This document shows, in pieces, positions 1 through 64,000 of a stretch of 64,000 nucleotides of DNA (position 1 is the stretch's first letter; each line of letters opens with the position of its first letter). The translations under genes and the position numbers were made by a program. The notes beneath the pieces were generated by a model. It searched no databases and had not been told where the DNA came from. It worked only from the letters and a program-made list of their open reading frames with translations. The stretch is taken from assembly GCA_048884785.1 (NCBI GenBank), contig JBHLQM010000006.1:16038-80037 (forward strand), read 5' to 3'. This stretch comes from Candidatus Thorarchaeota archaeon. Its GTDB lineage: Archaea; Asgardarchaeota; Thorarchaeia; Thorarchaeales; Thorarchaeaceae.

Positions 1-1790
1 TTGCGGCTTTTGCGTTTATGGCAATCTCACCGATTTTTGCCACCGCGCAAACAACAATCCCTGGGACCCTAAAGAATGGTCCCTATATTGACAAACTTGT
101 CTTTAGTGTGATTACGCAAGACGACCAGCAAGTCCTCGCTCTACAAGACGATGAGATCGACCTCATTGGTGACATGGTCGATCCAAGCTTCCTTCCAGCA
201 TTGGAAGAAGCTGAAAATATCGAAGTAGCAAACGTATTGAGAAACGGATACGGTTATGTTGTAATCAAAACCGACAAGTATCCATTCAACATCACTAACT
301 TCCGAAGAGCTCTTGCATTCGCTCTTGACAAGGAAGCTATTTCCGACGACGTCTGGGATGGTCTATCTGAGCCACAGGACAGTGTTGTACCAAAAGTCAA
401 CCCAATGTCCATTGAAGGCCAGCTGCCTTACACCTATTATGAGGCAAACATTCCACTCGGTCAGCAGCTCCTTGCTGAAGCAGGCTTCGCGAATGTTGAC
501 GATGATGATTGGCTTGAGGCACCTGACGGTTCAGACTTTGACGTCCTCGTTGAGTGTGCACAGTCATCCAACATCGCTATTGAGGTTGGAGCACTTGTAG
601 CTGATGCACTTGTTGCTCTAGGGGTACAGGCGGTATCGCAACCAACTGACTTCTATGAATACCTCAACAGATTGTACTTCCACGGAGACTTCGACATTGT
701 CTTCCTTGGTGCAAGCTTCACAAACTTCGATGTTGACTGGCTCGCATATGAGTACTGGTCTGAATATGCTGATGAACCCTACTGGAACTTCCCAAGTTGG
801 AGAAACGCTTCTTATGATGCCTGGCGAGATCAGCTCCTCCATGCTACAGAGTATGAGGATGTCTATGAGGCAGCTATCAAGATGCAGGAGATTTGGGTGC
901 ATGCTTCACCTCAGATCATCTGCTACGAGAATGTGCTTCTATCTGCATATCGGACAGACAAATTTGATGGATTCATCAACGATGTCAGTGATGGTGTGCC
1001 AGGTTGGTGGACAAACTACAAGGTTCACTTGAAGGACGCGCTTGGTGGTCCATTTGGTGGTACATTCCGCTGGAGTAATCCACTTGACCTTGACACATTC
1101 AACTTCATGGTAAGCTCATCTGCTTACACAATGAATGTTCTTAACCAGCTATACGACAGTCTGATACAGCAAGACTCGGAAGGGAATGATGTCTTGTGGC
1201 TTGCCGAATCATATGTGGCAGAGACCCATGATGACAATCCAAGTGTGCCTGATGGATACACTAGATTCACATTCCAGATGATTCAGAATGCTACCTGGAC
1301 AGATGGTAGCCCACTCACAGCAGAGGATGTTGCATTCTCATTGAACTACTTCAGAGATGCAGCAGGTAATCCATACGGTGTTGATCTCACTGAGATGACA
1401 GCGGCATACGCACCAACAACGTACACTCTGATTGTTGAGTTCTCAAGTGAATCATTCTGGCATCTGCACACTGTTGCATACAAACCAATCATTCCGAAGC
1501 ACGTGTTCCAGGATATTGGTCTTGATGGATGGAACCTCTGGAATCCCAATCCTCCAACTGAGGAAATGGTCACCTCTGGTCCATTCACTGTTTCTGACTA
1601 CGTTGCTGGTGAGTTCACTGAGCTAACCTACAATCCGGACTACTTCTTTGGTCTTGACAGGACAACTCCAACCACTCCCACAGGTCCAACTACTCCAACC
1701 ACTGACCTCACAATGGCAATCGTTGCCGGTGCAGTTGGTGCTGCAGTTGTTATCTTGGTCGGTGGCTATGTCCTTATGAGACAGAGATAA
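1..1790 (+). CDS. ABC peptide/oligopeptide substrate-binding protein (family 5), circularly permuted, C-terminal Thr/Pro linker and TM anchor; probably starts upstream of the window
   Basis: Motifs FRRALAFALDKEAI, WTDGSPLTAEDVAFS and SGPF...NPDYF; TTPTTPTGPTTPTT linker followed by a hydrophobic helix and RQR; frame is open back to the window edge (AAFAFM..., signal-peptide-like). Confidence 0.9.
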   Translation, partial: AAFAFMAISPIFATAQTTIPGTLKNGPYIDKLVFSVITQDDQQVLALQDDEIDLIGDMVDPSFLPALEEAENIEVANVLRNGYGYVVIKTDKYPFNITNFRRALAFALDKEAISDDVWDGLSEPQDSVVPKVNPMSIEGQLPYTYYEANIPLGQQLLAEAGFANVDDDDWLEAPDGSDFDVLVECAQSSNIAIEVGALVADALVALGVQAVSQPTDFYEYLNRLYFHGDFDIVFLGASFTNFDVDWLAYEYWSEYADEPYWNFPSWRNASYDAWRDQLLHATEYEDVYEAAIKMQEIWVHASPQIICYENVLLSAYRTDKFDGFINDVSDGVPGWWTNYKVHLKDALGGPFGGTFRWSNPLDLDTFNFMVSSSAYTMNVLNQLYDSLIQQDSEGNDVLWLAESYVAETHDDNPSVPDGYTRFTFQMIQNATWTDGSPLTAEDVAFSLNYFRDAAGNPYGVDLTEMTAAYAPTTYTLIVEFSSESFWHLHTVAYKPIIPKHVFQDIGLDGWNLWNPNPPTEEMVTSGPFTVSDYVAGEFTELTYNPDYFFGLDRTTPTTPTGPTTPTTDLTMAIVAGAVGAAVVILVGGYVLMRQR

Positions 1791-1799
1791 ACCAGTTCA

Positions 1800-1832
1800 A
1801 GGGGACACTGGTCCCCTCCCCCTTTCTTTTTT
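1800..1832 (+). terminator. Hairpin plus T-tract terminator after the SBP gene
   Basis: AGGGGAC-actg-GTCCCCT followed by CTTTCTTTTTT. Confidence 0.7.
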
Positions 1833-1920
1833 GATTCCATGCGGAAAGACTAAGTGGACATAGAATTTAATCTTGCAGCGTACTCTATGCTTTTAACACA
1901 CAACATATACCTCGAACTAC

Positions 1921-2799
1921 GTGAAGAGCATGGAAATACAACGAAATCAGATACTTCTAATAATTCTATCAGGACTTCCTCTCTTTCTGGGTTCAGGCTT
2001 TTCTCTTCTTGTCCTTGACTCCTCTGTTATTGGCAATCTCTTAGGAAATGCGCAGGCATACTCAGTATTCGAGTTGATTATTCAAGCCGTTATATCCACA
2101 GCCATGGGCACACTTATTGTTCTAGCTTTATTTTACACTATTCAAAGGCGTGGCAAGACTGCTAAACGATTGATGATTGCAGTTGTTGTTTCACCCATAC
2201 TATATTTCGTTTCTATTTTCTTGGGCGAATCGTTCTTGCTTATTCTCTTCAAAGGATCTGCAAATCTGTTTCAGGGATTCATTTCAATACTGTCTCTAGG
2301 AATTGCAATGCTCTCGCTGGCAATGATTTTAATGGATGCATTTCCTCCTACACTCAAGAGCGTATTTGTGGCATTTTATGGTAGCATTTTCGGTATTTTC
2401 TTGGGAATCATAATGGTCACATCTACGATGTTTGTGCTGATTATTTCTCTAATATTGGAGGATTATTTCCTCACAAGAATGTCTCCAGTAGTTGATGAGG
2501 TGGCGATGTCAGGTAGGGTTGGTGAAGATCCATTTGACTACACTCGAATAAAATCGCAATCTGTTGTTGTTGGTGTGGGGGACTATGTCGCCTTTTCTCT
2601 GCTCTCTGCTCATTCAATTGTCTATTTTCCTCTCCATGTTTCGATAATGTCTATTCTTTTGGCTCTTGCAGGGGTAATTGTCAATGTACTAGTATTGGCT
2701 CGAGAAGGAAAAATTCTCCCTGGAATTCCGCTACCTGCATTGCTTGGTATTTTTCCATGGATAGTACACATTGCATCTTTGGCAATGTTCATTATTTGA
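1921..2799 (+). CDS. Presenilin/SPP-like GxGD intramembrane aspartyl protease (A22)
   Basis: About 9 TM helices; LILEDYF (first Asp), GVGD (second Asp), C-terminal LPGIPLPAL. Confidence 0.75.
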   Translation: MKSMEIQRNQILLIILSGLPLFLGSGFSLLVLDSSVIGNLLGNAQAYSVFELIIQAVISTAMGTLIVLALFYTIQRRGKTAKRLMIAVVVSPILYFVSIFLGESFLLILFKGSANLFQGFISILSLGIAMLSLAMILMDAFPPTLKSVFVAFYGSIFGIFLGIIMVTSTMFVLIISLILEDYFLTRMSPVVDEVAMSGRVGEDPFDYTRIKSQSVVVGVGDYVAFSLLSAHSIVYFPLHVSIMSILLALAGVIVNVLVLAREGKILPGIPLPALLGIFPWIVHIASLAMFII

Positions 2800-2863
2800 A
2801 TGCGGTCATGCGTCAAGCGGAAGTAAGATATTCAGAATTCAAGGAAGATTGGAGTGATTCGCC

Positions 2864-3415
2864 ATGATTTCAGACATAAAGACCCAGAACATAATTCTTG
2901 TAGCTACACTTCTTGTAGGGCTTGTGAGTGCCGTAGGATTAGCTTCCAGTGCTTCTTGGTACAGTGGAAGCTACACAATTGTTAGATATCTCGATATCGA
3001 TTTGGTGGATGTTCGGGTGGCGAATCTCGATCTTGAGAATACAACAGTGAATCCCGCATTGTTATTTGATTTTAAGGTTGTAGCTCCATCAGCAGCAGCC
3101 GGTGAGGCTGAGTTGTCATATTTTACAATGGTAGTCCATCTGAATGGAGAAAAAATAGCCTATGCTCCATTTCGGAAATCTGTTCCATTAGATCTTCGAA
3201 CAATCTATCCTGAATACAATCAAACATACACAATTGGATCCACAATAATAGAAGATTTGGATAAACAGATTCTCTATGATGCTGCAACCAATGACGAGTG
3301 GACATTTAGTCTGACATTATATGTATTCTATGATGTCTTTCAGTCTGTCGGTGATCAAGTCAGGGTTATAGCGTATAGCTATCAGGGTGCCCCATCCGGC
3401 TGGGAAGGGATTTAA
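2864..3415 (+). CDS. Hypothetical membrane-anchored or secreted beta-rich protein
   Basis: N-terminal hydrophobic helix; GGAGTGA RBS upstream. Confidence 0.6.
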   Translation: MISDIKTQNIILVATLLVGLVSAVGLASSASWYSGSYTIVRYLDIDLVDVRVANLDLENTTVNPALLFDFKVVAPSAAAGEAELSYFTMVVHLNGEKIAYAPFRKSVPLDLRTIYPEYNQTYTIGSTIIEDLDKQILYDAATNDEWTFSLTLYVFYDVFQSVGDQVRVIAYSYQGAPSGWEGI

Positions 3416-4458
3416 TTCGATAATGCATTTTTTAGTTTGGTAATCCTTTCAACTGCCACATCATCCACTCCCTCAAGCTTTGCAAGCTCCACAGAAAGCA
3501 TATCAAGGAGAAATGTATGCGCCATCATTTCCTCAAACCCTGTTGATGCTTGGTGCCATATATGAATTGGGTTGCAATCATCATCGGTGTAAATCTCGGA
3601 TGTCGCCCTAAATCGAGCGGCTATTCTTGGATTTTCGGTTATACTCCTTAGGAAGATAGGTTGTATATTGCTTTGAGAAAACCATCCAATGCTTTCAATC
3701 TCATTATGATTAGCCTCTGGAATAAGAGAGGCAAATGATGCAGTTTTCGCATTCTCATTGATTTGGCATTTTGCTCGATATGCAACTGCTGCCAGATGTT
3801 CTGATGCCATAAAGAGTGGTATTTTTCCCTCTAGTTTATGAGCTAGTTTGAGAGGTGCGTTTTCATCTGAAACCCATTTTTTCTGCACTAATGCCAGTCT
3901 TTTTCCAACTTCAACCAAATCCGTTCTATTAATGCCAACAAGCGTTTCGATAAGAGGCAATTCTACTGACAAAATCAAAGGAAGTGCCGCTCTTGGTTGA
4001 AATCCCTTTGGCAACGTAATATAGGCATCATCGCTAACCATTTTCGGTAATTTCCCCCCTGAAGTGATTGCAAAGGTCTTGCATCCTCTATGCATTGCAT
4101 CTTCTGCTGCACTAAGAGTTTCCTCGGTATTTCCAGAATAGCTAACAGCTATTGTCGTCCAGTTCTCGTTCACATACATGGGAACGGTGTAATCCTTCAC
4201 AGAAATGATGGGCGTTGACGATTTGGAAACCAATATACACCTTATCATTTCTCCTGCAATTGATGATCCTCCCATCCCAAGAAGACAAATACCATCAATA
4301 CCCTCTCTCCTGACCTTTTCAGCATGGTTCAATGACTTTGGTTCTGGCTCAATCACCCCTAGCATATTTGGAAAATTCTCCACCATGCTGCGCATATTTT
4401 TCTTGTTTATCTTCTCAAAAACCAAATCGAGCACCAGCATAACGGTATGTGTAAGCAA
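3412..4458 (-). CDS. Bifunctional phosphoglucose/phosphomannose isomerase (true start probably somewhat downstream)
   Basis: GMGGSSIAG, SYSGNTEETL, QPRAAL, QINENAK and PEANHNEIE motifs. Confidence 0.9.
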   Translation of the reverse strand: MLTHTVMLVLDLVFEKINKKNMRSMVENFPNMLGVIEPEPKSLNHAEKVRREGIDGICLLGMGGSSIAGEMIRCILVSKSSTPIISVKDYTVPMYVNENWTTIAVSYSGNTEETLSAAEDAMHRGCKTFAITSGGKLPKMVSDDAYITLPKGFQPRAALPLILSVELPLIETLVGINRTDLVEVGKRLALVQKKWVSDENAPLKLAHKLEGKIPLFMASEHLAAVAYRAKCQINENAKTASFASLIPEANHNEIESIGWFSQSNIQPIFLRSITENPRIAARFRATSEIYTDDDCNPIHIWHQASTGFEEMMAHTFLLDMLSVELAKLEGVDDVAVERITKLKNALSN

Positions 4459-4604
4459 CTAAAGATGATTTCCGTTTTGTATTCTCTATATCTAAGGGCG
4501 AAGCAACTGGAAGATGGCTTAGATTATGGCTTTTCATAATGCAGAAAACTAATACGTTGCATATGTTTCTCTTTAACCATCAAACAGATTCTGAGGGAAT
4601 GATT

Positions 4605-5102
4605 ATGGGCCTAATGAGAAGTGCTGCAGTGAAAGGTATTATCCCGCCAGGAAATAAGGTAAGCGAACTTCGTAGCAATCTGATGCGTCTAATGACCACA
4701 ATGGCTCTTGTTATGGAAGAACGCTTTGGCAAGGAAGGACTTGCCGCTGTTTCAGAGATTTTTGGAAAGCTAGGAGAAGAGGATGCAAAGACTCTCAAAG
4801 AGCGATTGGGTCTTGGGGATGGTCTTAAAGATGCTCTTGATGCATGGTTGGTCATTGGTCATGTTATGGGATCTAAGATGGACACAACATGGATCTCCAA
4901 TAATCGAGTAGAAACCGATCATCCTTTCTGTCCACAATATGAGGTCTTTAAGGAAAAGGGAACCCTGTATTGTGAATCCGTCTGTTGGCCTTATGTAGAG
5001 GCAGTTGCAGTTGGAGTAGCCAAAGGGGCGAAGATGGAGGTTGTGCGTCCTGCAAATCAGCAGAATGCCTGTAGAAAAGCGATTCTCTTGACTAGGGATT
5101 GA
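4605..5102 (+). CDS. ATC-hydrolase/V4R-like small Cys-containing protein
   Basis: ERFG..., FCP...C..VC...C pattern; start chosen at MGLMRS. Confidence 0.55.
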   Translation: MGLMRSAAVKGIIPPGNKVSELRSNLMRLMTTMALVMEERFGKEGLAAVSEIFGKLGEEDAKTLKERLGLGDGLKDALDAWLVIGHVMGSKMDTTWISNNRVETDHPFCPQYEVFKEKGTLYCESVCWPYVEAVAVGVAKGAKMEVVRPANQQNACRKAILLTRD

Positions 5103-5194
5103 CAAAAGTGAACTATATTGCCTATTCTACTCGTAGGTGTGAGGAAATTCTTGACACTACCCTTAAGTGCAAGCTATAATCAAAAATGATGTGA

Positions 5195-5893
5195 TTGAGA
5201 AAGATGTTGAGGGCCATAATATTTGATTTGGATGGGACTATAACTCAGTTGGAATTGCCTTTAGAGCTAATGAGGTCTGATGCCAAACAATATTATATCA
5301 GCAAAGGATTACCGGCAAACCTTTTGGAGTCCGCGGATGGGATCTCAAGTTCGACTGCAAAAGCCAAGGATTACTTTCTTTCTAATGGAGTATCACTTCA
5401 AGATTGGGATATACTACAAGAGGAACTTGACAAGTTGATGTCACAACATGAAACAAGTTCTGCTCAGTCTGTTAACCTCATGGATAGAGCTCTGGAAACT
5501 GTAAGTGAGGTACGATCCCTTGGAATCAAAACTGCAGTACTCACAAATAACAGCAGAGATGCCATGGACATTATTCTACGTCAAGTTCCGCTCGAGCAAT
5601 ACTTTGAGATTATTCAAACTCGACACGAGTCGCCCTCTCCCAAACCCTATCCTGATGGTTTAATTCATCTGGCTCAACTACTTAGCGTAGATGTATCAGA
5701 AGCTGTCTATGTCGGAGATGCTGTTATTGATGGTGTTGCTGCAGCACGTGCCGGAATGGAATTCTGGGGTGTTACAACGGGCGAAACAAACTGCCAAAAA
5801 CTACTCTCAGTAGGCGCATCAGTTGTTGTTTCATCAATATATGACATTAAAGACCTTGTTTTGGAAAGAATCAAGAATATCAGGTACGCGTGA
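5195..5893 (+). CDS. HAD-superfamily hydrolase (phosphoglycolate phosphatase-like)
   Basis: FDLDGT, LTNN, KPYPD and YVGDAVID motifs. Confidence 0.88.
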   Translation: MRKMLRAIIFDLDGTITQLELPLELMRSDAKQYYISKGLPANLLESADGISSSTAKAKDYFLSNGVSLQDWDILQEELDKLMSQHETSSAQSVNLMDRALETVSEVRSLGIKTAVLTNNSRDAMDIILRQVPLEQYFEIIQTRHESPSPKPYPDGLIHLAQLLSVDVSEAVYVGDAVIDGVAAARAGMEFWGVTTGETNCQKLLSVGASVVVSSIYDIKDLVLERIKNIRYA

Positions 5894-6147
5894 CCGAATG
5901 TTAAGTTTCTAGATTAAAAGAAGGTCTATTATATTATTCAGGTATTATATCTCTGAGTTTGCGTATTTCATTGCCGCTCTTTCGGAAGATGGCATTTACA
6001 TAAAAGGCTGAAATTGGATATTTCAGAGACTAACCTCTACAAGCTAATAGCTTGAATTCCTTTATATTCTCACAGGAAAATAGATGCATACACCCCGGAA
6101 GACTGCTTTTCGAGAGTGAAAACAAGCAATCAGGATACACGCCTAAG

Positions 6148-6534
6148 ATGATAGATGAGGGCACGCTATTAATACTACGTTCGGCAAGTGGAGCTTTCTC
6201 TTGCAAAACGCCTCCAATCCCAAAGATGTGGAATCCAACAGATCGTCCTCATGTCGCTCATCTCGTAAGTCTTGATTTCTCTGTTTTCCACGTTTTTCTG
6301 TCAACTCCAATTCGAAGGCATGGCACGGCGATTTATGACTTAGAAGTGGCTGATTTGAGCCATCTCCCATCAAAATCAATTATCGAGATACGGCATGATA
6401 GCATTGAATTCAGTTACTATAGAAGAGATGAAAACACTTGGGTTAAGGTGGCCGAATCCAGCAGTCCATTTATGGTTGAGGTTTTCTCTCATGGCACAGC
6501 TCCCATCATTATAGACGCATCAGCAGAATATTAG
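6148..6534 (+). CDS. Hypothetical protein
   Basis: ORF (track start 6052; ATG at 6148 is more plausible); no recognisable motif. Confidence 0.45.
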   Translation: MIDEGTLLILRSASGAFSCKTPPIPKMWNPTDRPHVAHLVSLDFSVFHVFLSTPIRRHGTAIYDLEVADLSHLPSKSIIEIRHDSIEFSYYRRDENTWVKVAESSSPFMVEVFSHGTAPIIIDASAEY

Positions 6535-6547
6535 TCAATGAGAGTTT

Positions 6548-6665
6548 GAAGGTGCATGGAGCGTCTCAAAAAGAAAGGCTGTTTTAGTTGCTTGCTTGAG
6601 GAGGAGAGGATGTGTGCACGATTGTGCGATCAGGGTTTCAGGAATTTTAGACGCTCCTGCACTTC
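6548..6665 (-). ncRNA. Candidate stem-closed small RNA A (about 118 nt)
   Basis: Minus strand: TTTATAT box at 6695-6689, 24 nt upstream of GAAGTGCAGGAGCGTCT, which pairs with AGACGCTCCATGCACCTTC at the 3' end (17 bp, two single-nt bulges); C/U-rich loop. Confidence 0.55.
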
Positions 6666-6895
6666 TTTAGAGCATCAAGAGAGTATTGATATAAACTTTG
6701 TGATATTCTCAATACATAATCGTATTTATTGAATATTTCGCAATTTTTGTCGATATCATAGGGCGTTGCATCTTATCTTATACTCCAAATAGAGGGCATT
6801 CAACAAAAATAGTTGAAATTTTCGCAGCAATATATCTAGTAAACTTATTCTCACACGAGATTTTATTATATACAGAATTAGGTATAGTACAACCC

Positions 6896-6976
6896 AGAGA
6901 GGCTTGGGGGTCATTCTCTCTCGCCAAAAGATCATTCTCTCTCCTCCTTCCAGCGTTGGGCTCCCAGCCACTCTCT
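6896..6976 (+). ncRNA. Candidate stem-closed small RNA B (about 81 nt)
   Basis: TTATATA at 6866-6872, 24 nt upstream of AGAGAGGCTTGGGGGTC, which pairs with GGCTCCCAGCCACTCTCT; TCATTCTCTCTC occurs twice inside. Confidence 0.5.
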
Positions 6977-7072
6977 TTCTCATTCTTATAAAATGGCTGA
7001 TTGTACCCTGATCAAAATGCCACTGGCTAGGAACACATTATACTTATATAATATTATAACATAATATTATAT

Positions 7073-7161
7073 GTGCGGGGCTCACACCGCTACATATCTC
7101 TCTCAAACCATCTGTTTGCTCACAGCAACCTACCGCTGTTTTTACGTGGGCCCCATTGCAC
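7073..7161 (+). ncRNA. Candidate stem-closed small RNA C (about 89 nt)
   Basis: TTATATA at 7044-7050, 23 nt upstream of GTGCGGGGCTCAC, which pairs with GTGGGCCCC-ATT-GCAC; loop contains CTCTCTC. Confidence 0.5.
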
Positions 7162-7221
7162 CCCAATCTTCAGCAGTGAGTACTAAGTAAACATTAAAAG
7201 GAACACAAAGAACCGCAAGGC

Positions 7222-7698
7222 TTGGAGAGAGCAATCTTGTCAGTTGCAAAAAAAGCGGTTGATAGTACCCTTCGGAAACTAGCAATCTATACTTTGGAGA
7301 TCACAGCATCGATTATTCTGCTAATACTCATTTGTTTGCCCCTCGTATTTACCGTACCAATGTGGATTCAAAGAGTCGCATTTGGCACTGCGCCTGCAGA
7401 TTTGATAGTCAATCCTGTTTCCTGGTTCGGATATACTGGTGCCTTTTTGATAACTATTGGACTAGCAATCATCAGTCTGATCCTTGGATATCCATATATC
7501 ATGAGGCTATTACCCGGTGCCGAGAAGGCGGAGTTTGAAAAGCCAACGATTGATGAGGTTACAGAAGAAATGGAGGAAACCGAGGACATCGATGAAAACG
7601 AGATTCCTGAAGCCTATGATGAAGATGAAACAGCTGACGAGATTATTGATGAAACTGAAACAGAGTTTTCCGATGAAGATTCAGATATTGATGAATAG
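7222..7698 (+). CDS. Hypothetical membrane protein (2 TM) with acidic C-terminal tail
   Basis: Two hydrophobic segments followed by a D/E-rich tail. Confidence 0.65.
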   Translation: MERAILSVAKKAVDSTLRKLAIYTLEITASIILLILICLPLVFTVPMWIQRVAFGTAPADLIVNPVSWFGYTGAFLITIGLAIISLILGYPYIMRLLPGAEKAEFEKPTIDEVTEEMEETEDIDENEIPEAYDEDETADEIIDETETEFSDEDSDIDE

Positions 7699-7736
7699 AA
7701 CAATGAAATAATGGATAGTCATTGGTTTTGATATGA

Positions 7737-8561
7737 CTATCCTGTTTCATCTGTTTCCAGTCCTATTTTGGACATTAGTTTATGCACCACGGCTTCAAAG
7801 GCATTGGCAGTTTTCGAGTCTGGATCAGTAATGACAAATGGCGTGCCGGAGTCACTTAATTTAGATACCCTTGGGTCAATTGGCAATGTCCCCAAATAGC
7901 TAATGTTATACTCAGCAGCGGCGTTCTTTGCAGCACCTTCGCCATAGATCTTGTGAGTTTCTCCACAGTTGGGGCATACAAATTCAGCCATGTTCTCAAT
8001 TATTCCAAGAATTGGAACACCCATCCTGGACACTAGCTGTATGGCCCTGCGAGCATCAAGCACGGCCACTTCCTGAGGTGTTGACACTATGACAACTCCT
8101 GATATATCAGGTATGGATTGAAGGATGCTAAGTATTTCATCCCCAGTTCCTGGTGGAAGGTCCACTACGAGCACATCAAGATGATTCCAATTCACATCAG
8201 AAAGAAATTGATTAATTGCTCGTGCAACCAAGGGTCCTCTCCATGCCACTGCATCATCATTATCCCTTAGAAGGAATCCCATGCTCATCACTTTAATATC
8301 AAGGGGCCCGATGATTGGCTGTATTTTATTGTCCTGAATTTGTGGATGCTGCCCCTCGAGCCCCAATAGCTTCGGAACATTAGGACCGTAGATATCAACA
8401 TCAAGTATGCCCGACTTCATCTTTTTCTTTGCAAACGAAATTGCCAAATTAGTTGCAACAGTTGTTTTGCCTACACCGCCCTTTCCTGAGAGAACAACTA
8501 TTTTGTGTCTGATGTTTTTCATTGCTTCAGTTATTACAGGGGAAATCTGCACCTTTGACAT
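7737..8561 (-). CDS. mrp: Mrp/Nbp35 (ApbC) Fe-S cluster carrier ATPase
   Basis: SGKGGVGKTT, DVDIYGPN, WRGP, DLPPGTGDE and ENM...CPNC motifs. Confidence 0.93.
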   Translation of the reverse strand: MSKVQISPVITEAMKNIRHKIVVLSGKGGVGKTTVATNLAISFAKKKMKSGILDVDIYGPNVPKLLGLEGQHPQIQDNKIQPIIGPLDIKVMSMGFLLRDNDDAVAWRGPLVARAINQFLSDVNWNHLDVLVVDLPPGTGDEILSILQSIPDISGVVIVSTPQEVAVLDARRAIQLVSRMGVPILGIIENMAEFVCPNCGETHKIYGEGAAKNAAAEYNISYLGTLPIDPRVSKLSDSGTPFVITDPDSKTANAFEAVVHKLMSKIGLETDETG

Positions 8562-8635
8562 TACTTTCGCCGTGAGCTGTTCTCATCAATAATCCATAAA
8601 AATTGTTAGATATATCTAAGATTTGATCCTACTAC

Positions 8636-9445
8636 TCACCTTAGAAATTCAGATAGTAGGGTTCTTGCAAAAGATTCATCCTTGGCAGCGATGAAACTCA
8701 TTCTCTTGTTCAAGTCAAAGGATTGACGGAATCTGCTCCCTGTTATATCCAAAACAAACCCACCTGCCTCAGACACAATATGGGTTCCTGAAACATGTAC
8801 GATTGGCAGGATATCTCTTAAATCAACCATCGCGTCTAGGGCACCTCTTGCAGTCCAGCATAAATCAAGAAGATTACTACCTGTCCTCCTCATATCGTAT
8901 ACTGATTGTAGTGTCTGCAGGGTTTGCCTACCAAATTCCTTCATGAGTGGTTTTTTTGTGTCATAAGATATTATTAGCTTGGATCGAGATTCCGAAAGTT
9001 TGGGAGAGATACGTTTCCCATTCATTTTGGCCCCTTCACCAGCAACTGCTTGATATGTTTCTTTAGTGAACAGAGAGTCAATGATGCTTATTTCGACATC
9101 ATCCGTCGTCATAGTTTCTGAAAAAGGGACTGCAGAAATACCAATACTGCATAATGGGATTCCTCTCTCCAGGTTTGTAGAGCCATCGATTGGATCGATA
9201 ACGATTAGGTATTCCGGAGGTTTTTCTGACTCTATCAATCCTTTCTCTTCAGTTAATATTTGATAGGTCACATCTGATTCAAGTAGAATTTCCACAGCAT
9301 TGTCTTCGGCGGTTTGGTCAAGCAGTAATGTTGCATCACCGAATGGGTTCTCATTTCCGGTCACTAGCGTCGCTGATTCGATGTTTTCCAAAACAGTCTT
9401 TTTTGCGATTTCAACCGCTTTCTTCAAATCATGCATTACTGTCAT
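8636..9445 (-). CDS. Inositol monophosphatase / FBPase (FIG family)
   Basis: TEEKG, IDPIDGSTN and EAGG motifs. Confidence 0.88.
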   Translation of the reverse strand: MTVMHDLKKAVEIAKKTVLENIESATLVTGNENPFGDATLLLDQTAEDNAVEILLESDVTYQILTEEKGLIESEKPPEYLIVIDPIDGSTNLERGIPLCSIGISAVPFSETMTTDDVEISIIDSLFTKETYQAVAGEGAKMNGKRISPKLSESRSKLIISYDTKKPLMKEFGRQTLQTLQSVYDMRRTGSNLLDLCWTARGALDAMVDLRDILPIVHVSGTHIVSEAGGFVLDITGSRFRQSFDLNKRMSFIAAKDESFARTLLSEFLR

Positions 9446-9564
9446 GATGAAACCACAAAATAAGAGAAAAATTGGTGCTCTATAATCCTATCCATAGACT
9501 TACAAATGTTTAATTGCACGAGAATCTGATTCTTCAGTGTAACGGCGAAACTGGTGCATAAAAA

Positions 9565-10224
9565 ATGGGTTTTCTAAGCGGTAAAAAGAAGGTGGATGCA
9601 GAGCGCGGAATTCTTGAAATTAAAGGCACAATGAATGCTCTAACTCTGCGAATTCGTAGACTGGAAACCAGGCAAATTGAGGAACAGGCAAAAGCAAAAG
9701 AATCAATGGGTCGCGGCGATAGAACCGTTGCCCGTTCTCATTTGAGTGTAGTAGTTGATCTTGAGAATAGACGCGGTAGATATCAGCAACAGTTTCTGAC
9801 GCTGGAAACCGCGCTCATGAATATTGAAGAAGCAAAAGATCAATCAGAGGTACTCAGGGCATTCACAATCGCGAATGATGCACTTACGTCTGCTCGCGCA
9901 ATCCTCAATCCAGCAGAAATACAAGCTCAATTGGACAAACTCTCTCAATCATTCGAAGAAATATCCATTGCCGGAGAGATGCTTTCAGAAGACCTTTCAG
10001 GGTCCGAAATGAGTCTTGAGGCAGAAGAGAGAATTGATAGACAGCTTGATGCTATGGAAGCTGAAATACTCCTTGAAAAAGAGGGGGTTCTTCCTCCTTT
10101 GGGAACTGGATCTCAAGCGAAGGCGACAGAGACCAAGGAATCAAATGAGAGAAAAATCGATGACCTTCTTGCAGACCTTGAACGTGAGGCGAAAGAGGAG
10201 CGAGAACGAGAGGCTCAAAAATAA
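9565..10224 (+). CDS. ESCRT-III Snf7-family protein (Vps20/32/60-like)
   Basis: N-terminal MGFLSGKK, long helical hairpin (AKESMGRGDRTVARSHL...LETALMNIEEAK..SEVLRAF..ANDAL), QLDAMEAE, then LPPLG and an acidic/Leu C-terminal helix. Confidence 0.8.
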   Translation: MGFLSGKKKVDAERGILEIKGTMNALTLRIRRLETRQIEEQAKAKESMGRGDRTVARSHLSVVVDLENRRGRYQQQFLTLETALMNIEEAKDQSEVLRAFTIANDALTSARAILNPAEIQAQLDKLSQSFEEISIAGEMLSEDLSGSEMSLEAEERIDRQLDAMEAEILLEKEGVLPPLGTGSQAKATETKESNERKIDDLLADLEREAKEEREREAQK

Positions 10225-10261
10225 CTATTCAATTTCCCATTAACTGGTTGTGATATTCGGC

Positions 10262-10900
10262 ATGCCCATTCGACTTGCGGTTTTCGACTTAGATGGAACC
10301 CTTACGGTTCATAATAGTTCTTGGTGGAGGCTTCATGAGCATTTTAACACCCATGAGAAGGGTGGCATCTTCTATGAGCAGTATTTTGCAGGAGAAATCA
10401 ACTATCAAGAATGGGCTGACTTGGATGCAGGTCTCTGGCGCGGTCAGCCATTATCTGAAGTCGAAAGAATTGCAGATCAAACTGAGCTTATGCCAGGAGC
10501 ATTTGAAACCATTGAGGCACTGAAACGGCATGGTATTCAAGTGGCAGTCCTATCAGGCGGAATTGATATTCTTGCTAATCGTGTGGCAAAAAGAATCGGA
10601 ATTGATTACGTAATGGTGAATAGGATACACCATGAGAATGGGATTATCACTGGGAAAGTCGATGTTGAGGTTGGATGGGGAGGAAAAGCTGAAGAGATAG
10701 AGCAGATTTGCAAAGATTTTGGGATATCGCTAGATGAAACGGCATTTGTGGGAGATGGAAAGAATGACATTGCGGTATTTCCCGTTGTAGCGCTGTCAAT
10801 CGCTTTTAATCCTGAAACTGAGGAAGTTGCTCAGGCCGCTGATATCGTAATCAGGAAAAAGGATCTCAGAGAGATCCTCCCTGCTATCCTGGACCGATAA
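10262..10900 (+). CDS. HAD-IB phosphoserine phosphatase-like protein
   Basis: FDLDGTL, LSGG, KAE and VGDGKND motifs. Confidence 0.85.
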   Translation: MPIRLAVFDLDGTLTVHNSSWWRLHEHFNTHEKGGIFYEQYFAGEINYQEWADLDAGLWRGQPLSEVERIADQTELMPGAFETIEALKRHGIQVAVLSGGIDILANRVAKRIGIDYVMVNRIHHENGIITGKVDVEVGWGGKAEEIEQICKDFGISLDETAFVGDGKNDIAVFPVVALSIAFNPETEEVAQAADIVIRKKDLREILPAILDR

Positions 10901-12071
10901 TTAGCAAGACAAACACATATGCCTGAAGTAGAATGATCATCATTCCCTCAAACAAATCCAGTTTGTTGTCATCTGTCAGGTTTCTCTTGAGAAACCAAAG
11001 ACTTCCTGCAATCACTACTATTTGAAAGAGAACATATCTATCAAGAGGAATCGGGACAAATATCCCAATACCGCCTGCTACAAGAAGTACTATTTGAAGA
11101 ACACCGCCAACAAGATTTCCTACTGCAATTCCCACTTTGCCTTTAGCGGCAGCAATCAGTGCAATTCCATGTTCAGGTAAAGCTCCTGCGGCTCCTAGTA
11201 TTAATGCAGCGATGTAAACTGGATCACCAAAAGATGAGATGATGGCTTCTTGTGTATGTAGCAAGGTTTCGATTGAGAATGTCAGCATTTCTCCTGCAAA
11301 GAAAATGCCAGTGAATCCTATCACTGTCAGAACTGCCGCGTTCTTCATTGAAAAATGTGGAGTGATTGTTGAGGTTTCCCCTTTGGTTTCTCCAACATGT
11401 CCTCCCTTCAGTGAAAACGCATACACAATATAAGATAGGAAAAGCATGAGAGAGGCCTCACGCGGAAATACGGGTCCATTTCCCTCAAGTGCAGTAACAA
11501 GATTCACAATTCCTAAGGCAAACATACTAGTTAGCGCAACAATCGTCCATCTGATTAGAACCGAGTCCTTGCGTATGACTTCCTGAGGTACATCCAACTC
11601 TACATTACCACGTGTGGCGATTACAATCGTAAAGCCTAGTAATAGCATATTGAATCCTGCTGCAATTAAAACCGAGAGGACGGCTATGTCCAGCAATTGT
11701 GCTCCTAGCGCAGAGTCTGGATGATTATATCCATTCCATGCTGCAATCCCGCTAATTACAGCTTCAGGCATATTGCTTGCCAAGCTGGAGAGAAGACCCG
11801 CTACGTAGGCTGTATAACCTCTGTGTCCAGCAACGCTCTCAATTCCTTCAACAGCCCATTCCGACGGCCTGAAGGCAAACCATGTACCTACAACCAACCC
11901 AAGGACAATGATTAGGATAGTTGTAGTATCATCAGGGAGCGGAACGAGAAATCGATAATATACATAGGCAGCAATGAGCAGAGCTACAATGAAAAACTCC
12001 TTCTTTCCTACTCCAAGACTTTTTCTGACAGATTTGAATTCGTGAGCCAATTCGTTGCTACTTTGTGCCAA
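10884..12071 (-). CDS. Ca2+/cation antiporter (CaCA family)
   Basis: Alpha-repeat motifs SNMPE and GALPEH...GNLVGG; about 11 TM. Confidence 0.8.
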   Translation of the reverse strand: MAQSSNELAHEFKSVRKSLGVGKKEFFIVALLIAAYVYYRFLVPLPDDTTTILIIVLGLVVGTWFAFRPSEWAVEGIESVAGHRGYTAYVAGLLSSLASNMPEAVISGIAAWNGYNHPDSALGAQLLDIAVLSVLIAAGFNMLLLGFTIVIATRGNVELDVPQEVIRKDSVLIRWTIVALTSMFALGIVNLVTALEGNGPVFPREASLMLFLSYIVYAFSLKGGHVGETKGETSTITPHFSMKNAAVLTVIGFTGIFFAGEMLTFSIETLLHTQEAIISSFGDPVYIAALILGAAGALPEHGIALIAAAKGKVGIAVGNLVGGVLQIVLLVAGGIGIFVPIPLDRYVLFQIVVIAGSLWFLKRNLTDDNKLDLFEGMMIILLQAYVFVLLIIGPG

Positions 12072-12152
12072 CTATGACTTCCTTCTATTTAGGGCGATTC
12101 TATGATTTCCATCGATGTATCAAGGATATTAATCCTGTCCCTCAGATTGGGT

Positions 12153-13304
12153 CTAATATGCCCGATATTTCACTCCAGAAGCTGTATTGAGAATGACAAC
12201 TTCCTCATCACCATCTATTTGTCCTGACTCAACAAGGTTTCCTAGACCTGCAAGACCTACAGCAGTTTCAGGACAGACATCCAAGCCTTCCAGTTTACCA
12301 GCTAGACTCATTATGTGCGGAATCTCGTGTTCTGCCACGGCAACAGCACCTCCTCCTGACTGCTTTAATGCACCCATAATAAGTCTGTCCGCAAATGGTT
12401 TTGGCACTCTTAATCCATATGCCTGAGTCGAACTATTTTTCCAAGGCTCAATTGAATCTGCCCCGGTTTCATATGCTCTTACGACCGGAGCGCAGCCCTC
12501 ACTCTGCGCTGCGTAAAGTCTCGGACGTTCGCTTCCAATCAGACCAATACCCTCGAGTTCATCTAATCCCTTCCAAATACCGATAATTGCAGTGCCACCC
12601 CCAGTAGGGCAGACAATTACATCAGGTATCGTCCATCCGAGTTGCTCCACAATTTCAAAAGCCAAGGTTTTCTTGCCCTCCACCCTGTATGGTTCCTTGG
12701 TTGTGGAGAGATCCATCCAATTCCCATTCTGTTTTTTCATAGTCGAGGCGCTATCAGAAAGAGTACCGGATGTGGATACAGTTAATGCTCCATACAAGTG
12801 ACAATCATCAAAGAACATCTTTGGGGTATCTTCTGGCATGAATATGTTCACTGGTACACCTGCAGCAGCTGAATAGGCACTTGCTGATACAGCAGCGTTT
12901 CCAGCTGACGGAAGTGCAAAGGCAGTGGCTCCAAGTTCCAGATTCTTAGAAATTGCACAGCAGATGCCTCTATCCTTGAAGCTTAATGTTGGATTCCTTG
13001 ATTCATCCTTTATGCGAAGCATTTTCAGTCCAATATGAGTGCCGAAGCGCCTAGTTAATACCAAGGGGCTCCATCCTTCACCTAGGCTCGTGACAAAAGA
13101 TGGTGAGTTTACGGGTAGCAGCATCGAGTATCTCCACATAGAATTAACTTCGGTTGGGAATTCATTACATTCAATTGCATCAATAACCGGACCAAGATTG
13201 TATTTTGCCAGTAGAGGCGAGCCACAAATACAGAATGTGGCAAGTCGCTCCGCAGAATACACCTTAAGACACTGAGGACACTCAAGATGTGAGATAGCCG
13301 ACAT
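12153..13304 (-). CDS. thrC: Threonine synthase family PLP enzyme
   Basis: N-terminal CxxC..CxC, LGEGWSPL, NPTLSFKDRG, SAGNA, EGKKT and PTGGG; start at MSAISH with GAGGT RBS. Confidence 0.85.
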   Translation of the reverse strand: MSAISHLECPQCLKVYSAERLATFCICGSPLLAKYNLGPVIDAIECNEFPTEVNSMWRYSMLLPVNSPSFVTSLGEGWSPLVLTRRFGTHIGLKMLRIKDESRNPTLSFKDRGICCAISKNLELGATAFALPSAGNAAVSASAYSAAAGVPVNIFMPEDTPKMFFDDCHLYGALTVSTSGTLSDSASTMKKQNGNWMDLSTTKEPYRVEGKKTLAFEIVEQLGWTIPDVIVCPTGGGTAIIGIWKGLDELEGIGLIGSERPRLYAAQSEGCAPVVRAYETGADSIEPWKNSSTQAYGLRVPKPFADRLIMGALKQSGGGAVAVAEHEIPHIMSLAGKLEGLDVCPETAVGLAGLGNLVESGQIDGDEEVVILNTASGVKYRAY

Positions 13305-13384
13305 CAATTTTAGAACCTCTTTTACGTGAACACGTACCATTATATTTGTGTACATGTTATCGATGAAGCAGAGGATAGCCACCA

Positions 13385-14584
13385 ATGGTACAGCTAAAGA
13401 GAATGGTTCTCCCATTCACTGCATTAGTAGGATTGGAGCGACTTAAACTAGCTCTAATCTTAAACGGAGTTAATCCTCGTATTGGTGGTCTACTAGTTTC
13501 AGGTCCAAAAGGCACTGGGAAGACGACACTTGTTAGAGCTTTTGCAGAGCTGCTACCTGAAATTGAAGTAGTCGAAGGCTGCCGATTTGGATGTAATCCT
13601 CGAAATCTGGAAACCCTTTGTGAGGAATGCAACAAGCGCATCGAATCAGGAGAGAAGCTCCCCATCCTATCTGGAAAAATGAGAGTTGTCAATCTTCCAC
13701 TTTCAACAACAGAGGATCGATTAATTGGTTCGCTGGATCTTGAGAGAGTGCTGAAAGATGGAATTCAAGCGCTAAGGCCTGGCATCCTTGCAGAAGCTCA
13801 CCAGAACATTCTCTATGTTGATGAAGTGAATTTGCTGCCAGATCATCTTGTAGACGATCTTCTTGATGCTGCAGCAACAAAGGTCAATGTAATTGAACGT
13901 GAAGGCATCTCTATTTCACATTCATCAGATTTTGTGTTGATGGGTTCTATGAATCCCGAGGAAGGTGAATTGCGTCCCCAGCTACTCGATAGATTTCCTC
14001 TTCATGTATCAGTTGGGTCCAATTACTCGATAGAGGACAGGATGGAGCTCGTTCGGCGGAATCTGGATTTTGAGAACTCTCCGTATGAGTTCATGGAAAA
14101 ATGGGAAAAAGAACAAAGTGATTTGAGGCAGCAAATCATTTCGGCGAGAATGCTACTTCCAGAAGTTGAATTATCAGAAACTCAGCTTCGAGCAATAGCT
14201 ATGGCCACAGATGCTCTTGAAGTGGATGGCGTTCGCCCTGACATAATAATCAGCAAGGCATCGGTCACACTTGCAGCATTCTTTGGTAGAAAAAGTGTAG
14301 AACTTGAAGATATGCAGTTGGCTGCCCAATTGACTATGAGCCACAGAACGCGTCGTGGAGGACTTTTGGAACCTCCCTCACAGAATGAAATCAATGAATC
14401 CATTTCAAAGGCACATGATGTTGCACAAAAACAAGACCGAAGAAAATCTCCCACTGAAGTAGGCGAAGAATCAGGAGAGAAGACTTCAGGAGAACGAAGA
14501 AGTGGCGGTAAATTCGGACGGCAAGGATCCTTTGCAGATATGAGTATGGGTGAGGAAGGCAAAAAAAAACGCCGACAAGAATAA
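13385..14584 (+). CDS. Magnesium/cobalt chelatase subunit I-like AAA+ ATPase (frame-0 product)
   Basis: PFTALVG, GPKGTGKTT, TEDRLIGSLD, LYVDEVNLL and MNPEEGELRPQLLDRF motifs. Confidence 0.9.
   Translation: MVQLKRMVLPFTALVGLERLKLALILNGVNPRIGGLLVSGPKGTGKTTLVRAFAELLPEIEVVEGCRFGCNPRNLETLCEECNKRIESGEKLPILSGKMRVVNLPLSTTEDRLIGSLDLERVLKDGIQALRPGILAEAHQNILYVDEVNLLPDHLVDDLLDAAATKVNVIEREGISISHSSDFVLMGSMNPEEGELRPQLLDRFPLHVSVGSNYSIEDRMELVRRNLDFENSPYEFMEKWEKEQSDLRQQIISARMLLPEVELSETQLRAIAMATDALEVDGVRPDIIISKASVTLAAFFGRKSVELEDMQLAAQLTMSHRTRRGGLLEPPSQNEINESISKAHDVAQKQDRRKSPTEVGEESGEKTSGERRSGGKFGRQGSFADMSMGEEGKKKRRQE
14561..14570 (+). other. Putative -1 frameshift / transcriptional slippage site (A9C)
   Basis: AAAAAAAAAC just before the frame-0 stop; the -1 frame is open from here into the vWA ORF; hairpin CCACGA...TCGTGG at 14590-14612. 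Confidence 0.7.
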
Positions 14585-14628
14585 GAAATCCACGAGGTGA
14601 TGCCATTCGTGGTACTATCTGTGCTATC

Positions 14629-16065
14629 ATGATGATGGTAGTCTTTGCCTATTTTGCTTGGTTGGCAATCAGTCCAGTGAATGTCTTATTTGGATATCCT
14701 CTTGGAGTATATCCACCTTCAATAGAACTCGCAATAATAAACACGATACTGTATATCCCTCTCATTTACTCGGCTGTGAAGAGATGGCTAAGAACCATGT
14801 TGAAGAGACAGAGAGGTCCTGCAGCAGGAATTGACACCGTTGAGCCTGGATACGCCGAACCCGAACCCGGTGATGAATGGGGCCGCGCAACGAGACCATA
14901 TCGCGCCAGAAGCGAAACAAAGACAACCGGTTCGAAATCTGATCTACGAGATGCCGCACTTGCTATTGACTCTGCATTCTTTGTAAAACTACCTGACCTC
15001 GAAACTGGAGAGTATCTATTCCAACCGGGCGATTTGAAGGCAAAGGCCATGATAAGATCCCGTGTATCTTCCGGCGGATGGAAGAATAAGAGAACAAGTA
15101 CAAGAGCTGCTGGCTCAGTCAAGGCATCAGAATCTCTTAAGACCGGACGAGCATCTCGATGGCGTCAGCCTGTAGGAGATGTTTCCTCAATACATTTACC
15201 TTCTACAATTATGTCCGCAATTTCAAGAATTGGAAAATTTTCGAAAGGTGAAATAATTCAGATTAAGAAAGAGGACATTAGGGAGAAGGTCTATACAGGG
15301 AGAACGCCCTTGACTATCATCTTGGTTGTTGATGTTAGTCTATCAATGAAAGGAAGCCTGAAAGCTGTAAGGACTATAATGGACAGGATAGAGAGAGAAA
15401 CGCGAGGCTCCAAGGACAGGATTGGCATTATTGCTTTCAAAGATACTGGCGCAATCGAGGTTCAGGCCCCAACAACGAATTGGAACAAGATTTACCGTGC
15501 TCTCGGGAGACTTCGTATTTCTGGTCTAACTCCGCTTGCTGAAGGTCTTATGAAAGCTCTCGAAGCCATTAAGCGAGAAAGAATGCGAAATCGAGACATT
15601 GAGCCATTAGTTATAGTAATCTCAGACTTTGCGCCAAATATTCCATTGGCACAATCCGTGGGGCCTGGACATGCACAATACACCCCCATAAAGGATCTTG
15701 TAAAAGCATCTCGATTACTTCGAAAGCAGGATGTGAGATTAGCTGCAATAAGTGTGGATCGTGAACATAGAAAATGGTCTAAGTTCATGAAAAGGCCCTA
15801 TCATGAAGCATTGGAACTTGCAACTCTCCTTCGGATGAGAAAAGAGGGTTATTCTGATATTATCGAAACAATTCTTGGTGTGAACGATTTTCGTCAAAAC
15901 TTCGGGGCGTTCCTTATCGCACGTACCAGTGGAGGTCACGCGTATCTGGCAGAGGAGCTGGAGCGGGAAAGGTCAATGATCAACACGATTCTCAATGCCA
16001 GTCGGTCAAAGGCACGTATGAGTATTCACCGACTACGAGAATTGGAATCTTATCTGGAAACGTAG
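14629..16065 (+). CDS. ChlD-like C-terminal half: 2 TM helices plus vWA (MIDAS) domain, likely a trans-frame continuation of 13385
   Basis: IHLPSTIMSA...EDIREK linker typical of ChlD; DVSLSM, GLTPLAEGL and ISD MIDAS residues. Confidence 0.8.
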   Translation: MMMVVFAYFAWLAISPVNVLFGYPLGVYPPSIELAIINTILYIPLIYSAVKRWLRTMLKRQRGPAAGIDTVEPGYAEPEPGDEWGRATRPYRARSETKTTGSKSDLRDAALAIDSAFFVKLPDLETGEYLFQPGDLKAKAMIRSRVSSGGWKNKRTSTRAAGSVKASESLKTGRASRWRQPVGDVSSIHLPSTIMSAISRIGKFSKGEIIQIKKEDIREKVYTGRTPLTIILVVDVSLSMKGSLKAVRTIMDRIERETRGSKDRIGIIAFKDTGAIEVQAPTTNWNKIYRALGRLRISGLTPLAEGLMKALEAIKRERMRNRDIEPLVIVISDFAPNIPLAQSVGPGHAQYTPIKDLVKASRLLRKQDVRLAAISVDREHRKWSKFMKRPYHEALELATLLRMRKEGYSDIIETILGVNDFRQNFGAFLIARTSGGHAYLAEELERERSMINTILNASRSKARMSIHRLRELESYLET

Positions 16066-16249
16066 AATTCTGCCTTCTCGATTACATTATTAGCGACTAA
16101 CACGTGCAATACATGCGCATCAATCTGAGAAATGCCTTTTGTCATAGTGAGTGTTGAGAGCCCTATTGGGTCTTCGATGATATCACTTTTCATACACTAG
16201 GTACAGGATTGGTGCGCCCTTCTCAATGTCTATCTGAGGATGCTTAAAC

Positions 16250-17260
16250 TTGAAACCTGGAAAAATCCCTCCTTCCATTCTGGAATCGGTTGTCTTCAAA
16301 TATCTTGGAAGCAACCATCCAAATCTAATTCTTGGTCCTTCTATTGGGCAAGATGCATCACTCATCAAGATGGGAGATAGAATTCTGGTTGCCTCAACGG
16401 ATCCCATTACAGGTTCAATCGAAGATGTTGGTTGGTTGTCTGTTCACATCAATGCGAATGACATAGCAACCTTTGGTGTCGAACCTCAGTGGTTTCTAAA
16501 TTCTATAATGCTCCCTCCTGACTCAGGACCCAGTGAATTAGAGAGGATAATGAAGCAAATACAGGAGGCTGCTGCATCATTAAATATTGTTGTGGCAGGG
16601 GGTCATACTGAAATTACGGAAGGGATTGAAAATCCAATTATTGCAGGATTCATGCTTGGAGAAACAAGAGAGGGCTCCTATGTCACTTCTGCAGGTGCTC
16701 AACCTGGAGATGCCATAGTAATGACAAAGACTGCAGCAATTGAAGGTACCGCGATTTTAGCTGCGGAAGGTTATGATTTTTTGGTGCAAGTGCTTGGAAA
16801 AAGTGTAGTTGACCAAGCAAGAGAACTTCGAAAGAATATAAGCGTAGTAAGAGAAGGTGTTACTGCATTCAAAACAGGATATCTTACTGCAATGCATGAC
16901 CCGACCGAGGGCGGTATTGCAAATGGTATCCACGAGCTCTGCGATGCAAGCCATGTAGGCTGTCTCATCTATCCAAACTTGATACCCGTACATTCTGCAA
17001 CCAAATCGATTTGTGAATCCCTAAAGATTGACCATCTTCAATTAATTAGTAGCGGCAGTATGCTTCTAACATGCAGAAAGGCGCACTCAAATGAAGTTCT
17101 CAAGGCTCTTGCATCTGTGAGTATTCCTGCTGTAGTCATTGGTGAAACACTTAAAGATCCTCAAGACAGATTAATTGAATCAACGCAAGGGAAGACGGAG
17201 CTAGTGCGGCCAGAATCAGATGCACTGTGGACTGCGCTCCATAGATTTACTCGTTCATGA
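16250..17260 (+). CDS. AIR synthase-related (PurM/HypE-like) protein
   Basis: GK..., IGQDA, STDPIT, NANDIA, GGHTE and MHDPTEGG motifs. Confidence 0.85.
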   Translation: MKPGKIPPSILESVVFKYLGSNHPNLILGPSIGQDASLIKMGDRILVASTDPITGSIEDVGWLSVHINANDIATFGVEPQWFLNSIMLPPDSGPSELERIMKQIQEAAASLNIVVAGGHTEITEGIENPIIAGFMLGETREGSYVTSAGAQPGDAIVMTKTAAIEGTAILAAEGYDFLVQVLGKSVVDQARELRKNISVVREGVTAFKTGYLTAMHDPTEGGIANGIHELCDASHVGCLIYPNLIPVHSATKSICESLKIDHLQLISSGSMLLTCRKAHSNEVLKALASVSIPAVVIGETLKDPQDRLIESTQGKTELVRPESDALWTALHRFTRS

Positions 17261-18026
17261 AATCCTTCAAAAGTTCCAATTCCTTTGGACCAACTGATTC
17301 GATAACAATCGGTGAGAGGGAGATACATCCCTCCTTTAGAACAGCTGCTACATCTTCATCTGCAGAACCAGTTTTTTCAACTCCTTCAAACCAATAGTAA
17401 TCTCTTCGGTGGGGGTCCACTCGATGAACAACACGATTAATCATTCTGACTCTCGCAGGTTTGGTTATTTTTAATGGAGTGTATTCTGTGATAGAGCAGG
17501 GAAAATTCAGATTCAGGGCATCTATACCTTTGGGTATCCCCTTCTCGAGCGCCCTTTTAATGATGTTTTCTGAAACTCTGCACTCCACTTCAAACAGGCT
17601 TTCTGTTCCATTAGTATCAAACCAATCGTCCGGCCCCGTTTCTTGAGAAATCGCGATAGCTGCGTATCCTTTTAGTGTTGCTTCAAATGCAGCACCTACA
17701 GTTCCACTTGTGAACATGCTTTGATAGCCAATATTGGCTCCTGAATTAATTCCTGAAACAAAGAGGTCAATGGTTTCTAGAAAGTGAGCTGCAAGAACTA
17801 CTGAATCAGCTGGTGTTCCATCGTGCGTTATTAGTCTATACCCTCTTGCTTTTCCTCGCTCTGTTACTCGAAGTGGGCGATTCAATGTAAGAGACTTGCC
17901 TGTTGCACTTCTCTGTCCCTCAGGTACAACCACTGTGAGTTCTGCAAATTCCGCGATTTTATCGGCAAGTTTTAACATTCCTTGGCTGTAGGGACCATCA
18001 TCATTTGTGAGGCAGACTTTATGCAA
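17247..18026 (-). CDS. surE: 5'/3'-nucleotidase SurE
   Basis: LTNDDG, GTPAD and SGINSGAN...SGTVGAAFE motifs. Confidence 0.92.
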   Translation of the reverse strand: MHKVCLTNDDGPYSQGMLKLADKIAEFAELTVVVPEGQRSATGKSLTLNRPLRVTERGKARGYRLITHDGTPADSVVLAAHFLETIDLFVSGINSGANIGYQSMFTSGTVGAAFEATLKGYAAIAISQETGPDDWFDTNGTESLFEVECRVSENIIKRALEKGIPKGIDALNLNFPCSITEYTPLKITKPARVRMINRVVHRVDPHRRDYYWFEGVEKTGSADEDVAAVLKEGCISLSPIVIESVGPKELELLKDFMNE

Positions 18027-18091
18027 TTAATAGCCATCCCTTTGCTTTTTGGCATTAGGAATTTGATTCATTGATAAGATTGACGATAAGC

Positions 18092-18131
18092 AAAAAGAAA
18101 GACGAACCCGGGTGCCCTAGGGCTCCCAGAT
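18092..18131 (-). terminator. Terminator downstream of the histone gene
   Basis: Minus strand GC hairpin GGGAGCCCTAGGGCACCC followed by TCTTTCTTTTT. Confidence 0.55.
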
Positions 18132-18159
18132 TCTTTTTTGAGGTCTACAATTTGAAAAT

Positions 18160-18330
18160 CTACAAGTCATAAGCTTTGAGAGTCTTTCGCTTGTTCTCTC
18201 CGCAGCGTTTAACCGCGTGATCGAGCAGCATCTCAATCTTTTTGTCTAGGGCTCCATAGAAGTCGCCACCGACTTGCACATTTTTCTTCTTCGCGTAGTC
18301 TTGAATTGCTTTCTTTACTGTGAAGCTCAT
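18160..18330 (-). CDS. Short histone-fold protein (alpha3-truncated, face-to-face/DUF1931-like type)
   Basis: 56 aa; VGGDFYGALDKKIEMLLDHAVKRCGENKRKTLKAYDL ends right after the RKT..D motif; strong GGAGG RBS. Confidence 0.8.
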   Translation of the reverse strand: MSFTVKKAIQDYAKKKNVQVGGDFYGALDKKIEMLLDHAVKRCGENKRKTLKAYDL

Positions 18331-18446
18331 ATATCGACCTTCCTCCATAGCGAAATGTGTGCTTAGAATACAGCCCCATCCTTATAAGGCTTCTCTGAAG
18401 GCCGAATAAATGGCGGTTTAAACCCATTTTAATGGGGGTTGTTCAA

Positions 18447-19541
18447 CTACGGGAATTTATCACTAAGAATATCAATAATCTTGACAGATGCTCGACCATC
18501 GCCATAGGGGCTTGGCCTATTGGTTGTGATTCCATGTTGAATTTTCTTATGGATATTTCTCTGTATTTCATTGGCATTCACACCTACAACTGTTACATGC
18601 CCAGTCTGAACCGCTTCTGGCCTCTCTGTAGAAGTTCTCAAAACGAAAGCATGTTTATTGATCGAAGGAGCTGTTACTTCTTCTTGTATCCCTCCAGAGT
18701 CAGTAAGAATATACTTGGAATTCATCATGAGTCCCATAAATTCGAGATAACCAACAGGATCTATTATCTCGATTATCTTCTCATTTTCCACCTGTTCATA
18801 GATTCCAAATTCCTTCATGCGTGCAATTGTTCTGGGATGAGCAGGAAAGAGTATCTTTTCATCTAATGCGGAAACACCACTGACTATCTCTGCGAGAGTC
18901 TTCCGATGGTCGACATTCTCTGCCCTGTGAAGGGTCATTAGTACGAAATCTTTGATACTGGCATACCTGCTCTGATTATACAGTTCAGCGGCTTTTCTCG
19001 ATACCCTTTCGATGGCGTCAATTACTGTGTTGCCAGTTACATGGATCTCTCCCCATACATTTTCACGGCGCAGAATATTCGCTGACTCATTTGTGGGAGC
19101 GAATAAGAATGTTGAAACGTGATCAGTCAGTCTTCTATTATGCTCTTCAGGCATGCTGGTATCATAACTTCTCAAACCTGCTTCGACATGTCCTATTGGA
19201 ATATTCATTTTTGCGGCTGCTAGCGCTGCTGAAAGAACTGCGTTAGTATCGCCTTGGACAAGAACCACATCTGGCCGGTATTTCATCAATTCTCTCTCGA
19301 TACCAAGAAGCGCCTTTGCAGTCTGTTCTGAATGCGTCCCAGAACCGATATCCAAATTGATGTCTGGCTGTTTGAGTTCCAAATCGGCAAAAAAGGAGCC
19401 GCTCATTTTAACGGAATAATGCTGACCCGTATGTAGAAGATAATGGTCAATATCTCGTTTTTCACACTCTTGAATGATTGGAGCCATTTTGACTATTTCA
19501 GGTCGTGTTCCAATCACAAAAAACACTCTCAAGCAGGTCAC
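18447..19541 (-). CDS. wecB: UDP-N-acetylglucosamine 2-epimerase
   Basis: GTRPE, TGQH, QGDTN, HVEAGLRS, HRAEN, TDSGGIQEE and PYGDG motifs. Confidence 0.95.
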   Translation of the reverse strand: MTCLRVFFVIGTRPEIVKMAPIIQECEKRDIDHYLLHTGQHYSVKMSGSFFADLELKQPDINLDIGSGTHSEQTAKALLGIERELMKYRPDVVLVQGDTNAVLSAALAAAKMNIPIGHVEAGLRSYDTSMPEEHNRRLTDHVSTFLFAPTNESANILRRENVWGEIHVTGNTVIDAIERVSRKAAELYNQSRYASIKDFVLMTLHRAENVDHRKTLAEIVSGVSALDEKILFPAHPRTIARMKEFGIYEQVENEKIIEIIDPVGYLEFMGLMMNSKYILTDSGGIQEEVTAPSINKHAFVLRTSTERPEAVQTGHVTVVGVNANEIQRNIHKKIQHGITTNRPSPYGDGRASVKIIDILSDKFP

Positions 19542-19642
19542 CCAGCTGTTTGAGGTTGATTCAATTCATAAGTTTGACGGATAGGGGATGTCGAAAACAC
19601 CTTTAAGATTCTATGATGCACGTTTAATATCAAACTTTTGGG

Positions 19643-20428
19643 GTGAATCAAAGAGTGAGGTATGCGTATGGAGTGCTCATTGGATTTCTTTTGTCAGGTA
19701 TCATTTTCATTGTGGCAGCAGTCATCAAGCTTGCGGGATTTGGTATAACTGATCAAAATGCACTATCCACCATATGGAATATCTTCCTAATTTGGGTCTT
19801 TGTATCAATTATTCTTGTTTTTGCTCCTGTTGTCATTTCATTCTTTGCTTACCGTCCAATCTTCAAAGATATCGTCTTTTTCGAAGCAGGAGGACTCGCA
19901 TTATTTACGCCATTTTGGTTTGCCATTGCAGCGGAAATATCCGGCGATTCAATCATTGATGTGCTTATGAATGGGGTTGATAATGCCATCCCATTCTTTA
20001 ACGAAACAGGTCAACTTGTAGGAGTACGAATTGGCCCTGTAATGCTGGTTCCAATACTTCTTCTAATGGTAGTTGTCGGATTGTTTATTCTGCGGCCCTC
20101 TTTCATCAGCAGCCTTCATAAAACTGAAGAGCCACCAGAATTGTCAGCCCTGAAGGAATCTGCTGTTGATCCCATGGAGGCGGAAATGCCGGATATTGCT
20201 CCTCCTGTTGCCGATTCGAATAGCATCGATGAACTCAGGAAGATTCTGACTGAGATATCACTACCAAGCTCAACCATTGAATTGATTATAAACGCGGGAT
20301 TTGCCACAATAACAGACCTTGTAGCCACCAGTCCGGAGCAATTGGCGTCTTCAGCCCGGATTGAATCCAAGATAGCCCAGGATATACTTCTAGCCGTGCA
20401 GAAACGAGTTTGGTTTGGTGGAATCTAA
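19643..20428 (+). CDS. Membrane protein (4 TM) with C-terminal helix-hairpin-helix-like domain
   Basis: Hydrophobic N-terminal half; LIINAGFATITDLVATSPEQLA resembles RadA/NusA-type HhH. Confidence 0.6.
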   Translation: MNQRVRYAYGVLIGFLLSGIIFIVAAVIKLAGFGITDQNALSTIWNIFLIWVFVSIILVFAPVVISFFAYRPIFKDIVFFEAGGLALFTPFWFAIAAEISGDSIIDVLMNGVDNAIPFFNETGQLVGVRIGPVMLVPILLLMVVVGLFILRPSFISSLHKTEEPPELSALKESAVDPMEAEMPDIAPPVADSNSIDELRKILTEISLPSSTIELIINAGFATITDLVATSPEQLASSARIESKIAQDILLAVQKRVWFGGI

Positions 20429-20447
20429 ATCAAACTTGCCGATGCAA

Positions 20448-21191
20448 CTATCTGGCTGACATTAATGCATCAAGTGCAATAAGAATCAGGTTTTCAATAT
20501 TTGGCTTTCCAATGATTTTTGCCTCTTTTTCAATAGGTTCTCCAACTATAACGCAAGCCGTTCCAACCCTTACTTGACGCAATTGACCAATAACAAAGAG
20601 GACTGCACTCTCCATCTCTGTGGCTATTACTCCGGCTTTTCGATATGCGTTCCACCTATTCTGCATTGAAACGCTATCAGCGACCAAATCAGGAAATTCA
20701 CTATAAAATGCATCTTTGCTGTGACCTATCCCAATTCGATAGGAAACACCACGCTTCTGGGCTGCCCTTGATAGAAATTCCAAAAGATCCGGATCTGCGA
20801 TTGCAGGATACTCAATTGGGACATATTGCCTGGAGGTCCCATCGTCCCGAACTGACCCTGAAAATATGACGATATCTCCAGCTTTCAGGGTTGTATCTAT
20901 AGCTCCTGCGGTTCCTACTCTTATGAACGTATGACACCCAACACGAATGAGCTCTTCAATTGCAATCGCAGCTGAAGGACATCCGATTCCCGTTGAACAA
21001 ACACCAACAGGGACTCCTTGGTAGGTTCCTCTAAAGCTCCAATATTCCCTTTTCTTGGCAACTTGCTCCGCATTGTCGAAATAGGATTCTGCGATTATTT
21101 TTGAGCGGTCTGGGTCTCCGGGTAATAATACAAGAGGTGGGATCTCGCCAGGTGCGATGTCGATGTGATATTCTCGTTCTTGTTCAATCAT
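20448..21191 (-). CDS. udp: Uridine/nucleoside phosphorylase
   Basis: LPGDPDR, STGIGCPS, IRVGTAG and EMESA motifs. Confidence 0.88.
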   Translation of the reverse strand: MIEQEREYHIDIAPGEIPPLVLLPGDPDRSKIIAESYFDNAEQVAKKREYWSFRGTYQGVPVGVCSTGIGCPSAAIAIEELIRVGCHTFIRVGTAGAIDTTLKAGDIVIFSGSVRDDGTSRQYVPIEYPAIADPDLLEFLSRAAQKRGVSYRIGIGHSKDAFYSEFPDLVADSVSMQNRWNAYRKAGVIATEMESAVLFVIGQLRQVRVGTACVIVGEPIEKEAKIIGKPNIENLILIALDALMSAR

Positions 21192-21305
21192 CTGAGGACA
21201 ACCCCGACTCTGCGTTCAATGTTGACTAAAAATGCTTTCGACAGAACGACAGTTACTCCGACATGCTTAAAAGATACAGTCTGGCCGCGGAATTTAGTGG
21301 TACTC

Positions 21306-21530
21306 ATGAGCTCAGAAATCACAGACTTGGAACGAAATATTCTCGCAGTGATTATCAAAGATAGCCACCGTGCTTCGGCGATAACTCGAATCCTTTTAAG
21401 TCGTCAAATTGACTGCGATCAGAACAAGGTGATTCAGACACTAAATTCATTGGAAAAGAGGAATCTTGCTGAACGATTCACTGAAAAGACATGGATAGCA
21501 AAAGGGAGGGCTGGCGAGCTAATAGAATAG
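21306..21530 (+). CDS. Small winged-helix protein
   Basis: TDLERNIL...V..TLNSLEKRNL..R....W pattern. Confidence 0.6.
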   Translation: MSSEITDLERNILAVIIKDSHRASAITRILLSRQIDCDQNKVIQTLNSLEKRNLAERFTEKTWIAKGRAGELIE

Positions 21531-21569
21531 CTATCTATTGCTTTCCACTATGTTGGAGGAGCAATTCAA

Positions 21570-22556
21570 CTAGAGAATCTTTACAAGTTTGTCAACAATA
21601 TTATACGTTAATTCGGGATTCTTAACTGAGAAGACATGTGTTCGAATAGTATTCGATGCCACTATTCGTCCTTCTACCTTAGAAACGAGGTTCTCGAGTA
21701 ATTCTTCTCCCAGATCCACCAGAGGGAGGACATGTACGACAGCAAGGCCAACATCTGCTGCTCCTTGCTTCCTCAATCTGTCTGCAGCCTTAAGGAGGGT
21801 ACTTCCGCTTTTTGTCAAGTCATCTATTACAATCACATTTCTATCTGTGACATCAAGGTCTCCATGCAGCTCTACGCTGAAGGAATTTGCTCGGCTTTTA
21901 CCAAAACCCGCACAGTCAAATCGTTCTTGTCCTCCTTCATCAGGTGTTACAATTAAGTAGTCATCAAATTCGAATTGATGTGCTGCAAATTTGACCAGAT
22001 CATGCATAATATCCACGATCTGAAGTTTCTCCTTATCGAGTAAATCTTTCATCCAATCAAGGCTCTCTGGCGCATGCGGATTCAGCACCCATATTTTATC
22101 ACACGCCTCTGCTATTTTGTTCATAGCCCAACGTGCTGAAACTGCCTCTCCTGTTTTGAAAGCCTTGTCCTGAAGTGCATACGGCTGAAATGTAAGAACA
22201 ACATCTATTCTACTCGGAGGTTTTACTGGGGTGGCACAGTACACTTTATGTTCCTTTTCTTCAACAGATACAGGTTTATTCAATAGATCCAGCATTAGAA
22301 GTAACTCAATTAATCTGTCCGCTGTAGAGTATGATTCTTGTTCATCAGGACCTGACCCCGTACAACTCTGGACAACCACAACTTTGCGACCTGTCAGCCT
22401 TGAAATTCGGGGTATCCTAACATAGAGGTCTCCATTAGGGAACATTCTCTTGCTATCATAATTCGTAGCAGATCTAAAAACGGTGTATCCAAGTTCTTTA
22501 AATCGGAGGCCCAGATGCTCTGCTCCACTAGCCAGAATAACCTCATATTCTTTCAT
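21570..22556 (-). CDS. Ribose-phosphate pyrophosphokinase-like / PRTase family protein
   Basis: FPNGDLYVRI, VVQS, PYALQDK, PDEGG and VIDDLTKSGST motifs. Confidence 0.8.
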   Translation of the reverse strand: MKEYEVILASGAEHLGLRFKELGYTVFRSATNYDSKRMFPNGDLYVRIPRISRLTGRKVVVVQSCTGSGPDEQESYSTADRLIELLLMLDLLNKPVSVEEKEHKVYCATPVKPPSRIDVVLTFQPYALQDKAFKTGEAVSARWAMNKIAEACDKIWVLNPHAPESLDWMKDLLDKEKLQIVDIMHDLVKFAAHQFEFDDYLIVTPDEGGQERFDCAGFGKSRANSFSVELHGDLDVTDRNVIVIDDLTKSGSTLLKAADRLRKQGAADVGLAVVHVLPLVDLGEELLENLVSKVEGRIVASNTIRTHVFSVKNPELTYNIVDKLVKIL

Positions 22557-22606
22557 TGCTGTCAGCCAAGCCTTGCGCCTTCTTGCCTCCTTAAGTGGAT
22601 TTCTTT

Positions 22607-23170
22607 TTAGTCAATATCTGGTTTTCTTTGGCCAACATAACGACTTCCGGCGCGTTTGTCGTATCCTGTTTCTGCTTTGCTACTAAGCGGGATAAACATA
22701 ACCTGAACAATTCGCATGCCCGGATACAGCATTACAGGGCTTAAATTCTCACAGAAGATTTCCAAGGTCAAGCGTCCGGGTTTATCAACTCCGGTTCCTG
22801 GGTTAACAAGTCCTGCAGCATGAACAATAATCCCAAGGCGTGCTATACTTGACCTCCCTTCCAGCAGGCCAGCATATTTCTCTGAAACCGAGATGCTTTC
22901 CATCGTTTGCCCCAAAATGAACTGACCGGGAAGAATCATGAAGGGTTCCCCATTCGTGTCGACTAAATGTGTATCTTTGTCATGTGGAATCGCGGCATGG
23001 ATATCCACAGGTGGTCCAGGATGGTAAATTCTAAAAACACTATCAAGTCGCAAATCTACACTACACGGACCAATTGCATTCTGATCCAAAGGGGATATTG
23101 AAATCTCATGGTCACGGATTGCTTTTCTAATGTCCGCATCTGATAGCATCATCAATATCTCTCCAAGCAT
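22607..23170 (-). CDS. dcd: dCTP deaminase
   Basis: LSDADI, SVDLRL, EGRSSIARLG, LTLEI, GMRIVQ and RYVGQ motifs. Confidence 0.9.
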   Translation of the reverse strand: MLGEILMMLSDADIRKAIRDHEISISPLDQNAIGPCSVDLRLDSVFRIYHPGPPVDIHAAIPHDKDTHLVDTNGEPFMILPGQFILGQTMESISVSEKYAGLLEGRSSIARLGIIVHAAGLVNPGTGVDKPGRLTLEIFCENLSPVMLYPGMRIVQVMFIPLSSKAETGYDKRAGSRYVGQRKPDID

Positions 23171-23254
23171 CTGTCATGTCTTTCTTCGCCTTTAATTTAT
23201 TGTAGGAGATTCTTGCCTGGATTCTGATTCTCAATCGTGATACAATAACCTATA

Positions 23255-24016
23255 ATGCGGGCGCGCACATATTTGAGTGCCGCCACAGGTATAGTGCATC
23301 AATTGAGCCCAACAGCCAGAGATTTGCTACAGAAGATTGCCCGTGATACAGGAATCCCCTATCGCGAAATAGCGAAGCGAATTAATGATGCCATGACCAA
23401 GGGTGAGGGTTTCATTGAATCTGTACAAGCTCTAGCTAGCGAGCAGGGATTATCTCCTGAAGAATACAAGCTGGATTCCACCAAGATTGCCAATGAAATT
23501 CGAAAAATTCTCCAAGAGGATTATTCTCAGACGCTAATGATTTCTGCAGTCCTAGGTCAGTTGCTGGAATCGAAAGGCAATGAGAGATTCCCTCCACCTG
23601 CCTTCTTTGCATTCTTAGAGATTCTTTCAGATGTAAGCGATGCACCACGAAGAGTGGGAGACACGCAACCTCAAGACATCGATGAATCAACAACTAGAGT
23701 TATCGAGTTGACTACAACTCTTGTTTCTTTGATCTGTGAATGGGGGGAAGTGGGAGTTGTAGGTGTGGCAGAAGATTGTCCAGAGAGTCTTAGGGATATC
23801 GCTAGAGCGGTATTCAGGAAAACCAAATTACTGCAATCCGGAATGTGGACATGCGTATCATGTGGGCGAATCGTTGATGCAAAGGAGACAAGAGCGCTAC
23901 TCTGTTCTGACTGTGATTCTGGACTATCTGAAAATTCGGGCTCTGATATAGTGCCTCCCCATGAGCGGGAAAGAAATGGGTACGGACGCAGCACACCCGG
24001 AAACGAAATCGATTAA
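23255..24016 (+). CDS. Hypothetical protein with C-terminal CxxC...CxxC zinc ribbon
   Basis: CVSCG...LLCSDC. Confidence 0.6.
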   Translation: MRARTYLSAATGIVHQLSPTARDLLQKIARDTGIPYREIAKRINDAMTKGEGFIESVQALASEQGLSPEEYKLDSTKIANEIRKILQEDYSQTLMISAVLGQLLESKGNERFPPPAFFAFLEILSDVSDAPRRVGDTQPQDIDESTTRVIELTTTLVSLICEWGEVGVVGVAEDCPESLRDIARAVFRKTKLLQSGMWTCVSCGRIVDAKETRALLCSDCDSGLSENSGSDIVPPHERERNGYGRSTPGNEID

Positions 24017-24651
24017 TATCGTTGGAAATCCAGTCCCTTTTCCAAGAGGCTTAGTGCATCCTCAATTTGCTCGGAATAAATTATGGTGTCGTCAATCTGA
24101 ATCTTTACTTCGCCCATTTCACGCTCTTCCAGAAAGAGCACAACGGGATCCAAATTGAGAGTAGGGCCCAAGCTAATAAGAGGGGCTATTAGTCCATCAT
24201 AAAAATCGCTACGGCCAATGGGTACACCCATTCTCTTAAGCAACCTTTCGCCTTTATTGCTGAGAACTTGGCCAACGGTTGGCCCTTCATAACTTGATAG
24301 CGCAATAACAAATCGCGACGGGACGTTCCCTCTAAGGTAGAAGAGCATATCAGTCACCCACTCATACTCCTTCACAATGACATCCCCGAAAACAATCATC
24401 AAATCTTCAGAAATCATCCCCTGAACAGGAATGACAGGAGGTTTTATGTCAACAGGATAACGGTTCCAAGTTGAAAAGCTGGGCGAGTTAAAGACCAAGA
24501 CCGTTTCAAATGGAATGAGTTCATAGAGGCTCCTGCATATAGATTGTCCAATTGGATTCAAACCCAATAGCACAGTATACTCTTCAGTTATCTTTCGTTT
24601 CTTGTAAACCTCGAGTATTGGAGAAATCCATTCTTGTTCGAAAGTAGGCAT
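24013..24651 (-). CDS. PAC2 (proteasome assembly chaperone)-like protein, divergent
   Basis: LLGLNPIGQSICRSL....FNSPSF resembles the PAC2 N-terminus; DGLIAPLI. Confidence 0.4.
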   Translation of the reverse strand: MPTFEQEWISPILEVYKKRKITEEYTVLLGLNPIGQSICRSLYELIPFETVLVFNSPSFSTWNRYPVDIKPPVIPVQGMISEDLMIVFGDVIVKEYEWVTDMLFYLRGNVPSRFVIALSSYEGPTVGQVLSNKGERLLKRMGVPIGRSDFYDGLIAPLISLGPTLNLDPVVLFLEEREMGEVKIQIDDTIIYSEQIEDALSLLEKGLDFQRY

Positions 24652-24861
24652 TTGCTTTGCCCTCGTTAAATCACCCTATGTTATGGTGCATGTGAAGTAC
24701 TTTCTATCTAATAATCCATTGATTAAGGTAGCTTTCAAAGTCTTTCAATAAGTATCTATTTGTATCACATTTGAGTAGTCTATCCCCATCCGATGTATTT
24801 ATCTATAAGCCATAACGCGAGGCCTTTCGCCAATCACTAGGACTTTGGTGAGGTCATTTCA

Positions 24862-26211
24862 TTGGATAGCTACATCGAAAGTGTCTACAACAAAGTGGTG
24901 GAAAAAGATCCAGAACAGAAGGTCTTCCACCAAGCTGTGCTGGAGGTTCTCGAAACCCTTGAACCTGCCATCAAGAAATTTCCAATTTATAAAGAACATG
25001 CAATCCTTGAGCGAATAACTGAACCTGAGCGGGTTATTTTATTCAGGGTTCCATGGGTCGACAAGGATGGCAAGACGCGCGTGAATAGAGGTTTTAGAGT
25101 GCAATTCAACTCCGCCATAGGACCCTACAAGGGAGGTCTAAGGTTCCACCCAACCGTAAACCTTGGCGTGCTGAAGTTCCTTGGATTTGAACAAATATTC
25201 AAAAACAGTCTTACCGGACTGCCTATGGGTGGCGGCAAGGGTGGTTCTGATTTCGACCCGAAAGGTAAAACAGATCACGAAGTCCGTGACTTCTGCTACA
25301 GCTTCATGTTTGAACTCAACAAGCACATTGGTCAATTCACTGATGTACCAGCCGGGGATATTGGTGTCGGTGGTCGTGAAATTGGATTTCTCTATGGTGC
25401 CTATAGGAAAATCACTGACCAACATGGCACATGCGTTCTCACAGGAAAAGGAGCACGTTGGGGTGGCTCATTAATTCGTCCTGAAGCCACTGGATATGGA
25501 TGTGTCTATTTTGTTCAAGAAATGCTCAAGACACGAAATGAGAGCATGAATGGAAAAATCGCCGTAATTTCGGGATCAGGCAACGTCGCGCAATTTGCTG
25601 CAGAGAAGTGCATAGATCTTGGTGCGAAAGTCATTGCTATGAGTGATTCAAGCGGCTGGATACATGATCCGCAAGGCATCAACAAGGAGAAGCTTGCTTG
25701 GCTAATAGATTTGAAGAATGTTCGTAGAGGACGAATCAAAGAGTACGCAGATCACTTCAAGGGTGTAACATATTCGGCTTCCAGTAGCCCGTGGGAGTTG
25801 AAGTGCGATATCGCCCTTCCAAGCGCTACTCAGAATGAAGTTGATGCAAACGAAGCTAAGAATCTTGTCGACAATGGAGTGCTTGCAGTTGGAGAAGGTG
25901 CAAACATGCCAACGGTTCCTGAAGGTGTTGAAATATTCCTGAAGAGCAAAATCCTCTATGGGCCTGGAAAAGCGGCTAATGCCGGAGGTGTTTCTGTATC
26001 CGGTTTAGAGATGGCACAAAATAGCCAGCGCTTCTTCTGGACACGTGAGGAAGTTGATCAAAAACTTGGTCAGATTATGTTCAACATCCATAAGGCAGCC
26101 TATGATACTGCAGAGCTATTTGGCGACAAGGGCAACTACGTCCTTGGTGCAAATATTGCTGGTTTCTTGAAGGTTGCAGATGCGATGGTTGATCAAGGCT
26201 TCTTGATGTAA
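24862..26211 (+). CDS. gdhA: NADP-specific glutamate dehydrogenase
   Basis: GPYKGGLRFHP, GGGKGGSDFDPKG, DVPAGDIG, RPEATGYG, GSGNVA and EGANMP motifs. Confidence 0.96.
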   Translation: MDSYIESVYNKVVEKDPEQKVFHQAVLEVLETLEPAIKKFPIYKEHAILERITEPERVILFRVPWVDKDGKTRVNRGFRVQFNSAIGPYKGGLRFHPTVNLGVLKFLGFEQIFKNSLTGLPMGGGKGGSDFDPKGKTDHEVRDFCYSFMFELNKHIGQFTDVPAGDIGVGGREIGFLYGAYRKITDQHGTCVLTGKGARWGGSLIRPEATGYGCVYFVQEMLKTRNESMNGKIAVISGSGNVAQFAAEKCIDLGAKVIAMSDSSGWIHDPQGINKEKLAWLIDLKNVRRGRIKEYADHFKGVTYSASSSPWELKCDIALPSATQNEVDANEAKNLVDNGVLAVGEGANMPTVPEGVEIFLKSKILYGPGKAANAGGVSVSGLEMAQNSQRFFWTREEVDQKLGQIMFNIHKAAYDTAELFGDKGNYVLGANIAGFLKVADAMVDQGFLM

Positions 26212-26221
26212 TTCATCTAAT

Positions 26222-26262
26222 TGCAGGACCTTTTCTTTGGTTCTGCAGTTGTTTAATTTTCA
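26222..26262 (+). terminator. Terminator after gdhA
   Basis: TGCAGGACC...GGTTCTGCA hairpin followed by a T-rich run. Confidence 0.5.
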
Positions 26263-26274
26263 AAAATCAATGGA

Positions 26275-26880
26275 CTAGCTTCGGATAATCTCTAGGAGTT
26301 CTCCAAGGCGCCTTTTAACGTCGCTCTCCACGGTACTCAATTCAGCAAGGCTTCTGATTTGATCTACTTGTGCCTTTCTGTAGTCTGCATCACCGATTTC
26401 ATTTTTTCTTCTCTTGAGTTCCAGAGAATTCATTTCTCTATTGATTTCATTCCTTCTGTCTGCTACTAGTTCGAACCCCTGCTTCAATGACATCCATTCT
26501 ATCATCGCATTGCTTTTTTCCTGCTCAATTCTTTCTCTACGATGTTGCTCTTCCTGCCTTTGCCTGAGCTCTTTGTTCGCTTTTCTAATCTCTTTTTGTA
26601 TTTCGTAGAGGCGCGCCTCAACATCTCTCTTTACTTGAACAATCTGAGTCGAAAAAAGCCATTTCTCATGATATTGCTCCATGTGATTCTTGTCATCAAT
26701 CTCTTTGCTCTCTAGTTTCCTATCTAGCTCATTAAGCTCAGCCTGAACCTCGGCAAGCTTTTCTTTTACTTCTGAGTATGATTTCCTCAATGCCACCCAT
26801 TCAACTGAATACTGCGATAGCACTTCCTTAGGATCCAAATAGTATTCGTCATCTTTGGGTGCATTCAATCCATGACTCAT
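26275..26880 (-). CDS. Coiled-coil protein with internal duplication (CdvA-like helical repeats)
   Basis: Two EW..L......L....EI.D..Y/H...DV..RL.E...IR repeats. Confidence 0.55.
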   Translation of the reverse strand: MSHGLNAPKDDEYYLDPKEVLSQYSVEWVALRKSYSEVKEKLAEVQAELNELDRKLESKEIDDKNHMEQYHEKWLFSTQIVQVKRDVEARLYEIQKEIRKANKELRQRQEEQHRRERIEQEKSNAMIEWMSLKQGFELVADRRNEINREMNSLELKRRKNEIGDADYRKAQVDQIRSLAELSTVESDVKRRLGELLEIIRS

Positions 26881-27178
26881 TCTGAAACTTCCTGAAGGCG
26901 CTAATGTACAAGTATCTATAAATGACTTAAGGATTTGGAGTCATCCTTGAGAGTCACTCTCACTATGATTCTGAAATATTGGTTAAAAGCCCGTATTTGT
27001 TTTCTCCATTACCGCTAGTCAAGAATCATATAGGGGTTTGCTCAACCTATTATTCCAATATGATTTATGTCTAAACACTGTATTCCGACATACTGAAAAA
27101 ACAATTCCGAGTAAATACTATCTGAAACAGTCAAGATTGAGAGATTAGGGAGCAGCAAGACAGGGATGTGCTACAATT

Positions 27179-28246
27179 ATGAAGATAGAGATAGATTTGA
27201 TTCCCCCAGAAAATAGAAAGCCAAAACCAAAAGATGTCTTGAACCTGGCTTTTGGTTCGATGTTCACCGACCACATGTTTATCATGGAATACAAAGATGG
27301 TGTCTGGAAGAACCCGCATATTAAACCATACACACCTCTAGCAATTGACCCAGCTGCTCTTGTGCTTCATTATGGGCAGGGAATATTCGAGGGAATGAAA
27401 GCATACCGAAGGGGAGAGAGAATATTTCTCTTTAGACCTGAAAAGAATATGGAGCGATTGAATGTATCCGCTGCAAGAATGGTGATGCCAGAGATAGATA
27501 TCGACCTTGTTTTGCATGCCCTTTCAGAGCTTCTAAAAATTGAGAAAGATTGGATTCCCACTCAAAATGGAACCTCACTCTACATTCGTCCTACTATGAT
27601 AGCAACAGAAACCAAACTCGGGGTCAAACCGTCATCCGAATATCTCTTCTATATTATCCTGAGCCCAGTTGGACCCTACTTCAGGGAAGGATTCTCACCA
27701 ATTGGAATTTACGTTGCTGATGAGCATGTAAGAGCGGCAAATGGAGGAACTGGTTCTGCAAAAACCATGGGAAACTATGCAGCTAGTCTCTTGGCAGGAA
27801 CTCAAGCAAAACAAGCAGGATACTCTCAGGTGCTCTGGCTTGATGCAAAGGAGAGAAGGTATCTCGAAGAAGTGGGGACTATGAATATTGTTGTTGTCTT
27901 TGAGGAGGAGATTGCGACGCCGCCTTTGAGTGGAACTATCCTACCTGGGATAACACGAGACTCTGTACTTTTGATATTGAAGGATTGGGGACACATTGTT
28001 AGGGAAAGGCAGATTTCTATCGATGAGGTTCTCGAAGGTATCTCTACAGGTAAAGTGAAGGAGATATTTGGATGCGGGACAGCTGCCATAATTGCTCCAG
28101 TGGGTGCTCTGTGCTACCGAAACGCTGAGTATTGCGTTGCAAACGGGGAGATTGGATCTCTTACTCAGAAGTTATTCGACTACCTAACTGGGGTTCAATG
28201 TGGTGAGGTTGATGACAAATTCCGGTGGGTCTATGAAGTTCTCTAA
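27179..28246 (+). CDS. ilvE: Branched-chain amino acid aminotransferase
   Basis: LHYGQGIFEGMKAY, LYIRP, KTMGNY, EEVGTMN, ILPGITR and GTAA motifs. Confidence 0.95.
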   Translation: MKIEIDLIPPENRKPKPKDVLNLAFGSMFTDHMFIMEYKDGVWKNPHIKPYTPLAIDPAALVLHYGQGIFEGMKAYRRGERIFLFRPEKNMERLNVSAARMVMPEIDIDLVLHALSELLKIEKDWIPTQNGTSLYIRPTMIATETKLGVKPSSEYLFYIILSPVGPYFREGFSPIGIYVADEHVRAANGGTGSAKTMGNYAASLLAGTQAKQAGYSQVLWLDAKERRYLEEVGTMNIVVVFEEEIATPPLSGTILPGITRDSVLLILKDWGHIVRERQISIDEVLEGISTGKVKEIFGCGTAAIIAPVGALCYRNAEYCVANGEIGSLTQKLFDYLTGVQCGEVDDKFRWVYEVL

Positions 28247-28268
28247 TTCACACTAATTCGCACTAGAG

Positions 28269-28721
28269 CTAATCAATGGAATCTCTTTCTGCATCTGACA
28301 TTGGTGGGGAATCATCCTCAAGATCATCCCATGCAGGTGGAGGATCAAGATACGCCTCATTCGGAATGGTTTCATCCGTTCTCTCATCCGAGGATTCTTC
28401 TGCAGAAGTGTCTTCATATGATGCCTCAAATTCGCTGATTTCTTCCTCAATTGAAATGTCTTCTGGAGTTACTAGTTCTTCCTCCTCCTCCTCTTCGTAT
28501 TCCTCATCTTCAGCAGGAAGTTTCAAAGTCGCCACAAGTTTTCCATGTTCGATTTTTTCAAGTAGCAGTCTGAACATTCGTTCTACAACGACACTTCTTC
28601 CCTTTGCCTCAAATTCAATGTTGCCGATTTCAAATTCAACCTCTGCATAATCGGACTTGTCCTTTTTCCTATCATGCTTATCTGACATTTCTCCGTTCAT
28701 GGAACTACCCATGTGTGCCAT
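28269..28721 (-). CDS. Acidic hypothetical protein
   Basis: Small folded N-terminal core with an E/D-rich tail. Confidence 0.55.
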   Translation of the reverse strand: MAHMGSSMNGEMSDKHDRKKDKSDYAEVEFEIGNIEFEAKGRSVVVERMFRLLLEKIEHGKLVATLKLPAEDEEYEEEEEEELVTPEDISIEEEISEFEASYEDTSAEESSDERTDETIPNEAYLDPPPAWDDLEDDSPPMSDAERDSID

Positions 28722-28789
28722 AATATGATAACCTAATAAAGGCTACACACACTCTCGCCTTTGCTCTAGCTAAAGCTTATAGAGCCGTA

Positions 28790-29326
28790 ATGATTGATAG
28801 GAATTCCCAAAAGGTGTTACACGTGCCATTTCAGCTATCTGTTGATTACACCAAATGTACGGGTTGTAGAATCTGTGAGCTTGCATGTACGGCAAGAAAT
28901 GAGGGCCGTTTTCAACCAAGTCTTGCCCGACTCAAGATCGTCAAATATGATGATCTCGGACTCGATATACCCAATGTTTGTGGACCCTGTGAACAGGCAC
29001 CTTGTGTTGATATCTGTCCGGTTTATGCAATTAGAAAAAACCCAATCTCAAAGATGACCTATCTGGAAGAAGATAGGTGTATTCTCTGTAAATCATGTGT
29101 TGGTGTATGTGTAAATGGTGTTATTCTCCTTGATACTGAATCAATGCGAATCATCAAGTGTGACCATTGTGGTGGCAAGCCTGAGTGTGCTGAAGTCTGC
29201 CCAACAGGGGCAATCCAATACGGTCCCGCTTCAAAATTGACAACCATAGATCGCCATGGTAAGCTATCATCCTATCTAGCAGAAATTCGCAGAACCGCAA
29301 AAGCTAAGGAACAAGGTGGCACTTGA
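28790..29326 (+). CDS. 4x[4Fe-4S] ferredoxin-type subunit (AOR-associated)
   Basis: Four Cys clusters: CxxCxxCxxxC, CxxCxxxPCxxxCP, CxxCxxCxxxC and CxxC...CxxxCP. Confidence 0.92.
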   Translation: MIDRNSQKVLHVPFQLSVDYTKCTGCRICELACTARNEGRFQPSLARLKIVKYDDLGLDIPNVCGPCEQAPCVDICPVYAIRKNPISKMTYLEEDRCILCKSCVGVCVNGVILLDTESMRIIKCDHCGGKPECAEVCPTGAIQYGPASKLTTIDRHGKLSSYLAEIRRTAKAKEQGGT

Positions 29327-31212
29327 TTATGAAACGAGGTGGATATACAAGGAGAATTCTAAGAGTCCATCTTGATACCAGGTCTTTTCACATCGATCCC
29401 CTCCCTTCTGATTGGATACGAGATTATATTGGAGGTGATGGATTTGCAGCTAGAATACTATACAATGAGGTTCCTGCTAGGGCTGATCCTCTCGGAGTGG
29501 AGAATAAACTTCTTGTTGCAACAGGTCCAATTACTGGCACTCTGTGGCCAATGAGTGGTAGAACAGTATTCATTTCAAAAGCTGCACAGACCGGTATCTG
29601 GGGGGAGAGTCATGTTGGGGGCTTCTTGGGTGCAGAGTTGAAATACGCTGGATTTGACATTCTAATTATTGAAGGTCAATCAGAGAAACCTGTCTATATC
29701 TTGGTAAATGATTCGGATCTTGAAATTGTAAGTGCTAAGGAAATATGGGGCATGAAAACTGATGAGGCCACCTCATATATTAGGAAACGTCACAAAGACC
29801 CTGATATCCAGATTGGCGCTATCGGTCCAGCCGGAGAAAATAAGGTTCGTTTCGCTTCGATAATTGTGAACAATGCTAGAGCGGCTGGTCGCACTGGAAT
29901 GGGCGCCGTCTTGGGCTCAAAAAATGTAAAGGCTATTGCAATAAGGGGGCATGGCGGAATCACTGTATCTGACCATGAGCATTTTGTCGAATTAGCCAAG
30001 AAAGCACACATGAGAGTCAGAGAGAATCCTCAAGCTCGCGAAATGGGGAAATGGGGTACCTGGATTCTTACGGCAGTAAAGCAGGAAATTGGAGAATTGC
30101 CTACGTTCAATCATAGAACCGGCGTGTTCTCGGGATGGGACCGACTTACTGGAGAGTACATCCGACCTCGATATACAATTAGTGATAGGGCCTGCTTTGG
30201 ATGCAGCCTTGGTTGCAAGAAAGTGAATTATATACCGCATGGCACCTATGCCGGTACACTTGAAGAAGGACCGGAATATGAGGGGGTCATGGCATTTGGC
30301 AGTCTCCTCGGAATTGATGATTATCCTACAACTCTGAAGGCTAATCAGATATGTAATAAATTTGGAATGGATATTATATCCGCAGGAGCGACGATTGCCT
30401 TTGCCATGGAGCTCTTTGAGAAGAAGATAATCGATTTATCTGATACTGGAGGAATTGCTCTTGAATGGGGGGACGGGGAGCAAGCAATTCAACTACTCGA
30501 GATGATGGGCAAACGTGAGGGATTCGGTGAAGTCTTGGCCGAAGGAACCAAGATTGCCGCAGAAAAAATAGGGAAAGGCGCAGAGGAATTTGCCATTCAT
30601 GTCAAAGGCCTAGAGGTTTCAGGTCAAGATGGGCGAACTCATCGCAGTATAGGACTATCCCATGCAACTGGAGCACGTGGAGCTGACCATCTGAGGTCTC
30701 TCGTTGTTGTTGATCAACTCGGATATGAACAGGTTGCCTCTGAGAGATGGGGTCGAGACAAGATTCCGGAGATACTCAATCCCTATATTGAGAAATACAA
30801 GGCAATTGCAGTTCATGAGAGTGAGAATGCCTACGCAATTCGCGACACCCTGATTGTGTGTTGGTATTCTGTTTCTTGGCCCCCTATATTCTGGATGAAG
30901 GACTTTGCTGAGATGTTGCCTTCTGTAACAGGGGAAAAAGAGCTTGGCAGTGTTGATAACCTGACTGAGATCGCTGAAAGACAAGTCACTCTCAAGCGTC
31001 TCTTTAATGCTCGAGAAGGCATCGATAGAAATGACGACATTCTTCCAAAACGATTCACTCAGGAACCTATGCCGGAAGGACCTGGTAAAGGTCAGGTTGT
31101 TGATCTGGAACCTATGCTTAATGACTACTATAGACTGAGAGGCTGGGATAAAGATACAGGACTTCCCACAAAGGATACCATAAAGAAACTGAACCTGGGC
31201 TGGACACAATAG
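29323..31212 (+). CDS. aor: Tungsten-dependent aldehyde:ferredoxin oxidoreductase family enzyme
   Basis: IGPAGEN, AAGRTGMGAVLGSKNVKAI, CFGCSLGC, GPEYE, GMDIIS and YYRLRGWD motifs. Confidence 0.93.
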   Translation: MIMKRGGYTRRILRVHLDTRSFHIDPLPSDWIRDYIGGDGFAARILYNEVPARADPLGVENKLLVATGPITGTLWPMSGRTVFISKAAQTGIWGESHVGGFLGAELKYAGFDILIIEGQSEKPVYILVNDSDLEIVSAKEIWGMKTDEATSYIRKRHKDPDIQIGAIGPAGENKVRFASIIVNNARAAGRTGMGAVLGSKNVKAIAIRGHGGITVSDHEHFVELAKKAHMRVRENPQAREMGKWGTWILTAVKQEIGELPTFNHRTGVFSGWDRLTGEYIRPRYTISDRACFGCSLGCKKVNYIPHGTYAGTLEEGPEYEGVMAFGSLLGIDDYPTTLKANQICNKFGMDIISAGATIAFAMELFEKKIIDLSDTGGIALEWGDGEQAIQLLEMMGKREGFGEVLAEGTKIAAEKIGKGAEEFAIHVKGLEVSGQDGRTHRSIGLSHATGARGADHLRSLVVVDQLGYEQVASERWGRDKIPEILNPYIEKYKAIAVHESENAYAIRDTLIVCWYSVSWPPIFWMKDFAEMLPSVTGEKELGSVDNLTEIAERQVTLKRLFNAREGIDRNDDILPKRFTQEPMPEGPGKGQVVDLEPMLNDYYRLRGWDKDTGLPTKDTIKKLNLGWTQ

Positions 31213-31228
31213 AACCAGTTGCCCATGG

Positions 31229-31438
31229 CTACCTCGGAATAGAGATGTAAAGAATGTCTTCGTAACCGAGTATTCCGAATCCAGATGGATTCTCCAAGCG
31301 GATATAACCCTCGAACACCTCGTTTACACGCACGTTCGGTATCTTTGCTAGAGTGTCTTTTTGCATATAGCGAAGATAAATAGTGAAGACTTGCTGAGTC
31401 TGTTTCAATTCCTGGAATATAGCTCGCCAATCGGGCAT
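31229..31438 (-). CDS. Small hypothetical protein, possible Sm/Hfq-like beta-barrel
   Basis: 69 aa, helix then five short strands; GGAGG RBS. Confidence 0.55.
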   Translation of the reverse strand: MPDWRAIFQELKQTQQVFTIYLRYMQKDTLAKIPNVRVNEVFEGYIRLENPSGFGILGYEDILYISIPR

Positions 31439-31508
31439 TATTGTTTCCTCCTGGTCTGAATCCTACCCAGCTGTTGAGCATTTAACAGTTATCTATGATG
31501 TAATTTCC

Positions 31509-31997
31509 TTACTTCGGGGTCTCTATTGAATATCTTCTTGGTGTCAATCCGATTTGTCTAAACCCATTCTCTACATTCCGAATGGGATTCTTCTCTCCCA
31601 CATATCGAAGGACGTGAGTTGAACAGGATTCCTGGCAATCAGATGATCCAAATCCTCTTGGTCCCCATTGAAAGGGGCCTACATCAGCAAGAGACCTGAT
31701 TAATATGCATTCCTTCTTTCCATTAGATTCAGCCCAGATTGCCTCCTTGGAGGAGATTTCATCAGACAGAAGGTGATCAATGTGCCAGTGAATTTTCTTT
31801 TTTTTTCTGAAATGACGACGTAATCTATTTTCTAGATTTGTTGAGCCCAATCCCTGCGCGGATCCAATATAGATCCAATAGCCAGATGTAAATTCGAAAG
31901 CTCTACCGGATTCTAGCAGGATTTTAACATCTCTCCTGAGATGGACGATTAAGGCATAGACGCCCCTCATTTCAGCATTCACTCCTGCAGGATTCAT
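31509..31997 (-). CDS. DUF123 / GIY-YIG (Uri) nuclease-family protein
   Basis: GVYALI, YIGSA, RLRRH, HWHIDHL and GFGSSDC...C..H motifs. Confidence 0.88.
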   Translation of the reverse strand: MNPAGVNAEMRGVYALIVHLRRDVKILLESGRAFEFTSGYWIYIGSAQGLGSTNLENRLRRHFRKKKKIHWHIDHLLSDEISSKEAIWAESNGKKECILIRSLADVGPFQWGPRGFGSSDCQESCSTHVLRYVGEKNPIRNVENGFRQIGLTPRRYSIETPK

Positions 31998-32151
31998 TCC
32001 TACCTCTTTTGTATATTAGCAAAGAGCACTGACCTGTTTTCAGGCTTGTTTCCTTTTCATGTTTCTTTGCGAACACGGCCTGCTATCTTTCTATTGTTGC
32101 TCAACAGTCGATATTGTCATAAGTACATTAGAAGATACATCCTATTGAACA

Positions 32152-33099
32152 ATGCACGCTAGTGAAATTGTCCCGGGGGTATACACGGCAAAGGGTAAGT
32201 TTGCCGATGAATTTGGCTTCATTTCAAGCTATGTGATAATAGACAATGAAGCAGCAATTATCATTGATCCCGGAACTGCTGGTGATCCTGGGAAGGAATT
32301 GCTTGAATTCATTCGTGAACGGGGTATCAATCCCAAAAGTGATGTCGTCGCCATCCTATGCACTCATGGCCATCCTGATCATATTGGAGGAGCTGGAATT
32401 CTGAAGCGGATAACTGGGGCCCCCATCATGATTCATGAGGCTGATGCAGAAATGGTTTCAAATCCCACTCTGTTCATCAAGGAACGGCTCAGTCTTGATT
32501 TCGCCGGCAGGATGTCTATGAAGATTGACCGCGGCCCTCTCCGCGTAAATTATCATCCAGCTCAAGTTGATAGGAAACTACGAGAAGGTGATACCATATC
32601 TGTTGGAAACACTACTCTAGAGGTTCTTCATACAGGTGGACATTCTGCAGGTCACTGTGCATTCTATGATTCATCTCGTGGAATTCTCTTCAGTGGAGAT
32701 GAGGTGAACAACTTCCCAAACGACCCGAGAAAATTCTATGTTGACCTAAGTGGAAGCCTTGCCCTAAGGAGGGCGGGAATCGAAAGACTAGCAAAACTAT
32801 CTTGCAGTTATCTACTGCCTTCTCATGATGTGCCTCACCTACTGAATGAAGTCTCTCTTCAATTCAAGGATGCAAGCGATGCAGTACTTCAGTTTCAGGA
32901 TACCGTATTGAGTCATCTGCAATCTAGAGGCGAGGCTGACTTGGAACAGATGGTTTTTGATATTCAACAGGCAAGAAGTATAGCTACTCCCACTGATGCA
33001 TATGGACTCTTCACTACCACTCTAAAGGTTTGTTTGAGAGATTTGGCAAGCGCAGGTCTTGCTAGATCAGATGGAAACGACATTTGGCGGCTCGCATAG
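32152..33099 (+). CDS. MBL-fold metallo-hydrolase with C-terminal winged helix
   Basis: THGHPDHIGG, GHSAGH, FSGD and PSH motifs. Confidence 0.9.
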   Translation: MHASEIVPGVYTAKGKFADEFGFISSYVIIDNEAAIIIDPGTAGDPGKELLEFIRERGINPKSDVVAILCTHGHPDHIGGAGILKRITGAPIMIHEADAEMVSNPTLFIKERLSLDFAGRMSMKIDRGPLRVNYHPAQVDRKLREGDTISVGNTTLEVLHTGGHSAGHCAFYDSSRGILFSGDEVNNFPNDPRKFYVDLSGSLALRRAGIERLAKLSCSYLLPSHDVPHLLNEVSLQFKDASDAVLQFQDTVLSHLQSRGEADLEQMVFDIQQARSIATPTDAYGLFTTTLKVCLRDLASAGLARSDGNDIWRLA

Positions 33100-33217
33100 A
33101 TAATCACTACATTCAAGCTATATTCAAAAACTTGGTTGCAGACACTTCGCAATGTGACGTAATGAGTTCATTCTGAATCCGCGTCTTTCTTGTCAAATCC
33201 ATGAAGGGACCATCCAA

Positions 33218-35824
33218 ATGTCAAAGGAAAAGAAAAATGTGCAAACCGCCAGCACCGTTGAAGCCATCAGGATGGCATCAGCTTCAATCTTGGGAACTAC
33301 TACCAGTCAGGGGTATCCATTAGGGAGCGCAACTGGTTCAGGTTCAAAGATGGAAGAGAATTCGGAAGCTGTAGCAATGAATATCGCCCCTCTGATTTTC
33401 TCTCTCCGCGATGAAGTTGCTGCGGCAGAAGGACTGAATCTCTTATCACTTGAGTGGGATCTAGAACGAACTCCTGGACCAGAGATATTACCTGAGCATC
33501 TCATTATAACAGGCGGAAAATCTGGTGATGTTTCTTCTCATATATGCGCATTAGGTTGGGAGAAAGGTGTTATTGATCCATTCAAAATGGACGAATATAT
33601 GGGTAGAATCGCCAAGAAAATATCTGATGTGGAAAAGGCTGTTATTGGAAATGGAATCGAGTATGAAAGTGATGGTCTTGCCATTCTTCGAAAATTCTCC
33701 AATCGATTCAATAGTGTTATTTTTGTTGAGATGCTTGAAAGACAGTTCCAAGAGACATGGGAATCTCAGAGAATAAAACCTGAAAGCGTTGATATTGAAT
33801 CAATCATAGAATTCAGGTTTCGAGATGATTTCTCTTCAAATCCCCCTGGTCCAAAAATACAGCAACGGACATTGATTGATTTCAGATTGCCTGAAGGATC
33901 GGAAGAAGAACGTCTTCTTCACTTTCGACATAGAATTCTATCACCCCGCGGACTTGCAGCCATTTCATCCCGTATCCCTGACATGGGAAGAGCCATTCTC
34001 ACTGAATTGAATGAATACGCTTACAGCATTGAGGAGGTAGAAATTGCACAATCAACTATTGAAGCTCTTGTGGAATTCTTGGGGAAAGACCAGATTCAGC
34101 CAGATGAGCTTAGTGTACTCGCAAGCTCTTCCAAACAATTCGCACAGAAAATGTCTGAAGCCGCAAATCTATTTGGCATACTGGTTGATGAACACTCAAC
34201 ATCTGGGCTACGATTGACTCTGGATGGACATCACGAAAGGATTTTGGCGGCCATTGAACAGAAATCGAATGCTCTTGATGAACTTCAAATTAAATACAGT
34301 AAGACACTTTTACACCATCTCAGTGCATCTATAGAACGTGGTTTTCCAACATCTGATGAAATTAGGGCTTGGGAGCTTAAATCAACATTCTCATACTTTG
34401 TGGCAGTAATAAAACGAGTTCTAAGCTATCTTACTCACGAGCTACAGCAGTTCCTGCTTTTCAGTTCTGTGAAGCGGGTTCTTCGAGAAACACTTGAAGA
34501 GTTCAGGAATGATTCGGATATGGAGCAAATGGATGCAACAGAAAAACTGCTATTCCACAAGTTCTATGCTGAATTATACTCGCTTCTCAATGCTATAATC
34601 GACCGGAAATCGTCAATTGATTCAGACTCTTCAAACATCAATCACATTGTTGAATCTATTACCAAAGAGGTGAGTGAAGAATTCAAACGAATTGATGTTT
34701 GGGATATAATTGGCTTTTCTGACCTTGCCGAGATTGCGCGTGCTGAGATCGAATCTTATGAAAACAATATCGAGAGCAAGGTCACGCGTGATTCGCTAAC
34801 CAATTTATTGCAGCAATATGAGGAGTTTGTTAGCCAAACGCTTCCCGATGTTGGTGAGAAATTCATTTCTAGAGATTGGTTCAATAGTGCGATTGATGCA
34901 GCAACAAAGAATGGGAGTACAGTTTTAGATTTTCTCAGGAGTTCGATTTCCGAAGAGAGTGAAAAGACAGCTGATTGGAGGGAAGAAGCAATGACTTGGG
35001 CTGGGCTTCTAAACGAACGAGTTTCTGATTCAATGCCCGTATCAGAACAGCTCTTCACTTTCCTCAAGCTTGCATATGAGCGGCTAGGCGAAGGTGCCAC
35101 TCCAACTGCAGTTTTGGAGCGAATCCGTATCTCTGATCAAAAACTCCATGATCAATATGAAAATAATGTCAATACATGGAAGGCACTCTGCAGTGAGATT
35201 GACAGGGAGAACGAACCAATCAGGGAGAATAACAAACGACGAGAGATTCTACTCACAGAGGCCATCACGAATTGTGAGCACGAAACAAGAGAGTATGAAA
35301 TCTCGCTTCAAAATTTCCAGAAAAAGATGGAAGAATATAACTCACAACCAATTCCCAACGAAATGCCTAGACCAACTGAACCATCAATACCAGAGTCACT
35401 GGAATCCCGCAAAGCAAGAATTGACAGTCAATATCCCCTGCAAGCTGAAAGAGAGTACCCCCCTGAACCAACTCAATCGGAAGAGATGCAAACCTATTCC
35501 GTCCTTAGAGAGCTATTAGATAGAAAGCTGGAAAAAATGGAGAGAAGCCAAGAACGAATGGAACAAGTGTTTACCCTGAAACTCCGTGCACTAAAATCAG
35601 AAGGAGCAAAAATCACAGAGGGTATCGCAATAGGACTTAGTACTGAGTTCCTCGAGTTTCTAATGAATGCGGCAGTTCGAAAACTAGGTCGACTCTTGCC
35701 TCGCGCAAAGAGAGTGTTTTTGCGAAGTCCAACAGAAAGTGGAATCGTCTATCTAGTTTCATTTGAATTCAAAGGCGATATATTGGTAGTATCTATTGGC
35801 AACAATTTGCTGAGGAGGGTCTAG
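33218..35824 (+). CDS. Large hypothetical helical protein (868 aa), possible N-terminal longin-like domain
   Basis: Long ORF; alpha/beta ends, helical/coiled-coil core and Pro-rich segments. Confidence 0.7.
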   Translation: MSKEKKNVQTASTVEAIRMASASILGTTTSQGYPLGSATGSGSKMEENSEAVAMNIAPLIFSLRDEVAAAEGLNLLSLEWDLERTPGPEILPEHLIITGGKSGDVSSHICALGWEKGVIDPFKMDEYMGRIAKKISDVEKAVIGNGIEYESDGLAILRKFSNRFNSVIFVEMLERQFQETWESQRIKPESVDIESIIEFRFRDDFSSNPPGPKIQQRTLIDFRLPEGSEEERLLHFRHRILSPRGLAAISSRIPDMGRAILTELNEYAYSIEEVEIAQSTIEALVEFLGKDQIQPDELSVLASSSKQFAQKMSEAANLFGILVDEHSTSGLRLTLDGHHERILAAIEQKSNALDELQIKYSKTLLHHLSASIERGFPTSDEIRAWELKSTFSYFVAVIKRVLSYLTHELQQFLLFSSVKRVLRETLEEFRNDSDMEQMDATEKLLFHKFYAELYSLLNAIIDRKSSIDSDSSNINHIVESITKEVSEEFKRIDVWDIIGFSDLAEIARAEIESYENNIESKVTRDSLTNLLQQYEEFVSQTLPDVGEKFISRDWFNSAIDAATKNGSTVLDFLRSSISEESEKTADWREEAMTWAGLLNERVSDSMPVSEQLFTFLKLAYERLGEGATPTAVLERIRISDQKLHDQYENNVNTWKALCSEIDRENEPIRENNKRREILLTEAITNCEHETREYEISLQNFQKKMEEYNSQPIPNEMPRPTEPSIPESLESRKARIDSQYPLQAEREYPPEPTQSEEMQTYSVLRELLDRKLEKMERSQERMEQVFTLKLRALKSEGAKITEGIAIGLSTEFLEFLMNAAVRKLGRLLPRAKRVFLRSPTESGIVYLVSFEFKGDILVVSIGNNLLRRV

Positions 35825-35826
35825 CA

Positions 35827-38283
35827 ATGTCGAGCTCATGGATACTAAAAACAAGGCAGATGAGTGAAGCGGGAAAGGCAACGATTTTGAGCCAAGCTTT
35901 GGCCAATCATTTGCGAAGCCCTCGTGATAGAAAACTAGTAACAGGGGAATTGAAAGAAAAACATTCCCTTGAAGATTTGCTATCCCTATTTGGTGCCTTT
36001 TACTTATACAGCTATCAAGGAATTCGGCTACTTCACTTAGATGCTTCACAAGACCTCTCTATTGAGGAGCGAGAGGCACTCACGAAAAAGGAGCATGGGC
36101 TTCTTGAGAATGAAGTTCGAATGATGCTTGGCAATAAGCAGAGAGAGGAAATTCATGTCTCAAGAATTTCAAGCGAATTCACTCTTGAAGCATGTTCAAC
36201 GCTAGAAGGGAGCAAACCAAAGGATTCCGAAACGATGCAAGTTGTTATCGATCTCATCAGGAAATATGCAAACATGATTCCAAGCGAGTACTCCCATAAT
36301 AGCGAAATCGACTTCATTACGGAGATTACTGGCTGGGCTGCAAAATGGAGGGATGAAATATATGTCAAGGCATCCGGTTTGAAGGAATCTTCATTATCAC
36401 TTCGAGACGAGCTATTAAAGCCGCATGACGAGGAAGTAGCAGAAATTGCGGTTCTAAAACGAGGTATTGAGGCCGTAAAAGGGAGTATTTCCCCACCATC
36501 CAAACGTGTACTTTCGGAGGGTCTTTCCTCAATTCATTGGAATGGAATTGCTGAGGCTGTGATTGACCGCTTGTTCTCAAACAAGACCACTCTAAATGCA
36601 CTCAAACTTGCACATGGCATTCGATTGTCTGCTCTGAATGCACTCGTACATCAATTTGATTCTCCAACGACTCTTGAGGATTATGAAACTCTCATTGGTA
36701 GAGTTCTAGTTCAAAGCATTTCAGATTCGGGTGCAGATTCCAAAACTATACTTGAAGCGATATCGCATTTTGTAGGAATTCCTCTAGATGATGTTTCAGC
36801 TTTTCTTCGGGTAAATGGGATACGAGATACTTCTCGGATTGCAGAGGGCCTGGTTGCGAGTGCATCGGAATCAAGAGCTGAAGAAATAGGTGAAGCAGCA
36901 CCAGATTCATCATACACACCTGAGCAAATAGAGGAGATGACGCGTTCTCTTCGGAAACTGGAGAAATTAGAAGATACTTTGGAGAAGCCTGTGAAAGGAT
37001 TACTTAGGTCGAAAGGACTCCGAGCGTCTGAGCTTGATTCAATCCATCTTGATTTTCTGACTAAAGATCGATCAACATTACTTGGGTTTGAGATTCGCGT
37101 ATTGGAGGAGTTGGAGAGAAAGACTCGTGTTCCAGATCCTGAAGAAGTAAAACAGTTGATTCAGCTAAGGACTGAATTCCAAAGTGGCAAACTCACAGGC
37201 GCTGAAATTAGTTCGTCAATGGATATGACTAGACAGCTACAAGAAGGAAAATCATTCTCAGGTCTCCGGATGGATTTGATTTGGTATTTTACCATAGGAA
37301 TTCTGAAGAATCTAGTTCGCGTGATCGAAACCTATAATCGTTCCAAGTATGATATTCAAAGGTCCAAGGCTTTGCTAAAGAGTATCTACGAGGACTCTGA
37401 CACTCAGCTTCAATTTCTAAGAGAGGAGATTCTGATTGACCTCCTGTCTATGCGGCTGGCTGAAATTAAGATAGTTCATCCTGAGTTGAATGCTTCAAAC
37501 ATATGTGCATGGTATCATGCTCGTCTCACAAATACCGATATTGAATCAGCAAAGGTTTCTCTTGATACTTCTCCGTCCCCTGTATTCTGGGGCGTGAAGG
37601 CTGAATCATTGAATTTGAGAGAACTCTCATTTGATAATTATTCAATAGCATTTGACCTTATGCAGAGGTTCCTTGTGGCGCAAAGGTCGGAACGCGACAT
37701 CAGAATTGAACAGGCGGCAGAGGCGAAAACCACTCGCGAAAAGCAAATAGAGGATAAAAAGAGCAGTGTGGATGTTTTCAGTTTTATATACACCAAATCC
37801 CACACAGTCTTTCGGGCAATTGGCCGAGTTGGAGCAAAGGGTCTAGAGTGGAATGCAAATGACGATGCTAAATGTGCTAATTTGCTATCTTTCTTCCTGA
37901 AGAACAAACGTGGAATCCCTATTTGCGGAGTTTGTGGTGAAAGCTCCGCAGATGGAGTGTGCAGTGCTCATGGCAAAGGCAACATGACCAATTCGACTGA
38001 TGTTGATAACCTCTCTTGGTTTGTTAAGAGGGCAATTAGTGATATTAAAGAAGGATTAATTGGAGCCAAATCTGAACCTTTAGCTTGGAGTGAAGCGAGG
38101 TCGATTGTGCAGCGGGAGCTTGGTATCCTCAGGCGCAGAGGAAAACTAACAAGTAGGACAAATGTCAACGCTATGCTACCTGGCGAAATCAACTATATTG
38201 TAGGTCCAGCGCTAGCAGCAGTAATTGGGAAATACTTCAATGAATCGCTCGAATATGCCGCGCGTCGAGCTGGAATTGCCTGA
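35827..38283 (+). CDS. Large hypothetical helical protein (818 aa) with CxxC-x8-CxxH zinc finger
   Basis: Starts 2 nt after the previous stop; CGVCGESSADGVCSAHG. Confidence 0.7.
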   Translation: MSSSWILKTRQMSEAGKATILSQALANHLRSPRDRKLVTGELKEKHSLEDLLSLFGAFYLYSYQGIRLLHLDASQDLSIEEREALTKKEHGLLENEVRMMLGNKQREEIHVSRISSEFTLEACSTLEGSKPKDSETMQVVIDLIRKYANMIPSEYSHNSEIDFITEITGWAAKWRDEIYVKASGLKESSLSLRDELLKPHDEEVAEIAVLKRGIEAVKGSISPPSKRVLSEGLSSIHWNGIAEAVIDRLFSNKTTLNALKLAHGIRLSALNALVHQFDSPTTLEDYETLIGRVLVQSISDSGADSKTILEAISHFVGIPLDDVSAFLRVNGIRDTSRIAEGLVASASESRAEEIGEAAPDSSYTPEQIEEMTRSLRKLEKLEDTLEKPVKGLLRSKGLRASELDSIHLDFLTKDRSTLLGFEIRVLEELERKTRVPDPEEVKQLIQLRTEFQSGKLTGAEISSSMDMTRQLQEGKSFSGLRMDLIWYFTIGILKNLVRVIETYNRSKYDIQRSKALLKSIYEDSDTQLQFLREEILIDLLSMRLAEIKIVHPELNASNICAWYHARLTNTDIESAKVSLDTSPSPVFWGVKAESLNLRELSFDNYSIAFDLMQRFLVAQRSERDIRIEQAAEAKTTREKQIEDKKSSVDVFSFIYTKSHTVFRAIGRVGAKGLEWNANDDAKCANLLSFFLKNKRGIPICGVCGESSADGVCSAHGKGNMTNSTDVDNLSWFVKRAISDIKEGLIGAKSEPLAWSEARSIVQRELGILRRRGKLTSRTNVNAMLPGEINYIVGPALAAVIGKYFNESLEYAARRAGIA

Positions 38284-38285
38284 TT

Positions 38286-38609
38286 CTAATGCTTATCGAG
38301 CGTGCTGTGTACTATCCAATTGAGATAATCCTTGGATCCCCCTTCAATTGGGATTACAATGAATTCGGGGATTTCATATGGATGGTGAATTTTAAGTTTC
38401 TCAAGAAGTTGCTCTTGCAGTTCTTCTTTGGTTTTCATTAGCAAGATGCATTCAGGGTCAACTTCTATTTTCCCTTTCCAGTGGTATATGCTTGTAACAC
38501 TTCGAATAATATTAACACAGGCGCACGCTTTCGACTTGACTAGTTCCATCGCAATTAGGTCTGCATCTTTCTCTGTGCAAGTACTTATGGCTAGTACAAA
38601 CTCCGACAT
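38286..38609 (-). CDS. cutA: Divalent-cation tolerance protein CutA
   Basis: ACVNI..VTSIYHWKG, HPYEIPE and YLNW motifs. Confidence 0.92.
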   Translation of the reverse strand: MSEFVLAISTCTEKDADLIAMELVKSKACACVNIIRSVTSIYHWKGKIEVDPECILLMKTKEELQEQLLEKLKIHHPYEIPEFIVIPIEGGSKDYLNWIVHSTLDKH

Positions 38610-38711
38610 TACAAAAATCTCCTAATCAAAAGAGTACATAGCATCTCAATATATGCATCATGCCTTGCTGGGTCGCAGCCTTTATACGGAGGTAGTTTTG
38701 TCGATGACTCA

Positions 38712-40118
38712 GTGGCGAGTTTCATGACAAAGCGGTTTGTTCCAAAAGGTGTAATGCCGGCGTTAGTGACTCCCTTCACTCGGGATGGAGATTTGATTGA
38801 AGAGAGTTACAAAGAGATTATCGACTATACTATAGAAAATGGCGCCACCGGGATTGTACCAGCAGGTACGACTGGTGAGTTTGTTTACATGCGAACTGAA
38901 GAGAGGAAGAAGCTTCTTCGGTTGGCGGTGGAGTATTCTGATGGAAGAGTACCGGTGGTTGCTGGTACTGGTCAGAATAGCACTCGAGCCACTGTTGCCC
39001 TTACAAAATATGCAGCAGATATTGGCTGCAAAGCCGCCCTTGTGATATCTCCATTCTACCTTCGACCCAGTGACAAGGGATACTATGAACACTACGAAAC
39101 TGTCGCACGGAAATCAGATCTTCCTATCATTCTTTACAACATTCCTCAATGCACACTCGGAGTTCTTCAGTCATCAGTAGTGGAGGATTTGGCTGAAATA
39201 GACAACATTGTAGGAATTAAGGATAGTAGCGGGAATATTGGCCATACGCTTGAGCTAATTCAGAAACTCAAAAGCAAAATGCCGGTTTTAATAGGACACG
39301 ATGAGTGTTTCTTGTCAGCTGTAGCAGCTGGAGCGGAAGCTGCCATCCTGGCCTCAGGCAATATTATGCCACATATTTGGCTTGAGATAATGAAGAAGGT
39401 GAGAAAAGGAAAATTTGAGGAGGCGGCAAAAATGCAGATGTCCGTACAAACACTCTCACGAATAATAACTAGAAATGGAGGAGCTCCGCCAGTTAAAGCT
39501 GCCCTGAAAATGATGGGTTTTAACGCCGGAAAATCCAGAATGCCCTTAGACTCCGGCGGAACGCTAACAGTTGAATTGAAGGAAGAGATTAGACTAGAGT
39601 TGGAGAAACTTGGGCTGATCAAAGAATTGGTTCATCCGGTCATTCAAAAAGAGATTGATATGCAGAAGGTATTGAAAGAGCAAGGCTATTCGATTGATGG
39701 AGGAGTTAAACACTCCTCTGCGTGTGTAGATGGTATCTCAGTAGGAGTTGCCGTTGGTTCCAAAAAAGGATCTCTAGGGACTGCATTTGTTGGCCTTCTT
39801 ACAAGTGCGAAGATAGGACAAGAGGCACTAACAATCATTCTTGAACCTAACCTTGCTGTAAAACCAAGTAGTATAATGCTACCACTTCAACAAATTCAGT
39901 CGATGCGTCAGGCATCGTTATTCTATGGACCTGTTCAGTCCGGAGCTGCCAAGGCATTTGCAGGCTTCATAGGAGAAGGGAGAATTCCAGAGGAATCACT
40001 GAAGGATGAGGTGGCGGTGCTTGCCATTGATGTGGATTTGAATTCTAGAAATCGACGTACAGTTACACGCGAAACTGAGGCAGCAGTATCCGCAGCACTT
40101 GCACAGATTTGGAGGTGA
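38712..40118 (+). CDS. DapA-family (class I) aldolase fused to a degenerate formaldehyde-activating enzyme (Fae) domain
   Basis: PALVTPF, GTTGE, YNIP and Schiff-base IKDSSG; C-terminal GSKKGSLGTAF..LL...LEPNLAVKP....P...Q..LFYGPVQSGAAKA = Fae core. Confidence 0.85.
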   Translation: MASFMTKRFVPKGVMPALVTPFTRDGDLIEESYKEIIDYTIENGATGIVPAGTTGEFVYMRTEERKKLLRLAVEYSDGRVPVVAGTGQNSTRATVALTKYAADIGCKAALVISPFYLRPSDKGYYEHYETVARKSDLPIILYNIPQCTLGVLQSSVVEDLAEIDNIVGIKDSSGNIGHTLELIQKLKSKMPVLIGHDECFLSAVAAGAEAAILASGNIMPHIWLEIMKKVRKGKFEEAAKMQMSVQTLSRIITRNGGAPPVKAALKMMGFNAGKSRMPLDSGGTLTVELKEEIRLELEKLGLIKELVHPVIQKEIDMQKVLKEQGYSIDGGVKHSSACVDGISVGVAVGSKKGSLGTAFVGLLTSAKIGQEALTIILEPNLAVKPSSIMLPLQQIQSMRQASLFYGPVQSGAAKAFAGFIGEGRIPEESLKDEVAVLAIDVDLNSRNRRTVTRETEAAVSAALAQIWR

Positions 40119-40124
40119 AAAGAT

Positions 40125-41600
40125 ATGGTTTCAGCATTCAAATTCAAAGGTGTATATCCTGCCCTAGTAACTCCATTTAATGAAGAAGGCGTTGACGAGA
40201 AGAAGTATCGCGGATTGATAGATTATGTGATTAAATCAGGTGCAACCGGTGTTGTCCCTTGTGGAACAACAGGTGAATTCACCAGCATGCGTTTTGAAGA
40301 GAAAGTCGAAGCAATTAGAATCGCATGTGAAGCTGCTAAAGGACGCGTTCCAGTGCTTGCTGGAACTGGCGCAGCATACACCGGAGATGTCATTAATCTA
40401 ACTAGAAAAGCCGCTGAGTTTGGAGCTGTCGCCGCCCTTGTTGTGACACCTTATTTCCAAAAGCCATCAAACAAGGAGATTTTCGAGCATTTTGCGAAGG
40501 TTGCCAATGCCAGTGATATACCGATTTTCGCATATAATATCCCGCAAGTTACAGGTGTTCCTTTGCATTGGACTGTGGTAGATGGATTATCAGAGATTGA
40601 GGGACTGATCGGACTTAAGGATTCAAGTGGCGATTTAATCAATCTGACGACAATCCTGGTTCGCAGACCCGAAACATTCCAAGTCGTTATAGGCCATGAT
40701 GAAGTGGCTTTGCCAGCACTTGCTTCTGGATGTGATGGGGCAATCCTGGCAAGTGCAAATATCTTTCCTGATAGGTATATCAAGATGCAAGCAGCCCTTG
40801 CGAGTGGAGATCTAAAGCAAGCATTGATAATCCAGAGAAGTATCCAAAAAACTGTACGTACTATTGTTAACAGGGGCGGAGGAATGGCTGTTAAGGCTGC
40901 CCTTAACATGATGGGTATACCAGTGGGAAAGGCGCGGCCTCCCCTTCTTGAAGGAGATTCTCTCTCTTACGAGGATATTGATGAGCTTCGGACATGTCTT
41001 GAAGATTTGCAGCTAATTCCGAGAGGCTCAGTCACATTCAAGATGGGTGAACAATCTATTGTTGCTAGATCATATCCAAAAGCTGTTGGTTTGGTACCTG
41101 ATGTCGTAGAAGACTTGACATTATTGCACGGAGAATCTCTTTGTGGAGCCGGACAAGAAGTAGCTCATATAGACCTGGTTATGGGACTTAGGGAAGGACC
41201 TTTGAAGGTTTCACTGGAGAATGCAGGTATAATCCGTCAGGGCTACCATACTGCAGATGAGGTAAAGGACCTTAAACCCCAAACTATCTTTTCACCTACT
41301 GTTACAATTACGCATGATGGGCACAAAAAGATGGTCTATGAAGTAGCTCAAAAAGCAGTCATTGATGCTGTAACACGGAGTATTACGGACGGAGTGATTC
41401 CTGACGAGCTGATTGATGACATAATTATTGCTGTAAATGTTTTTGTGCATCCTGATGCTGTAAACGCTCGTAGAGTGCACATCAACAATTTTAGAGCAGT
41501 ACGCCATGCGTTACGCCGAGCGATTGAGGGAAGACAATCCATTCAAGAGATTAAGTCATGCAAGGAATCTGCAAGGCATCCATTTGCATATAGTCCCTAG
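40125..41600 (+). CDS. DapA-family aldolase fused to a Fae domain
   Basis: GTTGE, YNIP and LKDSSG; C-terminal GESLCGAGQEVAHIDLVMG...AQKAV..AV...DGVIP...VFVHPDA...NFRA...AL.RA...HPF = Fae signature. Confidence 0.88.
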   Translation: MVSAFKFKGVYPALVTPFNEEGVDEKKYRGLIDYVIKSGATGVVPCGTTGEFTSMRFEEKVEAIRIACEAAKGRVPVLAGTGAAYTGDVINLTRKAAEFGAVAALVVTPYFQKPSNKEIFEHFAKVANASDIPIFAYNIPQVTGVPLHWTVVDGLSEIEGLIGLKDSSGDLINLTTILVRRPETFQVVIGHDEVALPALASGCDGAILASANIFPDRYIKMQAALASGDLKQALIIQRSIQKTVRTIVNRGGGMAVKAALNMMGIPVGKARPPLLEGDSLSYEDIDELRTCLEDLQLIPRGSVTFKMGEQSIVARSYPKAVGLVPDVVEDLTLLHGESLCGAGQEVAHIDLVMGLREGPLKVSLENAGIIRQGYHTADEVKDLKPQTIFSPTVTITHDGHKKMVYEVAQKAVIDAVTRSITDGVIPDELIDDIIIAVNVFVHPDAVNARRVHINNFRAVRHALRRAIEGRQSIQEIKSCKESARHPFAYSP

Positions 41601-41631
41601 CTGAAACTCTGGTATTGAACCCGCATCTCCG

Positions 41632-41668
41632 TAAAACTGCTTTGGCCGTTTGTTAAGCCAATGAGTTT
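41632..41668 (+). terminator. Hairpin downstream of the aldolase-Fae operon
   Basis: AAAACT..TTGGC-loop-GCCAA..AGTTTT. Confidence 0.35.
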
Positions 41669-41800
41669 TGCTGCTGTGCATCATATCATGCATTCCGTAA
41701 TAATGTAGCACACGTAATTGTGTTGCTCACAGAAAGCCTTTCTAGTTCATTCTAGGGCATTCTGGAGATGTATACTCTGGACTAGTTCTATATATACTCA

Positions 41801-42101
41801 AGTGACAGAACATTATACAAGTCTAGCATCCCATTCAGGTTGCCGCACACCACCGCATCCGTTGGAGATCGAAACATTGGCTGAGACGTGTGAGATTCCC
41901 CTTAAGTCGTTGCCTTCGCGTAGTCTTAGGAAGCAGGTTAGGAGCTTTCTTAGAGGCGAGGATGTATCAGTTAGAGATTCGTCCGGACAACTCTTTACTG
42001 TTGATCTGAAGAGGAATACACTTTTTCTGGTACCTGAAGAAGTTCTGAAGTCCCACAATTTTGACGGGGAACGTGGGCATATTTCCTATTATTCGGCTTA
42101 G
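41801..42101 (+). CDS. Small hypothetical protein (start uncertain)
   Basis: 3' part of ORF 41718-42101; TATA-like TCTATATATA just upstream. Confidence 0.35.
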
Positions 42102-42252
42102 GAGAATTCAGGTCTCAGCCTCCCTTCTTATTTTGCATATTTCCGCGTCTTTGATGATCGATGTCTATGCCATCCTGCACTAGAACAACACATATCAAAT
42201 CAGGTTAAATTGGATTCCATCTCATCCTCTAGTACTTGGAGATGGTGTCTAC

Positions 42253-43248
42253 TTGGATAAGCGATTCCTTGTCAAACAAGCAATCCGTCTGATTGGACTC
42301 ATTATCTTCATAGTAATCATTGCCAATACGGATTTTAGCCATGTGGACCTCATTCTGACCTCTTCTGAACAGATCATGCTCATTCTAGCTTTTTTTCTTA
42401 CCATTCCAATTATGGTACTCAAGGGTCTCCGATGGTTTGTTATATCAAAGAATCTTGGCATTCGAATAACACCTGCAGAGGCAACCACAGGTTTATGCAT
42501 TGCTCAGATGACGAGCTTCACACTTCCTGGTTCATTGGGTGATCTGATTCGTATCCCATTTCTAAAATGCCGAGGAAACCCAACTGATAGGTCGATTCTG
42601 AGTATCTTTCTTGATGCAGTAGCGGCTTCAGTCATCCCCTACTCTGTTGCCGCAATATCGATACTAGTCCTTTTTGATGTTGATTCGTCCATCCTTGTTT
42701 TTCTCTTGTCATCTACTCTTTTTGTTAGCGCCGCTGTGTATGTGGCATATAAGGTTGTACGGGTTACGATTTGGCCTTGGCTATCACGTGCTAGGATTAG
42801 GCGAATTAAATCCACTGGCATTCAGGGTAGGTTCTTTGTTAGTCTCCGCGAAGCTCTAGGTTTGATTCATGTCAGATCTATTGCACTCAGCATCTTTCTT
42901 GCAGCAGGAGCTTGGTATGTCTATACATTGCAGGGTTGGGTTCTCTCATACGCACTCGGTATGTCAGTTGATTGGTTCATCATAGCTATGGCATTAACAC
43001 TTGCTTCTATGTTCTCCACAATTCCAATTTCCATTCAAGGAATTGGTGTTCGAGAAGGTATTTTGTTGCTTGTTCTTGGCTTCTTTGGTCTTGATACTGG
43101 ACGTATTGTAGTTTTTTCAATCGTTCTGACTCTCATTTCGCTAACACCATCCCTCTGGGGTCTCATTAGCTGGCTTCGCGATCCATTTGTTGAAATTAAG
43201 TCTGAAGCGGTTGAGGAATCTATCACAAAGCCTCTTGAATATCACTGA
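42253..43248 (+). CDS. Lysylphosphatidylglycerol-synthase-TM / flippase-like membrane protein (UPF0104)
   Basis: LRW, LPGSLGDLIR and IPISIQGIGVREG motifs. Confidence 0.85.
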   Translation: MDKRFLVKQAIRLIGLIIFIVIIANTDFSHVDLILTSSEQIMLILAFFLTIPIMVLKGLRWFVISKNLGIRITPAEATTGLCIAQMTSFTLPGSLGDLIRIPFLKCRGNPTDRSILSIFLDAVAASVIPYSVAAISILVLFDVDSSILVFLLSSTLFVSAAVYVAYKVVRVTIWPWLSRARIRRIKSTGIQGRFFVSLREALGLIHVRSIALSIFLAAGAWYVYTLQGWVLSYALGMSVDWFIIAMALTLASMFSTIPISIQGIGVREGILLLVLGFFGLDTGRIVVFSIVLTLISLTPSLWGLISWLRDPFVEIKSEAVEESITKPLEYH

Positions 43249-43286
43249 GAATCAAGAAATTTAAACATTGGAAAAGGAATTGGAAA

Positions 43287-43357
43287 GGCAAGTCTCAGCT
43301 GCTCACCGGTTCTTCATCGCATCAGCTCCGACAGGGGTAATTGCTTCATCGACCGCC
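43287..43357 (-). ncRNA. Box C/D guide sRNA, copy 1
   Basis: Minus strand: GGCGGT-CGATGA(C)-AGCAATTACCCCTGTCGGAG-CTGA(D')-TG-CGATGA(C')-AGAACCGGTGAGCAG-CTGA(D)-GACTTGCC, with terminal stem. Confidence 0.8.
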
Positions 43358-43409
43358 GAATTAATTGAGATACATCTTCTTATCAGTCTGGTGGCATGAT
43401 ATAAAAAGT

Positions 43410-43481
43410 GGCGAGTCTCAGCCTGCTCTTGGATCTTCATCGCATTTCGCTCTGACAGGGGTAATTGCTTCATCGACCGCC
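43410..43481 (-). ncRNA. Box C/D guide sRNA, copy 2 (paralog)
   Basis: Same scaffold; D' degenerate (CGAA); D guide AGATCCAAGAGCAGG; followed by TTTTT. Confidence 0.75.
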
Positions 43482-43545
43482 AAGTAAAGTATGGGATATC
43501 CTCTTATCAGTCTGTGGAATGATAATAATTCAACAGGGATGAACC

Positions 43546-44682
43546 ATGCCAGATGAACATAGATTGCTAAAATTCGCCCAGAATCTCATATCAACGAATT
43601 CAGAAAGCCCTCCTGGAAGAGAGAGAGATGTTGCTAATATTATTCGCGATCACTTGGAGTCTCATGGTTTATCCTGCATATCCATCGGTCCCACTGAACG
43701 GCCAAATCTAATTTTCTCAACAATTGATGGTGAGAAAGGTCCGCTACTTCTGCATGGTCATATGGACACTGTGCCAGTAGGTGATATTGAGAAATGGAAC
43801 CATGATCCATTCTCGGCAGAAATCCATAATGGGCTCTTATATGGTCGAGGGGCATGTGATATGAAGGGACCAGTCGCAGCATTGGCTGAAACAATGATTA
43901 TGTATTCCGAATCTGGCAATAAGACACCTCTAATGTTGTTGTGCACCTCAGATGAGGAGAGCGGCTGTTCAGGGGCTGAACACGTTGCAGCAAGTGGATA
44001 TCTCAAGGGAGTACGGTATGGAGTTTGTGCTGAACCAACAAATCTTGGTGTGCTGGTTGGAGAGAAGGGGATGCTGTGGACCAAGATCCGTGCTCGTGGA
44101 AAATCTGCTCATGGCTCAAGACCTAGTGAAGGCCTTAATGCAATCAATCTCTGTGCAAAAGCAATCGACGTGCTATCAGAAATGGACTATCCCTACGAAC
44201 CTGATGCGTTAATGGGAGAGATGACATTCAATGTCGGGTTGATCGAAGGTGGAATTAAGATTAATGTGGTCCCTGATTATTGCGAGGCGCAGCTGGATAT
44301 GAGAACTGTAAAAGGTCAAGATATTCAGCAAGTTTTGGAGGAAATGAAAAACCGATTGCACAACCATGGGCTTGCAGAAAAAGTGGAGATTGAATATATC
44401 CACGGAAAGGAGGCTGTTCTGACTGATAGGGATGAAGAAATCGTGAGAGTTGCATTAGATGTAATCGAAACGGTAATTGGTAGGCGCCCTATTCCGAGTG
44501 CGGCTACCTATGGTACCGATTGCTCAGTTCTTCAGCCAAAGATTGGGATAATAAACGTGATTTGTGGACCTGGGTCTATTGAACAAGCTCATCAGCCAAA
44601 CGAGTTTATTCGAATTGACCAGTTATTGCAATCTGTCGATGTCTATCTTTCTATAGCTGAACATTTCAAATCTGAGCCATAA
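43546..44682 (+). CDS. M20 family metallopeptidase (ArgE/DapE-like)
   Basis: GHMDTVP, GRGACDMKG, DEE, AEPT, GKSAHGS and AHQPNE motifs. Confidence 0.92.
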   Translation: MPDEHRLLKFAQNLISTNSESPPGRERDVANIIRDHLESHGLSCISIGPTERPNLIFSTIDGEKGPLLLHGHMDTVPVGDIEKWNHDPFSAEIHNGLLYGRGACDMKGPVAALAETMIMYSESGNKTPLMLLCTSDEESGCSGAEHVAASGYLKGVRYGVCAEPTNLGVLVGEKGMLWTKIRARGKSAHGSRPSEGLNAINLCAKAIDVLSEMDYPYEPDALMGEMTFNVGLIEGGIKINVVPDYCEAQLDMRTVKGQDIQQVLEEMKNRLHNHGLAEKVEIEYIHGKEAVLTDRDEEIVRVALDVIETVIGRRPIPSAATYGTDCSVLQPKIGIINVICGPGSIEQAHQPNEFIRIDQLLQSVDVYLSIAEHFKSEP

Positions 44683-44780
44683 ACAAGGAGAATTCAAAGG
44701 AGAGAAAGTTTAAAGTTCACACAGTTTTGTTCATGTTTGCTATATCCTATTCTCCTCTTCGTTGTCAGGTTGTGTGATTT

Positions 44781-45200
44781 ATGCCTTTAAGAAGATCCAA
44801 AGAAAAACCCATCATTAAGAGAATTAACAAGATGCGAAATTTGATTGAAAAGGATAAGAAGTTTGAAGTCAAGGAAACACTCACTCGGCAGGATATTATA
44901 TCAGATCTCTTTGAGAGGAAAATGCGAAGCATAGGTATAGAGCCATCAAAAGATTCCGGATACATACCAACTTCTCAGACCCCACTTGCAAGATATCTCA
45001 GACGCTTTGATATTGAAGATGATATCATTGATGCAATCCTTGCCGGACTTGCTGAAGTAGAAACTGAAAACTCTGTTCGAGAGATCATTGAAGCTGCTGC
45101 AGATACTCCAGACCTTGAGCTGGAAGGTGATGAGCTGAAAGAAGCACAAGAGCTCGCGGTTGAAGAATGGAAAAAGATGAGAAGGATTGCCAATCCATAA
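44781..45200 (+). CDS. Hypothetical protein (basic N-terminus, acidic C-terminus)
   Basis: Clean ORF, co-oriented with alaX. Confidence 0.6.
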   Translation: MPLRRSKEKPIIKRINKMRNLIEKDKKFEVKETLTRQDIISDLFERKMRSIGIEPSKDSGYIPTSQTPLARYLRRFDIEDDIIDAILAGLAEVETENSVREIIEAAADTPDLELEGDELKEAQELAVEEWKKMRRIANP

Positions 45201-45212
45201 CGGTGAAACTAG

Positions 45213-45938
45213 TTGACCGACCTACTATACATGCAGGACAACTACATACAGGAATTTGATGCCAAGATTATTGAAATGACTGATGAATCCCTCATTCTAA
45301 ATCAGACCGCATTTTATCCAGAAGGTGGGGGGCAGATAGGTGATATAGGACAAATAGAAAGAAACTCAAAAATCCTGACTATTACTGGAACCGCAAAAAG
45401 AGAAGGAAAGGTCCATCATTTCTTCGAGGGCAATTCGCCTTTTTCAGTAGGAGATGTGATTCACGGGAAACTTGACTGGAAACAGAGATATGAATGCATG
45501 AGATTCCACACTGCTCAGCATGTTTTGTCTAGATATCTTCAGCTAAACTATAATGCGGAAACTGTAGGGAATCACATAGGTTATGGAGAAAGCAGGGCTG
45601 ACTACTCCCCTTTGGACGCCTTTGATGATGAAATGAAGAATGATGTGCAAAACGGAGTCAATGAAATTTTAAAGAGGAATTTGGAGGTGCGGCTCGAATT
45701 TATGCCTCGAGAAGAGGCTATTTCTTTTTTGAATAGTAAAGGATACCAAGTACGATACCTTGAGATGGTTCCAGAATCCGTGAAAATATTCAGAATTATC
45801 AGTGTAGATGACTATGATGCTGCCTCCTGTGCTGGAACCCATGTCAGAAACACCAGTGAGATTGGGGAGATTCGTTTGGGGAAAACCAAGAATGTGGGCT
45901 CAGGGAAACGTCGTCTATACTTCTCTTTGTCAATTTAG
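45213..45938 (+). CDS. alaX: Alanyl-tRNA editing protein AlaX-M
   Basis: TAFYPEGGGQ..D.G, HTAQH and CAGTHV motifs. Confidence 0.92.
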   Translation: MTDLLYMQDNYIQEFDAKIIEMTDESLILNQTAFYPEGGGQIGDIGQIERNSKILTITGTAKREGKVHHFFEGNSPFSVGDVIHGKLDWKQRYECMRFHTAQHVLSRYLQLNYNAETVGNHIGYGESRADYSPLDAFDDEMKNDVQNGVNEILKRNLEVRLEFMPREEAISFLNSKGYQVRYLEMVPESVKIFRIISVDDYDAASCAGTHVRNTSEIGEIRLGKTKNVGSGKRRLYFSLSI

Positions 45939-45991
45939 CATTCCAACATCTTTATCTCATATCATGCAGTTTCAAAAAAAGTGTGAGTTAG

Positions 45992-47290
45992 ATGAAGGCG
46001 CTAATTCTTACGGCTGGCTCTGGAAACAGATTGCGTCCGTTGACATCAAATAGATCAAAATCCATGTTAATGATTGCAGGGCGCCCTGTACTCGATTATA
46101 TCCTTGGTAGTCTGAAGGAGAATGGGATTAAAGACGTTGTTGTAGTCGTTGGTCATGGACGAGAAGAGCTAATTAACCATTTTCAGCATGGTGGTGAACT
46201 GGGACTTCAAATTCGCTACGTGGTTCAACATGAACAAAAGGGAGTCGAGCACGCAATTCTCACAGCAAAGGAAGAACTCGATGCAGATGAAGAATTCCTA
46301 CTTGTCAATGGAGATGTATTAGTTGAGTCGGATATGGTGACAAGAACTCTCTATAACCATCAAAGTATGTCTGCAGACGCCACAATGCTCGTAACTCTGG
46401 TTTCAAACCCAGAGCAATTTGGTACAGTAAAAATTGGGAAGAATGGTGCAGTTGAGCGCCTTGTGGAAAAAGGGGGACCTAGCAGATATGTCAGCAACTA
46501 TGCAGTTGCAGGGGTTTCAGCATTTTCAACAAGGCTTCTAGATCTGCTAGAAAAATATGGAACCATGGAACAGACTATTGAAAAAATGATTGAAGAAAAA
46601 ATGACAGTCACCGCAGTAGTCTGGGAAAAGGAGTGGGCAGAGTTCACGTGGCCCTGGGATATACTAAAGGCAAATCGACTGGTCGTGGATAATCTTCTGA
46701 AAGGAAAAGGTAGTTTCATTGCAGAATCTGCTGACGTACATAATAGTGCTGTACTTGAAGGTCCGGTATACATAGGAAAAGATGTAGTAGTTCGTCCTGG
46801 TGCAACTCTTAGGGGTCCGGTGTATATCGGAAACAATGTCTATGTGGGAAATAATGCTCTTATTCGTGACTATGCGAGTCTATGCGATGGTGTTCATATT
46901 GGATATGCAGTTGAAGTTAGGAATAGCATGATTTTTGACAAAGTGAATGTTGGCCGGATGACGTATATTGCAGATTCGATTGTCGGTGCCAATAGCTGCA
47001 TCGAAGCCGGAGCTCAAATGTGGAATTGGCGTCCGGGCAAGAAACCTCTTTTCATAGATGACGATGGGGAAAAAGTCCAAATTCCCTTCAGAAAATTTGG
47101 AGCGATGATCGGAGACAACGTTGTGCTGGGAGTGAATTCATCGATATATCCTGCGCGCAGGATTGGAGAAGGTAGTTCAATTGCACCCGGTTGTGTTATC
47201 GACCAAGATATTCCTCCATATAGCGAAGTTTCAGTGAAGCAGGTACTTGAAATCAGACCTATATCTGAGGAAACAGACCAATGTGAATGA
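45992..47290 (+). CDS. Bifunctional sugar-1-phosphate nucleotidylyltransferase/acetyltransferase (GlmU-like)
   Basis: ILTAGSGNRLRPLT...K, NGD, hexapeptide repeats and KFGAMIGD. Confidence 0.88.
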   Translation: MKALILTAGSGNRLRPLTSNRSKSMLMIAGRPVLDYILGSLKENGIKDVVVVVGHGREELINHFQHGGELGLQIRYVVQHEQKGVEHAILTAKEELDADEEFLLVNGDVLVESDMVTRTLYNHQSMSADATMLVTLVSNPEQFGTVKIGKNGAVERLVEKGGPSRYVSNYAVAGVSAFSTRLLDLLEKYGTMEQTIEKMIEEKMTVTAVVWEKEWAEFTWPWDILKANRLVVDNLLKGKGSFIAESADVHNSAVLEGPVYIGKDVVVRPGATLRGPVYIGNNVYVGNNALIRDYASLCDGVHIGYAVEVRNSMIFDKVNVGRMTYIADSIVGANSCIEAGAQMWNWRPGKKPLFIDDDGEKVQIPFRKFGAMIGDNVVLGVNSSIYPARRIGEGSSIAPGCVIDQDIPPYSEVSVKQVLEIRPISEETDQCE

Positions 47291-47296
47291 GGGCTG

Positions 47297-47962
47297 CTAT
47301 GCCATTTCAATTGATCCAACGATTGATTCGTTCACTAGTATTTGCATCACGTTGCCGCGGATGACAAATTTGATGTCATCCACATCTTCATGTCTGTCAA
47401 TTTCAAGAATCTCACCATTTATAATCACTAGAATTGAATCATCTGTCTTCATTATGCTGAAATCATGAACGTCCCCTACTCTTACAGCTTCTTCAGGAAT
47501 AAGCTCCAATTCTCCCATTAGCTTGTCCAAGTTATGCTTTTCATGAAAAGACAACCGATTTCGAATGGAATCATATCCGAGATACCTGTCAGTTCCCTTC
47601 TTGAGAAAATGGTCTGTATATTTTCCGCATAAAGCTCGCTCAAGAGCCAAATATGTTCCAAGCCCTCGGGCAATAACATCCATATCAGTGTCTTCTTCTC
47701 CATGCCGTTTTGTGCCCATGACGACGTGGCTTAACTCGTGTGACAGAAGGCCAATTAGAGCCGGTTCGGGCCAGCCTCGGACTGAATTGCTGCATTTTAT
47801 TAAAATTGGTTCTGAATCGGAAATGGCGACCATTGCAAAAGACTTCGTTTTGGCCCAAACTACGGACACTCTTTTTTGTTGCAGTTCCTGATAAGCGTGT
47901 CTTATCAGAACATCTTTGTATTCAGAGAGGGATTTCTGCCGCTGAAGTCTTGCCTTAATCAT
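47297..47962 (-). CDS. Hypothetical protein with zincin HExxH motif
   Basis: GLLSHELSHV...EEDTD....RG. Confidence 0.6.
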   Translation of the reverse strand: MIKARLQRQKSLSEYKDVLIRHAYQELQQKRVSVVWAKTKSFAMVAISDSEPILIKCSNSVRGWPEPALIGLLSHELSHVVMGTKRHGEEDTDMDVIARGLGTYLALERALCGKYTDHFLKKGTDRYLGYDSIRNRLSFHEKHNLDKLMGELELIPEEAVRVGDVHDFSIMKTDDSILVIINGEILEIDRHEDVDDIKFVIRGNVMQILVNESIVGSIEMA

Positions 47963-48076
47963 TTATCTCCTCTCAGTTAGGTTGGTGGATGTTTACTAAC
48001 GTATGCGCATCTTTAAAAGCCAAACCCTCGACCTTCGCGATAACCCGCGGAACAAGATTCTAGGAGAGTAATTACT

Positions 48077-48970
48077 ATTAGCCGCAAGAAATGGGGAAAA
48101 TCAGCTACCAAAACAGAGAAACTAATTCGAGATGCTGCTCCGAAGAAAGAAACACTCAACGAGATTGATCAGTATTTAGCAAAAGCAAAGTCTGTTACAC
48201 CATACGATATCGCAAATAGGTTTAGCGTCAGAATGAGTGTAGCTAGGCGAATACTGCGCGAAAAAGAATCTGAAGGAGTTGTTGTCCCCTACATTAAGGA
48301 GAGTGGTTTTGTGGTCTACTCAACTCCTGCCGAGATGGCAAAACGTGAAGGTGGAGCTCCTATAATGGCTGCTGATGTGTTTGAAGAGATTGCTGCTTCT
48401 GTTCCAAAGGAATCAATTATTGATGAAGAAATGGAAGCGGCATTAGCCGCTGCATCTGCTGCCGGAACAGCTATTAAGCCGAGCAAATTGGCATATAAGC
48501 GACGAGAACTGGGTGAAAGAAAGGAACGGAAGGATAAATTGCCTGAGGTTGTAGTCGAACCTCTTCCCGTAGAATCAACTCCAAAATCTCCATTGCCTGA
48601 GAGAACTGAGGAAGAGATACCGAGAAAGGAAGAAAAGCCCAAGAAAACCACGAAGAAGGTCACTGAAGAGAAGCCAAAGAAGACCACCAAGAAGGCTGTT
48701 GAAGAGAAACCTAAGAAGTCAACAAAGAAAGCTGAGGAAGAGACGCCAAAGAAGACCATCAAGAAGGCTGTTGAAGAGAAACCTAAGAAGTCAACAAAGA
48801 AGGCTGCTGAGGAAGAGAAGCCAAAGAAGTCAACAAAGAAGGCTGCTGAAGAGAAACCTAAGAAGTCAACAAAGAAGGCTGCTGAAGAGAAACCTAAGAA
48901 GACCACCAAGAAGGCTGCTGAAGAAACGCCCAAAAAAGAAACTAAGAAGACAACGAAGGGAGAAAAATAG
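48077..48970 (+). CDS. rps25e: 30S ribosomal protein eS25 with long K/E-rich C-terminal extension (ATT start inferred)
   Basis: In frame upstream of the track ORF: (M)SRKKWGK...VTPYDIANRFSVRMSVARRILREKESEGVV...VYS = eS25 winged helix. Confidence 0.85.
   Translation: MSRKKWGKSATKTEKLIRDAAPKKETLNEIDQYLAKAKSVTPYDIANRFSVRMSVARRILREKESEGVVVPYIKESGFVVYSTPAEMAKREGGAPIMAADVFEEIAASVPKESIIDEEMEAALAAASAAGTAIKPSKLAYKRRELGERKERKDKLPEVVVEPLPVESTPKSPLPERTEEEIPRKEEKPKKTTKKVTEEKPKKTTKKAVEEKPKKSTKKAEEETPKKTIKKAVEEKPKKSTKKAAEEEKPKKSTKKAAEEKPKKSTKKAAEEKPKKTTKKAAEETPKKETKKTTKGEK
48630..48960 (+). repeat. Coding tandem repeat, about 36-nt unit (EEKPKK[S/T]TKKAA), about 9 copies
   Basis: GAAGAGAAACCTAAGAAGTCAACAAAGAAGGCTGCT-like units. 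Confidence 0.9.
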
Positions 48971-48982
48971 TTTCGAAGTTCT

Positions 48983-49029
48983 CCGTGGTAGTGTCTATAA
49001 TAGGCATACCACGGTGGTTTCTGTTTTTT
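48983..49029 (+). terminator. Terminator after eS25
   Basis: CCGTGGT..TGTCTA-taa-TAGGCA.ACCACGG hairpin then TTTCTGTTTTTT. Confidence 0.65.
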
Positions 49030-49111
49030 ATGAAAAAGAAGAATCTAAGATAAAATGATGAAGAAAGGTGCAGCGGCAAAAACCGCACAACAACCTTTCT
49101 AAATCGTATCT

Positions 49112-49669
49112 CTATTTTAGAGCTGCAATCTGTCTATCCAAATCCTCTAGCTGCGAGTCAAGCTCAGCTTCCTTTGTTTTATATTCCTCTTCGGGAATGT
49201 ATCCTCTCATGTAATCAAATCTAAGATCAGTGAGGGCCGCCTTCAAGCGATCTTTTTGTTGAAGCAAGAAATCTAGTTGATCATCACCTTCAGCAGGAGG
49301 TTGAGGTGTTGGTTCTGCGACTGGTTGGGGTGTTGCTTTTGCAGCTGGCTTTGGAGTTGGCTTGGGAGCTGATTCTATAGCTGGAGTGGGTTTCGGTGCT
49401 GGGGTTGGTTCAGGAGCAGGTGTTGGAGCTGGCGTTGCTGCTGGTCCTGAAGGTTGCACTCTTTCCATCTGTTCCATGTTCTTTCGCAGCGTGTCGATTT
49501 GATTGGCGACTTCAGTAAAGCTGTCATTGATTGTTTTGTTGATTGAAAGCTTCATATTTGCGAAGTTCTGAGCGAGTTCGTCTGCCAATCTCTTGGTTTC
49601 AGCAACCTTGCTTGCAAAACCTTCGATTGCTTTTAGTTTCTCCATTATCTCATGTAGGTCAAAGGCCAT
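49112..49669 (-). CDS. Coiled-coil / Pro-Ala-Thr linker / SHOCT-like C-terminal helical-hairpin protein
   Basis: PAPTPAPEP linker; LRFDYMRGYIPEEEYK. Confidence 0.65.
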   Translation of the reverse strand: MAFDLHEIMEKLKAIEGFASKVAETKRLADELAQNFANMKLSINKTINDSFTEVANQIDTLRKNMEQMERVQPSGPAATPAPTPAPEPTPAPKPTPAIESAPKPTPKPAAKATPQPVAEPTPQPPAEGDDQLDFLLQQKDRLKAALTDLRFDYMRGYIPEEEYKTKEAELDSQLEDLDRQIAALK

Positions 49670-49747
49670 TTATTCTCACCTTATTACGCCATTCTGATTC
49701 ATTCTTTGGACGCACATTCTTAACCTTTGCCATGATTGACTCTCACC

Positions 49748-50599
49748 TTAATTATCCTTCTTTTCCGATTTACCCTCGAGAATTGCTCGACGGATAATCT
49801 GAATAAGTCGGTCTCTATAGGATATGTCAATTGCAACGAGCTCGTATGTTGCAACTCCAAGTATTTGACCGACTCTCTCAGGTGTAAGAGCAGTGGGCAG
49901 GTCCTGTTTGTTTGCAATACCTATTATTTTTGCGTCTGGCACTTCTTCCTTCACGAGTGATACAAGTTTCTTGCTTCTGAGTACATTTTCGAGTGTGCTA
50001 TCTGTAACTATTACAACTACCTGTGCATTGGCAATCATCTTTGCCCATAGGATGCTGAATCTTGATTGTCCTGCAAGGTCCCAGAGTACAATGTTAGCAT
50101 TTTCAACCTCCTCAGGGAGTTTCTTTATGCTTACACCAATTGTAGGATCATGAACGAGAGGTAATGTTTCCCCTCGAAGCAGATGGAGCGTTGTTGTTTT
50201 CCCTACTCCTGCAAAACCAAGAATGGCAACTTTTACCATCGTGACGGCAATTTCATCCACTTTCTCGTCAAATCCATCTAGGGATTGATGAGTTCTAGCC
50301 ATCTCTTTGTAGTCTCGCATGAAGATATCTACTAGTTGACTGACCTTCTCTTCAATCTGTACGGAATCATCCGCTTTATCTGCAACAAAAATGAATGTAT
50401 ACTCGTCGCGTACTGCATAGAAAAAGCGAGAAGCTGCCAGATTCATGAATTCAGTCTTTCCCTCTAGGTCGACTGTTCCCAGAAAGCTGGTTAGGTTCAC
50501 CAAGAATTCAACTAGTGTTTGTCTTGCTTCTATATCCGCGTACTCCTTTGTGAATACAATATTTCCCGTCTGTTCGAGGATATAGACGCTCCTGATCAC
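49748..50599 (-). CDS. Longin domain fused to an Arf/Rab-like small GTPase
   Basis: MIRSVYILEQTGNIVFTKEY (adaptin sigma/mu-type longin start); G1 GFAGVGKTT, G2 PTIG, G3 DLAGQ, G4 NKQD. Confidence 0.88.
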   Translation of the reverse strand: MIRSVYILEQTGNIVFTKEYADIEARQTLVEFLVNLTSFLGTVDLEGKTEFMNLAASRFFYAVRDEYTFIFVADKADDSVQIEEKVSQLVDIFMRDYKEMARTHQSLDGFDEKVDEIAVTMVKVAILGFAGVGKTTTLHLLRGETLPLVHDPTIGVSIKKLPEEVENANIVLWDLAGQSRFSILWAKMIANAQVVVIVTDSTLENVLRSKKLVSLVKEEVPDAKIIGIANKQDLPTALTPERVGQILGVATYELVAIDISYRDRLIQIIRRAILEGKSEKKDN

Positions 50600-51720
50600 T
50601 AGCTCTCACTCCAGGTACCTGCCAGAAGTTCTAGGTATCTGCTTGCGGTTTCAGGAACTATCTCCTTATCAACCAATTTGCGAGATATAATTGGTAGTGC
50701 ATATTCAGGCAAGAATGTTTCTATGACTGGGTTTGTAATAAGGGCCCAGAGATTGCTTTCTTCAAGACACATTGCAATTCGGTCAGCTTCTAAAACCCAT
50801 AGGGAGTTTTGGACCACTCCCTTTGGGAGTGATATTTTTTCTACTATCTCCTCAATGCCGAGTGGTTGATTCCTCAGGCATTGAAGTACTAAATAATGAA
50901 GCCTGTGCGCTAGAATTCTAGCTATTTTCTCTCTATCCTCAACAATCGGCGAATTCGGATCATCAACTTTTAACGTGGGATTGTAGCCTTTCTCAGGTGG
51001 TGGAGGAGAAAAGAAAGTCTTGACCGCCTCTAAATAGCTACTCAGAATATTTGGATACAATTCCTTGGCTTTTGCAATTGATTCAACAGGGGGTGCTCTA
51101 TAGCTGAATATGTCTTTAATCAAAAACACCGTTTCTCTAGTCTTGCCAATAACCTCCACTTTGACCATTCCAGTTTGAATGAGAGGGGTGACTGCTTCGC
51201 GGATATCCACTGTGTCACTTTGAATTTCATTCTTCAGCCAAATCGATAGCTTTGCGGCACTTTCTATGGTCTGAAGCTGCATCCTTTCCAGAATCAGTGC
51301 AGAAGATGGAGTCAGGAACACCTCTGCGATTTTCTGTTCTTCTGAAGGTTCTGGCAGAATACTACGTTTTTGAATGATTTCTTCCAGGTCTACCATATCA
51401 GGGTTGCTTGTGATTAGTTCAAGCAAGAGACGTGACATTCCAGTGACAATATCATACGTTGATTCTGGGGTGGTGTTTGAATCTATGGTGAAGCATATCA
51501 TCCATCCAGGATGAAGATCATCCATATATGAAATAATCCTCAGTTTTTCCAATTCAGAGAATTTGATTGTCTGCTGCTTTTCTTTGAGATGATCATAGTA
51601 TATGAGATTCAACACCTTTTCGTTAAGTACTAGAGTTGCTGGAAATCTCTTCTCAACTATGAATCCATGATAATCATCAAGGTGGACAATAAAGGCTCCT
51701 TCTAGCATTCTGGGTCCCAT
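50599..51720 (-). CDS. Hypothetical protein: N-terminal uDENN/Npr2-type longin-like domain plus winged helices
   Basis: FIVHLDDYHGFIVEKRFP; wHTH-like segments; TAG/GTG overlap with the GTPase gene. Confidence 0.5.
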   Translation of the reverse strand: MGPRMLEGAFIVHLDDYHGFIVEKRFPATLVLNEKVLNLIYYDHLKEKQQTIKFSELEKLRIISYMDDLHPGWMICFTIDSNTTPESTYDIVTGMSRLLLELITSNPDMVDLEEIIQKRSILPEPSEEQKIAEVFLTPSSALILERMQLQTIESAAKLSIWLKNEIQSDTVDIREAVTPLIQTGMVKVEVIGKTRETVFLIKDIFSYRAPPVESIAKAKELYPNILSSYLEAVKTFFSPPPPEKGYNPTLKVDDPNSPIVEDREKIARILAHRLHYLVLQCLRNQPLGIEEIVEKISLPKGVVQNSLWVLEADRIAMCLEESNLWALITNPVIETFLPEYALPIISRKLVDKEIVPETASRYLELLAGTWSES

Positions 51721-51782
51721 CCTGAAGTTCCATTGATATCCTGATATTTTTTCCTATGAAACATTTGCTGTGTGCTAATGAA

Positions 51783-52127
51783 TTAATCCTTTTCAAGATG
51801 AATAACACAAGATATTTCCCTTTTTTCGCCAAGAATCCAGCAGTTTTCGCATACTACCTGCCTACATTTACTGCAAGTTCCGACACACTGGTTAAAAACT
51901 AGGAATTTTGATGAGGTAGTATGGCTGGAATGGTGCCTGCAAAATCCAGAATCACATCTAGCGCATACTACCACTGCCGGTTGACCACACTTCTTGCAGG
52001 TTTTAGTAGGCTCGATAATACTCCCTGAAGCATTTTTACAATCAATATTGGAGCAGTCCCCAATGCCTTTGTATGAGCCACAGCGGGGACAATATGGTTC
52101 AAGCACCCATGTTCTCATCTCAGGCAT
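51783..52127 (-). CDS. Cys-rich multi-zinc-finger protein
   Basis: CPRC, CSNIDC, CKKC, CARC..FCRHH, CSKC..VCENC and CVIH. Confidence 0.7.
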   Translation of the reverse strand: MPEMRTWVLEPYCPRCGSYKGIGDCSNIDCKNASGSIIEPTKTCKKCGQPAVVVCARCDSGFCRHHSSHTTSSKFLVFNQCVGTCSKCRQVVCENCWILGEKREISCVIHLEKD

Positions 52128-52233
52128 TCTTGGCACCTCGCACTCCATTTTGCAATCTCAAAGCTACTAGGGGTATGTTCTCCTAGAAAGGGTGAAAAGG
52201 GTTCTCCCCAACTCCCAAATCTGAAGATGGGTA

Positions 52234-54576
52234 ATGGACGTAGAAGGAAAGAATCTCATCGTACCAGTACTTGCCACCAAGCATCTTCATATCGCTGGTG
52301 GCCCCCCTATGGTACAGGCCGTCCCAAAGGAATACACCCTAGCTTCGAATCTTATGATGCTTCTTGAGGATCGGAAAAACGCTGATATCGAATTTCTGAT
52401 GAAGACCTATCTTCCGATTAGTCTCGTTCATTTGGGTGATGGGCTAACATGTACATTCATTGAACATCTTGGTCTTTCCTCTTCTGCTTGTCGTCTGTCC
52501 CCGCCTGAAAGGGCTGCAAAGCTGTTGAAAAGGCTGGAATCCTCTTCAAAGCCGGATGATATTATTAAAATTGTTCACGGGTTAGTTGAGCATCTTCAGG
52601 CAATCGCTAATGCCGAGCGGAAGTCATACGTAGGTGTTCTGGAAGGTCCTCAATTGGATGTGGTTGCACAAATAGCTCAATGGCCAACCTACACATCGAT
52701 AGAGGACTATTCTTTCGTGCTGCCATCAACGCTACAAAAACGGGAAATCGAGGTATTGTCAAAATCTCTGAATGACTCACATTCGTCACTTCTTGCTATC
52801 CGAGAAGCAATTAGGCGATTTGATGATGTTTTGGAGGAACGAATCATTTCGATTGGCAGGGATGCAACCAAGTCCACCTCACCTAGGTTAAGTCGTTTGG
52901 AGGAGAGAATCCATCATCTTGAAGATGAAATAAGATATCTGGAATCAAGAAGAGAGCAGTTTTCTGGCAAAGGGGTGAAATCCTCAGAAAGCAAAACTAG
53001 ATTGAAAGAAATAGATGCTGATCTCAATGCGCGACGTGCAGCCTTGGAGCGTGATAAATCTAGAAAACAAGATATTCTAGATGATAGTGTTGGGCAAATG
53101 AATAGGCTTCGCGAAGCTCAACAGAAACTCAGAACACTCATCAAAGAAATCTGGCCTACTATAGAACAAATCAGGAAAGGGCATGGTTTCATAACTACTT
53201 CATATCCATCAAAACGGAAGGAGGATGAAGACACAATCCTAATGCTCCCAATCTTATTGGCCGGGCTTTCAAGAAAGGGTCAACTCAGCATATTGCTGAT
53301 TTCTCCAATGCTTCTTGAGGATAGCAGAGAGCGTGTCGGTATGAGGAAGGACTTCATTTTTCCCTTTTCTACTTACTCTGGTCTGGAGCAGATGATAAAC
53401 ACTCTTTCCAAAAGGGCCAATACAGATGTTTCATTCAGAAAGACAATTAGAAATGCATCTCAAGAAAGGAATATTCTGGCACTTGAAGAGACGCGAACCC
53501 TAATTCTCGAAGGTGCGCGATTGCTGCTTGCTGATGGATTAATCAAAGAATCTGGTGTGGAAGATCTTCAATCCTTCCTCTCTCATATTCCTGTCCATAA
53601 GCCAAGAGCCCCTACACGAAAGACAAGAGTTATTCCCCTCGTTCCATCAGATGGTGCTTCATGTGACGTTGTATTCAATGTTCAAAATGATGCAGGCTCT
53701 CCAATTGAAGGAGCGGTACTGCATATAAGTGGACTAAGACTCGAATCGAACGCATCAGGACAAATCCAGATTTCGTTGCCTCCCAGCAATTATGAGGGTT
53801 TTGCCAATGCGAAAGGATTTCATGAGAAGCAGTTCGATTTTACACTGGACACGCCTGGCAACATTGTCATTCCTATAGTACTCTCAGAGTTGTCGCACGA
53901 AGACCATCTTGGTAGGCAGCTCGATCTGCTTGTTGAGAAGGCCAAGCGCTTAGACACCATTAGGGCTAAACTCAATGAGGCCTTTGAAATCCATGGTGAC
54001 ACCCTGCTTCAAATTCCAGCCTATAGAACAATCCTAGTAGAACTTCTATCTGATTTAGGACTTGAACCAGAGAGTTGGATTGCAGAGGCAAAGAAGAAAC
54101 GTGGTATGATGAAGCGTCTTCTGAAACGAGATGAAAGAGATGACAGGATAAGGCGTGATATACTTCGACTGGCAGAGGAATCAAAGCAGACAGGAGGAAT
54201 CATGCTTCTCTCCGAGCTATTGGTCCGTCTTGATGATATGGGTTGGGAATTGTCTTCCGATGAGGTGGAAGCCACATTGAAAGACATGACAAAAGAAGGT
54301 CTTGTAGAGGGCTTGTCTTCACTTGACAACGGAGCTCGGCTTATCAAATTCATTCCAGTTGCCCTCACTGACGACCCACAGAGAATACTTACACTTGCTT
54401 CACGCAATGACGGTCGTCTAACAATCGAAGAAGCAGTCGTTGAGCTTGGATGGACTGAAGAGAGAGTGAAGAACGCCCTTGATTTACTACTCGCGAATGG
54501 TGTCGCTAAATTGCAGAGAAGTTTCTCAAAGAGTACACAATACTGGTTTCCGGGATTGAAGAGTAGAAAGAAATAA
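52234..54576 (+). CDS. Multidomain protein: coiled coil + beta-sandwich + C-terminal ESCRT-II Vps22/EAP30-like tandem winged helix
   Basis: HGDTLLQIPAYR...LGLEP, GGIMLLSEL, LTDDPQRILTLA...LGWTEERVKNALDLL...G....YWFPGL match the SNF8/Vps22 pattern. Confidence 0.78.
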   Translation: MDVEGKNLIVPVLATKHLHIAGGPPMVQAVPKEYTLASNLMMLLEDRKNADIEFLMKTYLPISLVHLGDGLTCTFIEHLGLSSSACRLSPPERAAKLLKRLESSSKPDDIIKIVHGLVEHLQAIANAERKSYVGVLEGPQLDVVAQIAQWPTYTSIEDYSFVLPSTLQKREIEVLSKSLNDSHSSLLAIREAIRRFDDVLEERIISIGRDATKSTSPRLSRLEERIHHLEDEIRYLESRREQFSGKGVKSSESKTRLKEIDADLNARRAALERDKSRKQDILDDSVGQMNRLREAQQKLRTLIKEIWPTIEQIRKGHGFITTSYPSKRKEDEDTILMLPILLAGLSRKGQLSILLISPMLLEDSRERVGMRKDFIFPFSTYSGLEQMINTLSKRANTDVSFRKTIRNASQERNILALEETRTLILEGARLLLADGLIKESGVEDLQSFLSHIPVHKPRAPTRKTRVIPLVPSDGASCDVVFNVQNDAGSPIEGAVLHISGLRLESNASGQIQISLPPSNYEGFANAKGFHEKQFDFTLDTPGNIVIPIVLSELSHEDHLGRQLDLLVEKAKRLDTIRAKLNEAFEIHGDTLLQIPAYRTILVELLSDLGLEPESWIAEAKKKRGMMKRLLKRDERDDRIRRDILRLAEESKQTGGIMLLSELLVRLDDMGWELSSDEVEATLKDMTKEGLVEGLSSLDNGARLIKFIPVALTDDPQRILTLASRNDGRLTIEEAVVELGWTEERVKNALDLLLANGVAKLQRSFSKSTQYWFPGLKSRKK

Positions 54577-54629
54577 GACTAGGTCCCTGAAGTTCTTGAG
54601 AACACAATTTTGCTGTTGCTCGAGGTGAA

Positions 54630-55415
54630 ATGATGAACCGATTGTCGCATTTGCTATTTGCTTTCTCTCTCTTTGTTGGACTTTATACTCTGATTTATGG
54701 ATTCGTTGTCTGGCAGTCAAATCTTGGAACATTGAGTCAATTACTTCTCTACTATGTCGCTGGAGGAATCGTATTCAGCATAATTCTTACACCAATCATA
54801 TTTTGGAGGGCCCCTAACAAAGAGGATGATAGAACCACGAGCAACAAGGGTGCAGTATCTGCTGTTTCATTCGTTACATTTTCCATTGGATCTTTAGCCG
54901 GAAGTGTTGTGTACCAATGGACTAATGGCATCGTAATCATTGGACATGTATCACTATTTCTGGGTGCGCTCATTATAATGACTGGGGCCTTGATGCCTGA
55001 TTGGGATATAATCCTCCTCGGAATCTCGAGTCATAGGAACATCATTTTTCACTCTGTGATTCTGCCTTTGCTGATAGTCTTCATGGTCCTGATTAATGTA
55101 GCATATGCAATCGTATCTACTTCTTCCCTTGCAGTTGGAGCTCATATCGAGTATTATCTTACAGCTCTCTATCTACTTGGTTATGCAAGTCACCTCTATC
55201 TTGACATATTTCCAAGTGATGCGAGTCCAATAGAGATAGTATGGCGAGTAGTTGACCCTTATGATAAGGCTCCAACCGGCTTAAAATCGTGGGGACCAAT
55301 CAAAGTGGCTAAAGGTGCCGCTAAGCAATGGCTGGTTGGAAATGCAACTCTCTTGTTAATGGTAGCAATAGCCCTGCTTGGCCTATACTTCTATAATCTA
55401 CCGATTTCGCCATAA
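54630..55415 (+). CDS. YdjM-like membrane metal-dependent hydrolase
   Basis: SHLL, PDWD, HR...HS and SHLYLD motifs. Confidence 0.75.
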   Translation: MMNRLSHLLFAFSLFVGLYTLIYGFVVWQSNLGTLSQLLLYYVAGGIVFSIILTPIIFWRAPNKEDDRTTSNKGAVSAVSFVTFSIGSLAGSVVYQWTNGIVIIGHVSLFLGALIIMTGALMPDWDIILLGISSHRNIIFHSVILPLLIVFMVLINVAYAIVSTSSLAVGAHIEYYLTALYLLGYASHLYLDIFPSDASPIEIVWRVVDPYDKAPTGLKSWGPIKVAKGAAKQWLVGNATLLLMVAIALLGLYFYNLPISP

Positions 55416-55458
55416 TCTGATTGAGAGCTACTACAATATGGATGATTTAGAGCTATAC

Positions 55459-55779
55459 CTACTCCCAGTCATCATCTTCTGATTCGAAATCCTCGTCTTC
55501 ATCTTCAAAATCGAAGTCTTCTTCATCCTCTTCGTCTTCTTCTTCTGCGACGAATTCTTCTTCTTCTTCCTCTTCTTCGTCATCTTCAAAGAGGAAGGTT
55601 TCTGGGTCAACCTCTTCCGATGTCTTAGTCACCTTGGCCTTTTTCGCCTTCTTGAGTGCTTCAGGTGCCAAGCACAAATTGTCGGCTTCATCGAAATACT
55701 GACATTCAGGGCAACATTCTCCCTTGTTGTCACAGGTTAGGAATGCTCCGCAAATCTTACAACATTTCAGTTCTGACAC
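55459..55779 (-). CDS. Small Cys-rich protein with highly acidic tail (start uncertain)
   Basis: CCKIC..C...CCPEC...C then poly-D/E; CAGGTG RBS before GTG. Confidence 0.6.
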   Translation of the reverse strand: MSELKCCKICGAFLTCDNKGECCPECQYFDEADNLCLAPEALKKAKKAKVTKTSEEVDPETFLFEDDEEEEEEEEFVAEEEDEEDEEDFDFEDEDEDFESEDDDWE

Positions 55780-55900
55780 TTCAATACACCTGAAAGGACT
55801 GACAACAAGAAAAAATCTGATTATCATCCAAATAAGCGTCTCCTTCTATCCCTGTTAAGGGCATTGCTAGTGTATTCCTCTGAAAATCCATCAATGTTAA

Positions 55901-57667
55901 ATGAGTTCTAAATCTGAAATTGGTGAGTTGAATGGATTGAACGATTTGGAATCTTTCGTAAGAAAGGTAGTTCTTGAAAATGCAGTCAAATATGATGGAA
56001 AACCGAGTGCGAAATCAGTCATGGGTGCCATCATGGGCTCTAGACCAGATCTTCGTTCAAGTGCATCGGAAGTCAAGAACCTCGTGACAAATCTTGTTGC
56101 TGAAATTGAAAAACTCTCATTAGATGAGCAGAAACGACGGCTTCTGAGCATTGATCCCAAAGCATTGGATGAGGGAATTACGGAGCAACCAGAGGAAAAG
56201 GAAATCCCCGATTTACCAAATTTGAAGAAATGGGGTAGCAAAATCGTAATGCGTCTGGCTCCATTTCCATCTGGTCCTCTGCATGTTGGAAATGCTCGGA
56301 TGGTGATACTAAATGATTATTTCGTAAAGAGGTACAAAGGCAAGCTTATCCTAGTGTTCGACGACACAATTGGATCCGCAGAAAAGCAGGTAGAGCCAGA
56401 CGCGTTTGATTTGATACCTGAGGGTTTACATTATCTAGGTGTCGAATACCACGAAACAATCTACAAGTCAGATCGAATGGATCTCTTTTACAAATATGCA
56501 GTTGATTTGATAACCCGCGGAGATGCATATGTTTGCGATTGCAATGCCGAAACCTGGAGAACCGAGCACAAGATAAAAGGAAAGCCATGTTCATGCCGCA
56601 ACCTCCCAAAAGAAACTAATCTTGAAAGATGGGAGAAAATGCTGGATGGGACATATCCGGAGAAAGCCGCTGCTGTCCGGTTGAAAACAGGTATGAATGA
56701 TCCAGACCCCGCCATGCGTGATCACGTAATTTTGCGAATCTCCGAAACAGACCATCCTCGAGTTGGATCAAAATATCGTGTTTGGCCACTGCTGGAGTAT
56801 TCTTGGGGCATTGATGACCATGAACTGGGAGTCACACACATCATCCGCGGAAAGGATTTAGTAAAAGAGGGCAAGATTGAGCAGTTCATATGGAATCTCT
56901 ATGGTTGGAAATCTCCGGAGCTAATTTACTATGGCCGCCTCAAGTTTCAAGATGCAAAACTGAGTAAGAGCAAGTCTCGAAAAGAGGTTCTAGACGGCAC
57001 ATATTCTGGTTGGACTGACCCTAGAACATGGAGTTTGCAGTCTTTGGATCGAAGAGGAATCCATCCTGATGCTCTACGAAAGGCGATGCTAGACCTTGGT
57101 CTCAGCATTGTTGACATTTCAATGTCGATGAAATCTGTGTATTCTGAGAATCGAAAACTACGCGATGCCGAGGCAACTCGTTTATTCTTTGTCCAGAATC
57201 CCGTATGGATAAGCTCCAAAGGGCTTCCGGAAAATCTCGTCGTGGCTAAGGCCCCAGTGCATCCTGATTTTCCCGAACTTGGCCAAAGAAAGATTCCGAT
57301 TGATCCTGTGCATGGGCATCTTGGTCTAGCAGACACTGACTATCAAAAGCTAAAGGATGGTGAATTATTCAGGATGAAAGATTTGGCAAACTTCATTCTG
57401 CACAAGGGGAAGAAACCATCTGCAAGGTTTCACAGTATTGATGTGGAAGAAGTCCGTTCAATTGGTGGTCCTATTCTTCATTGGGTTCCAAAAGAAAACA
57501 GTGTGCCGATTGAACTAACTGAGATTAGTGGTGCAGTGGTTTCTGGCCTTGCTGAGCCAAGCATTAAAAACACACCTGCTGGATCCTTTGTTCAATTTGA
57601 ACGTGTAGGATTTGCAAAGATATATGATACTGCAGGAGTGATAAAAGCTGCATTCGCTCACAAATGA
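55901..57667 (+). CDS. gltX: Glutamate--tRNA ligase (archaeal type)
   Basis: RLAPFPSGPLHVGN, THIIRGKD, LSKS and QFERVGF motifs. Confidence 0.95.
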   Translation: MSSKSEIGELNGLNDLESFVRKVVLENAVKYDGKPSAKSVMGAIMGSRPDLRSSASEVKNLVTNLVAEIEKLSLDEQKRRLLSIDPKALDEGITEQPEEKEIPDLPNLKKWGSKIVMRLAPFPSGPLHVGNARMVILNDYFVKRYKGKLILVFDDTIGSAEKQVEPDAFDLIPEGLHYLGVEYHETIYKSDRMDLFYKYAVDLITRGDAYVCDCNAETWRTEHKIKGKPCSCRNLPKETNLERWEKMLDGTYPEKAAAVRLKTGMNDPDPAMRDHVILRISETDHPRVGSKYRVWPLLEYSWGIDDHELGVTHIIRGKDLVKEGKIEQFIWNLYGWKSPELIYYGRLKFQDAKLSKSKSRKEVLDGTYSGWTDPRTWSLQSLDRRGIHPDALRKAMLDLGLSIVDISMSMKSVYSENRKLRDAEATRLFFVQNPVWISSKGLPENLVVAKAPVHPDFPELGQRKIPIDPVHGHLGLADTDYQKLKDGELFRMKDLANFILHKGKKPSARFHSIDVEEVRSIGGPILHWVPKENSVPIELTEISGAVVSGLAEPSIKNTPAGSFVQFERVGFAKIYDTAGVIKAAFAHK

Positions 57668-57738
57668 AAGCATTGGGATTCCATCACGCCAAAGAGGTCT
57701 TATAGGGGGTTTTGCTATGAAAAAGCAGGGGATTCCCA

Positions 57739-58497
57739 ATGGCTAAGAAATCCAAGAAATCAAAGAAATCATCAACACTATCGCCGACATTGTTCAAGAT
57801 GACCGGTGCAAACGCGAAGATGAAAGTTGATGATAGGAAGAAGGGATTATACTATTTCTCCGAAAAGGTAGATCCCAAGAAAGCTCAGAAGCTGGCTTCT
57901 GACAATGCTGCCGAGATGCTATCAGTATCGGTTGATTCTGTAACAGCAGGTAAACCATCGCTGAAGTATGACTTCTATTGCATCTACGATGCTGAAGTAC
58001 AGGTGAAGTATCTGAGTCTGAGACAGCAGGAGATAGGTGTATATGAGCAACTTCTGGGTGCTCAGGTCGGCAATACAGTGTTCATGCCGCGAAAAGGAAA
58101 GGATGTTCCTGGCAACGCTATCTTTCTCGAAATCGCTGAACTCTATGAAACCAAGAACAATGTCGCGCATATAATCGATGGTTCTACTGGATTTCCTGCA
58201 CGAACTTTGGAGTCCTTGCTTAAGGGGGCAGGAAAGAAGAAGGCAACGGCAGCTTGGTTGAAGAAGATCAGTGTGTCCCCTGGGAAGTACAATTCCGTTG
58301 ATAAGCTCGTTAAGGCAATATCAAATGACGCCTCAAAGGTTCCTAAGGATGCCAAGCGAGTAGTTGAACATAACCTTACATTTTCTAAAATTGATGGATT
58401 CTATGTTCCAACCTACTATGTTACAGTTACAGCTGGTGCTGAATCCAAAGTCATGAGAATAAATGCTGTCAATGGAAATGTTGCATTGAAAGTATAG
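57739..58497 (+). CDS. Basic hypothetical protein
   Basis: K-rich ORF; two halves ending in IIDGSTG and INAVNG. Confidence 0.6.
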   Translation: MAKKSKKSKKSSTLSPTLFKMTGANAKMKVDDRKKGLYYFSEKVDPKKAQKLASDNAAEMLSVSVDSVTAGKPSLKYDFYCIYDAEVQVKYLSLRQQEIGVYEQLLGAQVGNTVFMPRKGKDVPGNAIFLEIAELYETKNNVAHIIDGSTGFPARTLESLLKGAGKKKATAAWLKKISVSPGKYNSVDKLVKAISNDASKVPKDAKRVVEHNLTFSKIDGFYVPTYYVTVTAGAESKVMRINAVNGNVALKV

Positions 58498-58502
58498 ACT
58501 AG

Positions 58503-60101
58503 TCATTCTGGAGGAGTCCCCCAACCTCCTCCTCCAGGTGTTTCTATCCTGATTACCGAACCTCTCAGAGCTTTGATAGTTGTCTTTGCCTGAAGAGGAT
58601 ATTCCTCATCGCTAAACTTCAAGAGATTCAAACCCTTCTGTCCGTTTTCGCCACCATTCAATCCCCATGCCGTAGAGGCCCTCCGTTCAGATTGAATAGA
58701 TACTGTGCAATCATCTTCAAGGAGCTCAATTTCCCTTACAAGGCCATCTCCTCCTATCCATTTTCCATTTCCTCCACTCCCTGTTCTGATAGAGTATTCT
58801 CTAACTCGCAGCGGATACTCGGATTCAAGAGCCTCTATAGGCGTATTCAGAGTATTTGTCATGGATGTATGTATTCCGCTGGTGCCGCTTGCCTTGTGGC
58901 TTGCTCCAGACCCTCCTCCAATTGTTTCGTAGAACGAGAACTCTGTTTCTCTAACTCGATCGTAGCCTCCAATTGCGAGGTTATTCATTGTGCCTTGGCT
59001 TGCGGCTGGAATATGTAGTCCAGCTATTTTTGAGAGAGCACCAAGTACTGTATCAACCACTCGTTGGCTGGTTTCAACATTGCCAGCTGATACAGCTGCA
59101 GGATAAGATGGATTCAGCAGTGAACCTGATGGAATCTCAACATCAATGATACTCCAGCAACCCTCGTTCGTTGGAATTTCGCCTCCAAATACTGCAATGA
59201 ACACATAATACACTGCTGACAGCGTTGAAGCAATAGGGCAGTTTATGTTACCATCAACCTGTGGCGAGGTGCCCTTAAACGAAATATGGGCTCGCTTAGA
59301 AGAAAAATTGACTGACGCCACAATTGGTATGTCCCAGTTTCCTGCTCCATCACTATCCATCACATCTGAGAACTCTCCCCTTAAACCACTGAATTCAAGA
59401 AGTGCTGATTCCATCCGAGTTTTGGAGTAGTACATCAGATCGTTGAAAGTTCCAAGAACACTGTCGAATCCAAACTCCGAAAATACCGAAACAAGTCGTT
59501 TTATTCCGATGTTATTTGCGGCTAATTGTGCTGAGAGGTCTCCCAGCCGCTCGCGGGGAGTTCTCGTAGCACCCAAAAGTTCAGCAATACTGGTTTTAAT
59601 GATGACACCACCCTCAACAATTATCTTCGGAGGGATCACAACACCTTCCTCATGGATGTCGAGAGACATGCCTGGCATTGATCCTGGACTAATGCCGCCA
59701 ACATCAGCATGATGTGCTCTATTTGCAACAAATCCGATATGCTGGTCATCTACGTACACAGGTGCGACGAGCGTCAAATCTGGCAAATGAGAACCACCTG
59801 AATATGGATCATTGAGAAGTGCCATTCTCCCCTCACTCAGGTCATCTCCAAGTTTTGATATGCACGCACGAACAGATAGAGGCATTGCACCCAGATGCAC
59901 AGGGATATCCTTGGACTGAGCAATGAGATTTCCATGAGCATCAAAAACAGCGCAGCTGCAATCTCGCCTCTCTTTAATATTGGGACTAAAGGCCGTTCTT
60001 CTTAGTGCCTGACTCATCTCCGTAGACGCTGAAATAAGGTTGTTCTTAATCACCTCGAAAGTAATGGGGTCCTCAATCACACTCTTTCCCTCCGTACCCA
60101 T
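58503..60101 (-). CDS. Hydantoinase B / 5-oxoprolinase subunit
   Basis: SPNIKERRDCS, NDPYSGGSHLPD, HHADVGG and TPGGGG motifs. Confidence 0.93.
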   Translation of the reverse strand: MGTEGKSVIEDPITFEVIKNNLISASTEMSQALRRTAFSPNIKERRDCSCAVFDAHGNLIAQSKDIPVHLGAMPLSVRACISKLGDDLSEGRMALLNDPYSGGSHLPDLTLVAPVYVDDQHIGFVANRAHHADVGGISPGSMPGMSLDIHEEGVVIPPKIIVEGGVIIKTSIAELLGATRTPRERLGDLSAQLAANNIGIKRLVSVFSEFGFDSVLGTFNDLMYYSKTRMESALLEFSGLRGEFSDVMDSDGAGNWDIPIVASVNFSSKRAHISFKGTSPQVDGNINCPIASTLSAVYYVFIAVFGGEIPTNEGCWSIIDVEIPSGSLLNPSYPAAVSAGNVETSQRVVDTVLGALSKIAGLHIPAASQGTMNNLAIGGYDRVRETEFSFYETIGGGSGASHKASGTSGIHTSMTNTLNTPIEALESEYPLRVREYSIRTGSGGNGKWIGGDGLVREIELLEDDCTVSIQSERRASTAWGLNGGENGQKGLNLLKFSDEEYPLQAKTTIKALRGSVIRIETPGGGGWGTPPE

Positions 60102-62107
60102 AGAAGTCCATCCCTTCTCATCTCAAGACTCCATTCTGGGGAAACCCATGTTGTAGTATCCAGCTGCTCTACAATTAGGGGTCCTTGTATCTTCTTCATT
60201 GTAGGAAGATTCTCTCGATGAATTACTCTGGCATCTCGTTTGATTCCATCATTCAAAATGACAGTCCTGAAAATTTCTGCTTCCCCTAGAGCTTCATTGA
60301 CAACTACTCTACTTCTAGTTCTAGGCTGAGGATATGATGCAGTAACGCGGGCGGTAACCCATTCTGTCCTTTCACCTTTTAGTCTGTACCCAAATTGAGT
60401 TTCATGCTCTGTTTCAAAAAGCTCTTGCGTATGGAACTGATTCATTTCAACTTCATCAGGTATCTTGATTGATAGTTCATGTGATTGGCCCGTGTATCTC
60501 ATGTCTAGCATTCTATGAATTGTAATCTCGCCTTCCGAGGCTCCTTGCTCTATCAGTCTTTCCACAGCCATGTTTTCCAGGCTTGAGAAAACTTCACGAA
60601 GTTGTTCAGAATTCTCCGGAGAGGCATCTAGGAGAATTGACCTCATCAAGTCCACCCGTAAATCCGCACATACAAGTCCAAATGCTGAAGTTATGCCAGG
60701 GTGATGAGGAACCAAAATGGAATGAATCCTCAGGCTCGCTGCTATGTCCACAGCTTGGGTAGGCCCTGCACCACCAAAGGCGATGAGGACAAAATCCCGA
60801 GGATCTTTTCCTCGTTCAATTGTCACTTCTCTAATTGCCTGGACCATGTTGGACGTTGAGATTCTGGTTATCCCTGCAGCTGCTTCTTCAACTGACAGGC
60901 CAATTTGCTGAGCAACCTTCTTGATTGCATTATACGCTCGCTTCGAATTAAGCTGGATTTCGCCCCCAACAAAGAACTCTGGATTTAGCCTCCCAAGTAT
61001 AAGATTAGCATCAGTGACAGTCGGAAGAGTACCCCCTTTATCATAAGATGCTGGTCCTGGAACAGCACCTGCGCTCTGCGGACCAACATGTAGTATTCCT
61101 GCGGTATCTAGCCAAGCTATACTGCCGCCACCTGCTCCTATAGTTTTAACATCAACAGATGGAAAACGAAGAGGGAGTCCATCAACTTCATTATCTGGCC
61201 GTACAACTACACCACCTGAAACAGCACTAATATCGCAGCTCGTTCCACCCATATCCAACGTTAGTGCATTTAGTATGTCAGCTTGCTTGGCGACCTCCCA
61301 ACCTCCAACTACGCCTCCTGCAAGACCCGAAATGGCCAGTCCTACTGCTCGTCCTTGAGCCCTCGATGCATGCATCGTCCCTCCATTCGACTGCATCACG
61401 TTGAGACGAGCATTTGGGCAAAGTTCTGCCACGGATCTTTTGAGTTTGCTCAAATACCCTATCACAAGCGGCCCTAGGTACGCCTCTAGAACAGTTGTGG
61501 ACATTCTCTCAAATTCCCTAAACTCCGGGAGAACATCCGATGATGCTACCGAATAACCATCAAATGATTCCTTCAGGGCATGGAGGAGCCTATTTTCATG
61601 CTCAGAATGTTTGAACGAAAATAGCAAAGAGATAGCTATACTATCGGGTTTGCGAGTGCTGATTTCCAATACTATACGATCAATCTCACTCTGCGATAAG
61701 GGAATAATTGGTTCTCCTTGCCAATCTACCCTCTCCAATACTCCAATCCGGTCGCTTCTTTCCACAAGGGGCATTGGTCTAGTTGCATGAATATCGTAGA
61801 TATCGGTTCTGTTCTGTCTTCCGATTTCAAGCACATCTTCGAAACCTTTTGTGGTGATTAAGCACACTGTGGCACCTTTTCTCTCTAGCATGGCATTTGT
61901 TGCCACGGTTGTTCCATGAACTAGTAGCTTGACTTCTGAAGGTGAAACTCCCTCACGGTCAAGCAGTTCTCTTATTCCTCTAACTACGGCAATATCCTGT
62001 GACTCTGGAGTTGATGGAACCTTGTGTACATATTGCTGTCCCGACTCTGTGGCAAGCATGATTATGTCTGTGAAGGTGCCTCCAACATCCACACCAATGA
62101 TCTTCAT
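60077..62107 (-). CDS. Hydantoinase A / 5-oxoprolinase subunit
   Basis: DVGGTFTD, HGTTVATN, DMGGTS, IGAGGGS, SAGAVPGP and FGGAG motifs. Confidence 0.93.
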   Translation of the reverse strand: MKIIGVDVGGTFTDIIMLATESGQQYVHKVPSTPESQDIAVVRGIRELLDREGVSPSEVKLLVHGTTVATNAMLERKGATVCLITTKGFEDVLEIGRQNRTDIYDIHATRPMPLVERSDRIGVLERVDWQGEPIIPLSQSEIDRIVLEISTRKPDSIAISLLFSFKHSEHENRLLHALKESFDGYSVASSDVLPEFREFERMSTTVLEAYLGPLVIGYLSKLKRSVAELCPNARLNVMQSNGGTMHASRAQGRAVGLAISGLAGGVVGGWEVAKQADILNALTLDMGGTSCDISAVSGGVVVRPDNEVDGLPLRFPSVDVKTIGAGGGSIAWLDTAGILHVGPQSAGAVPGPASYDKGGTLPTVTDANLILGRLNPEFFVGGEIQLNSKRAYNAIKKVAQQIGLSVEEAAAGITRISTSNMVQAIREVTIERGKDPRDFVLIAFGGAGPTQAVDIAASLRIHSILVPHHPGITSAFGLVCADLRVDLMRSILLDASPENSEQLREVFSSLENMAVERLIEQGASEGEITIHRMLDMRYTGQSHELSIKIPDEVEMNQFHTQELFETEHETQFGYRLKGERTEWVTARVTASYPQPRTRSRVVVNEALGEAEIFRTVILNDGIKRDARVIHRENLPTMKKIQGPLIVEQLDTTTWVSPEWSLEMRRDGLLWVRRERV

Positions 62108-62159
62108 TATCTTTCTAATGTGGAATCTTGGCAGGATATGAAAGCTTGGGATTGCTTTG

Positions 62160-63116
62160 CTATTTCTTATTCCAGGAATGAATGATTGTCCGTGAATGCA
62201 ACTCAAAACCGACATTCTTGTAGAGGTTAAGGCCACTTGTGTTATCTAAATCAACACCTAAACTCAATCTAGTGTGTCCCTGCTCTTCTGCCAACTTCAT
62301 AAGATATAGGAGATATGATTTGGCAAGACCCCTTCCCCGATACTCTCCAAGTATCCCAAATCTATCAATGTGCTGTTCATCTCCTCGGTCCAATACAAAT
62401 GCAAATCCGATAATTTCCTGACCCACTCTTAGCACAGAAGATAGTTCTGGGTTCATTTTCTCATTATGGACTGACTTTACATATCTCTCTTTACGCTGTT
62501 CCTCTTCCATATCTAGAAACTCTCTATCTTCTCCATCTGCAAAAGAGTTGTAGTAGCAGTCATAGATTTTAGTTTCGTCTACATCTTCCACTGGGACCAC
62601 AGTGAACCCCTCAGGAAGTCCTCGCCTTTCGATATTCTTCATGGTGAGATTTAGCAGCATGTATCCACTGTCTTCTAATTTAGGAAACCCAATGGATATG
62701 AACCATCTTGAAGACCTATAGTAGTCCGCTAAAGTGATTTCATCCACTCCATTGAACAGCCCCTCTATTCTTACTATTCCATTCTCTTCTGCGTATTTCA
62801 AAGCATGTTGAAGCAAGAGATTCGCAATTTGGTCTTCTGAATTATCTTTTTTCACTATGGGTTGCCAGCGTCCAAACTCAGCAACAGTTTCCGTCTCCCT
62901 TCCAAGAGTCATCCATCCGCACAGCATCTTGCCTTTCATAACTTGAAAGACTACCTCAGAAGGAAACCTCTCTTGAATTCGAGCGAGATAGGTCTTGATA
63001 GATTCAGCATCATTTACACTCCTGTAGATTCCAACTTTATTCCCGTAGATAAACTCAGATACACTATCAAGATTCACGTTCTCCCATCTACATTGAGTTA
63101 TGGTGAAATCATACAT
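62160..63116 (-). CDS. Tandem GNAT acetyltransferase
   Basis: EYRGRGLAK and N..GLNLYKNVGF; degenerate N-terminal GNAT domain. Confidence 0.85.
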   Translation of the reverse strand: MYDFTITQCRWENVNLDSVSEFIYGNKVGIYRSVNDAESIKTYLARIQERFPSEVVFQVMKGKMLCGWMTLGRETETVAEFGRWQPIVKKDNSEDQIANLLLQHALKYAEENGIVRIEGLFNGVDEITLADYYRSSRWFISIGFPKLEDSGYMLLNLTMKNIERRGLPEGFTVVPVEDVDETKIYDCYYNSFADGEDREFLDMEEEQRKERYVKSVHNEKMNPELSSVLRVGQEIIGFAFVLDRGDEQHIDRFGILGEYRGRGLAKSYLLYLMKLAEEQGHTRLSLGVDLDNTSGLNLYKNVGFELHSRTIIHSWNKK

Positions 63117-63254
63117 CAGTCATCCGTCACTACCATCTTGCTGGAGCAGCCAGCTGAAAATAGCTTCCACTGATAAAAGTCAGCTCTAATACGCCAAAGG
63201 AACAATTCACAACCATTAATTACTAGCTCGTTGATTTCTCATATGTGATACTTG

Positions 63255-64000
63255 ATGGGTCCCACATATTCTGCAGTTCTATTACGGTATGGAGAGATAG
63301 CCATCAAGTCTGATCAAACGCGCCGTCGAATGACCAAGATGCTTGTCAAACACATCAAATCTGCCTTGAAAGAGAAGTCAGCAAAATACTCGGACATCAT
63401 TGTTCAGTACGGTAGAATCTTTGTTGAAACTGAGGAACCTCAGCATGTCGCTGAAGTGGCATCGAAGGTTTTTGGAATAGTTTCCACCTCGCCAGTTGTT
63501 GTAGTTTCTTCTAATTTGGATGATATAGTTGAAACAGGTTTTGCTATCGCGAGTTCTGAATTTGACAAGTCTCTACCTTTTGCCGTTGGAGCCCGAAGAA
63601 TTGGCACTCATGACTATACTAGTCAGGATGTGAGAGAGAAACTGGGAGAGCGAATCTATGAAGATCTCGACATATCAGTAGACCTTTCGAATCCCGGGCA
63701 GACAATCTATGTCGAAGTGCGGCAAGACAAAGCCTACATTTTTACAAAGACCATCAGGGGTGTAGGAGGAATGCCTTCGGGTACTCAGGGCAAAGTGGTC
63801 TGCACAGTATCCACTGGGTTGGATTCACCAGTTGCCGCCTACAAAGTTATGAAGAGAGGTGCAATCCCGGTCATCGTCTATTTTGATAATGCACCACACG
63901 CCGCAGATGGATGCACTGGGGTAGCAATCCGGCAAGCCAAAAAATTGGCAGAATACATTCATGGGCATGAAGTGAAGATGTACATCGTTCCTCATGGCCC
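63255..64000 (+). CDS. thiI: tRNA 4-thiouridine synthase ThiI (3'-truncated by window edge)
   Basis: Not in the ORF track; reads MGPTYSAVLLRYGEIAIKS..., THUMP domain, GGMPSGTQGKV...STGLDSPVAAYKVMKRG. Confidence 0.9.
   Translation, partial: MGPTYSAVLLRYGEIAIKSDQTRRRMTKMLVKHIKSALKEKSAKYSDIIVQYGRIFVETEEPQHVAEVASKVFGIVSTSPVVVVSSNLDDIVETGFAIASSEFDKSLPFAVGARRIGTHDYTSQDVREKLGERIYEDLDISVDLSNPGQTIYVEVRQDKAYIFTKTIRGVGGMPSGTQGKVVCTVSTGLDSPVAAYKVMKRGAIPVIVYFDNAPHAADGCTGVAIRQAKKLAEYIHGHEVKMYIVPHG

Follow-up and report, generated by a model that had tools for sequence, protein, structure and literature searches.

Clustered sibling small RNAs (sRNAs) that present an anti-Shine-Dalgarno (anti-SD)-like pyrimidine motif are already known from bacteria. 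The cuckoo/CcsR sRNAs of Alphaproteobacteria are encoded as clustered siblings, and their loops carry CCUCCUCCC, a sequence that contains an anti-SD motif (PMC4615179; PMC8034643). RsaE/RoxS of Firmicutes are C-rich sRNAs that act in trans by masking ribosome-binding sites (RBSs) (PMC5419742). The same mechanism exists in archaea, where sRNA41 of Methanosarcina mazei is a C-/CU-rich sRNA that masks an RBS (PMC5867862).

Y RNAs and vault RNAs, which are subunits of particles formed with Ro60 or the major vault protein, are approximately 80-120 nt long and combine a long bulged stem that pairs their ends with a pyrimidine-rich interior and with paralogues that are clustered in the genome. In prokaryotes, the Ro60/Rsr gene usually adjoins the Y RNA gene. 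The Sm site, a ligand of archaeal SmAPs, has the form AU4-6G and is flanked by helices. Asgard archaea are the closest known relatives of eukaryotes, and our literature search found no paper on small RNAs of Asgard archaea, nor on the RNA families described below.

Here we describe an intergenic gap in a 64,000-nt stretch of DNA from a Candidatus Thorarchaeota archaeon (the window; contig JBHLQM010000006.1 of assembly GCA_048884785.1) that encodes three independent sRNA genes, A, B, and C, of three related RNA families. The new elements of this system are its stem-closed layout, its three separately promoted genes, and its occurrence in an Asgard lineage. We estimate the probability that A, B, and C are real, conserved non-coding RNA genes to be approximately 0.93.

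A, B, and C resemble the cuckoo/CcsR sRNAs in that siblings at one locus use variable stems to present the same pyrimidine motif, with the motif being highly conserved and the stems poorly conserved. The cuckoo/CcsR sRNAs differ in that they are bacterial and display the motif in the loops of two to four adjacent hairpins, whereas A, B, and C display it in a large loop that is closed by the termini. RsaE/RoxS and sRNA41 share with A, B, and C the exposure of C- or CU-rich single strands, which in those RNAs pair with G-rich ribosome-binding sites. They are not homologous to A, B, and C, however, and they use short hairpin-loop seeds with known targets, in contrast to the invariant strands of 25-34 nt found here. 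Rfam sequences and covariance models for cuckoo/CcsR and RsaE/RoxS do not match A, B, or C. The size, bulged end-pairing stem, pyrimidine-rich interior, and clustering of Y and vault RNAs all recur in A, B, and C, but the conserved part of A, B, and C is the loop sequence and not a protein-binding stem motif. Lastly, A and C resemble Sm-class RNAs in having a conserved U-rich tract, typically U3-6 followed by G, beside a helix. This likeness is one of sequence, and it is set against a lack of snRNA similarity and the lack of a clear U run in B.

Results

Organization of the locus

The gap extends from the stop codon of a 128-aa ORF at position 6534 to the next ORF, which begins at 7222 or 7236. 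An initial annotation, made from the nucleotide sequence, had placed within this gap one element on the minus strand (A) and two on the plus strand (B and C), each with CU-rich tracts and with a TTATAT box 23-24 nt upstream. We find all three elements and their tracts as described, with TTATAT boxes at 6694-6689 (minus strand), 6866-6871, and 7044-7049 that precede the 5' ends of A, B, and C by 23, 24, and 23 nt, respectively. The termini of each element pair as a GC-rich helix of 12-18 bp that has been kept by compensatory changes. The strand enclosed by this helix is predicted to be unpaired and is almost invariant, with CU-rich tracts that contain CCUCC or CUCUC motifs, while variable hairpins appear and vanish at fixed insertion points. 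Within the stems, G-U and A-C combinations occur at a ratio of 2:1, which favors the proposed strands. Coordinates are collected in Table 1.

Table 1. Features of the sRNA locus, in window coordinates.
Feature	Position	Strand	Basis or remark
Flanking gene, 128-aa protein	6148..6534	+	convergent with A throughout; conserved among the Thorarchaeota loci examined
sRNA gene A, ~120 nt	6546..6667	-	fold, covariance model, 31-sequence alignment
Invariant single-stranded core of A (ACACAUCCUCU + CCUCCUCAAGC...)	6587..6615	-	identical across genera, predicted unpaired
TATA-like box of A	6689..6697	-	by eye, nearly every one of the 31 homologues has an A/T-rich box at -33..-26
Two 15-bp palindromes, TTGYGA-N3-TCRCAA	6698-6712 and 6729-6743		~31 bp apart; first abuts the TATA box of A
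Promoter of B	6855..6872	+	conserved upstream block and TATA box 6866-6872
sRNA gene B, ~82 nt	6894..6979	+	covariance model, 37-sequence alignment
Invariant core of B (UCUCUCUCCUCCUUCC then AGCGUU)	6931..6957	+	alignments
TATA box of C	7044..7051	+	box at -36..-20 in 26/27 homologues, found independently of the stem search
sRNA gene C, ~89 nt	7073..7161	+	fold; homologues by stem search; alignments
Flanking gene, membrane protein with acidic tail	7236..7698	+	own promoter ~7192-7201, GGAGAGAG SD

The source genome (G000) is a 3.6-Mb assembly that is 91% complete, and the window is part of its contig C6. Across genera, the order of genes is conserved as HAD hydrolase, 128-aa protein, A, B, C, membrane protein, and Mrp/NBP35. 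Neither the 128-aa protein nor the membrane protein matches a family in Pfam or NCBIfam, and an AF2 model of the 128-aa protein is beta-rich with low confidence (pLDDT 56). Comparison with homologues suggests that the starts of both flanking ORFs need adjustment: the listed start of the 128-aa ORF at 6052 is probably too far upstream, with homologues beginning at the Met at 6148, and the membrane protein likely starts at the TTG at 7236 rather than at 7222.

Structure and conservation of element A

In element A, a terminal helix of approximately 17 bp with one bulge encloses a small hairpin, the CU-rich core, which is invariant, and a U-rich tract; a short tail follows at the 3' end. The pairing of its own ends that had been proposed for each element is clear in the fold of A, which has an energy of -30.5 kcal/mol (z = -3.9) that none of 200 shuffled sequences equaled. 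When fifteen homologues were aligned and the structure was specified by hand, the 14-bp terminal helix was 83% paired, compared with 37-57% when the pairing partners were slid, and six pairs had changed on both sides. Termini are paired and the core is unpaired in the fold of every A homologue. RNAalifold, when applied to plain MAFFT alignments, returned either no terminal stem or just a local alternative because the arms are misregistered in those alignments. We therefore turned to structures specified by hand and to alignments guided by the models.

The model-guided alignment of 31 A sequences begins with a conserved 5' arm that has one bulged U, followed by the single-stranded blocks CUCCCUCCUGAA and AUCCUGAU, an optional small hairpin, and the invariant core ACACAUCCUCU + CCUCCUCAAGCAACC. 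Next come AGCGAAC, the U-rich tract, and the 3' arm, followed by a CACCUUCAA tail. There are four fixed points at which hairpins of 20-45 nt have been inserted, and one of these lies between the halves of the core. We observed hairpins of 30-31 nt exactly at this point at L020:709-738 (genome G004) and in loci L023 and L031 (genomes G014 and G050). Since these hairpins are inserted exactly between its halves, the core comprises two separable modules. The borders of a tRNA-type BHB intron consist of a 3-nt bulge, a 4-bp helix, and a second 3-nt bulge. The 30-nt insertion of G004 was considered as such an intron and rejected, given that it has one 3-nt bulge only and that its borders misfit an exon junction; it is a plain hairpin.

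Structure and conservation of element B

Element B has a terminal helix of 16 bp that encloses two CU tracts, and its 3' tail, beyond the helix, is CU-rich too. The fold of B (-22.9 kcal/mol, z = -0.8) is not significant by energy alone, and it is covariation, the strongest observed among the elements, that supports the pairing of its ends. Across eight sequences, 82.5% of the 16-bp helix is paired. In the model-guided alignment of 37 sequences it is 85.8% paired, compared with at most 61.5% when the partners are slid, and the alignment contains 124 double-change cells, compared with 40.5 ± 5.5 in shuffled alignments, none of which (0/500) reached the observed count. These counts lean towards the structure because the alignment was fitted to the model; the slid controls and an independent MAFFT alignment agree with them.

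Structure and conservation of element C

Element C has a terminal helix of 13 bp with a 3-nt bulge, which encloses a conserved core (7087-7117) together with a U-rich tract. Its fold has an energy of -28.2 kcal/mol (z = -3.7), and none of 200 shuffled sequences folded as well. C diverges faster in sequence. Homologues were sought by a procedure that is blind to sequence, in which the best long-range contiguous stem was identified in the 420 nt downstream of B at each locus. A C-like element follows B in 27 of 31 loci, and every candidate combines a CU tract with a G-rich 5' arm and a 3' arm complementary to it; most also contain a U-rich tract. Arm sequences vary between genera while their complementarity is kept. 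Best-stem scores range from 18 to 34, compared with 21.2 ± 2.6 in block-shuffled controls, and 16 of 33 lie at or above the 95th percentile. The arms of 23 homologues were aligned too raggedly by MAFFT to yield a covariance model for C, and the support for C comes from the stem search, the shuffle control, and the promoter distance. The length of the CU tract varies from approximately 8 to approximately 30 nt between genera, and the core in the source genome reads CUCUCUC and lacks CCUCC.

The initial annotation had also drawn attention to arm sequence shared by A and C. This similarity is real in the source genome, but it does not extend to the families as a whole, as the arms of A and C in relatives differ in consensus. 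A U-rich tract precedes the 3' arm in 31 of 31 A homologues and in 20 of 27 C homologues and is weak in B.

Promoters and a possible operator

BRE/TATA-like boxes are conserved at -33 to -26 in nearly all homologues of A, B, and C; of the A homologues, 21 of 31 conform to a strict TATA pattern. To this we can add a whole-genome scan for the architecture itself, defined as a TATA-like box followed by a GC-rich stem of at least 8 bp that closes 40-190 nt containing a pyrimidine run of at least 8 nt. Starting from 895 boxes in the 3.6-Mb genome, the scan returned five sites, and three of the five are A, B, and C. The pattern seen in the three elements is thus beyond chance. An earlier and cruder scan that combined a CU tract with a stem returned mainly noise. 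All three RNA families are probably highly expressed.

The two palindromes listed in Table 1 are conserved in position and sequence in eight loci of other genera and also in upstream alignments, and they keep their place in at least eight genera. They resemble an operator at which a transcription factor would control A and perhaps the divergent gene B too, and their position beside the promoter of A suggests that expression may be regulated. The palindrome was also considered as a marker of a wider regulon and rejected: it shows no enrichment genome-wide, its 184 matches falling within the range of 91-186 obtained for control palindromes. Outside the window, at G000:C7:68990-69080, we observed three similar palindromes next to a TTTATAT box, within a stretch of approximately 525 nt that contains no gene; this site might be a second target of that regulator or a further unannotated RNA gene.

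Distribution of the RNA families

Covariance models, which the initial annotation had proposed, were used to search Asgard genomes, and the terminal stems of A and B show compensatory changes. The model for A (R1) matches the source genome at G000:C6:22583-22704 and is found in 45 of the 87 genomes of the order, representing 13 of 17 genera, all within one family; genera without a match are g3, g11, and g2, and also g17 of the second family. A occurs once per genome, with the sole exception of one genome that has a second, weak match. The model for B (R2) matches the source genome at G000:C6:22931-23016 and is found in 57 of the 87 genomes, again all of one family and nearly always as a single copy, and in none of 124 sampled genomes of other Asgard families. 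B is present in genera that lack A (13 of 17 genomes in genus g3, 2 of 2 in g2, and 5 of 7 in g4). A BLAST comparison found the intergenic DNA to be conserved beyond the genus, in 17 of 40 relatives. Among the genomes searched, the three RNA families are confined to this Thorarchaeota family.

The loci of named Thorarchaeota metagenome assemblies (MAGs) provide a further view of this distribution. B is present in 39 of them and A in 20, always beyond mrp and in the same relative orientation. Named carriers of B include SMTZ1-45, OWC2, and a complete chromosome, and several of the carriers have A too. AB_25 is among the Candidatus Thorarchaeota MAGs that have a locus syntenic to the mrp neighborhood. 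Both A and B are absent from the five non-Thorarchaeota loci that were compared.

Two observations concern the assemblies and the gene content of relatives. The cluster often lies at contig ends in relatives G001, G002, G004, G005, and G007, with B being found on two contigs in G002, and assemblies seem to break within the CU-rich stretches of the cluster. In genus g2 (G022, L015:800-1500), the place of A is taken by an unrelated minus-strand ORF, while B, C, and both flanking genes are kept.

Alternatives to stand-alone RNA genes

We considered whether A, B, and C could be cis elements that serve the 128-aa gene as terminator or 3' UTR and the membrane-protein gene as leader, or else relics of MITEs. 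The positions of two of the elements are compatible with this explanation, since A lies 14 nt past the stop codon of the convergent 128-aa gene and C lies approximately 75 nt upstream of the membrane-protein gene, and the inverted terminal arms superficially resemble MITE ends. Each element, however, is preceded at a constant distance by a conserved TATA box of its own, and the membrane-protein gene has a conserved promoter of its own, of the TTTAAAGG type, between C and its start codon. In addition, A has been lost from one genus in which its neighbor gene is retained. A MITE or other repeat family was rejected on the basis of copy number, with each element being present in a single copy in the source genome and once per genome in relatives, apart from rare second matches. 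We therefore consider cis elements and MITE relics to be very improbable.

A protein-coding origin is still harder to sustain. The pyrimidine-rich and purine-rich strands are nearly free of stop codons, such that stop-free frames span most of each element, and an ORF of 58 aa with an ATG start lies antisense to A. Nevertheless, element lengths are evenly distributed modulo 3, and internal gap runs are mostly not multiples of 3 (348 of 396 for A and 273 of 397 for B). No start codon is conserved, and the stems covary. We give the idea that A, B, and C are small protein-coding genes almost no credence.

Known classes of structured RNA were searched as well. ARAGORN finds no tRNA in the window. 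No Rfam 15 model reaches its gathering score there, and at E ≤ 10 the interval 6400-7350 yields only miRNA matches of chance level. C/D-box and H/ACA guide sRNAs were rejected on the basis that these scans found no snoRNA family, and a role as an rRNA guide was rejected on the basis that complementarity to the 16S and 23S rRNAs of two relatives does not exceed that of shuffled sequences. These results agree with the earlier statement that the elements show neither C/D boxes nor a tRNA fold. With conservation, covariation, conserved promoters, and synteny all in agreement, the proposal of an unannotated, separately promoted, paralogous sRNA family is supported.

The comparison with Y and vault RNAs made in the initial annotation stands as a description of architecture. 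The termini are paired with a single bulged nucleotide, the internal region is pyrimidine-rich, and several paralogues occupy one locus, and these features would also be expected if A, B, and C were true homologues that serve as subunits of Ro60 or major-vault-protein particles. Membership in either class finds no such agreement. The TROVE domain (PF05731) has no match in the 91%-complete source genome, while Deinococcus and Bacteroides controls were matched, and Rfam gives no match, including to the Y_RNA, bacterial Y-RNA-like, and Vault models. The neighbors of the cluster (a HAD hydrolase, two proteins without a family match, and Mrp) do not include an rsr-like gene. The vault repeat (PF01505) has no match in the source genome, a result to be read in light of the fact that control genomes were silent too. 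A does have a conserved single bulged U within a covarying stem, but its motif seems unrelated to the Ro site. We consider homology to Y or vault RNAs to be highly unlikely.

Discussion

Proposed pairing with ribosome-binding sites

Given that A, B, and C are most probably genuine RNA genes, we next consider what their exposed strands might do. Our tentative preference, which we hold with less than even confidence, is that they pair with RBSs or other purine tracts. In this mechanism, the terminal helix would be a stabilizing clamp that presents the CU tract, and the CU tract would act in trans by pairing with purine-rich sequences of the Shine-Dalgarno type in mRNAs, thereby masking their ribosome-binding sites. 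An SmAP bound to the U tract might assist the pairing, and the palindromes beside the promoter of A would provide for regulated expression.

The CU cores of A, B, and C are unpaired in every fold, and the anti-SD pentamer CCUCC lies within the unpaired cores of A and B, in keeping with the suggestion in the initial annotation that some of the tracts are anti-SD-like. A relative has a 16S rRNA that terminates in GGAUCACCUCCU, which gives the CCUCC-bearing cores of A and B the appearance of anti-SD sequences. Upstream of start codons, the source genome shows a 6-8-fold enrichment of GGAGG and GAGGT, while GAGAG, the complement of the C core, is enriched just 1.5-fold at start sites. sRNA41 and the cuckoo RNAs are precedents for RBS masking by C- or CU-rich sRNAs, and the two LSM/SmAP genes and the U-rich tract ahead of the 3' arm also fit this mechanism.

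Searches for targets were less favorable to RBS masking. No extended antisense target of the A, B, or C cores in the genome exceeds the maxima obtained with shuffled cores. Targets of short seeds are inseparable from generic SD sites by the methods used, and RNAduplex comparisons with neighboring mRNAs were uninformative. The invariant stretch of 25-34 nt is longer than an SD-sized seed, and the fact that so long an invariant sequence has no target better than chance weakens the case for RBS masking. A 6-7-bp match to an SD sequence would, moreover, be the weaker one beside the 9 bp over which the 16S tail can match.

Possible binding of protein

It is possible, if doubtful, that A, B, and C are instead protein-binding RNAs that serve as the scaffold of a ribonucleoprotein (RNP) or as a protein sponge, with the CU and U tracts being recognition sites and the terminal stem being protective. 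The partner would be an RNA-binding protein, for example either of the two SmAP/Lsm rings, a protein of the KH type, or a factor whose usual ligand is the pyrimidine-rich 3' terminus of 16S rRNA. Such a role is nearly as likely as RBS pairing, given the lack of a long antisense target, the long invariance, a C core without CCUCC, and the lack of an rRNA complement. Several other observations fit protein binding. Hairpins are tolerated at fixed points only, the U-rich tract adjoins the 3' arm in every A homologue, and the genome contains two LSM/SmAP genes, at G000:C9:18117-18326 and G000:C19:355-561. The variation in the CU tract of C is also compatible with a sponge, in that a number of CU repeats that varies between genera would resemble CsrB-type sponge RNAs. 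On the other hand, a domain search of the genome found no RRM protein, and the adjacent 128-aa protein has no recognizable RNA-binding domain and is still present where A has been lost. The weak U tract in B also counts against this explanation.

One specific form of protein binding, in which the three RNAs are the cores of lineage-specific small RNPs and not plain antisense regulators, seems unlikely to us. They would be either SmAP-ring particles or mimics of the 16S 3' end that titrate a biogenesis or initiation factor. In the SmAP version, a ring would sit on the U-rich site beside the terminal helix, and the invariant pyrimidine strand would be presented by the particle. For mechanisms other than RBS or purine-tract pairing and a protein scaffold or sponge, we allow a slim chance at most.

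Significance

The present analysis defines three new conserved RNA families by their gene boundaries, promoters, and conserved cores, with covariance-supported structures for A and B. The boundaries, the cores, and the possible operator are concrete probes for metatranscriptomes and for biochemistry with recombinant SmAPs. If the CU tracts mask RBSs, then A, B, and C would be global translational regulators in a lineage that initiates translation at Shine-Dalgarno sequences. If they are bound by protein, they would constitute a new archaeal RNP, and if the RNAs are indeed small-RNP cores, they would belong to an Asgard-specific small-RNP system that has no described archaeal counterpart.

The comparisons with rRNA brought to light some features of the rRNA genes themselves. 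In the source genome, the 16S gene (G000:C29:35826-37319) runs into the end of its contig, and no 23S gene is assembled. In two near-complete relatives, G014 and G042 (L059-L062), the 16S and 23S rRNA genes are unlinked. The 16S match in G014 spans 2.4 kb and the 16S gene of G042 has an insertion near its 3' end, and these extensions look like introns.

Follow-up and report, generated by a model that had tools for sequence, protein, structure and literature searches.

A very likely recoded chlD-like gene of Thorarchaeota and the membrane-anchored long product predicted from it

The question raised by this locus is whether two neighbouring open reading frames of a Thorarchaeota genome, ORF1 for an AAA+ ATPase and ORF2 for a vWA protein, are two genes or a single gene that is decoded in two ways. 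The window (the whole stretch of 64,000 nucleotides analysed here, from contig JBHLQM010000006.1 of assembly GCA_048884785.1) contains both on the forward strand, and the coordinates of their features are collected in Table 1. Public annotation calls ORF1 'Mg chelatase subunit I' and enters the orthologues of ORF2 as VWA domain-containing proteins in their own right. The comparison of related genomes indicates that ORF1 and ORF2 are very likely one recoded chlD-like gene, which would yield a soluble short ATPase and, through a slip at an A9 run, a membrane-tethered long form.

Table 1. Features of the ORF1-ORF2 locus, in window coordinates
Feature	Coordinates	Strand	Details
ORF1, zero-frame product	13385..14584	+	399-aa ChlI/BchI-type AAA+ ATPase
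ORF1 Walker A	13502-13525	+	GPKGTGKT
ORF1 4-Cys cluster	13580-13630	+	
ORF1 Walker B	13808-13831	+	ILYVDEVN
Stretch with both frames open	14554..14584	+	31 nt, from the stop-to-stop ORF list
A9 candidate slip site	14561..14569	+	zero frame AAA AAA AAA, contains the A_AAA_AAA heptamer
Linker	14569..14628	+	20 codons in the -1 frame, without a start codon, readable only after a shift; TPTRIRNPRGDAIRGTICAI
Predicted residues across the long-form junction			GKKKTPTRIRNPRG
Predicted membrane helix 1	14614..14670	+	Kyte-Doolittle 2.31; TICAIMMMVVFAYFAWLAI
Predicted membrane helix 2	14722..14778	+	Kyte-Doolittle 1.76; IELAIINTILYIPLIYSAV, then basic KRWLRTMLKRQRG
ORF2 as annotated	14629..16065	+	478 aa, ChlD-type C-terminal half
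ORF2 vWA domain, aa 230-380	about 15316-15768	+	Pfam VWA_2, 4.4e-13
ORF2 MIDAS, aa 235-239	15331-15345	+	DVSLS; motif DxSxS..T..D intact

Judged by its sequence, ORF1 belongs to the ChlI/ChlD side and not to MoxR. It matches the solved ChlI 6l8d with an E value of 3.4e-94 and BchI 1g8p with 6.1e-82, and structural alignment of the AAA+ module with solved ChlI/BchI gives 43-45% identity and a TM-score of 0.82-0.91 on the target. The score of 376 bits for TIGR02030 (ChlI/BchI) lies below the curated equivalog cut-off of 466.95, the homology being nonetheless clear and Walker A and B intact, and PF20030 (bpMoxR) stays below its cut-off of 27 bits with a score of 21.6, the ChlI models being far higher. 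The models of the larger proteins are divided between the two ORFs. For example, positions 2-354 of TIGR02442 (fused 'putative cobaltochelatase') are matched by ORF1 and positions 399-617 by ORF2 (E 1.9e-30), with 444.5 and 105.9 bits, both under the cut-off of 779.45; similarly, TIGR02031 (ChlD/BchD) gives 243.3 bits for ORF1 and 58.4 bits for ORF2, both under its cut-off of 499.55. The best solved match of the ORF2 C-terminal half is BchD 2x31_A. This half also contains the pre-vWA segment, which is called AAPxQ by Pfam in relatives, and its MIDAS residues D646, S648, S650, T712, and D744 (alignment A1) are invariant.

Relative to ORF1, ORF2 lies in the -1 frame, which stays open between 14554 and 16065, and the 3' end of ORF1 reads GGC AAA AAA AAA CGC CGA CAA GAA TAA. 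The end of the AAA+ ORF, the position of the A9 run, and a stop-free -1 reading into the vWA ORF had been described in an earlier note on this DNA, and all are found as it gave them. Any shift must fall within the 31-nt overlap, because only there are both frames open. The overlap measures 13-22 nt in the orthologues, and the -1 frame there opens with a TAA inside the A run. Standard decoding would end at 14582-14584 and release the soluble ChlI-type ATPase; slipping back by one base on the A9 run would lead into the -1 frame and to a long product of 893 aa, with Lys/Arg-rich residues making up the shift junction. Two routes to such a slip may be considered: the ribosome may shift by -1 on the A_AAA_AAA heptamer, or RNA polymerase may add one A to the transcript. 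The A9 run was also considered as a statistical oddity of the window and dismissed as such (2 found vs 2.35 expected from shuffles); the signal for the candidate slip site is comparative and does not lie in the rarity of A9.

The comparison covers 40 distinct Thorarchaeota junctions that come from many independent assemblies, studies, and assemblers. The 18 codons preceding the ORF2 ATG show the substitution pattern of coding sequence read in the -1 frame: over the 40 junctions, nucleotide diversity is 0.241, 0.149, and 0.569 at the first, second, and third codon positions, and synonymous to non-synonymous changes stand at 5666:4145 in the ORF2 frame, vs 981:8210 and 420:8429 in the other two frames of the linker, which carry 43 and 46 stops. 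This aspect bears directly on the view that there are two separate genes, namely a ChlI-like ATPase and a TM-vWA protein starting from ATG 14629, maybe by re-initiation 44 nt after the ORF1 stop, with an A run that has no decoding role. In 40/40 junctions there is indeed an ATG where membrane helix 1 starts, at one or other of two neighbouring codons, and the annotation of the ORF2 orthologues as independent proteins fits the same view. However, the independent vWA start at 14629, which the earlier note had itself set against its reading, is disfavoured by the coding linker, by the finding of an SD-like 4-mer before the ORF2 ATG in 0 of 39 junctions, and by helix 1, which starts 5 codons upstream of that ATG. 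No start-like codon occurs in the pre-ATG stretch of 27 of the 40 junctions, homologues that are in frame run collinearly across the site, and the three Lys codons at the Thorarchaeota site are always AAA (the Lys codons of the window's genes being AAA in 71 cases and AAG in 62). Two separate genes are thus very unlikely.

The earlier note had proposed that conservation of the A run and of the frame offset be checked in orthologues, and both are largely kept. The run is A9 in 30 junctions, A10 in 6, A11 in 3, and A7 in 1, the -1 offset is common to about 36 of the 40, and the position of the zero-frame stop is fixed. Where A10 and A11 retain the -1 offset, they do so by altered flanks. In one junction (L033) the first run is interrupted and replaced by a second run, an A7 directly before the stop, and another (L012) holds both runs. 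These features, together with the many studies and assemblers that share the offset, count against a homopolymer error of sequencing or assembly, or a decaying pseudogene, in which the real gene would be an uninterrupted fused chlD-like ORF. Likewise, both halves are under purifying selection, with 55-81% identity among orthologues, and no other gene of the genome is broken at an A/T run, the A9 site being the sole frame transition at an A/T run of at least 8 across the whole 3.6 Mb. What speaks for an error or a pseudogene is an odd +1 arrangement in one junction (L028) and three variants in which one additional A leaves the fused ORF in frame and intact, namely L019 (888 aa), L045 (on a contig with 67x coverage), and P0001. 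The earlier note had counted uninterrupted orthologues against recoding; these three are fused, and the Thorarchaeota are mostly split. An error or a pseudogene is extremely improbable overall.

The fused variants also bring in DNA-level phase variation, whereby replication slippage in the A tract would make lineages or subpopulations alternate between a split gene, which yields only the short form, and a fused gene, which yields only the long form, without any recoding by RNA polymerase or ribosome. The one-A variants occur in three lineages, and the sister genomes L044 (A9) and L045 (A10) differ at this site solely in run length. The in-frame A10 variants could reflect such length variation in DNA, which counts against the recoding reading. 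Nevertheless, phase variation is highly improbable: the split -1 state dominates, rather than being spread over three frames, and where a genome's consensus is split the linker still evolves under coding selection, which requires regular translation of the long form. Recoding of a single gene into a soluble ATPase and an AAA-TM-TM-vWA partner, as the earlier note had read the locus, is hence supported by the conserved run and offset, the coding linker, the in-frame variants, and the collinear homologues.

Two elements near the run had been pointed out as possible stimulators of the slip. The downstream hairpin does exist as a 6-bp stem (CCACGA/TCGTGG) at 14590-14612, 20 nt from the A run, but it is unconserved: the RNAalifold consensus of 39 sequences is empty at four window sizes, and the MFE z-scores downstream of the run have a mean of -0.19 with none below -2. 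It was therefore rejected as a stimulator. Since the search revealed no conserved RNA structure downstream of the run, a -1 frameshift of the classical, stimulated kind is unsupported. The upstream GAGGA is likewise present (14552-14556), and an SD-like 4-mer lies within 18 nt upstream of the run in 30 of the 40 junctions, mostly as AGGA at -8; these letters, however, fall inside conserved Gln/Glu-Glu/Asp-Gly codons, and a stimulatory role is inseparable from the conservation of the Glu-Gly codons.

Uninterrupted homologues are found in other Asgard families as about 27 in-frame proteins that are collinear across the site. In one family (f12) the relatives get by with only the fused protein, a separate short subunit being absent; a short form is therefore not needed everywhere. 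A dnaX-like slip site was considered for the in-frame relatives. L054 and L056 carry an A8 or A7 run at EA(Q/R)KK immediately behind the AAA lid, and the -1 frame meets a stop 1-4 codons on. The EA(K/R)KK patch of these relatives lies about 45 residues upstream of the aligned Thorarchaeota run and mixes AAA with AAG (for example, L068 reads AAG AAG AAA), and the run is not maintained across 19 further f12 loci; the candidate was dropped. The Lys-rich patch of f12 serves as a control for the Thorarchaeota slip site.

The long product is predicted to begin with the AAA+ module, followed by two membrane helices arranged as a hairpin, by a linker rich in acidic residues and proline, and by the vWA domain, whose MIDAS is intact. 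The two hydrophobic helices that the earlier note had placed between the AAA+ and vWA domains are supported by hydropathy in 19-residue Kyte-Doolittle windows and by an AlphaFold2 model of an in-frame orthologue, in which residues 404-432 and 443-472 are the equivalents of helices 1 and 2. Helix 1 is conserved in Thorarchaeota and in other Asgard homologues. Both flanks of the hairpin are basic and its loop is without K or R; in the proposed topology both ends would be cytoplasmic. Short and long forms have identical AAA+ modules, so that of the long form is not degenerate. By analogy with the I and D subunits of Mg-chelatase, the two forms may co-assemble through these identical modules into a membrane-tethered ATPase, with the vWA domains gripping a client other than a CobN/ChlH subunit.

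No ChlH/CobN gene had been noted in the window, and this now extends to the genome itself and to its family: PF02514 has no match in the window's own genome (91% complete), and none turned up when 46 genomes from the family, including 20 high-quality ones, were searched with positive controls that did match. It is plausible that the motor may remodel a membrane target, as the earlier note had suggested. A PurM-superfamily gene follows ORF2 in all Thorarchaeota loci, and in f12 a gene that shares its Pfam domains (AIRS, AIRS_C) stands 3.4 kb away, adjoining ThiN. The neighbour is probably ThiL and the region around it is syntenic throughout, so no functional link to the chlD-like gene was drawn.

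Frameshifted chlD genes were reportedly also treated by Antonov in MBE in 2020. The recoding mechanism itself is already published for the chlD family, as the fs-chlD 'magnesium chelatase' cluster (Antonov et al., 2013 NAR, PMC3711429; Kuznetsov, Milenkin and Antonov, 2022, PMC9227772), which includes archaeal members, Methanocaldococcus and Methanococcus (PMC3711429, PMC9227772). Poly-A chelatase frameshift genes in E. coli reporters gave 63% for A11, 40% for A9, and 10% for A7 (PMC3711429), and fs-chlD hosts without chlH/cobN have been noted, with the function there unknown (PMC9227772). The present locus resembles that cluster in its ChlI-type ORF followed by a -1-frame vWA ORF, the short overlap, the poly-A at the domain boundary, the short and long subunits from one gene, and the existence of fused in-frame homologues. 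It differs in that no conserved downstream RNA stimulator is found by RNAalifold or MFE, in its Asgard lineage (Thorarchaeota), and in the two-helix hairpin between AAA+ and vWA, the words 'membrane' and 'transmembrane' being absent from PMC9227772. What is new is thus the lineage and the predicted membrane-anchored architecture; the gene is unusual in this anchor and in the absence of a large subunit.

The Mg-chelatase subunits ChlI/BchI and ChlD/BchD (6l8d, 8osf, 1g8p, 2x31) share the AAA+ module, the pre-vWA segment, and the MIDAS-bearing vWA with the Thorarchaeota pair, which departs from them by the lack of ChlH/CobN, the non-degenerate AAA+ of the long form, the hairpin in the linker, and scores below the TIGR cut-offs. 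Slips on A-rich runs are known from E. coli dnaX, which makes tau and gamma, and as transcriptional slippage on A9 from Thermus dnaX and IS elements. As in dnaX, one gene would give two products with a common N-terminal ATPase module; the slip, however, shortens the dnaX product and would lengthen the Thorarchaeota one, and the upstream SD and downstream hairpin used by E. coli dnaX are both unsupported here. Other examples of related motors are RavA-ViaA, NorQ-NorD, and CoxD-CoxE, in which a MoxR-type AAA+ ring and a MIDAS-vWA adaptor act together on a client protein, in many cases a membrane enzyme or one with a metal centre. They offer a working model for an I/D-type motor without an H subunit, sharing the AAA+ and MIDAS-vWA parts, although ORF1 is without a MoxR signature.

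The analysis shows directly the anatomy of the frames, the conservation of the site, the coding selection acting on the linker, the domains present, and the lack of CobN; what we infer comprises the occurrence of the slip in the cell and its efficiency, the co-assembly of the two forms, their topology, and the client. A wider proposal is tentative and rather doubtful as a whole: the Thorarchaeota I/D-type pair might not be a chelatase but an AAA+/vWA motor, tethered to the membrane and present in several Asgard lineages, that remodels or matures its client, a membrane protein or a membrane-bound metalloenzyme. The ratio of soluble to anchored form would then be set by slippage on the A run, for which RNA polymerase may be responsible. 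To our knowledge, programmed transcriptional slippage would be a first in Asgard archaea, if it is RNA polymerase that slips here.

The finding corrects the annotation, as 'Mg chelatase subunit I' and 'VWA domain protein' would be one recoded gene, and extends a published recoding device to the Asgard archaea. Membrane anchoring of the ChlD-type subunit is predicted in several Asgard families, where no ChlH/CobN was found; the role of ChlI/ChlD motors without a large subunit is a question already posed (PMC9227772), and the predicted anchor together with the missing ChlH/CobN makes these Asgard archaea good subjects for it. The Thorarchaeota site, which has no evident RNA stimulator and occurs naturally as A9, A10, and A11, would be a clean test case for transcriptional slippage vs ribosomal frameshifting in archaea.

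The two open frames of the locus match consecutive parts of one fused model. ORF1 encodes a ChlI/BchI-type AAA+ ATPase (TIGR02030, 376 bits) with intact Walker A and Walker B motifs, which matches the solved ChlI 6l8d (E 3.4e-94) and, in the profile search, positions 2-354 of TIGR02442. The match of ORF2 to this model spans positions 399-617; ORF2 carries a vWA domain with the MIDAS DVSLS and has BchD as its best solved match. The pairing of a ChlI-type AAA+ half with a vWA half, as assigned in the earlier note, is borne out by these matches. Both frames score below the curated cut-offs of the profile models, so they are homologues rather than equivalogs. The Walker motifs, four cysteines and the MIDAS are invariant in alignment A1. 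These cysteines form a C-x3-C-x8-C-x2-C cluster within the AAA+ module (window 13580-13630, ORF1 aa 66-82), are shared by 29 Asgard homologues (C67, C71, C80 and C83 in the numbering of the in-frame orthologue L019) and may constitute a putative zinc-binding insert. On the opposite strand, the longest threonine synthase ORF (12153-13415, -) overlaps the start of ORF1 at 13385 (+). Its family match begins only at aa 38, which makes the Met near 13307 the probable true start; this leaves a divergent promoter region of ~77 nt, with a TTATAT box at ~13341-13346 and a GAGGA at ~13371-13375 before ORF1.

Features of the chlD-like locus and its neighbour (window coordinates)
Feature	Position	Strand	Remark
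ORF1	13385..14584	+	399 aa; 3' end GGC AAA AAA AAA CGC CGA CAA GAA TAA
ORF2	ATG 14629, stop at 16065	+	frame = ORF1 frame minus one
ORF1/ORF2 frame overlap	14554-14584	+	31 nt
A9 run	14561-14569	+	inside the overlap
GAGGA	14552-14556	+	just 5' of the A9 run
6-bp stem	14590-14612	+	3' of the A9 run
PurM-superfamily gene	16250-17260	+	HypE 112 bits, ThiL 90.8 bits, both below cut-offs

The ORF2 frame opens only immediately 3' of a TGA at 14551-14553, hence the shortness of the overlap. The overlap encloses the A9 run, confirming the positions and the -1 frame first read from the sequence, and the GAGGA and the stem are likewise present where they had been placed. The zero-frame reading of the run contains the canonical heptamer A_AAA_AAA. 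A9 runs as such are not enriched in the window (2 observed against 2.35 expected from shuffles), the second one lying at 31798-31806 (-). A/T runs of at least 8 are scarce in the 3.6-Mb genome; they number 46, and 10 of these fall within uninterrupted long open frames. The chlD-like A9 run is the only one of the 46 that marks a transition between two long open frames, which argues against the junction being an assembly artefact. That explanation is rejected also because the same -1 offset recurs across assemblies of many studies.

The search for relatives yielded 53 loci, 40 of them with distinct junction sequences. A run is kept in all 40 (A9 in 30, A10 in six, A11 in three and A7 in one), and ORF2 stands in the -1 frame in about 36, so that both the run and the offset proved to be conserved in orthologues. 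Altered flanking bases preserve the offset in the A10 and A11 variants, and in the zero frame the Thorarchaeota junctions end in KKK and four further codons, the stop keeping a fixed position. In five lineages the TAA that opens the -1 frame is part of the run and thereby confines the possible shift window to 13-22 nt. The Thorarchaeota site is invariably AAA AAA AAA, while the window genes use AAA 71 and AAG 62 times. In locus L033 the first run is interrupted (GGGAAAAAGAAAC) and a second one, CCA AAA AAA TAA, lies 14 nt downstream; locus L012 carries both, which points to a slip site that was relocated in L033, not lost. In locus L028 a single base is missing shortly before the A9 run, so that ORF1 reaches the run in a frame needing a +1 shift, and in L034 the ORF1 match sits farther upstream in another frame; both oddities reflect either errors of assembly or true variants.

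The stretch between the run and the ORF2 ATG reads KKTPxxIRNPRGDPIKGTICA(I/V)MM in the -1 frame in nearly all genomes. In the 18 codons that lead up to the ATG, pairwise diversity is 0.241, 0.149 and 0.569 at the first, second and third codon positions. Differing codon pairs are synonymous in 5666 and non-synonymous in 4145 cases in the ORF2 frame, as against 981:8210 and 420:8429 in the other two frames, which hold 43 and 46 stops. ATG, GTG and TTG are all absent from the stretch in 27 of 40 junctions, an SD-like 4-mer upstream of the ATG was found in 0 of 39, and the best 19-residue hydrophobic window of the first membrane helix begins five codons upstream of the ATG. Taken together, the diversity pattern, the synonymous excess, the lack of starts and SD-like motifs and the early helix start indicate a protein-coding linker; translation can enter it only through a shift within the A run or right behind it. 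An independent start of the vWA frame at 14629, the alternative named in the earlier note, is made unlikely by the coding linker, the missing SD-like 4-mer and the helix start.

Uninterrupted orthologues, which the earlier note took as a possible refutation, do occur and support the joining of the two frames. One extra A fuses the frames in L019 (A10, 888-aa ORF), L045 (A10) and P0001 (A11); L044, the sister of L045, has A9 and the relatives of P0001 have A10. Homologues in other Asgard families are likewise uninterrupted (850-900 aa, ~40% identity across 97% of length) and collinear over the shift site, with Q-D-G-E-R-F/H-x-G for the Thorarchaeota Q-E-G-K-K-K-T-P. Most Thorarchaeota junctions are split at -1. 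In family f12, each genome has a single match and thus no separate short subunit, and the Lys-rich patch EA(K/R)KK mixes AAA and AAG with no run conserved.

As to how the slip would occur, no conserved RNA structure was found 3' of the run: the RNAalifold consensus was empty at four window sizes over 39 sequences, and single-sequence MFE z-scores averaged -0.19 with none below -2. The hairpin at the 6-bp stem is therefore specific to this genome and was rejected as a conserved stimulator; its distance from the run, 20 nt, also exceeds the usual spacers of frameshift stimulators. The purine-rich element upstream of the run, which is AGGA at -8 in many junctions, is inseparable from the conserved Gln/Glu-Glu/Asp-Gly codons. 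The long runs, the tolerance of one-A changes and the lack of a stimulator would fit transcriptional slippage, and the A7 site of L033 would fit ribosomal frameshifting. That the slip takes place in vivo is inferred, as is any rate for it, and it may act at the level of either the RNA or the ribosome. In E. coli reporters of chelatase poly-A sites, A11 gave 63%, A9 40% and A7 10% (PMC3711429).

The long product after the -1 shift is predicted to have 893 aa. The AlphaFold2 model of L019 (29 aligned sequences, mean pLDDT 66) has a confident AAA+ module, with BchI and ChlI as top structural matches (target TM-scores 0.82-0.91), followed by a disordered segment (356-403) and two long helices, 404-432 and 443-472 (pLDDT ~46-70); after these come another disordered linker and the vWA domain, which is again modelled with confidence. 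The hydropathy window and the modelled helices support the membrane-tethered long product that had been proposed. The hairpin loop is without Lys or Arg and both flanks are basic; by the positive-inside rule, both soluble domains would be cytoplasmic. Hydrophobic linkers are present in Thorarchaeota (f1), f12, f8, f10 (at least four helices) and two of the three f15 genomes, and soluble ones in f19, f9, f5, f7, f4, f17 and the ~800-aa Bathyarchaeia homologues. For example, the in-frame 900-aa homologue L092 (G033, f10) has at least four hydrophobic linker segments rather than two.

The absence of ChlH/CobN, noted earlier for the window, extends to the genome: PF02514 had no match in the window's own genome (91% complete) or in any of 46 family genomes (20 of high quality), while positive controls matched, so the locus is not part of a complete class I chelatase. 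In all Thorarchaeota loci ORF2 is followed by a PurM-superfamily gene. Family f12 has a gene of the same Pfam make-up (AIRS, AIRS_C) 3.4 kb away from its chlD-like gene and beside ThiN, so the PurM-superfamily gene is probably ThiL.

Poly-A -1 recoding of chlD genes, archaeal members included, has been published and tested (PMC3711429), and frameshifted chlD genes of unknown function in hosts without chlH/cobN have been noted (PMC9227772). A literature search on Asgard archaea and programmed ribosomal frameshifting found nothing relevant. The words 'membrane' and 'transmembrane' do not occur in PMC9227772, whereas the Thorarchaeota long form has a predicted membrane hairpin. The evidence supports a real recoded gene, as first interpreted, whose short and long forms would co-assemble into a motor that would act on a client. 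The mechanism is not new; what the locus adds to this known recoding device is a new lineage and a variant architecture, in which there is a membrane anchor and no large subunit.

Follow-up and report, generated by a model that had tools for sequence, protein, structure and literature searches.

The question raised by this locus is which reaction could be served by two neighbouring genes whose products carry the database label of the lysine enzyme DapA and end in a domain related to the formaldehyde-activating enzyme, Fae. The locus was analysed within a window of 64,000 nucleotides from a Candidatus Thorarchaeota genome (GCA_048884785.1, JBHLQM010000006.1:16038-80037), and all the features described here are on its plus strand. 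The initial annotation knew of no characterised DapA-Fae fusion, and our literature search likewise found no paper describing one. The answer that we favour, with a probability of roughly 0.5, is that the two proteins, here named A and B, would form a heteromeric enzyme converting pyruvate and methylene-H4MPT to 4-hydroxy-2-oxobutanoate (HOB), which would feed homoserine.

Two fusion genes with altered aldolase domains

Gene A, a type A aldolase::half-Fae fusion, was delimited by ORF translation and Pfam matches at 38712..40118, giving 468 aa from a GTG at 38712; the likelier start is the ATG at 38724 ('MTKRFVPKGV'), and the orthologues in 14 Thorarchaeota genera begin with MxKxFVPKGV. Gene B, the type B counterpart, was delimited in the same way at 40125..41600 (491 aa). 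A Shine-Dalgarno-like site for gene B, GGAGGTG (40111..40117), was read directly from the sequence; as the initial annotation had described for these adjacent genes, it overlaps the TGA stop of gene A (40116-40118), and it lies 9 nt ahead of the gene B ATG (40125). Both ORFs are in one strand and one frame, either side of this single TGA; readthrough from A to B is not claimed, given that the TGA is present in the sequence and that the A and B frames differ in other genera. The two proteins share 37% identity over their full length, and the orthologues of protein B form more than 100 clusters at 65-81% identity, every one with DHDPS and Fae domains.

The surroundings of the pair are kept throughout the Thorarchaeota family and include genes for an MBL-fold protein, two proteins of more than 800 aa, CutA/CutA1, an LPG-synthase TM protein and an ArgE/DapE-type deacylase. 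No pathway gene (aminotransferase, kinase, dehydratase or other) was seen as a conserved neighbour of the Thorarchaeota pair, and the adjoining genes were set aside as operon partners, their synteny being family-wide and offering no clue to a pathway.

The N-terminal region of each protein is a class I aldolase, a DapA-family TIM barrel, covering aa 12-280 in A (38745..39551; PF00701, 262 bits) and aa 6-279 in B (40140..40961; 240.7 bits). Mapping of residues to E. coli DapA located GTTGE at 38865-38879 in A and 40263-40277 in B, and KDSSG with the Schiff-base lysine at 39219-39233 (Lys170) and 40617-40631 (Lys165), respectively. These motifs and the tyrosine of YNIP are present in both proteins, as first reported, and the equivalents of Thr44/45, Tyr133 and Lys161 are retained in A and B across 14 genera. 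The Tyr107 equivalent is retained in A (PFY, 39051-39059) and is Phe in B (PYF, 40449-40457); this asymmetry holds in the Thorarchaeota genomes and was dropped as evidence for a heteromer because it fails in the non-Asgard pairs.

The arginine of DHDPS, noted as missing in the initial annotation, is indeed replaced, with Cys in the Arg138 position of A (YNIPQCT, 39135-39155) and Val in that of B (YNIPQVT, 40533-40553). GHDE was found at 39294-39305 in A and 40692-40703 in B in place of GDD (Gly186-Asp187-Asp188), with His for Asp187, and these replacements at 138 and 187 occur in every fused protein. Other family-specific changes in the acceptor pocket of the fusions are Gly at 248 (Asn in DHDPS) and Phe after GTTGE. 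The unfused Asgard dapA genes that adjoin dapB have YNVP[GS]RT and SGDD intact.

DapB (TIGR00036) was found in 0/5 Thorarchaeota genomes and was not found in 7/12 other fusion carriers, two closed genomes included; the genomes that do bear dapB have a separate dapA-dapB operon in addition to the fusion. Asd was not found in the source genome and is present in 2/5 Thorarchaeota genomes, there within a homocysteine-type operon. As judged from residues and gene content, A and B are not DHDPS/DapA, because Arg138 and GDD are missing, no DapB partner was found and Asd was not found in the source genome, which bears out the suspicion voiced in the initial annotation. The intact residues of the dapA genes beside dapB, and the separate operon in dapB-bearing genomes, likewise count against a genuine DapA whose Fae-like domain would be accessory or regulatory. 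This reading appears highly improbable, even though both proteins score above the cut-off of the NCBIfam dapA equivalog TIGR00674 (230.5 and 231.9 bits, cut-off 206), DHDPS enzymes are the closest solved structures, among them the top PDB fold matches of the AF2 model of protein B (pLDDT 87.9; target TM 0.91-0.93), and the conserved ArgE/DapE-family deacylase gene lies 2 kb downstream of the pair.

Complementary Fae domains and the predicted A-B complex

The C-terminal domains exceed the Pfam gathering score for Fae PF08714 (27), with 80.7 bits for A (aa 344-464, 39741..40103) and 104.9 bits for B (aa 336-487, 41130..41585), in agreement with the barrel-plus-Fae architecture initially described for each protein. 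The match of A is partial, covering profile positions 15-135 only, and that of B covers positions 2-158; both proteins remain below the cut-off of 118.05 for TIGR03126 (Fae), with 74.7 bits for A and 116.6 bits for B.

Alignment to Fae 1Y5Y and column analysis located the motifs that each domain keeps. In A, EPNL (39843-39854) and YGPVQ (39924-39938) are present, so that EPNL..KP and GPxQ are retained, and ISVGVAV (39735-39755) stands in place of the Fae sequence EVAHIDL; AHxD and the C-terminal RHPF tail are missing. Protein B has AHID (His348, Asp350; 41163-41174), VFVHP (41439-41453) and RHPF (41574-41585), and is without the middle motifs EPNL and GPAQ, the latter being replaced by YEVAQ (41337-41351). 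Canonical Fae has 44 conserved columns, of which A and B share 9; a further 9 are retained by A alone, 22 by B alone and 4 by neither; the A-only columns map to the middle of the domain and the B-only columns to its N- and C-terminal parts, and A and B jointly hold 40/44. The AHxD strand, the PNL..KP loop, GPAQ and the HPF tail never occur in one polypeptide of the A/B pair. The first description of the locus as a pair of fusions is therefore upheld as to the presence of DHDPS and Fae domains in both proteins and has to be amended as to the Fae domains, which are incomplete and, on alignment evidence, complementary halves of one site.

The Fae domains of A and B are the only ones in the source genome, and 71/76 genomes of the Thorarchaeota family contain a weak-scoring A/B pair only, with no canonical Fae. 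Other Asgard lineages have a single DapA-Fae fusion with a complete Fae domain, and these single-copy fusions reach 194-212 bits, above the Fae equivalog-domain cut-off of 118; an example of a single-copy fusion is that of Atabeyarchaeia (L023:3305-4795).

The A-then-B pair recurs in 16 Thorarchaeota genera, Bathyarchaeia, Korarchaeota-like archaea and Chloroflexota-like bacteria, and this gene order was found in 55/60 Thorarchaeota genomes. Every A copy falls into one clade and every B copy into a second. Three A-B pairs from outside Asgard, with genes that overlap by 4 bp, have the same complementary pattern of Fae columns.

The complementary Fae halves imply that A and B would be an obligate heteromer, and structure prediction is consistent with this. 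When the two Fae domains were modelled as a complex, the score was 0.76 (best control 0.41), above a mark reached by 58/80 solved complexes and 2/110 mismatched pairs, a pass that may derive from likeness to the solved Fae pentamer. The runs had at least 83% of contacts in common, with a partner pLDDT of at least 85, and the predicted interface takes in B 350/352 and A 376-388. The proposed assignment of Fae residues to subunits relies on this predicted complex and on the reported structure of Fae (1Y5Y/1Y60).

Gene content and a possible route to homoserine

The sole characterised activity of Fae is the condensation of formaldehyde with H4MPT. The H4MPT metabolism that the initial annotation expected was found in the source genome, with Mch (422 bits) and Mtd (361 bits), and Mch is present in 11/12 fusion carriers from several phyla. 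No Hps (TIGR03128) above cut-off was found in the Thorarchaeota genomes, nor was a canonical Fae-Hps found in the Thorarchaeota family searched, and a Fae serving a separate Hps was accordingly rejected for this group. The only plausible formaldehyde partner of the Thorarchaeota Fae is its own aldolase, since 71/76 genomes of the family have no canonical Fae and no Hps was found above cut-off. In other Asgard lineages Fae-Hps occurs beside the single DapA-Fae, each aldolase with its own Fae.

Homoserine dehydrogenase (Hom, PF00742) was found in 0/5 Thorarchaeota genomes, in 3/76 genomes of the Thorarchaeota family and in 0/6 non-Asgard archaeal fusion carriers; both bacterial fusion carriers also have it. 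Threonine synthase (ThrC) is present in 74/76 Thorarchaeota genomes, and two matches to the threonine-synthase equivalog in the source genome score 323 and 461 bits (cut-off 303). In 301 Asgard genomes, 23 contained both the fusion and Hom, 128 the fusion only, 92 Hom only and 58 neither (odds ratio 0.11, from related genomes that are not independent). The corresponding numbers in 121 Bathyarchaeia genomes were 5, 28, 69 and 19 (odds ratio 0.05, again from related, non-independent genomes), and the Fisher p-values for fusion against Hom overstate the case owing to kinship among genomes. The mutual exclusion is a tendency and no rule, because 23 Asgard genomes, 5 Bathyarchaeia genomes and both bacterial carriers have the two together. 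A point against the favoured homoserine route is that some genomes, 3/7 in one family (f20), encode ThrC in the absence of both Hom and the fusion. The canonical GHMP-type homoserine kinase ThrB is present in 19/301 Asgard genomes irrespective of Hom, and matches to TIGR02535 were below cut-off and are probably ApgM; both observations were considered uninformative for the pathway.

In the proposed mechanism, A and B would be subunits of one heteromeric enzyme, each with a pyruvate-binding class I barrel that uses a Schiff-base lysine, and their C-terminal Fae-like domains would pack together. The AHID strand and C-terminal tail of B, with EPNL..KP and GPxQ of A, would make up one H4MPT/formaldehyde site per A-B interface. 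This site would open methylene-H4MPT to H4MPT and enzyme-held formaldehyde, or re-close it, and the formaldehyde would be channelled to the aldolase, where the pyruvate enamine would add it to give HOB. Homoserine would then arise from HOB through an aminotransferase and, after phosphorylation, would be made into threonine by the encoded threonine synthases. The module would thereby replace the aspartate-semialdehyde/homoserine-dehydrogenase route, with carbon drawn from the H4MPT branch of the Wood-Ljungdahl pathway. Engineered E. coli can make threonine from pyruvate and formaldehyde via HOB and homoserine, and HOB was called non-native in that setting (PMC8879981).

The initial annotation had linked the pair to amino-acid catabolism feeding the C1 pool. 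Gene content favours the opposite, anabolic direction, because threonine synthase is present and Hom was not found, so that no homoserine is evident as a substrate for catabolism. Formaldehyde trapping on a pterin carrier is thermodynamically favourable, a textbook point that speaks for the reverse direction, in which the aldolase would cleave HOB, or another 4-hydroxy-2-oxo acid that yields formaldehyde (e.g. from C4 sugar acids or homoserine), and Fae would capture the toxic formaldehyde, forming methylene-H4MPT that would be oxidised or used in acetyl-CoA synthesis, which is the role of Fae-Hps in methanogens. The analogy with Fae-Hps (NCBIfam NF009833), in which Fae catches formaldehyde from the fused aldolase, points the same way, and the architecture and the H4MPT genes are compatible with either direction. 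With no evident source of HOB or homoserine in Thorarchaeota and no linked dehydratase or transaminase, cleavage seems quite improbable, and it would leave unexplained the partial exclusion between fusion and Hom in two phyla, with ThrC retained.

A different set of substrates (2-oxo acid donor, acceptor or pterin), serving another cofactor, amino-acid or sugar-acid pathway, is a further alternative, under which the anti-correlation with Hom would be a by-product of lineage or lifestyle. The acceptor pocket (Cys/Val138, His187, Gly248 and Phe after GTTGE) does not itself identify formaldehyde, and kinship could inflate the co-occurrence statistics. The conserved neighbours of the single fusions are also uncharacterised. 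In one Loki-type family the neighbour is a 430-aa protein with a low-confidence fold prediction (pLDDT 41) and no match in Pfam, NCBIfam, PDB or Atlas, whose homologues in the source genome (C62 and C112) are away from the A/B pair; for other single fusions it is a 315-aa protein, U32-like by Atlas features only, with no PDB match and no homologue in the source genome. However, the pyruvate-binding residues are retained, and pyruvate is nearly always the substrate of DapA-family enzymes. Moreover, the one activity known for Fae involves formaldehyde and H4MPT, and the single fusions match Fae above its cut-off. Replacement of PanB (2-oxoisovalerate plus methylene-H4MPT) was ruled out, given that PanB is present in the source genome (381 bits) and already covers ketopantoate synthesis. 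Other substrates are thus an unlikely explanation, though one of some weight.

The HOB-forming reading can be extended, tentatively and at somewhat short of even odds, to a natural C1 route in Asgard archaea, Bathyarchaeia and other H4MPT-using archaea. In this route a DapA-derived aldolase-Fae would lead from pyruvate and methylene-H4MPT via HOB to homoserine and threonine, replacing the otherwise universal aspartate-semialdehyde/homoserine-dehydrogenase pathway, and the Thorarchaeota version would need both A and B, as an obligate heteromer whose composite Fae site is split over two genes. If this is true, it would be an undescribed natural alternative for homoserine and threonine, with one of four carbons coming from the Wood-Ljungdahl methyl branch, and the metabolism reconstructed for the archaea most closely related to eukaryotes would change. 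Hundreds of '4-hydroxy-tetrahydrodipicolinate synthase' entries from Asgard archaea, Bathyarchaeia and other archaea would need correction, and the split complementary Fae site would be a clear case of subfunctionalisation yielding an obligate heteromer. A natural, dedicated enzyme that brings its own carrier domain would also be of immediate use for synthetic methylotrophy, where HOB formation from pyruvate and formaldehyde is engineered and deemed non-native (PMC8879981).

Relation to known systems

A close parallel, already drawn in the initial annotation and apt in its logic of an aldolase joined to Fae, is the Fae-Hps of methanogens and many archaea (NF009833), which shares with A and B the fusion of Fae to an aldolase, H4MPT-using hosts and homologous Fae domains. 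Formaldehyde is a substrate or product of the Fae-Hps aldolase, and by this analogy and from context A and B may handle it as well. In A and B, Fae is joined to a class I pyruvate aldolase of the DapA family, whereas Hps has the OMP-decarboxylase fold; the domain order, with the aldolase N-terminal and Fae C-terminal, is reversed; and, unlike Fae-Hps, the fusion exists in the source genome as two duplicate genes with putatively complementary Fae halves.

The homopentameric Fae of Methylobacterium extorquens (1Y5Y/1Y60) aligns to B over residues 8-167 (E 3.8e-20), sharing AHID and the C-terminal HPF, and to A over residues 22-118 (E 1.6e-9), sharing APNL..KP and FGPAQ, but neither A nor B alone has all the conserved Fae columns. 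DapA/DHDPS (TIGR00674) shares with both proteins the TIM-barrel fold (30-36% identity), GTTGE, Tyr133 and the Schiff-base Lys161, and differs from them in that A and B have Cys/Val138, His187, Gly248 and a C-terminal Fae, with no DapB partner found in the genome.

Ketopantoate hydroxymethyltransferase, PanB, uses a methylene-pterin as the carrier of a hydroxymethyl group that it transfers to C3 of a 2-oxo acid. This overall logic is that of the reaction proposed for A and B, but PanB is a single-domain enzyme that uses a different 2-oxo acid and is unrelated in fold and mechanism. RhmA is a class II, metal-dependent enzyme of a family unrelated to DapA. In the synthetic homoserine cycle (PMC8879981), the HOB aldolase step is carried out by RhmA of E. 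coli, a promiscuous enzyme, and by related pyruvate aldolases; the cycle follows the same sequence from pyruvate and formaldehyde to HOB, homoserine and threonine as proposed here. RhmA was recruited by design and uses free formaldehyde with no carrier domain, whereas A/B would be a natural enzyme dedicated to this reaction, with a link to H4MPT.

The gene pair and its aldolase barrels

Two adjacent forward-strand genes in the 3.6-Mb, 91%-complete Thorarchaeota genome each match the Pfam DHDPS and Fae (formaldehyde-activating enzyme) families, which confirms the tandem DapA-type aldolase::Fae pair and the C-terminal Fae domains proposed in the initial annotation; the Fae match of the first gene is limited to profile positions 15-135. 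Gene A (38712-40118, + strand) encodes 468 aa counted from a GTG at 38712, while its orthologues begin at the ATG equivalent to 38724. Gene B (40125-41600, + strand) encodes 491 aa in the same reading frame, and A and B share 37% identity across their full length. The ribosome-binding site described earlier, GGAGGTG, is found on the + strand at 40111-40117, overlapping the TGA stop of gene A and 9 nt 5' of the gene B ATG, and the motifs GTTGE, YNIPQCT/YNIPQVT and KDSSG are likewise present in the two sequences. The nearest relatives of the window proteins carry the names Candidatus Thorarchaeota or Promethearchaeota. In databases the fused proteins are named 4-hydroxy-tetrahydrodipicolinate synthase, and fragments formaldehyde-activating enzyme; a full-text literature search found no published description of a DapA-Fae fusion, in line with the first impression that none has been characterised.

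That A and B are true DapA enzymes is very improbable. Both score just over the cut-off of the dapA equivalog (NCBIfam) and their closest solved structures are DHDPS enzymes, but alignment to E. coli DapA showed that Arg138 is replaced by Cys in A and Val in B, Asp187 by His (GHDE instead of GDD) and Asn248 by Gly in both, losses common to 14 Thor genera and all other fused proteins examined. As an internal control, Asgard genomes bearing dapB have a separate, unfused dapA directly adjoining it, which retains YNVP[GS]RT, SGDD and TNP. The pathway context is also missing, since DapB was not found in five Thor genomes (three are 97-98% complete), and Asd, present in two of these five, was not found in the genome under study, where the third gene of the DapA family (contig C23) is KdgD-like. 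The earlier judgement that the pair is probably not DHDPS is thus upheld. The pyruvate-side catalytic residues Thr44/45, Tyr133 and Lys161 are retained in A and B, so that both barrels appear, from their sequences, to be functional pyruvate aldolases whose acceptor pocket has been reshaped.

In the two Thor genomes with Asd (loci L044, G075:C1:286356-290381, and L045, genome G128), this gene seems to share an operon with aspartate kinase and with a fragment of a COG1900-like gene (homocysteine synthesis that depends on aspartate semialdehyde), identified by reading the sequence without an HMM. This suggests that the semialdehyde serves methionine rather than homoserine in these genomes. An ArgE/DapE-family M20 deacylase (43546-44682, + strand; TIGR01910, 253.7 bits) follows the pair at a distance of about 2 kb and is conserved in 12 of 14 Thor loci, with no DapB found in the genome. 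Upstream, an ORF of 868 aa and another of 818 aa are tightly coupled (33218-38283, + strand); neither matches a Pfam family, and they are conserved in 12 of the 14 Thor loci examined and missing in two genera (L040, L041).

Complementary Fae domains

A total of 44 Fae columns are conserved in both canonical Fae-Hps (the fusion with hexulose-phosphate synthase) and single-copy DapA::Fae fusions. Nine are retained in A and B alike, nine in A only, clustered mid-domain (EPNL..KP, GPxQ), and 22 in B only, at the N-terminus (GE.L..E.AH.D) and C-terminus (VF.HP, A.HPF), while four are lost from both. The same split is shown by three A-then-B pairs outside Asgard (archaeon GCA_003560875.1, a Korarchaeota/Thermoproteota-type contig and an Anaerolineae-type contig), in each of which the genes overlap by 4 bp; A-B pairs are also present in Bathyarchaeia. 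In the solved Fae structure (1Y5Y/1Y60), the H4MPT site is reportedly located between adjacent subunits, one of them contributing what we take to be His22 and Asp24 and its neighbour Phe84 and Gln88 (in FGPAQ), an arrangement that would fit the column split.

A modelled complex of the A and B Fae domains scored 0.76 against 0.41 for the best control. The mark that it passed was attained by 58 of the 80 solved complexes and by 2 of the 110 mismatched pairs. At least 83% of contacts were common to the runs, and partner pLDDT was no lower than 85. The predicted interface takes in the B AHID strand (350, 352) and A residues 351-388, which contain EPNL. Since the Fae homopentamer is already solved (1Y5Y), this pass may reflect likeness to that structure rather than new information.

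The A-then-B order is kept in 55 of 60 Thor genomes, covering all 16 genera. Maximum-likelihood analysis separated the fused proteins from plain DapA as a monophyletic group (support 99). The A types all fell into one clade (94), the B types all into a second (99), and single-copy forms joined the B side (86), a topology that points to a single old duplication followed by subfunctionalisation. At G053:C135:11106-14004 (an Asgard genome of family f21) two adjacent full-length fusion copies each match nearly the whole of the single-type query, and in one of them the matching stretch contains a TAA; the two copies could have arisen by a separate tandem duplication.

Fae content and the homoserine gap

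In a sample of 301 Asgard genomes, Fae matches occur in 71 of the 76 Thor-family members, nearly always exactly two and weak (E 1e-28 to 1e-35); in the genome under study they are those of A and B only. Other Asgard families carry canonical Fae of the Fae-Hps type in frames of about 400-460 aa, and many have a second full-scoring Fae as well. The frame of the latter is about 500 aa long and encodes the single-copy DapA::Fae fusion, whose Fae domain is complete (189-205 bits in Pfam; TIGR03126 194-212 bits, cut-off 118). Lineages with two formaldehyde-type aldolases thus have a separate Fae for each. No Hps was found above cut-off in Thor genomes, so that in them the fused aldolase is the only candidate formaldehyde source or sink for this Fae. 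The H4MPT context is in place: the genome under study has Mch and Mtd, and of 12 carrier genomes, drawn from several phyla, 11 have Mch.

Beside single-copy fusion genes, two further proteins were observed. One of about 430 aa, directly upstream at three loci (L025:1752-3056, + strand; also L024 and L028), gave no match in Pfam, NCBIfam, PDB or Atlas (predicted fold pLDDT 41). It is encoded away from the A-B pair in the Thor genome (C62:13449-14711 and C112:3-1226), at 66% identity to the Loki-type family. On both contigs the 430-aa protein gene is followed by a seryl-tRNA-synthetase-like gene and a glycosyltransferase gene, with about 75% identity between the proteins. The bin, whose contamination is estimated at 5.4%, may hold a second strain, or the copies may be true paralogues. 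The other, of about 315 aa, adjoins the fusion in other Asgard families (L026:2304-3248, + strand; L027:5816-6760, - strand; L022:1424-2359, - strand), with no Pfam match and no tblastn match in the Thor genome; Atlas features group it with clusters where 17-23% of members have Peptidase_U32.

Homoserine dehydrogenase (Hom, PF00742) was present in all 14 control genomes; among Thor genomes it was found in none of five of high quality and in 3 of the family's 76. Threonine synthase (ThrC) is found in 74 of these 76; the genome under study has two equivalogs, one in the window (12153-13415, - strand; NF006050, 461.5 bits, cut-off 303) and another on contig C9. In several Thor genera the contig that holds the pair also encodes ThrC, at a distance of about 19-31 kb, which is large-scale synteny and not an operon. 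Threonine synthase requires O-phosphohomoserine, so these Thor genomes have no evident source of homoserine.

The fusion and Hom tend to avoid each other. In the 301 Asgard genomes 23 have both, 128 the fusion only, 92 Hom only and 58 neither (odds ratio 0.11), and in 121 Bathyarchaeia genomes the counts are 5, 28, 69 and 19 (odds ratio 0.05), with Fisher p-values that are too strong because related genomes are not independent. By family, the fusion and Hom occur in 71 and 3 of 76 genomes in Thor, 15 and 0 of 19 in f12, 3 and 0 of 3 in f13 (Atabeyarchaeia, two of the three sampled genomes being closed), 9 and 0 of 11 in f27, and 2 and 0 of 3 in f21. Families with Fae and no fusion carry Hom in 4/4 (f3), 2/2 (f4), 5/5 (f7) and 5/6 (f19) genomes. 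The large family f9 is mixed (16 both, 28 fusion only, 19 Hom only, 5 neither), and whole genera inside it side with either one. Hom was not found in one Theionarchaea and one Methanofastidiosia carrier, and is present in both bacterial carriers and in Baldrarchaeum. Such a pattern, in two phyla and within one family, is the signature expected of interchangeable solutions to one essential task.

A candidate route to homoserine

The simplest chemistry fitting all observations is that pyruvate would take up the methylene unit of methylene-H4MPT to give 4-hydroxy-2-oxobutanoate (HOB), which would be transaminated to homoserine. The sequence from pyruvate and formaldehyde through HOB to homoserine works in engineered E. 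coli, where HOB was called a non-native metabolite (PMC8879981). We place this role of the pair at a probability of about 0.5, because no transaminase or kinase is tied to it by gene order, few Asgard genomes, with or without Hom, have the canonical homoserine kinase, a minority of genomes hold both the fusion and Hom, the reaction could run in the catabolic direction, as by analogy in Fae-Hps, and the acceptor could be other than formaldehyde. The broader reading, in which a pyruvate aldolase passes a C1 unit to or from H4MPT, is likely.

The A-B pair is real and conserved, a two-gene enzyme that has gone unstudied, and the pathway that it possibly defines would, if confirmed, be new. It shares with Fae-Hps the theme of an aldolase fused to Fae, but its aldolase belongs to the DapA family.
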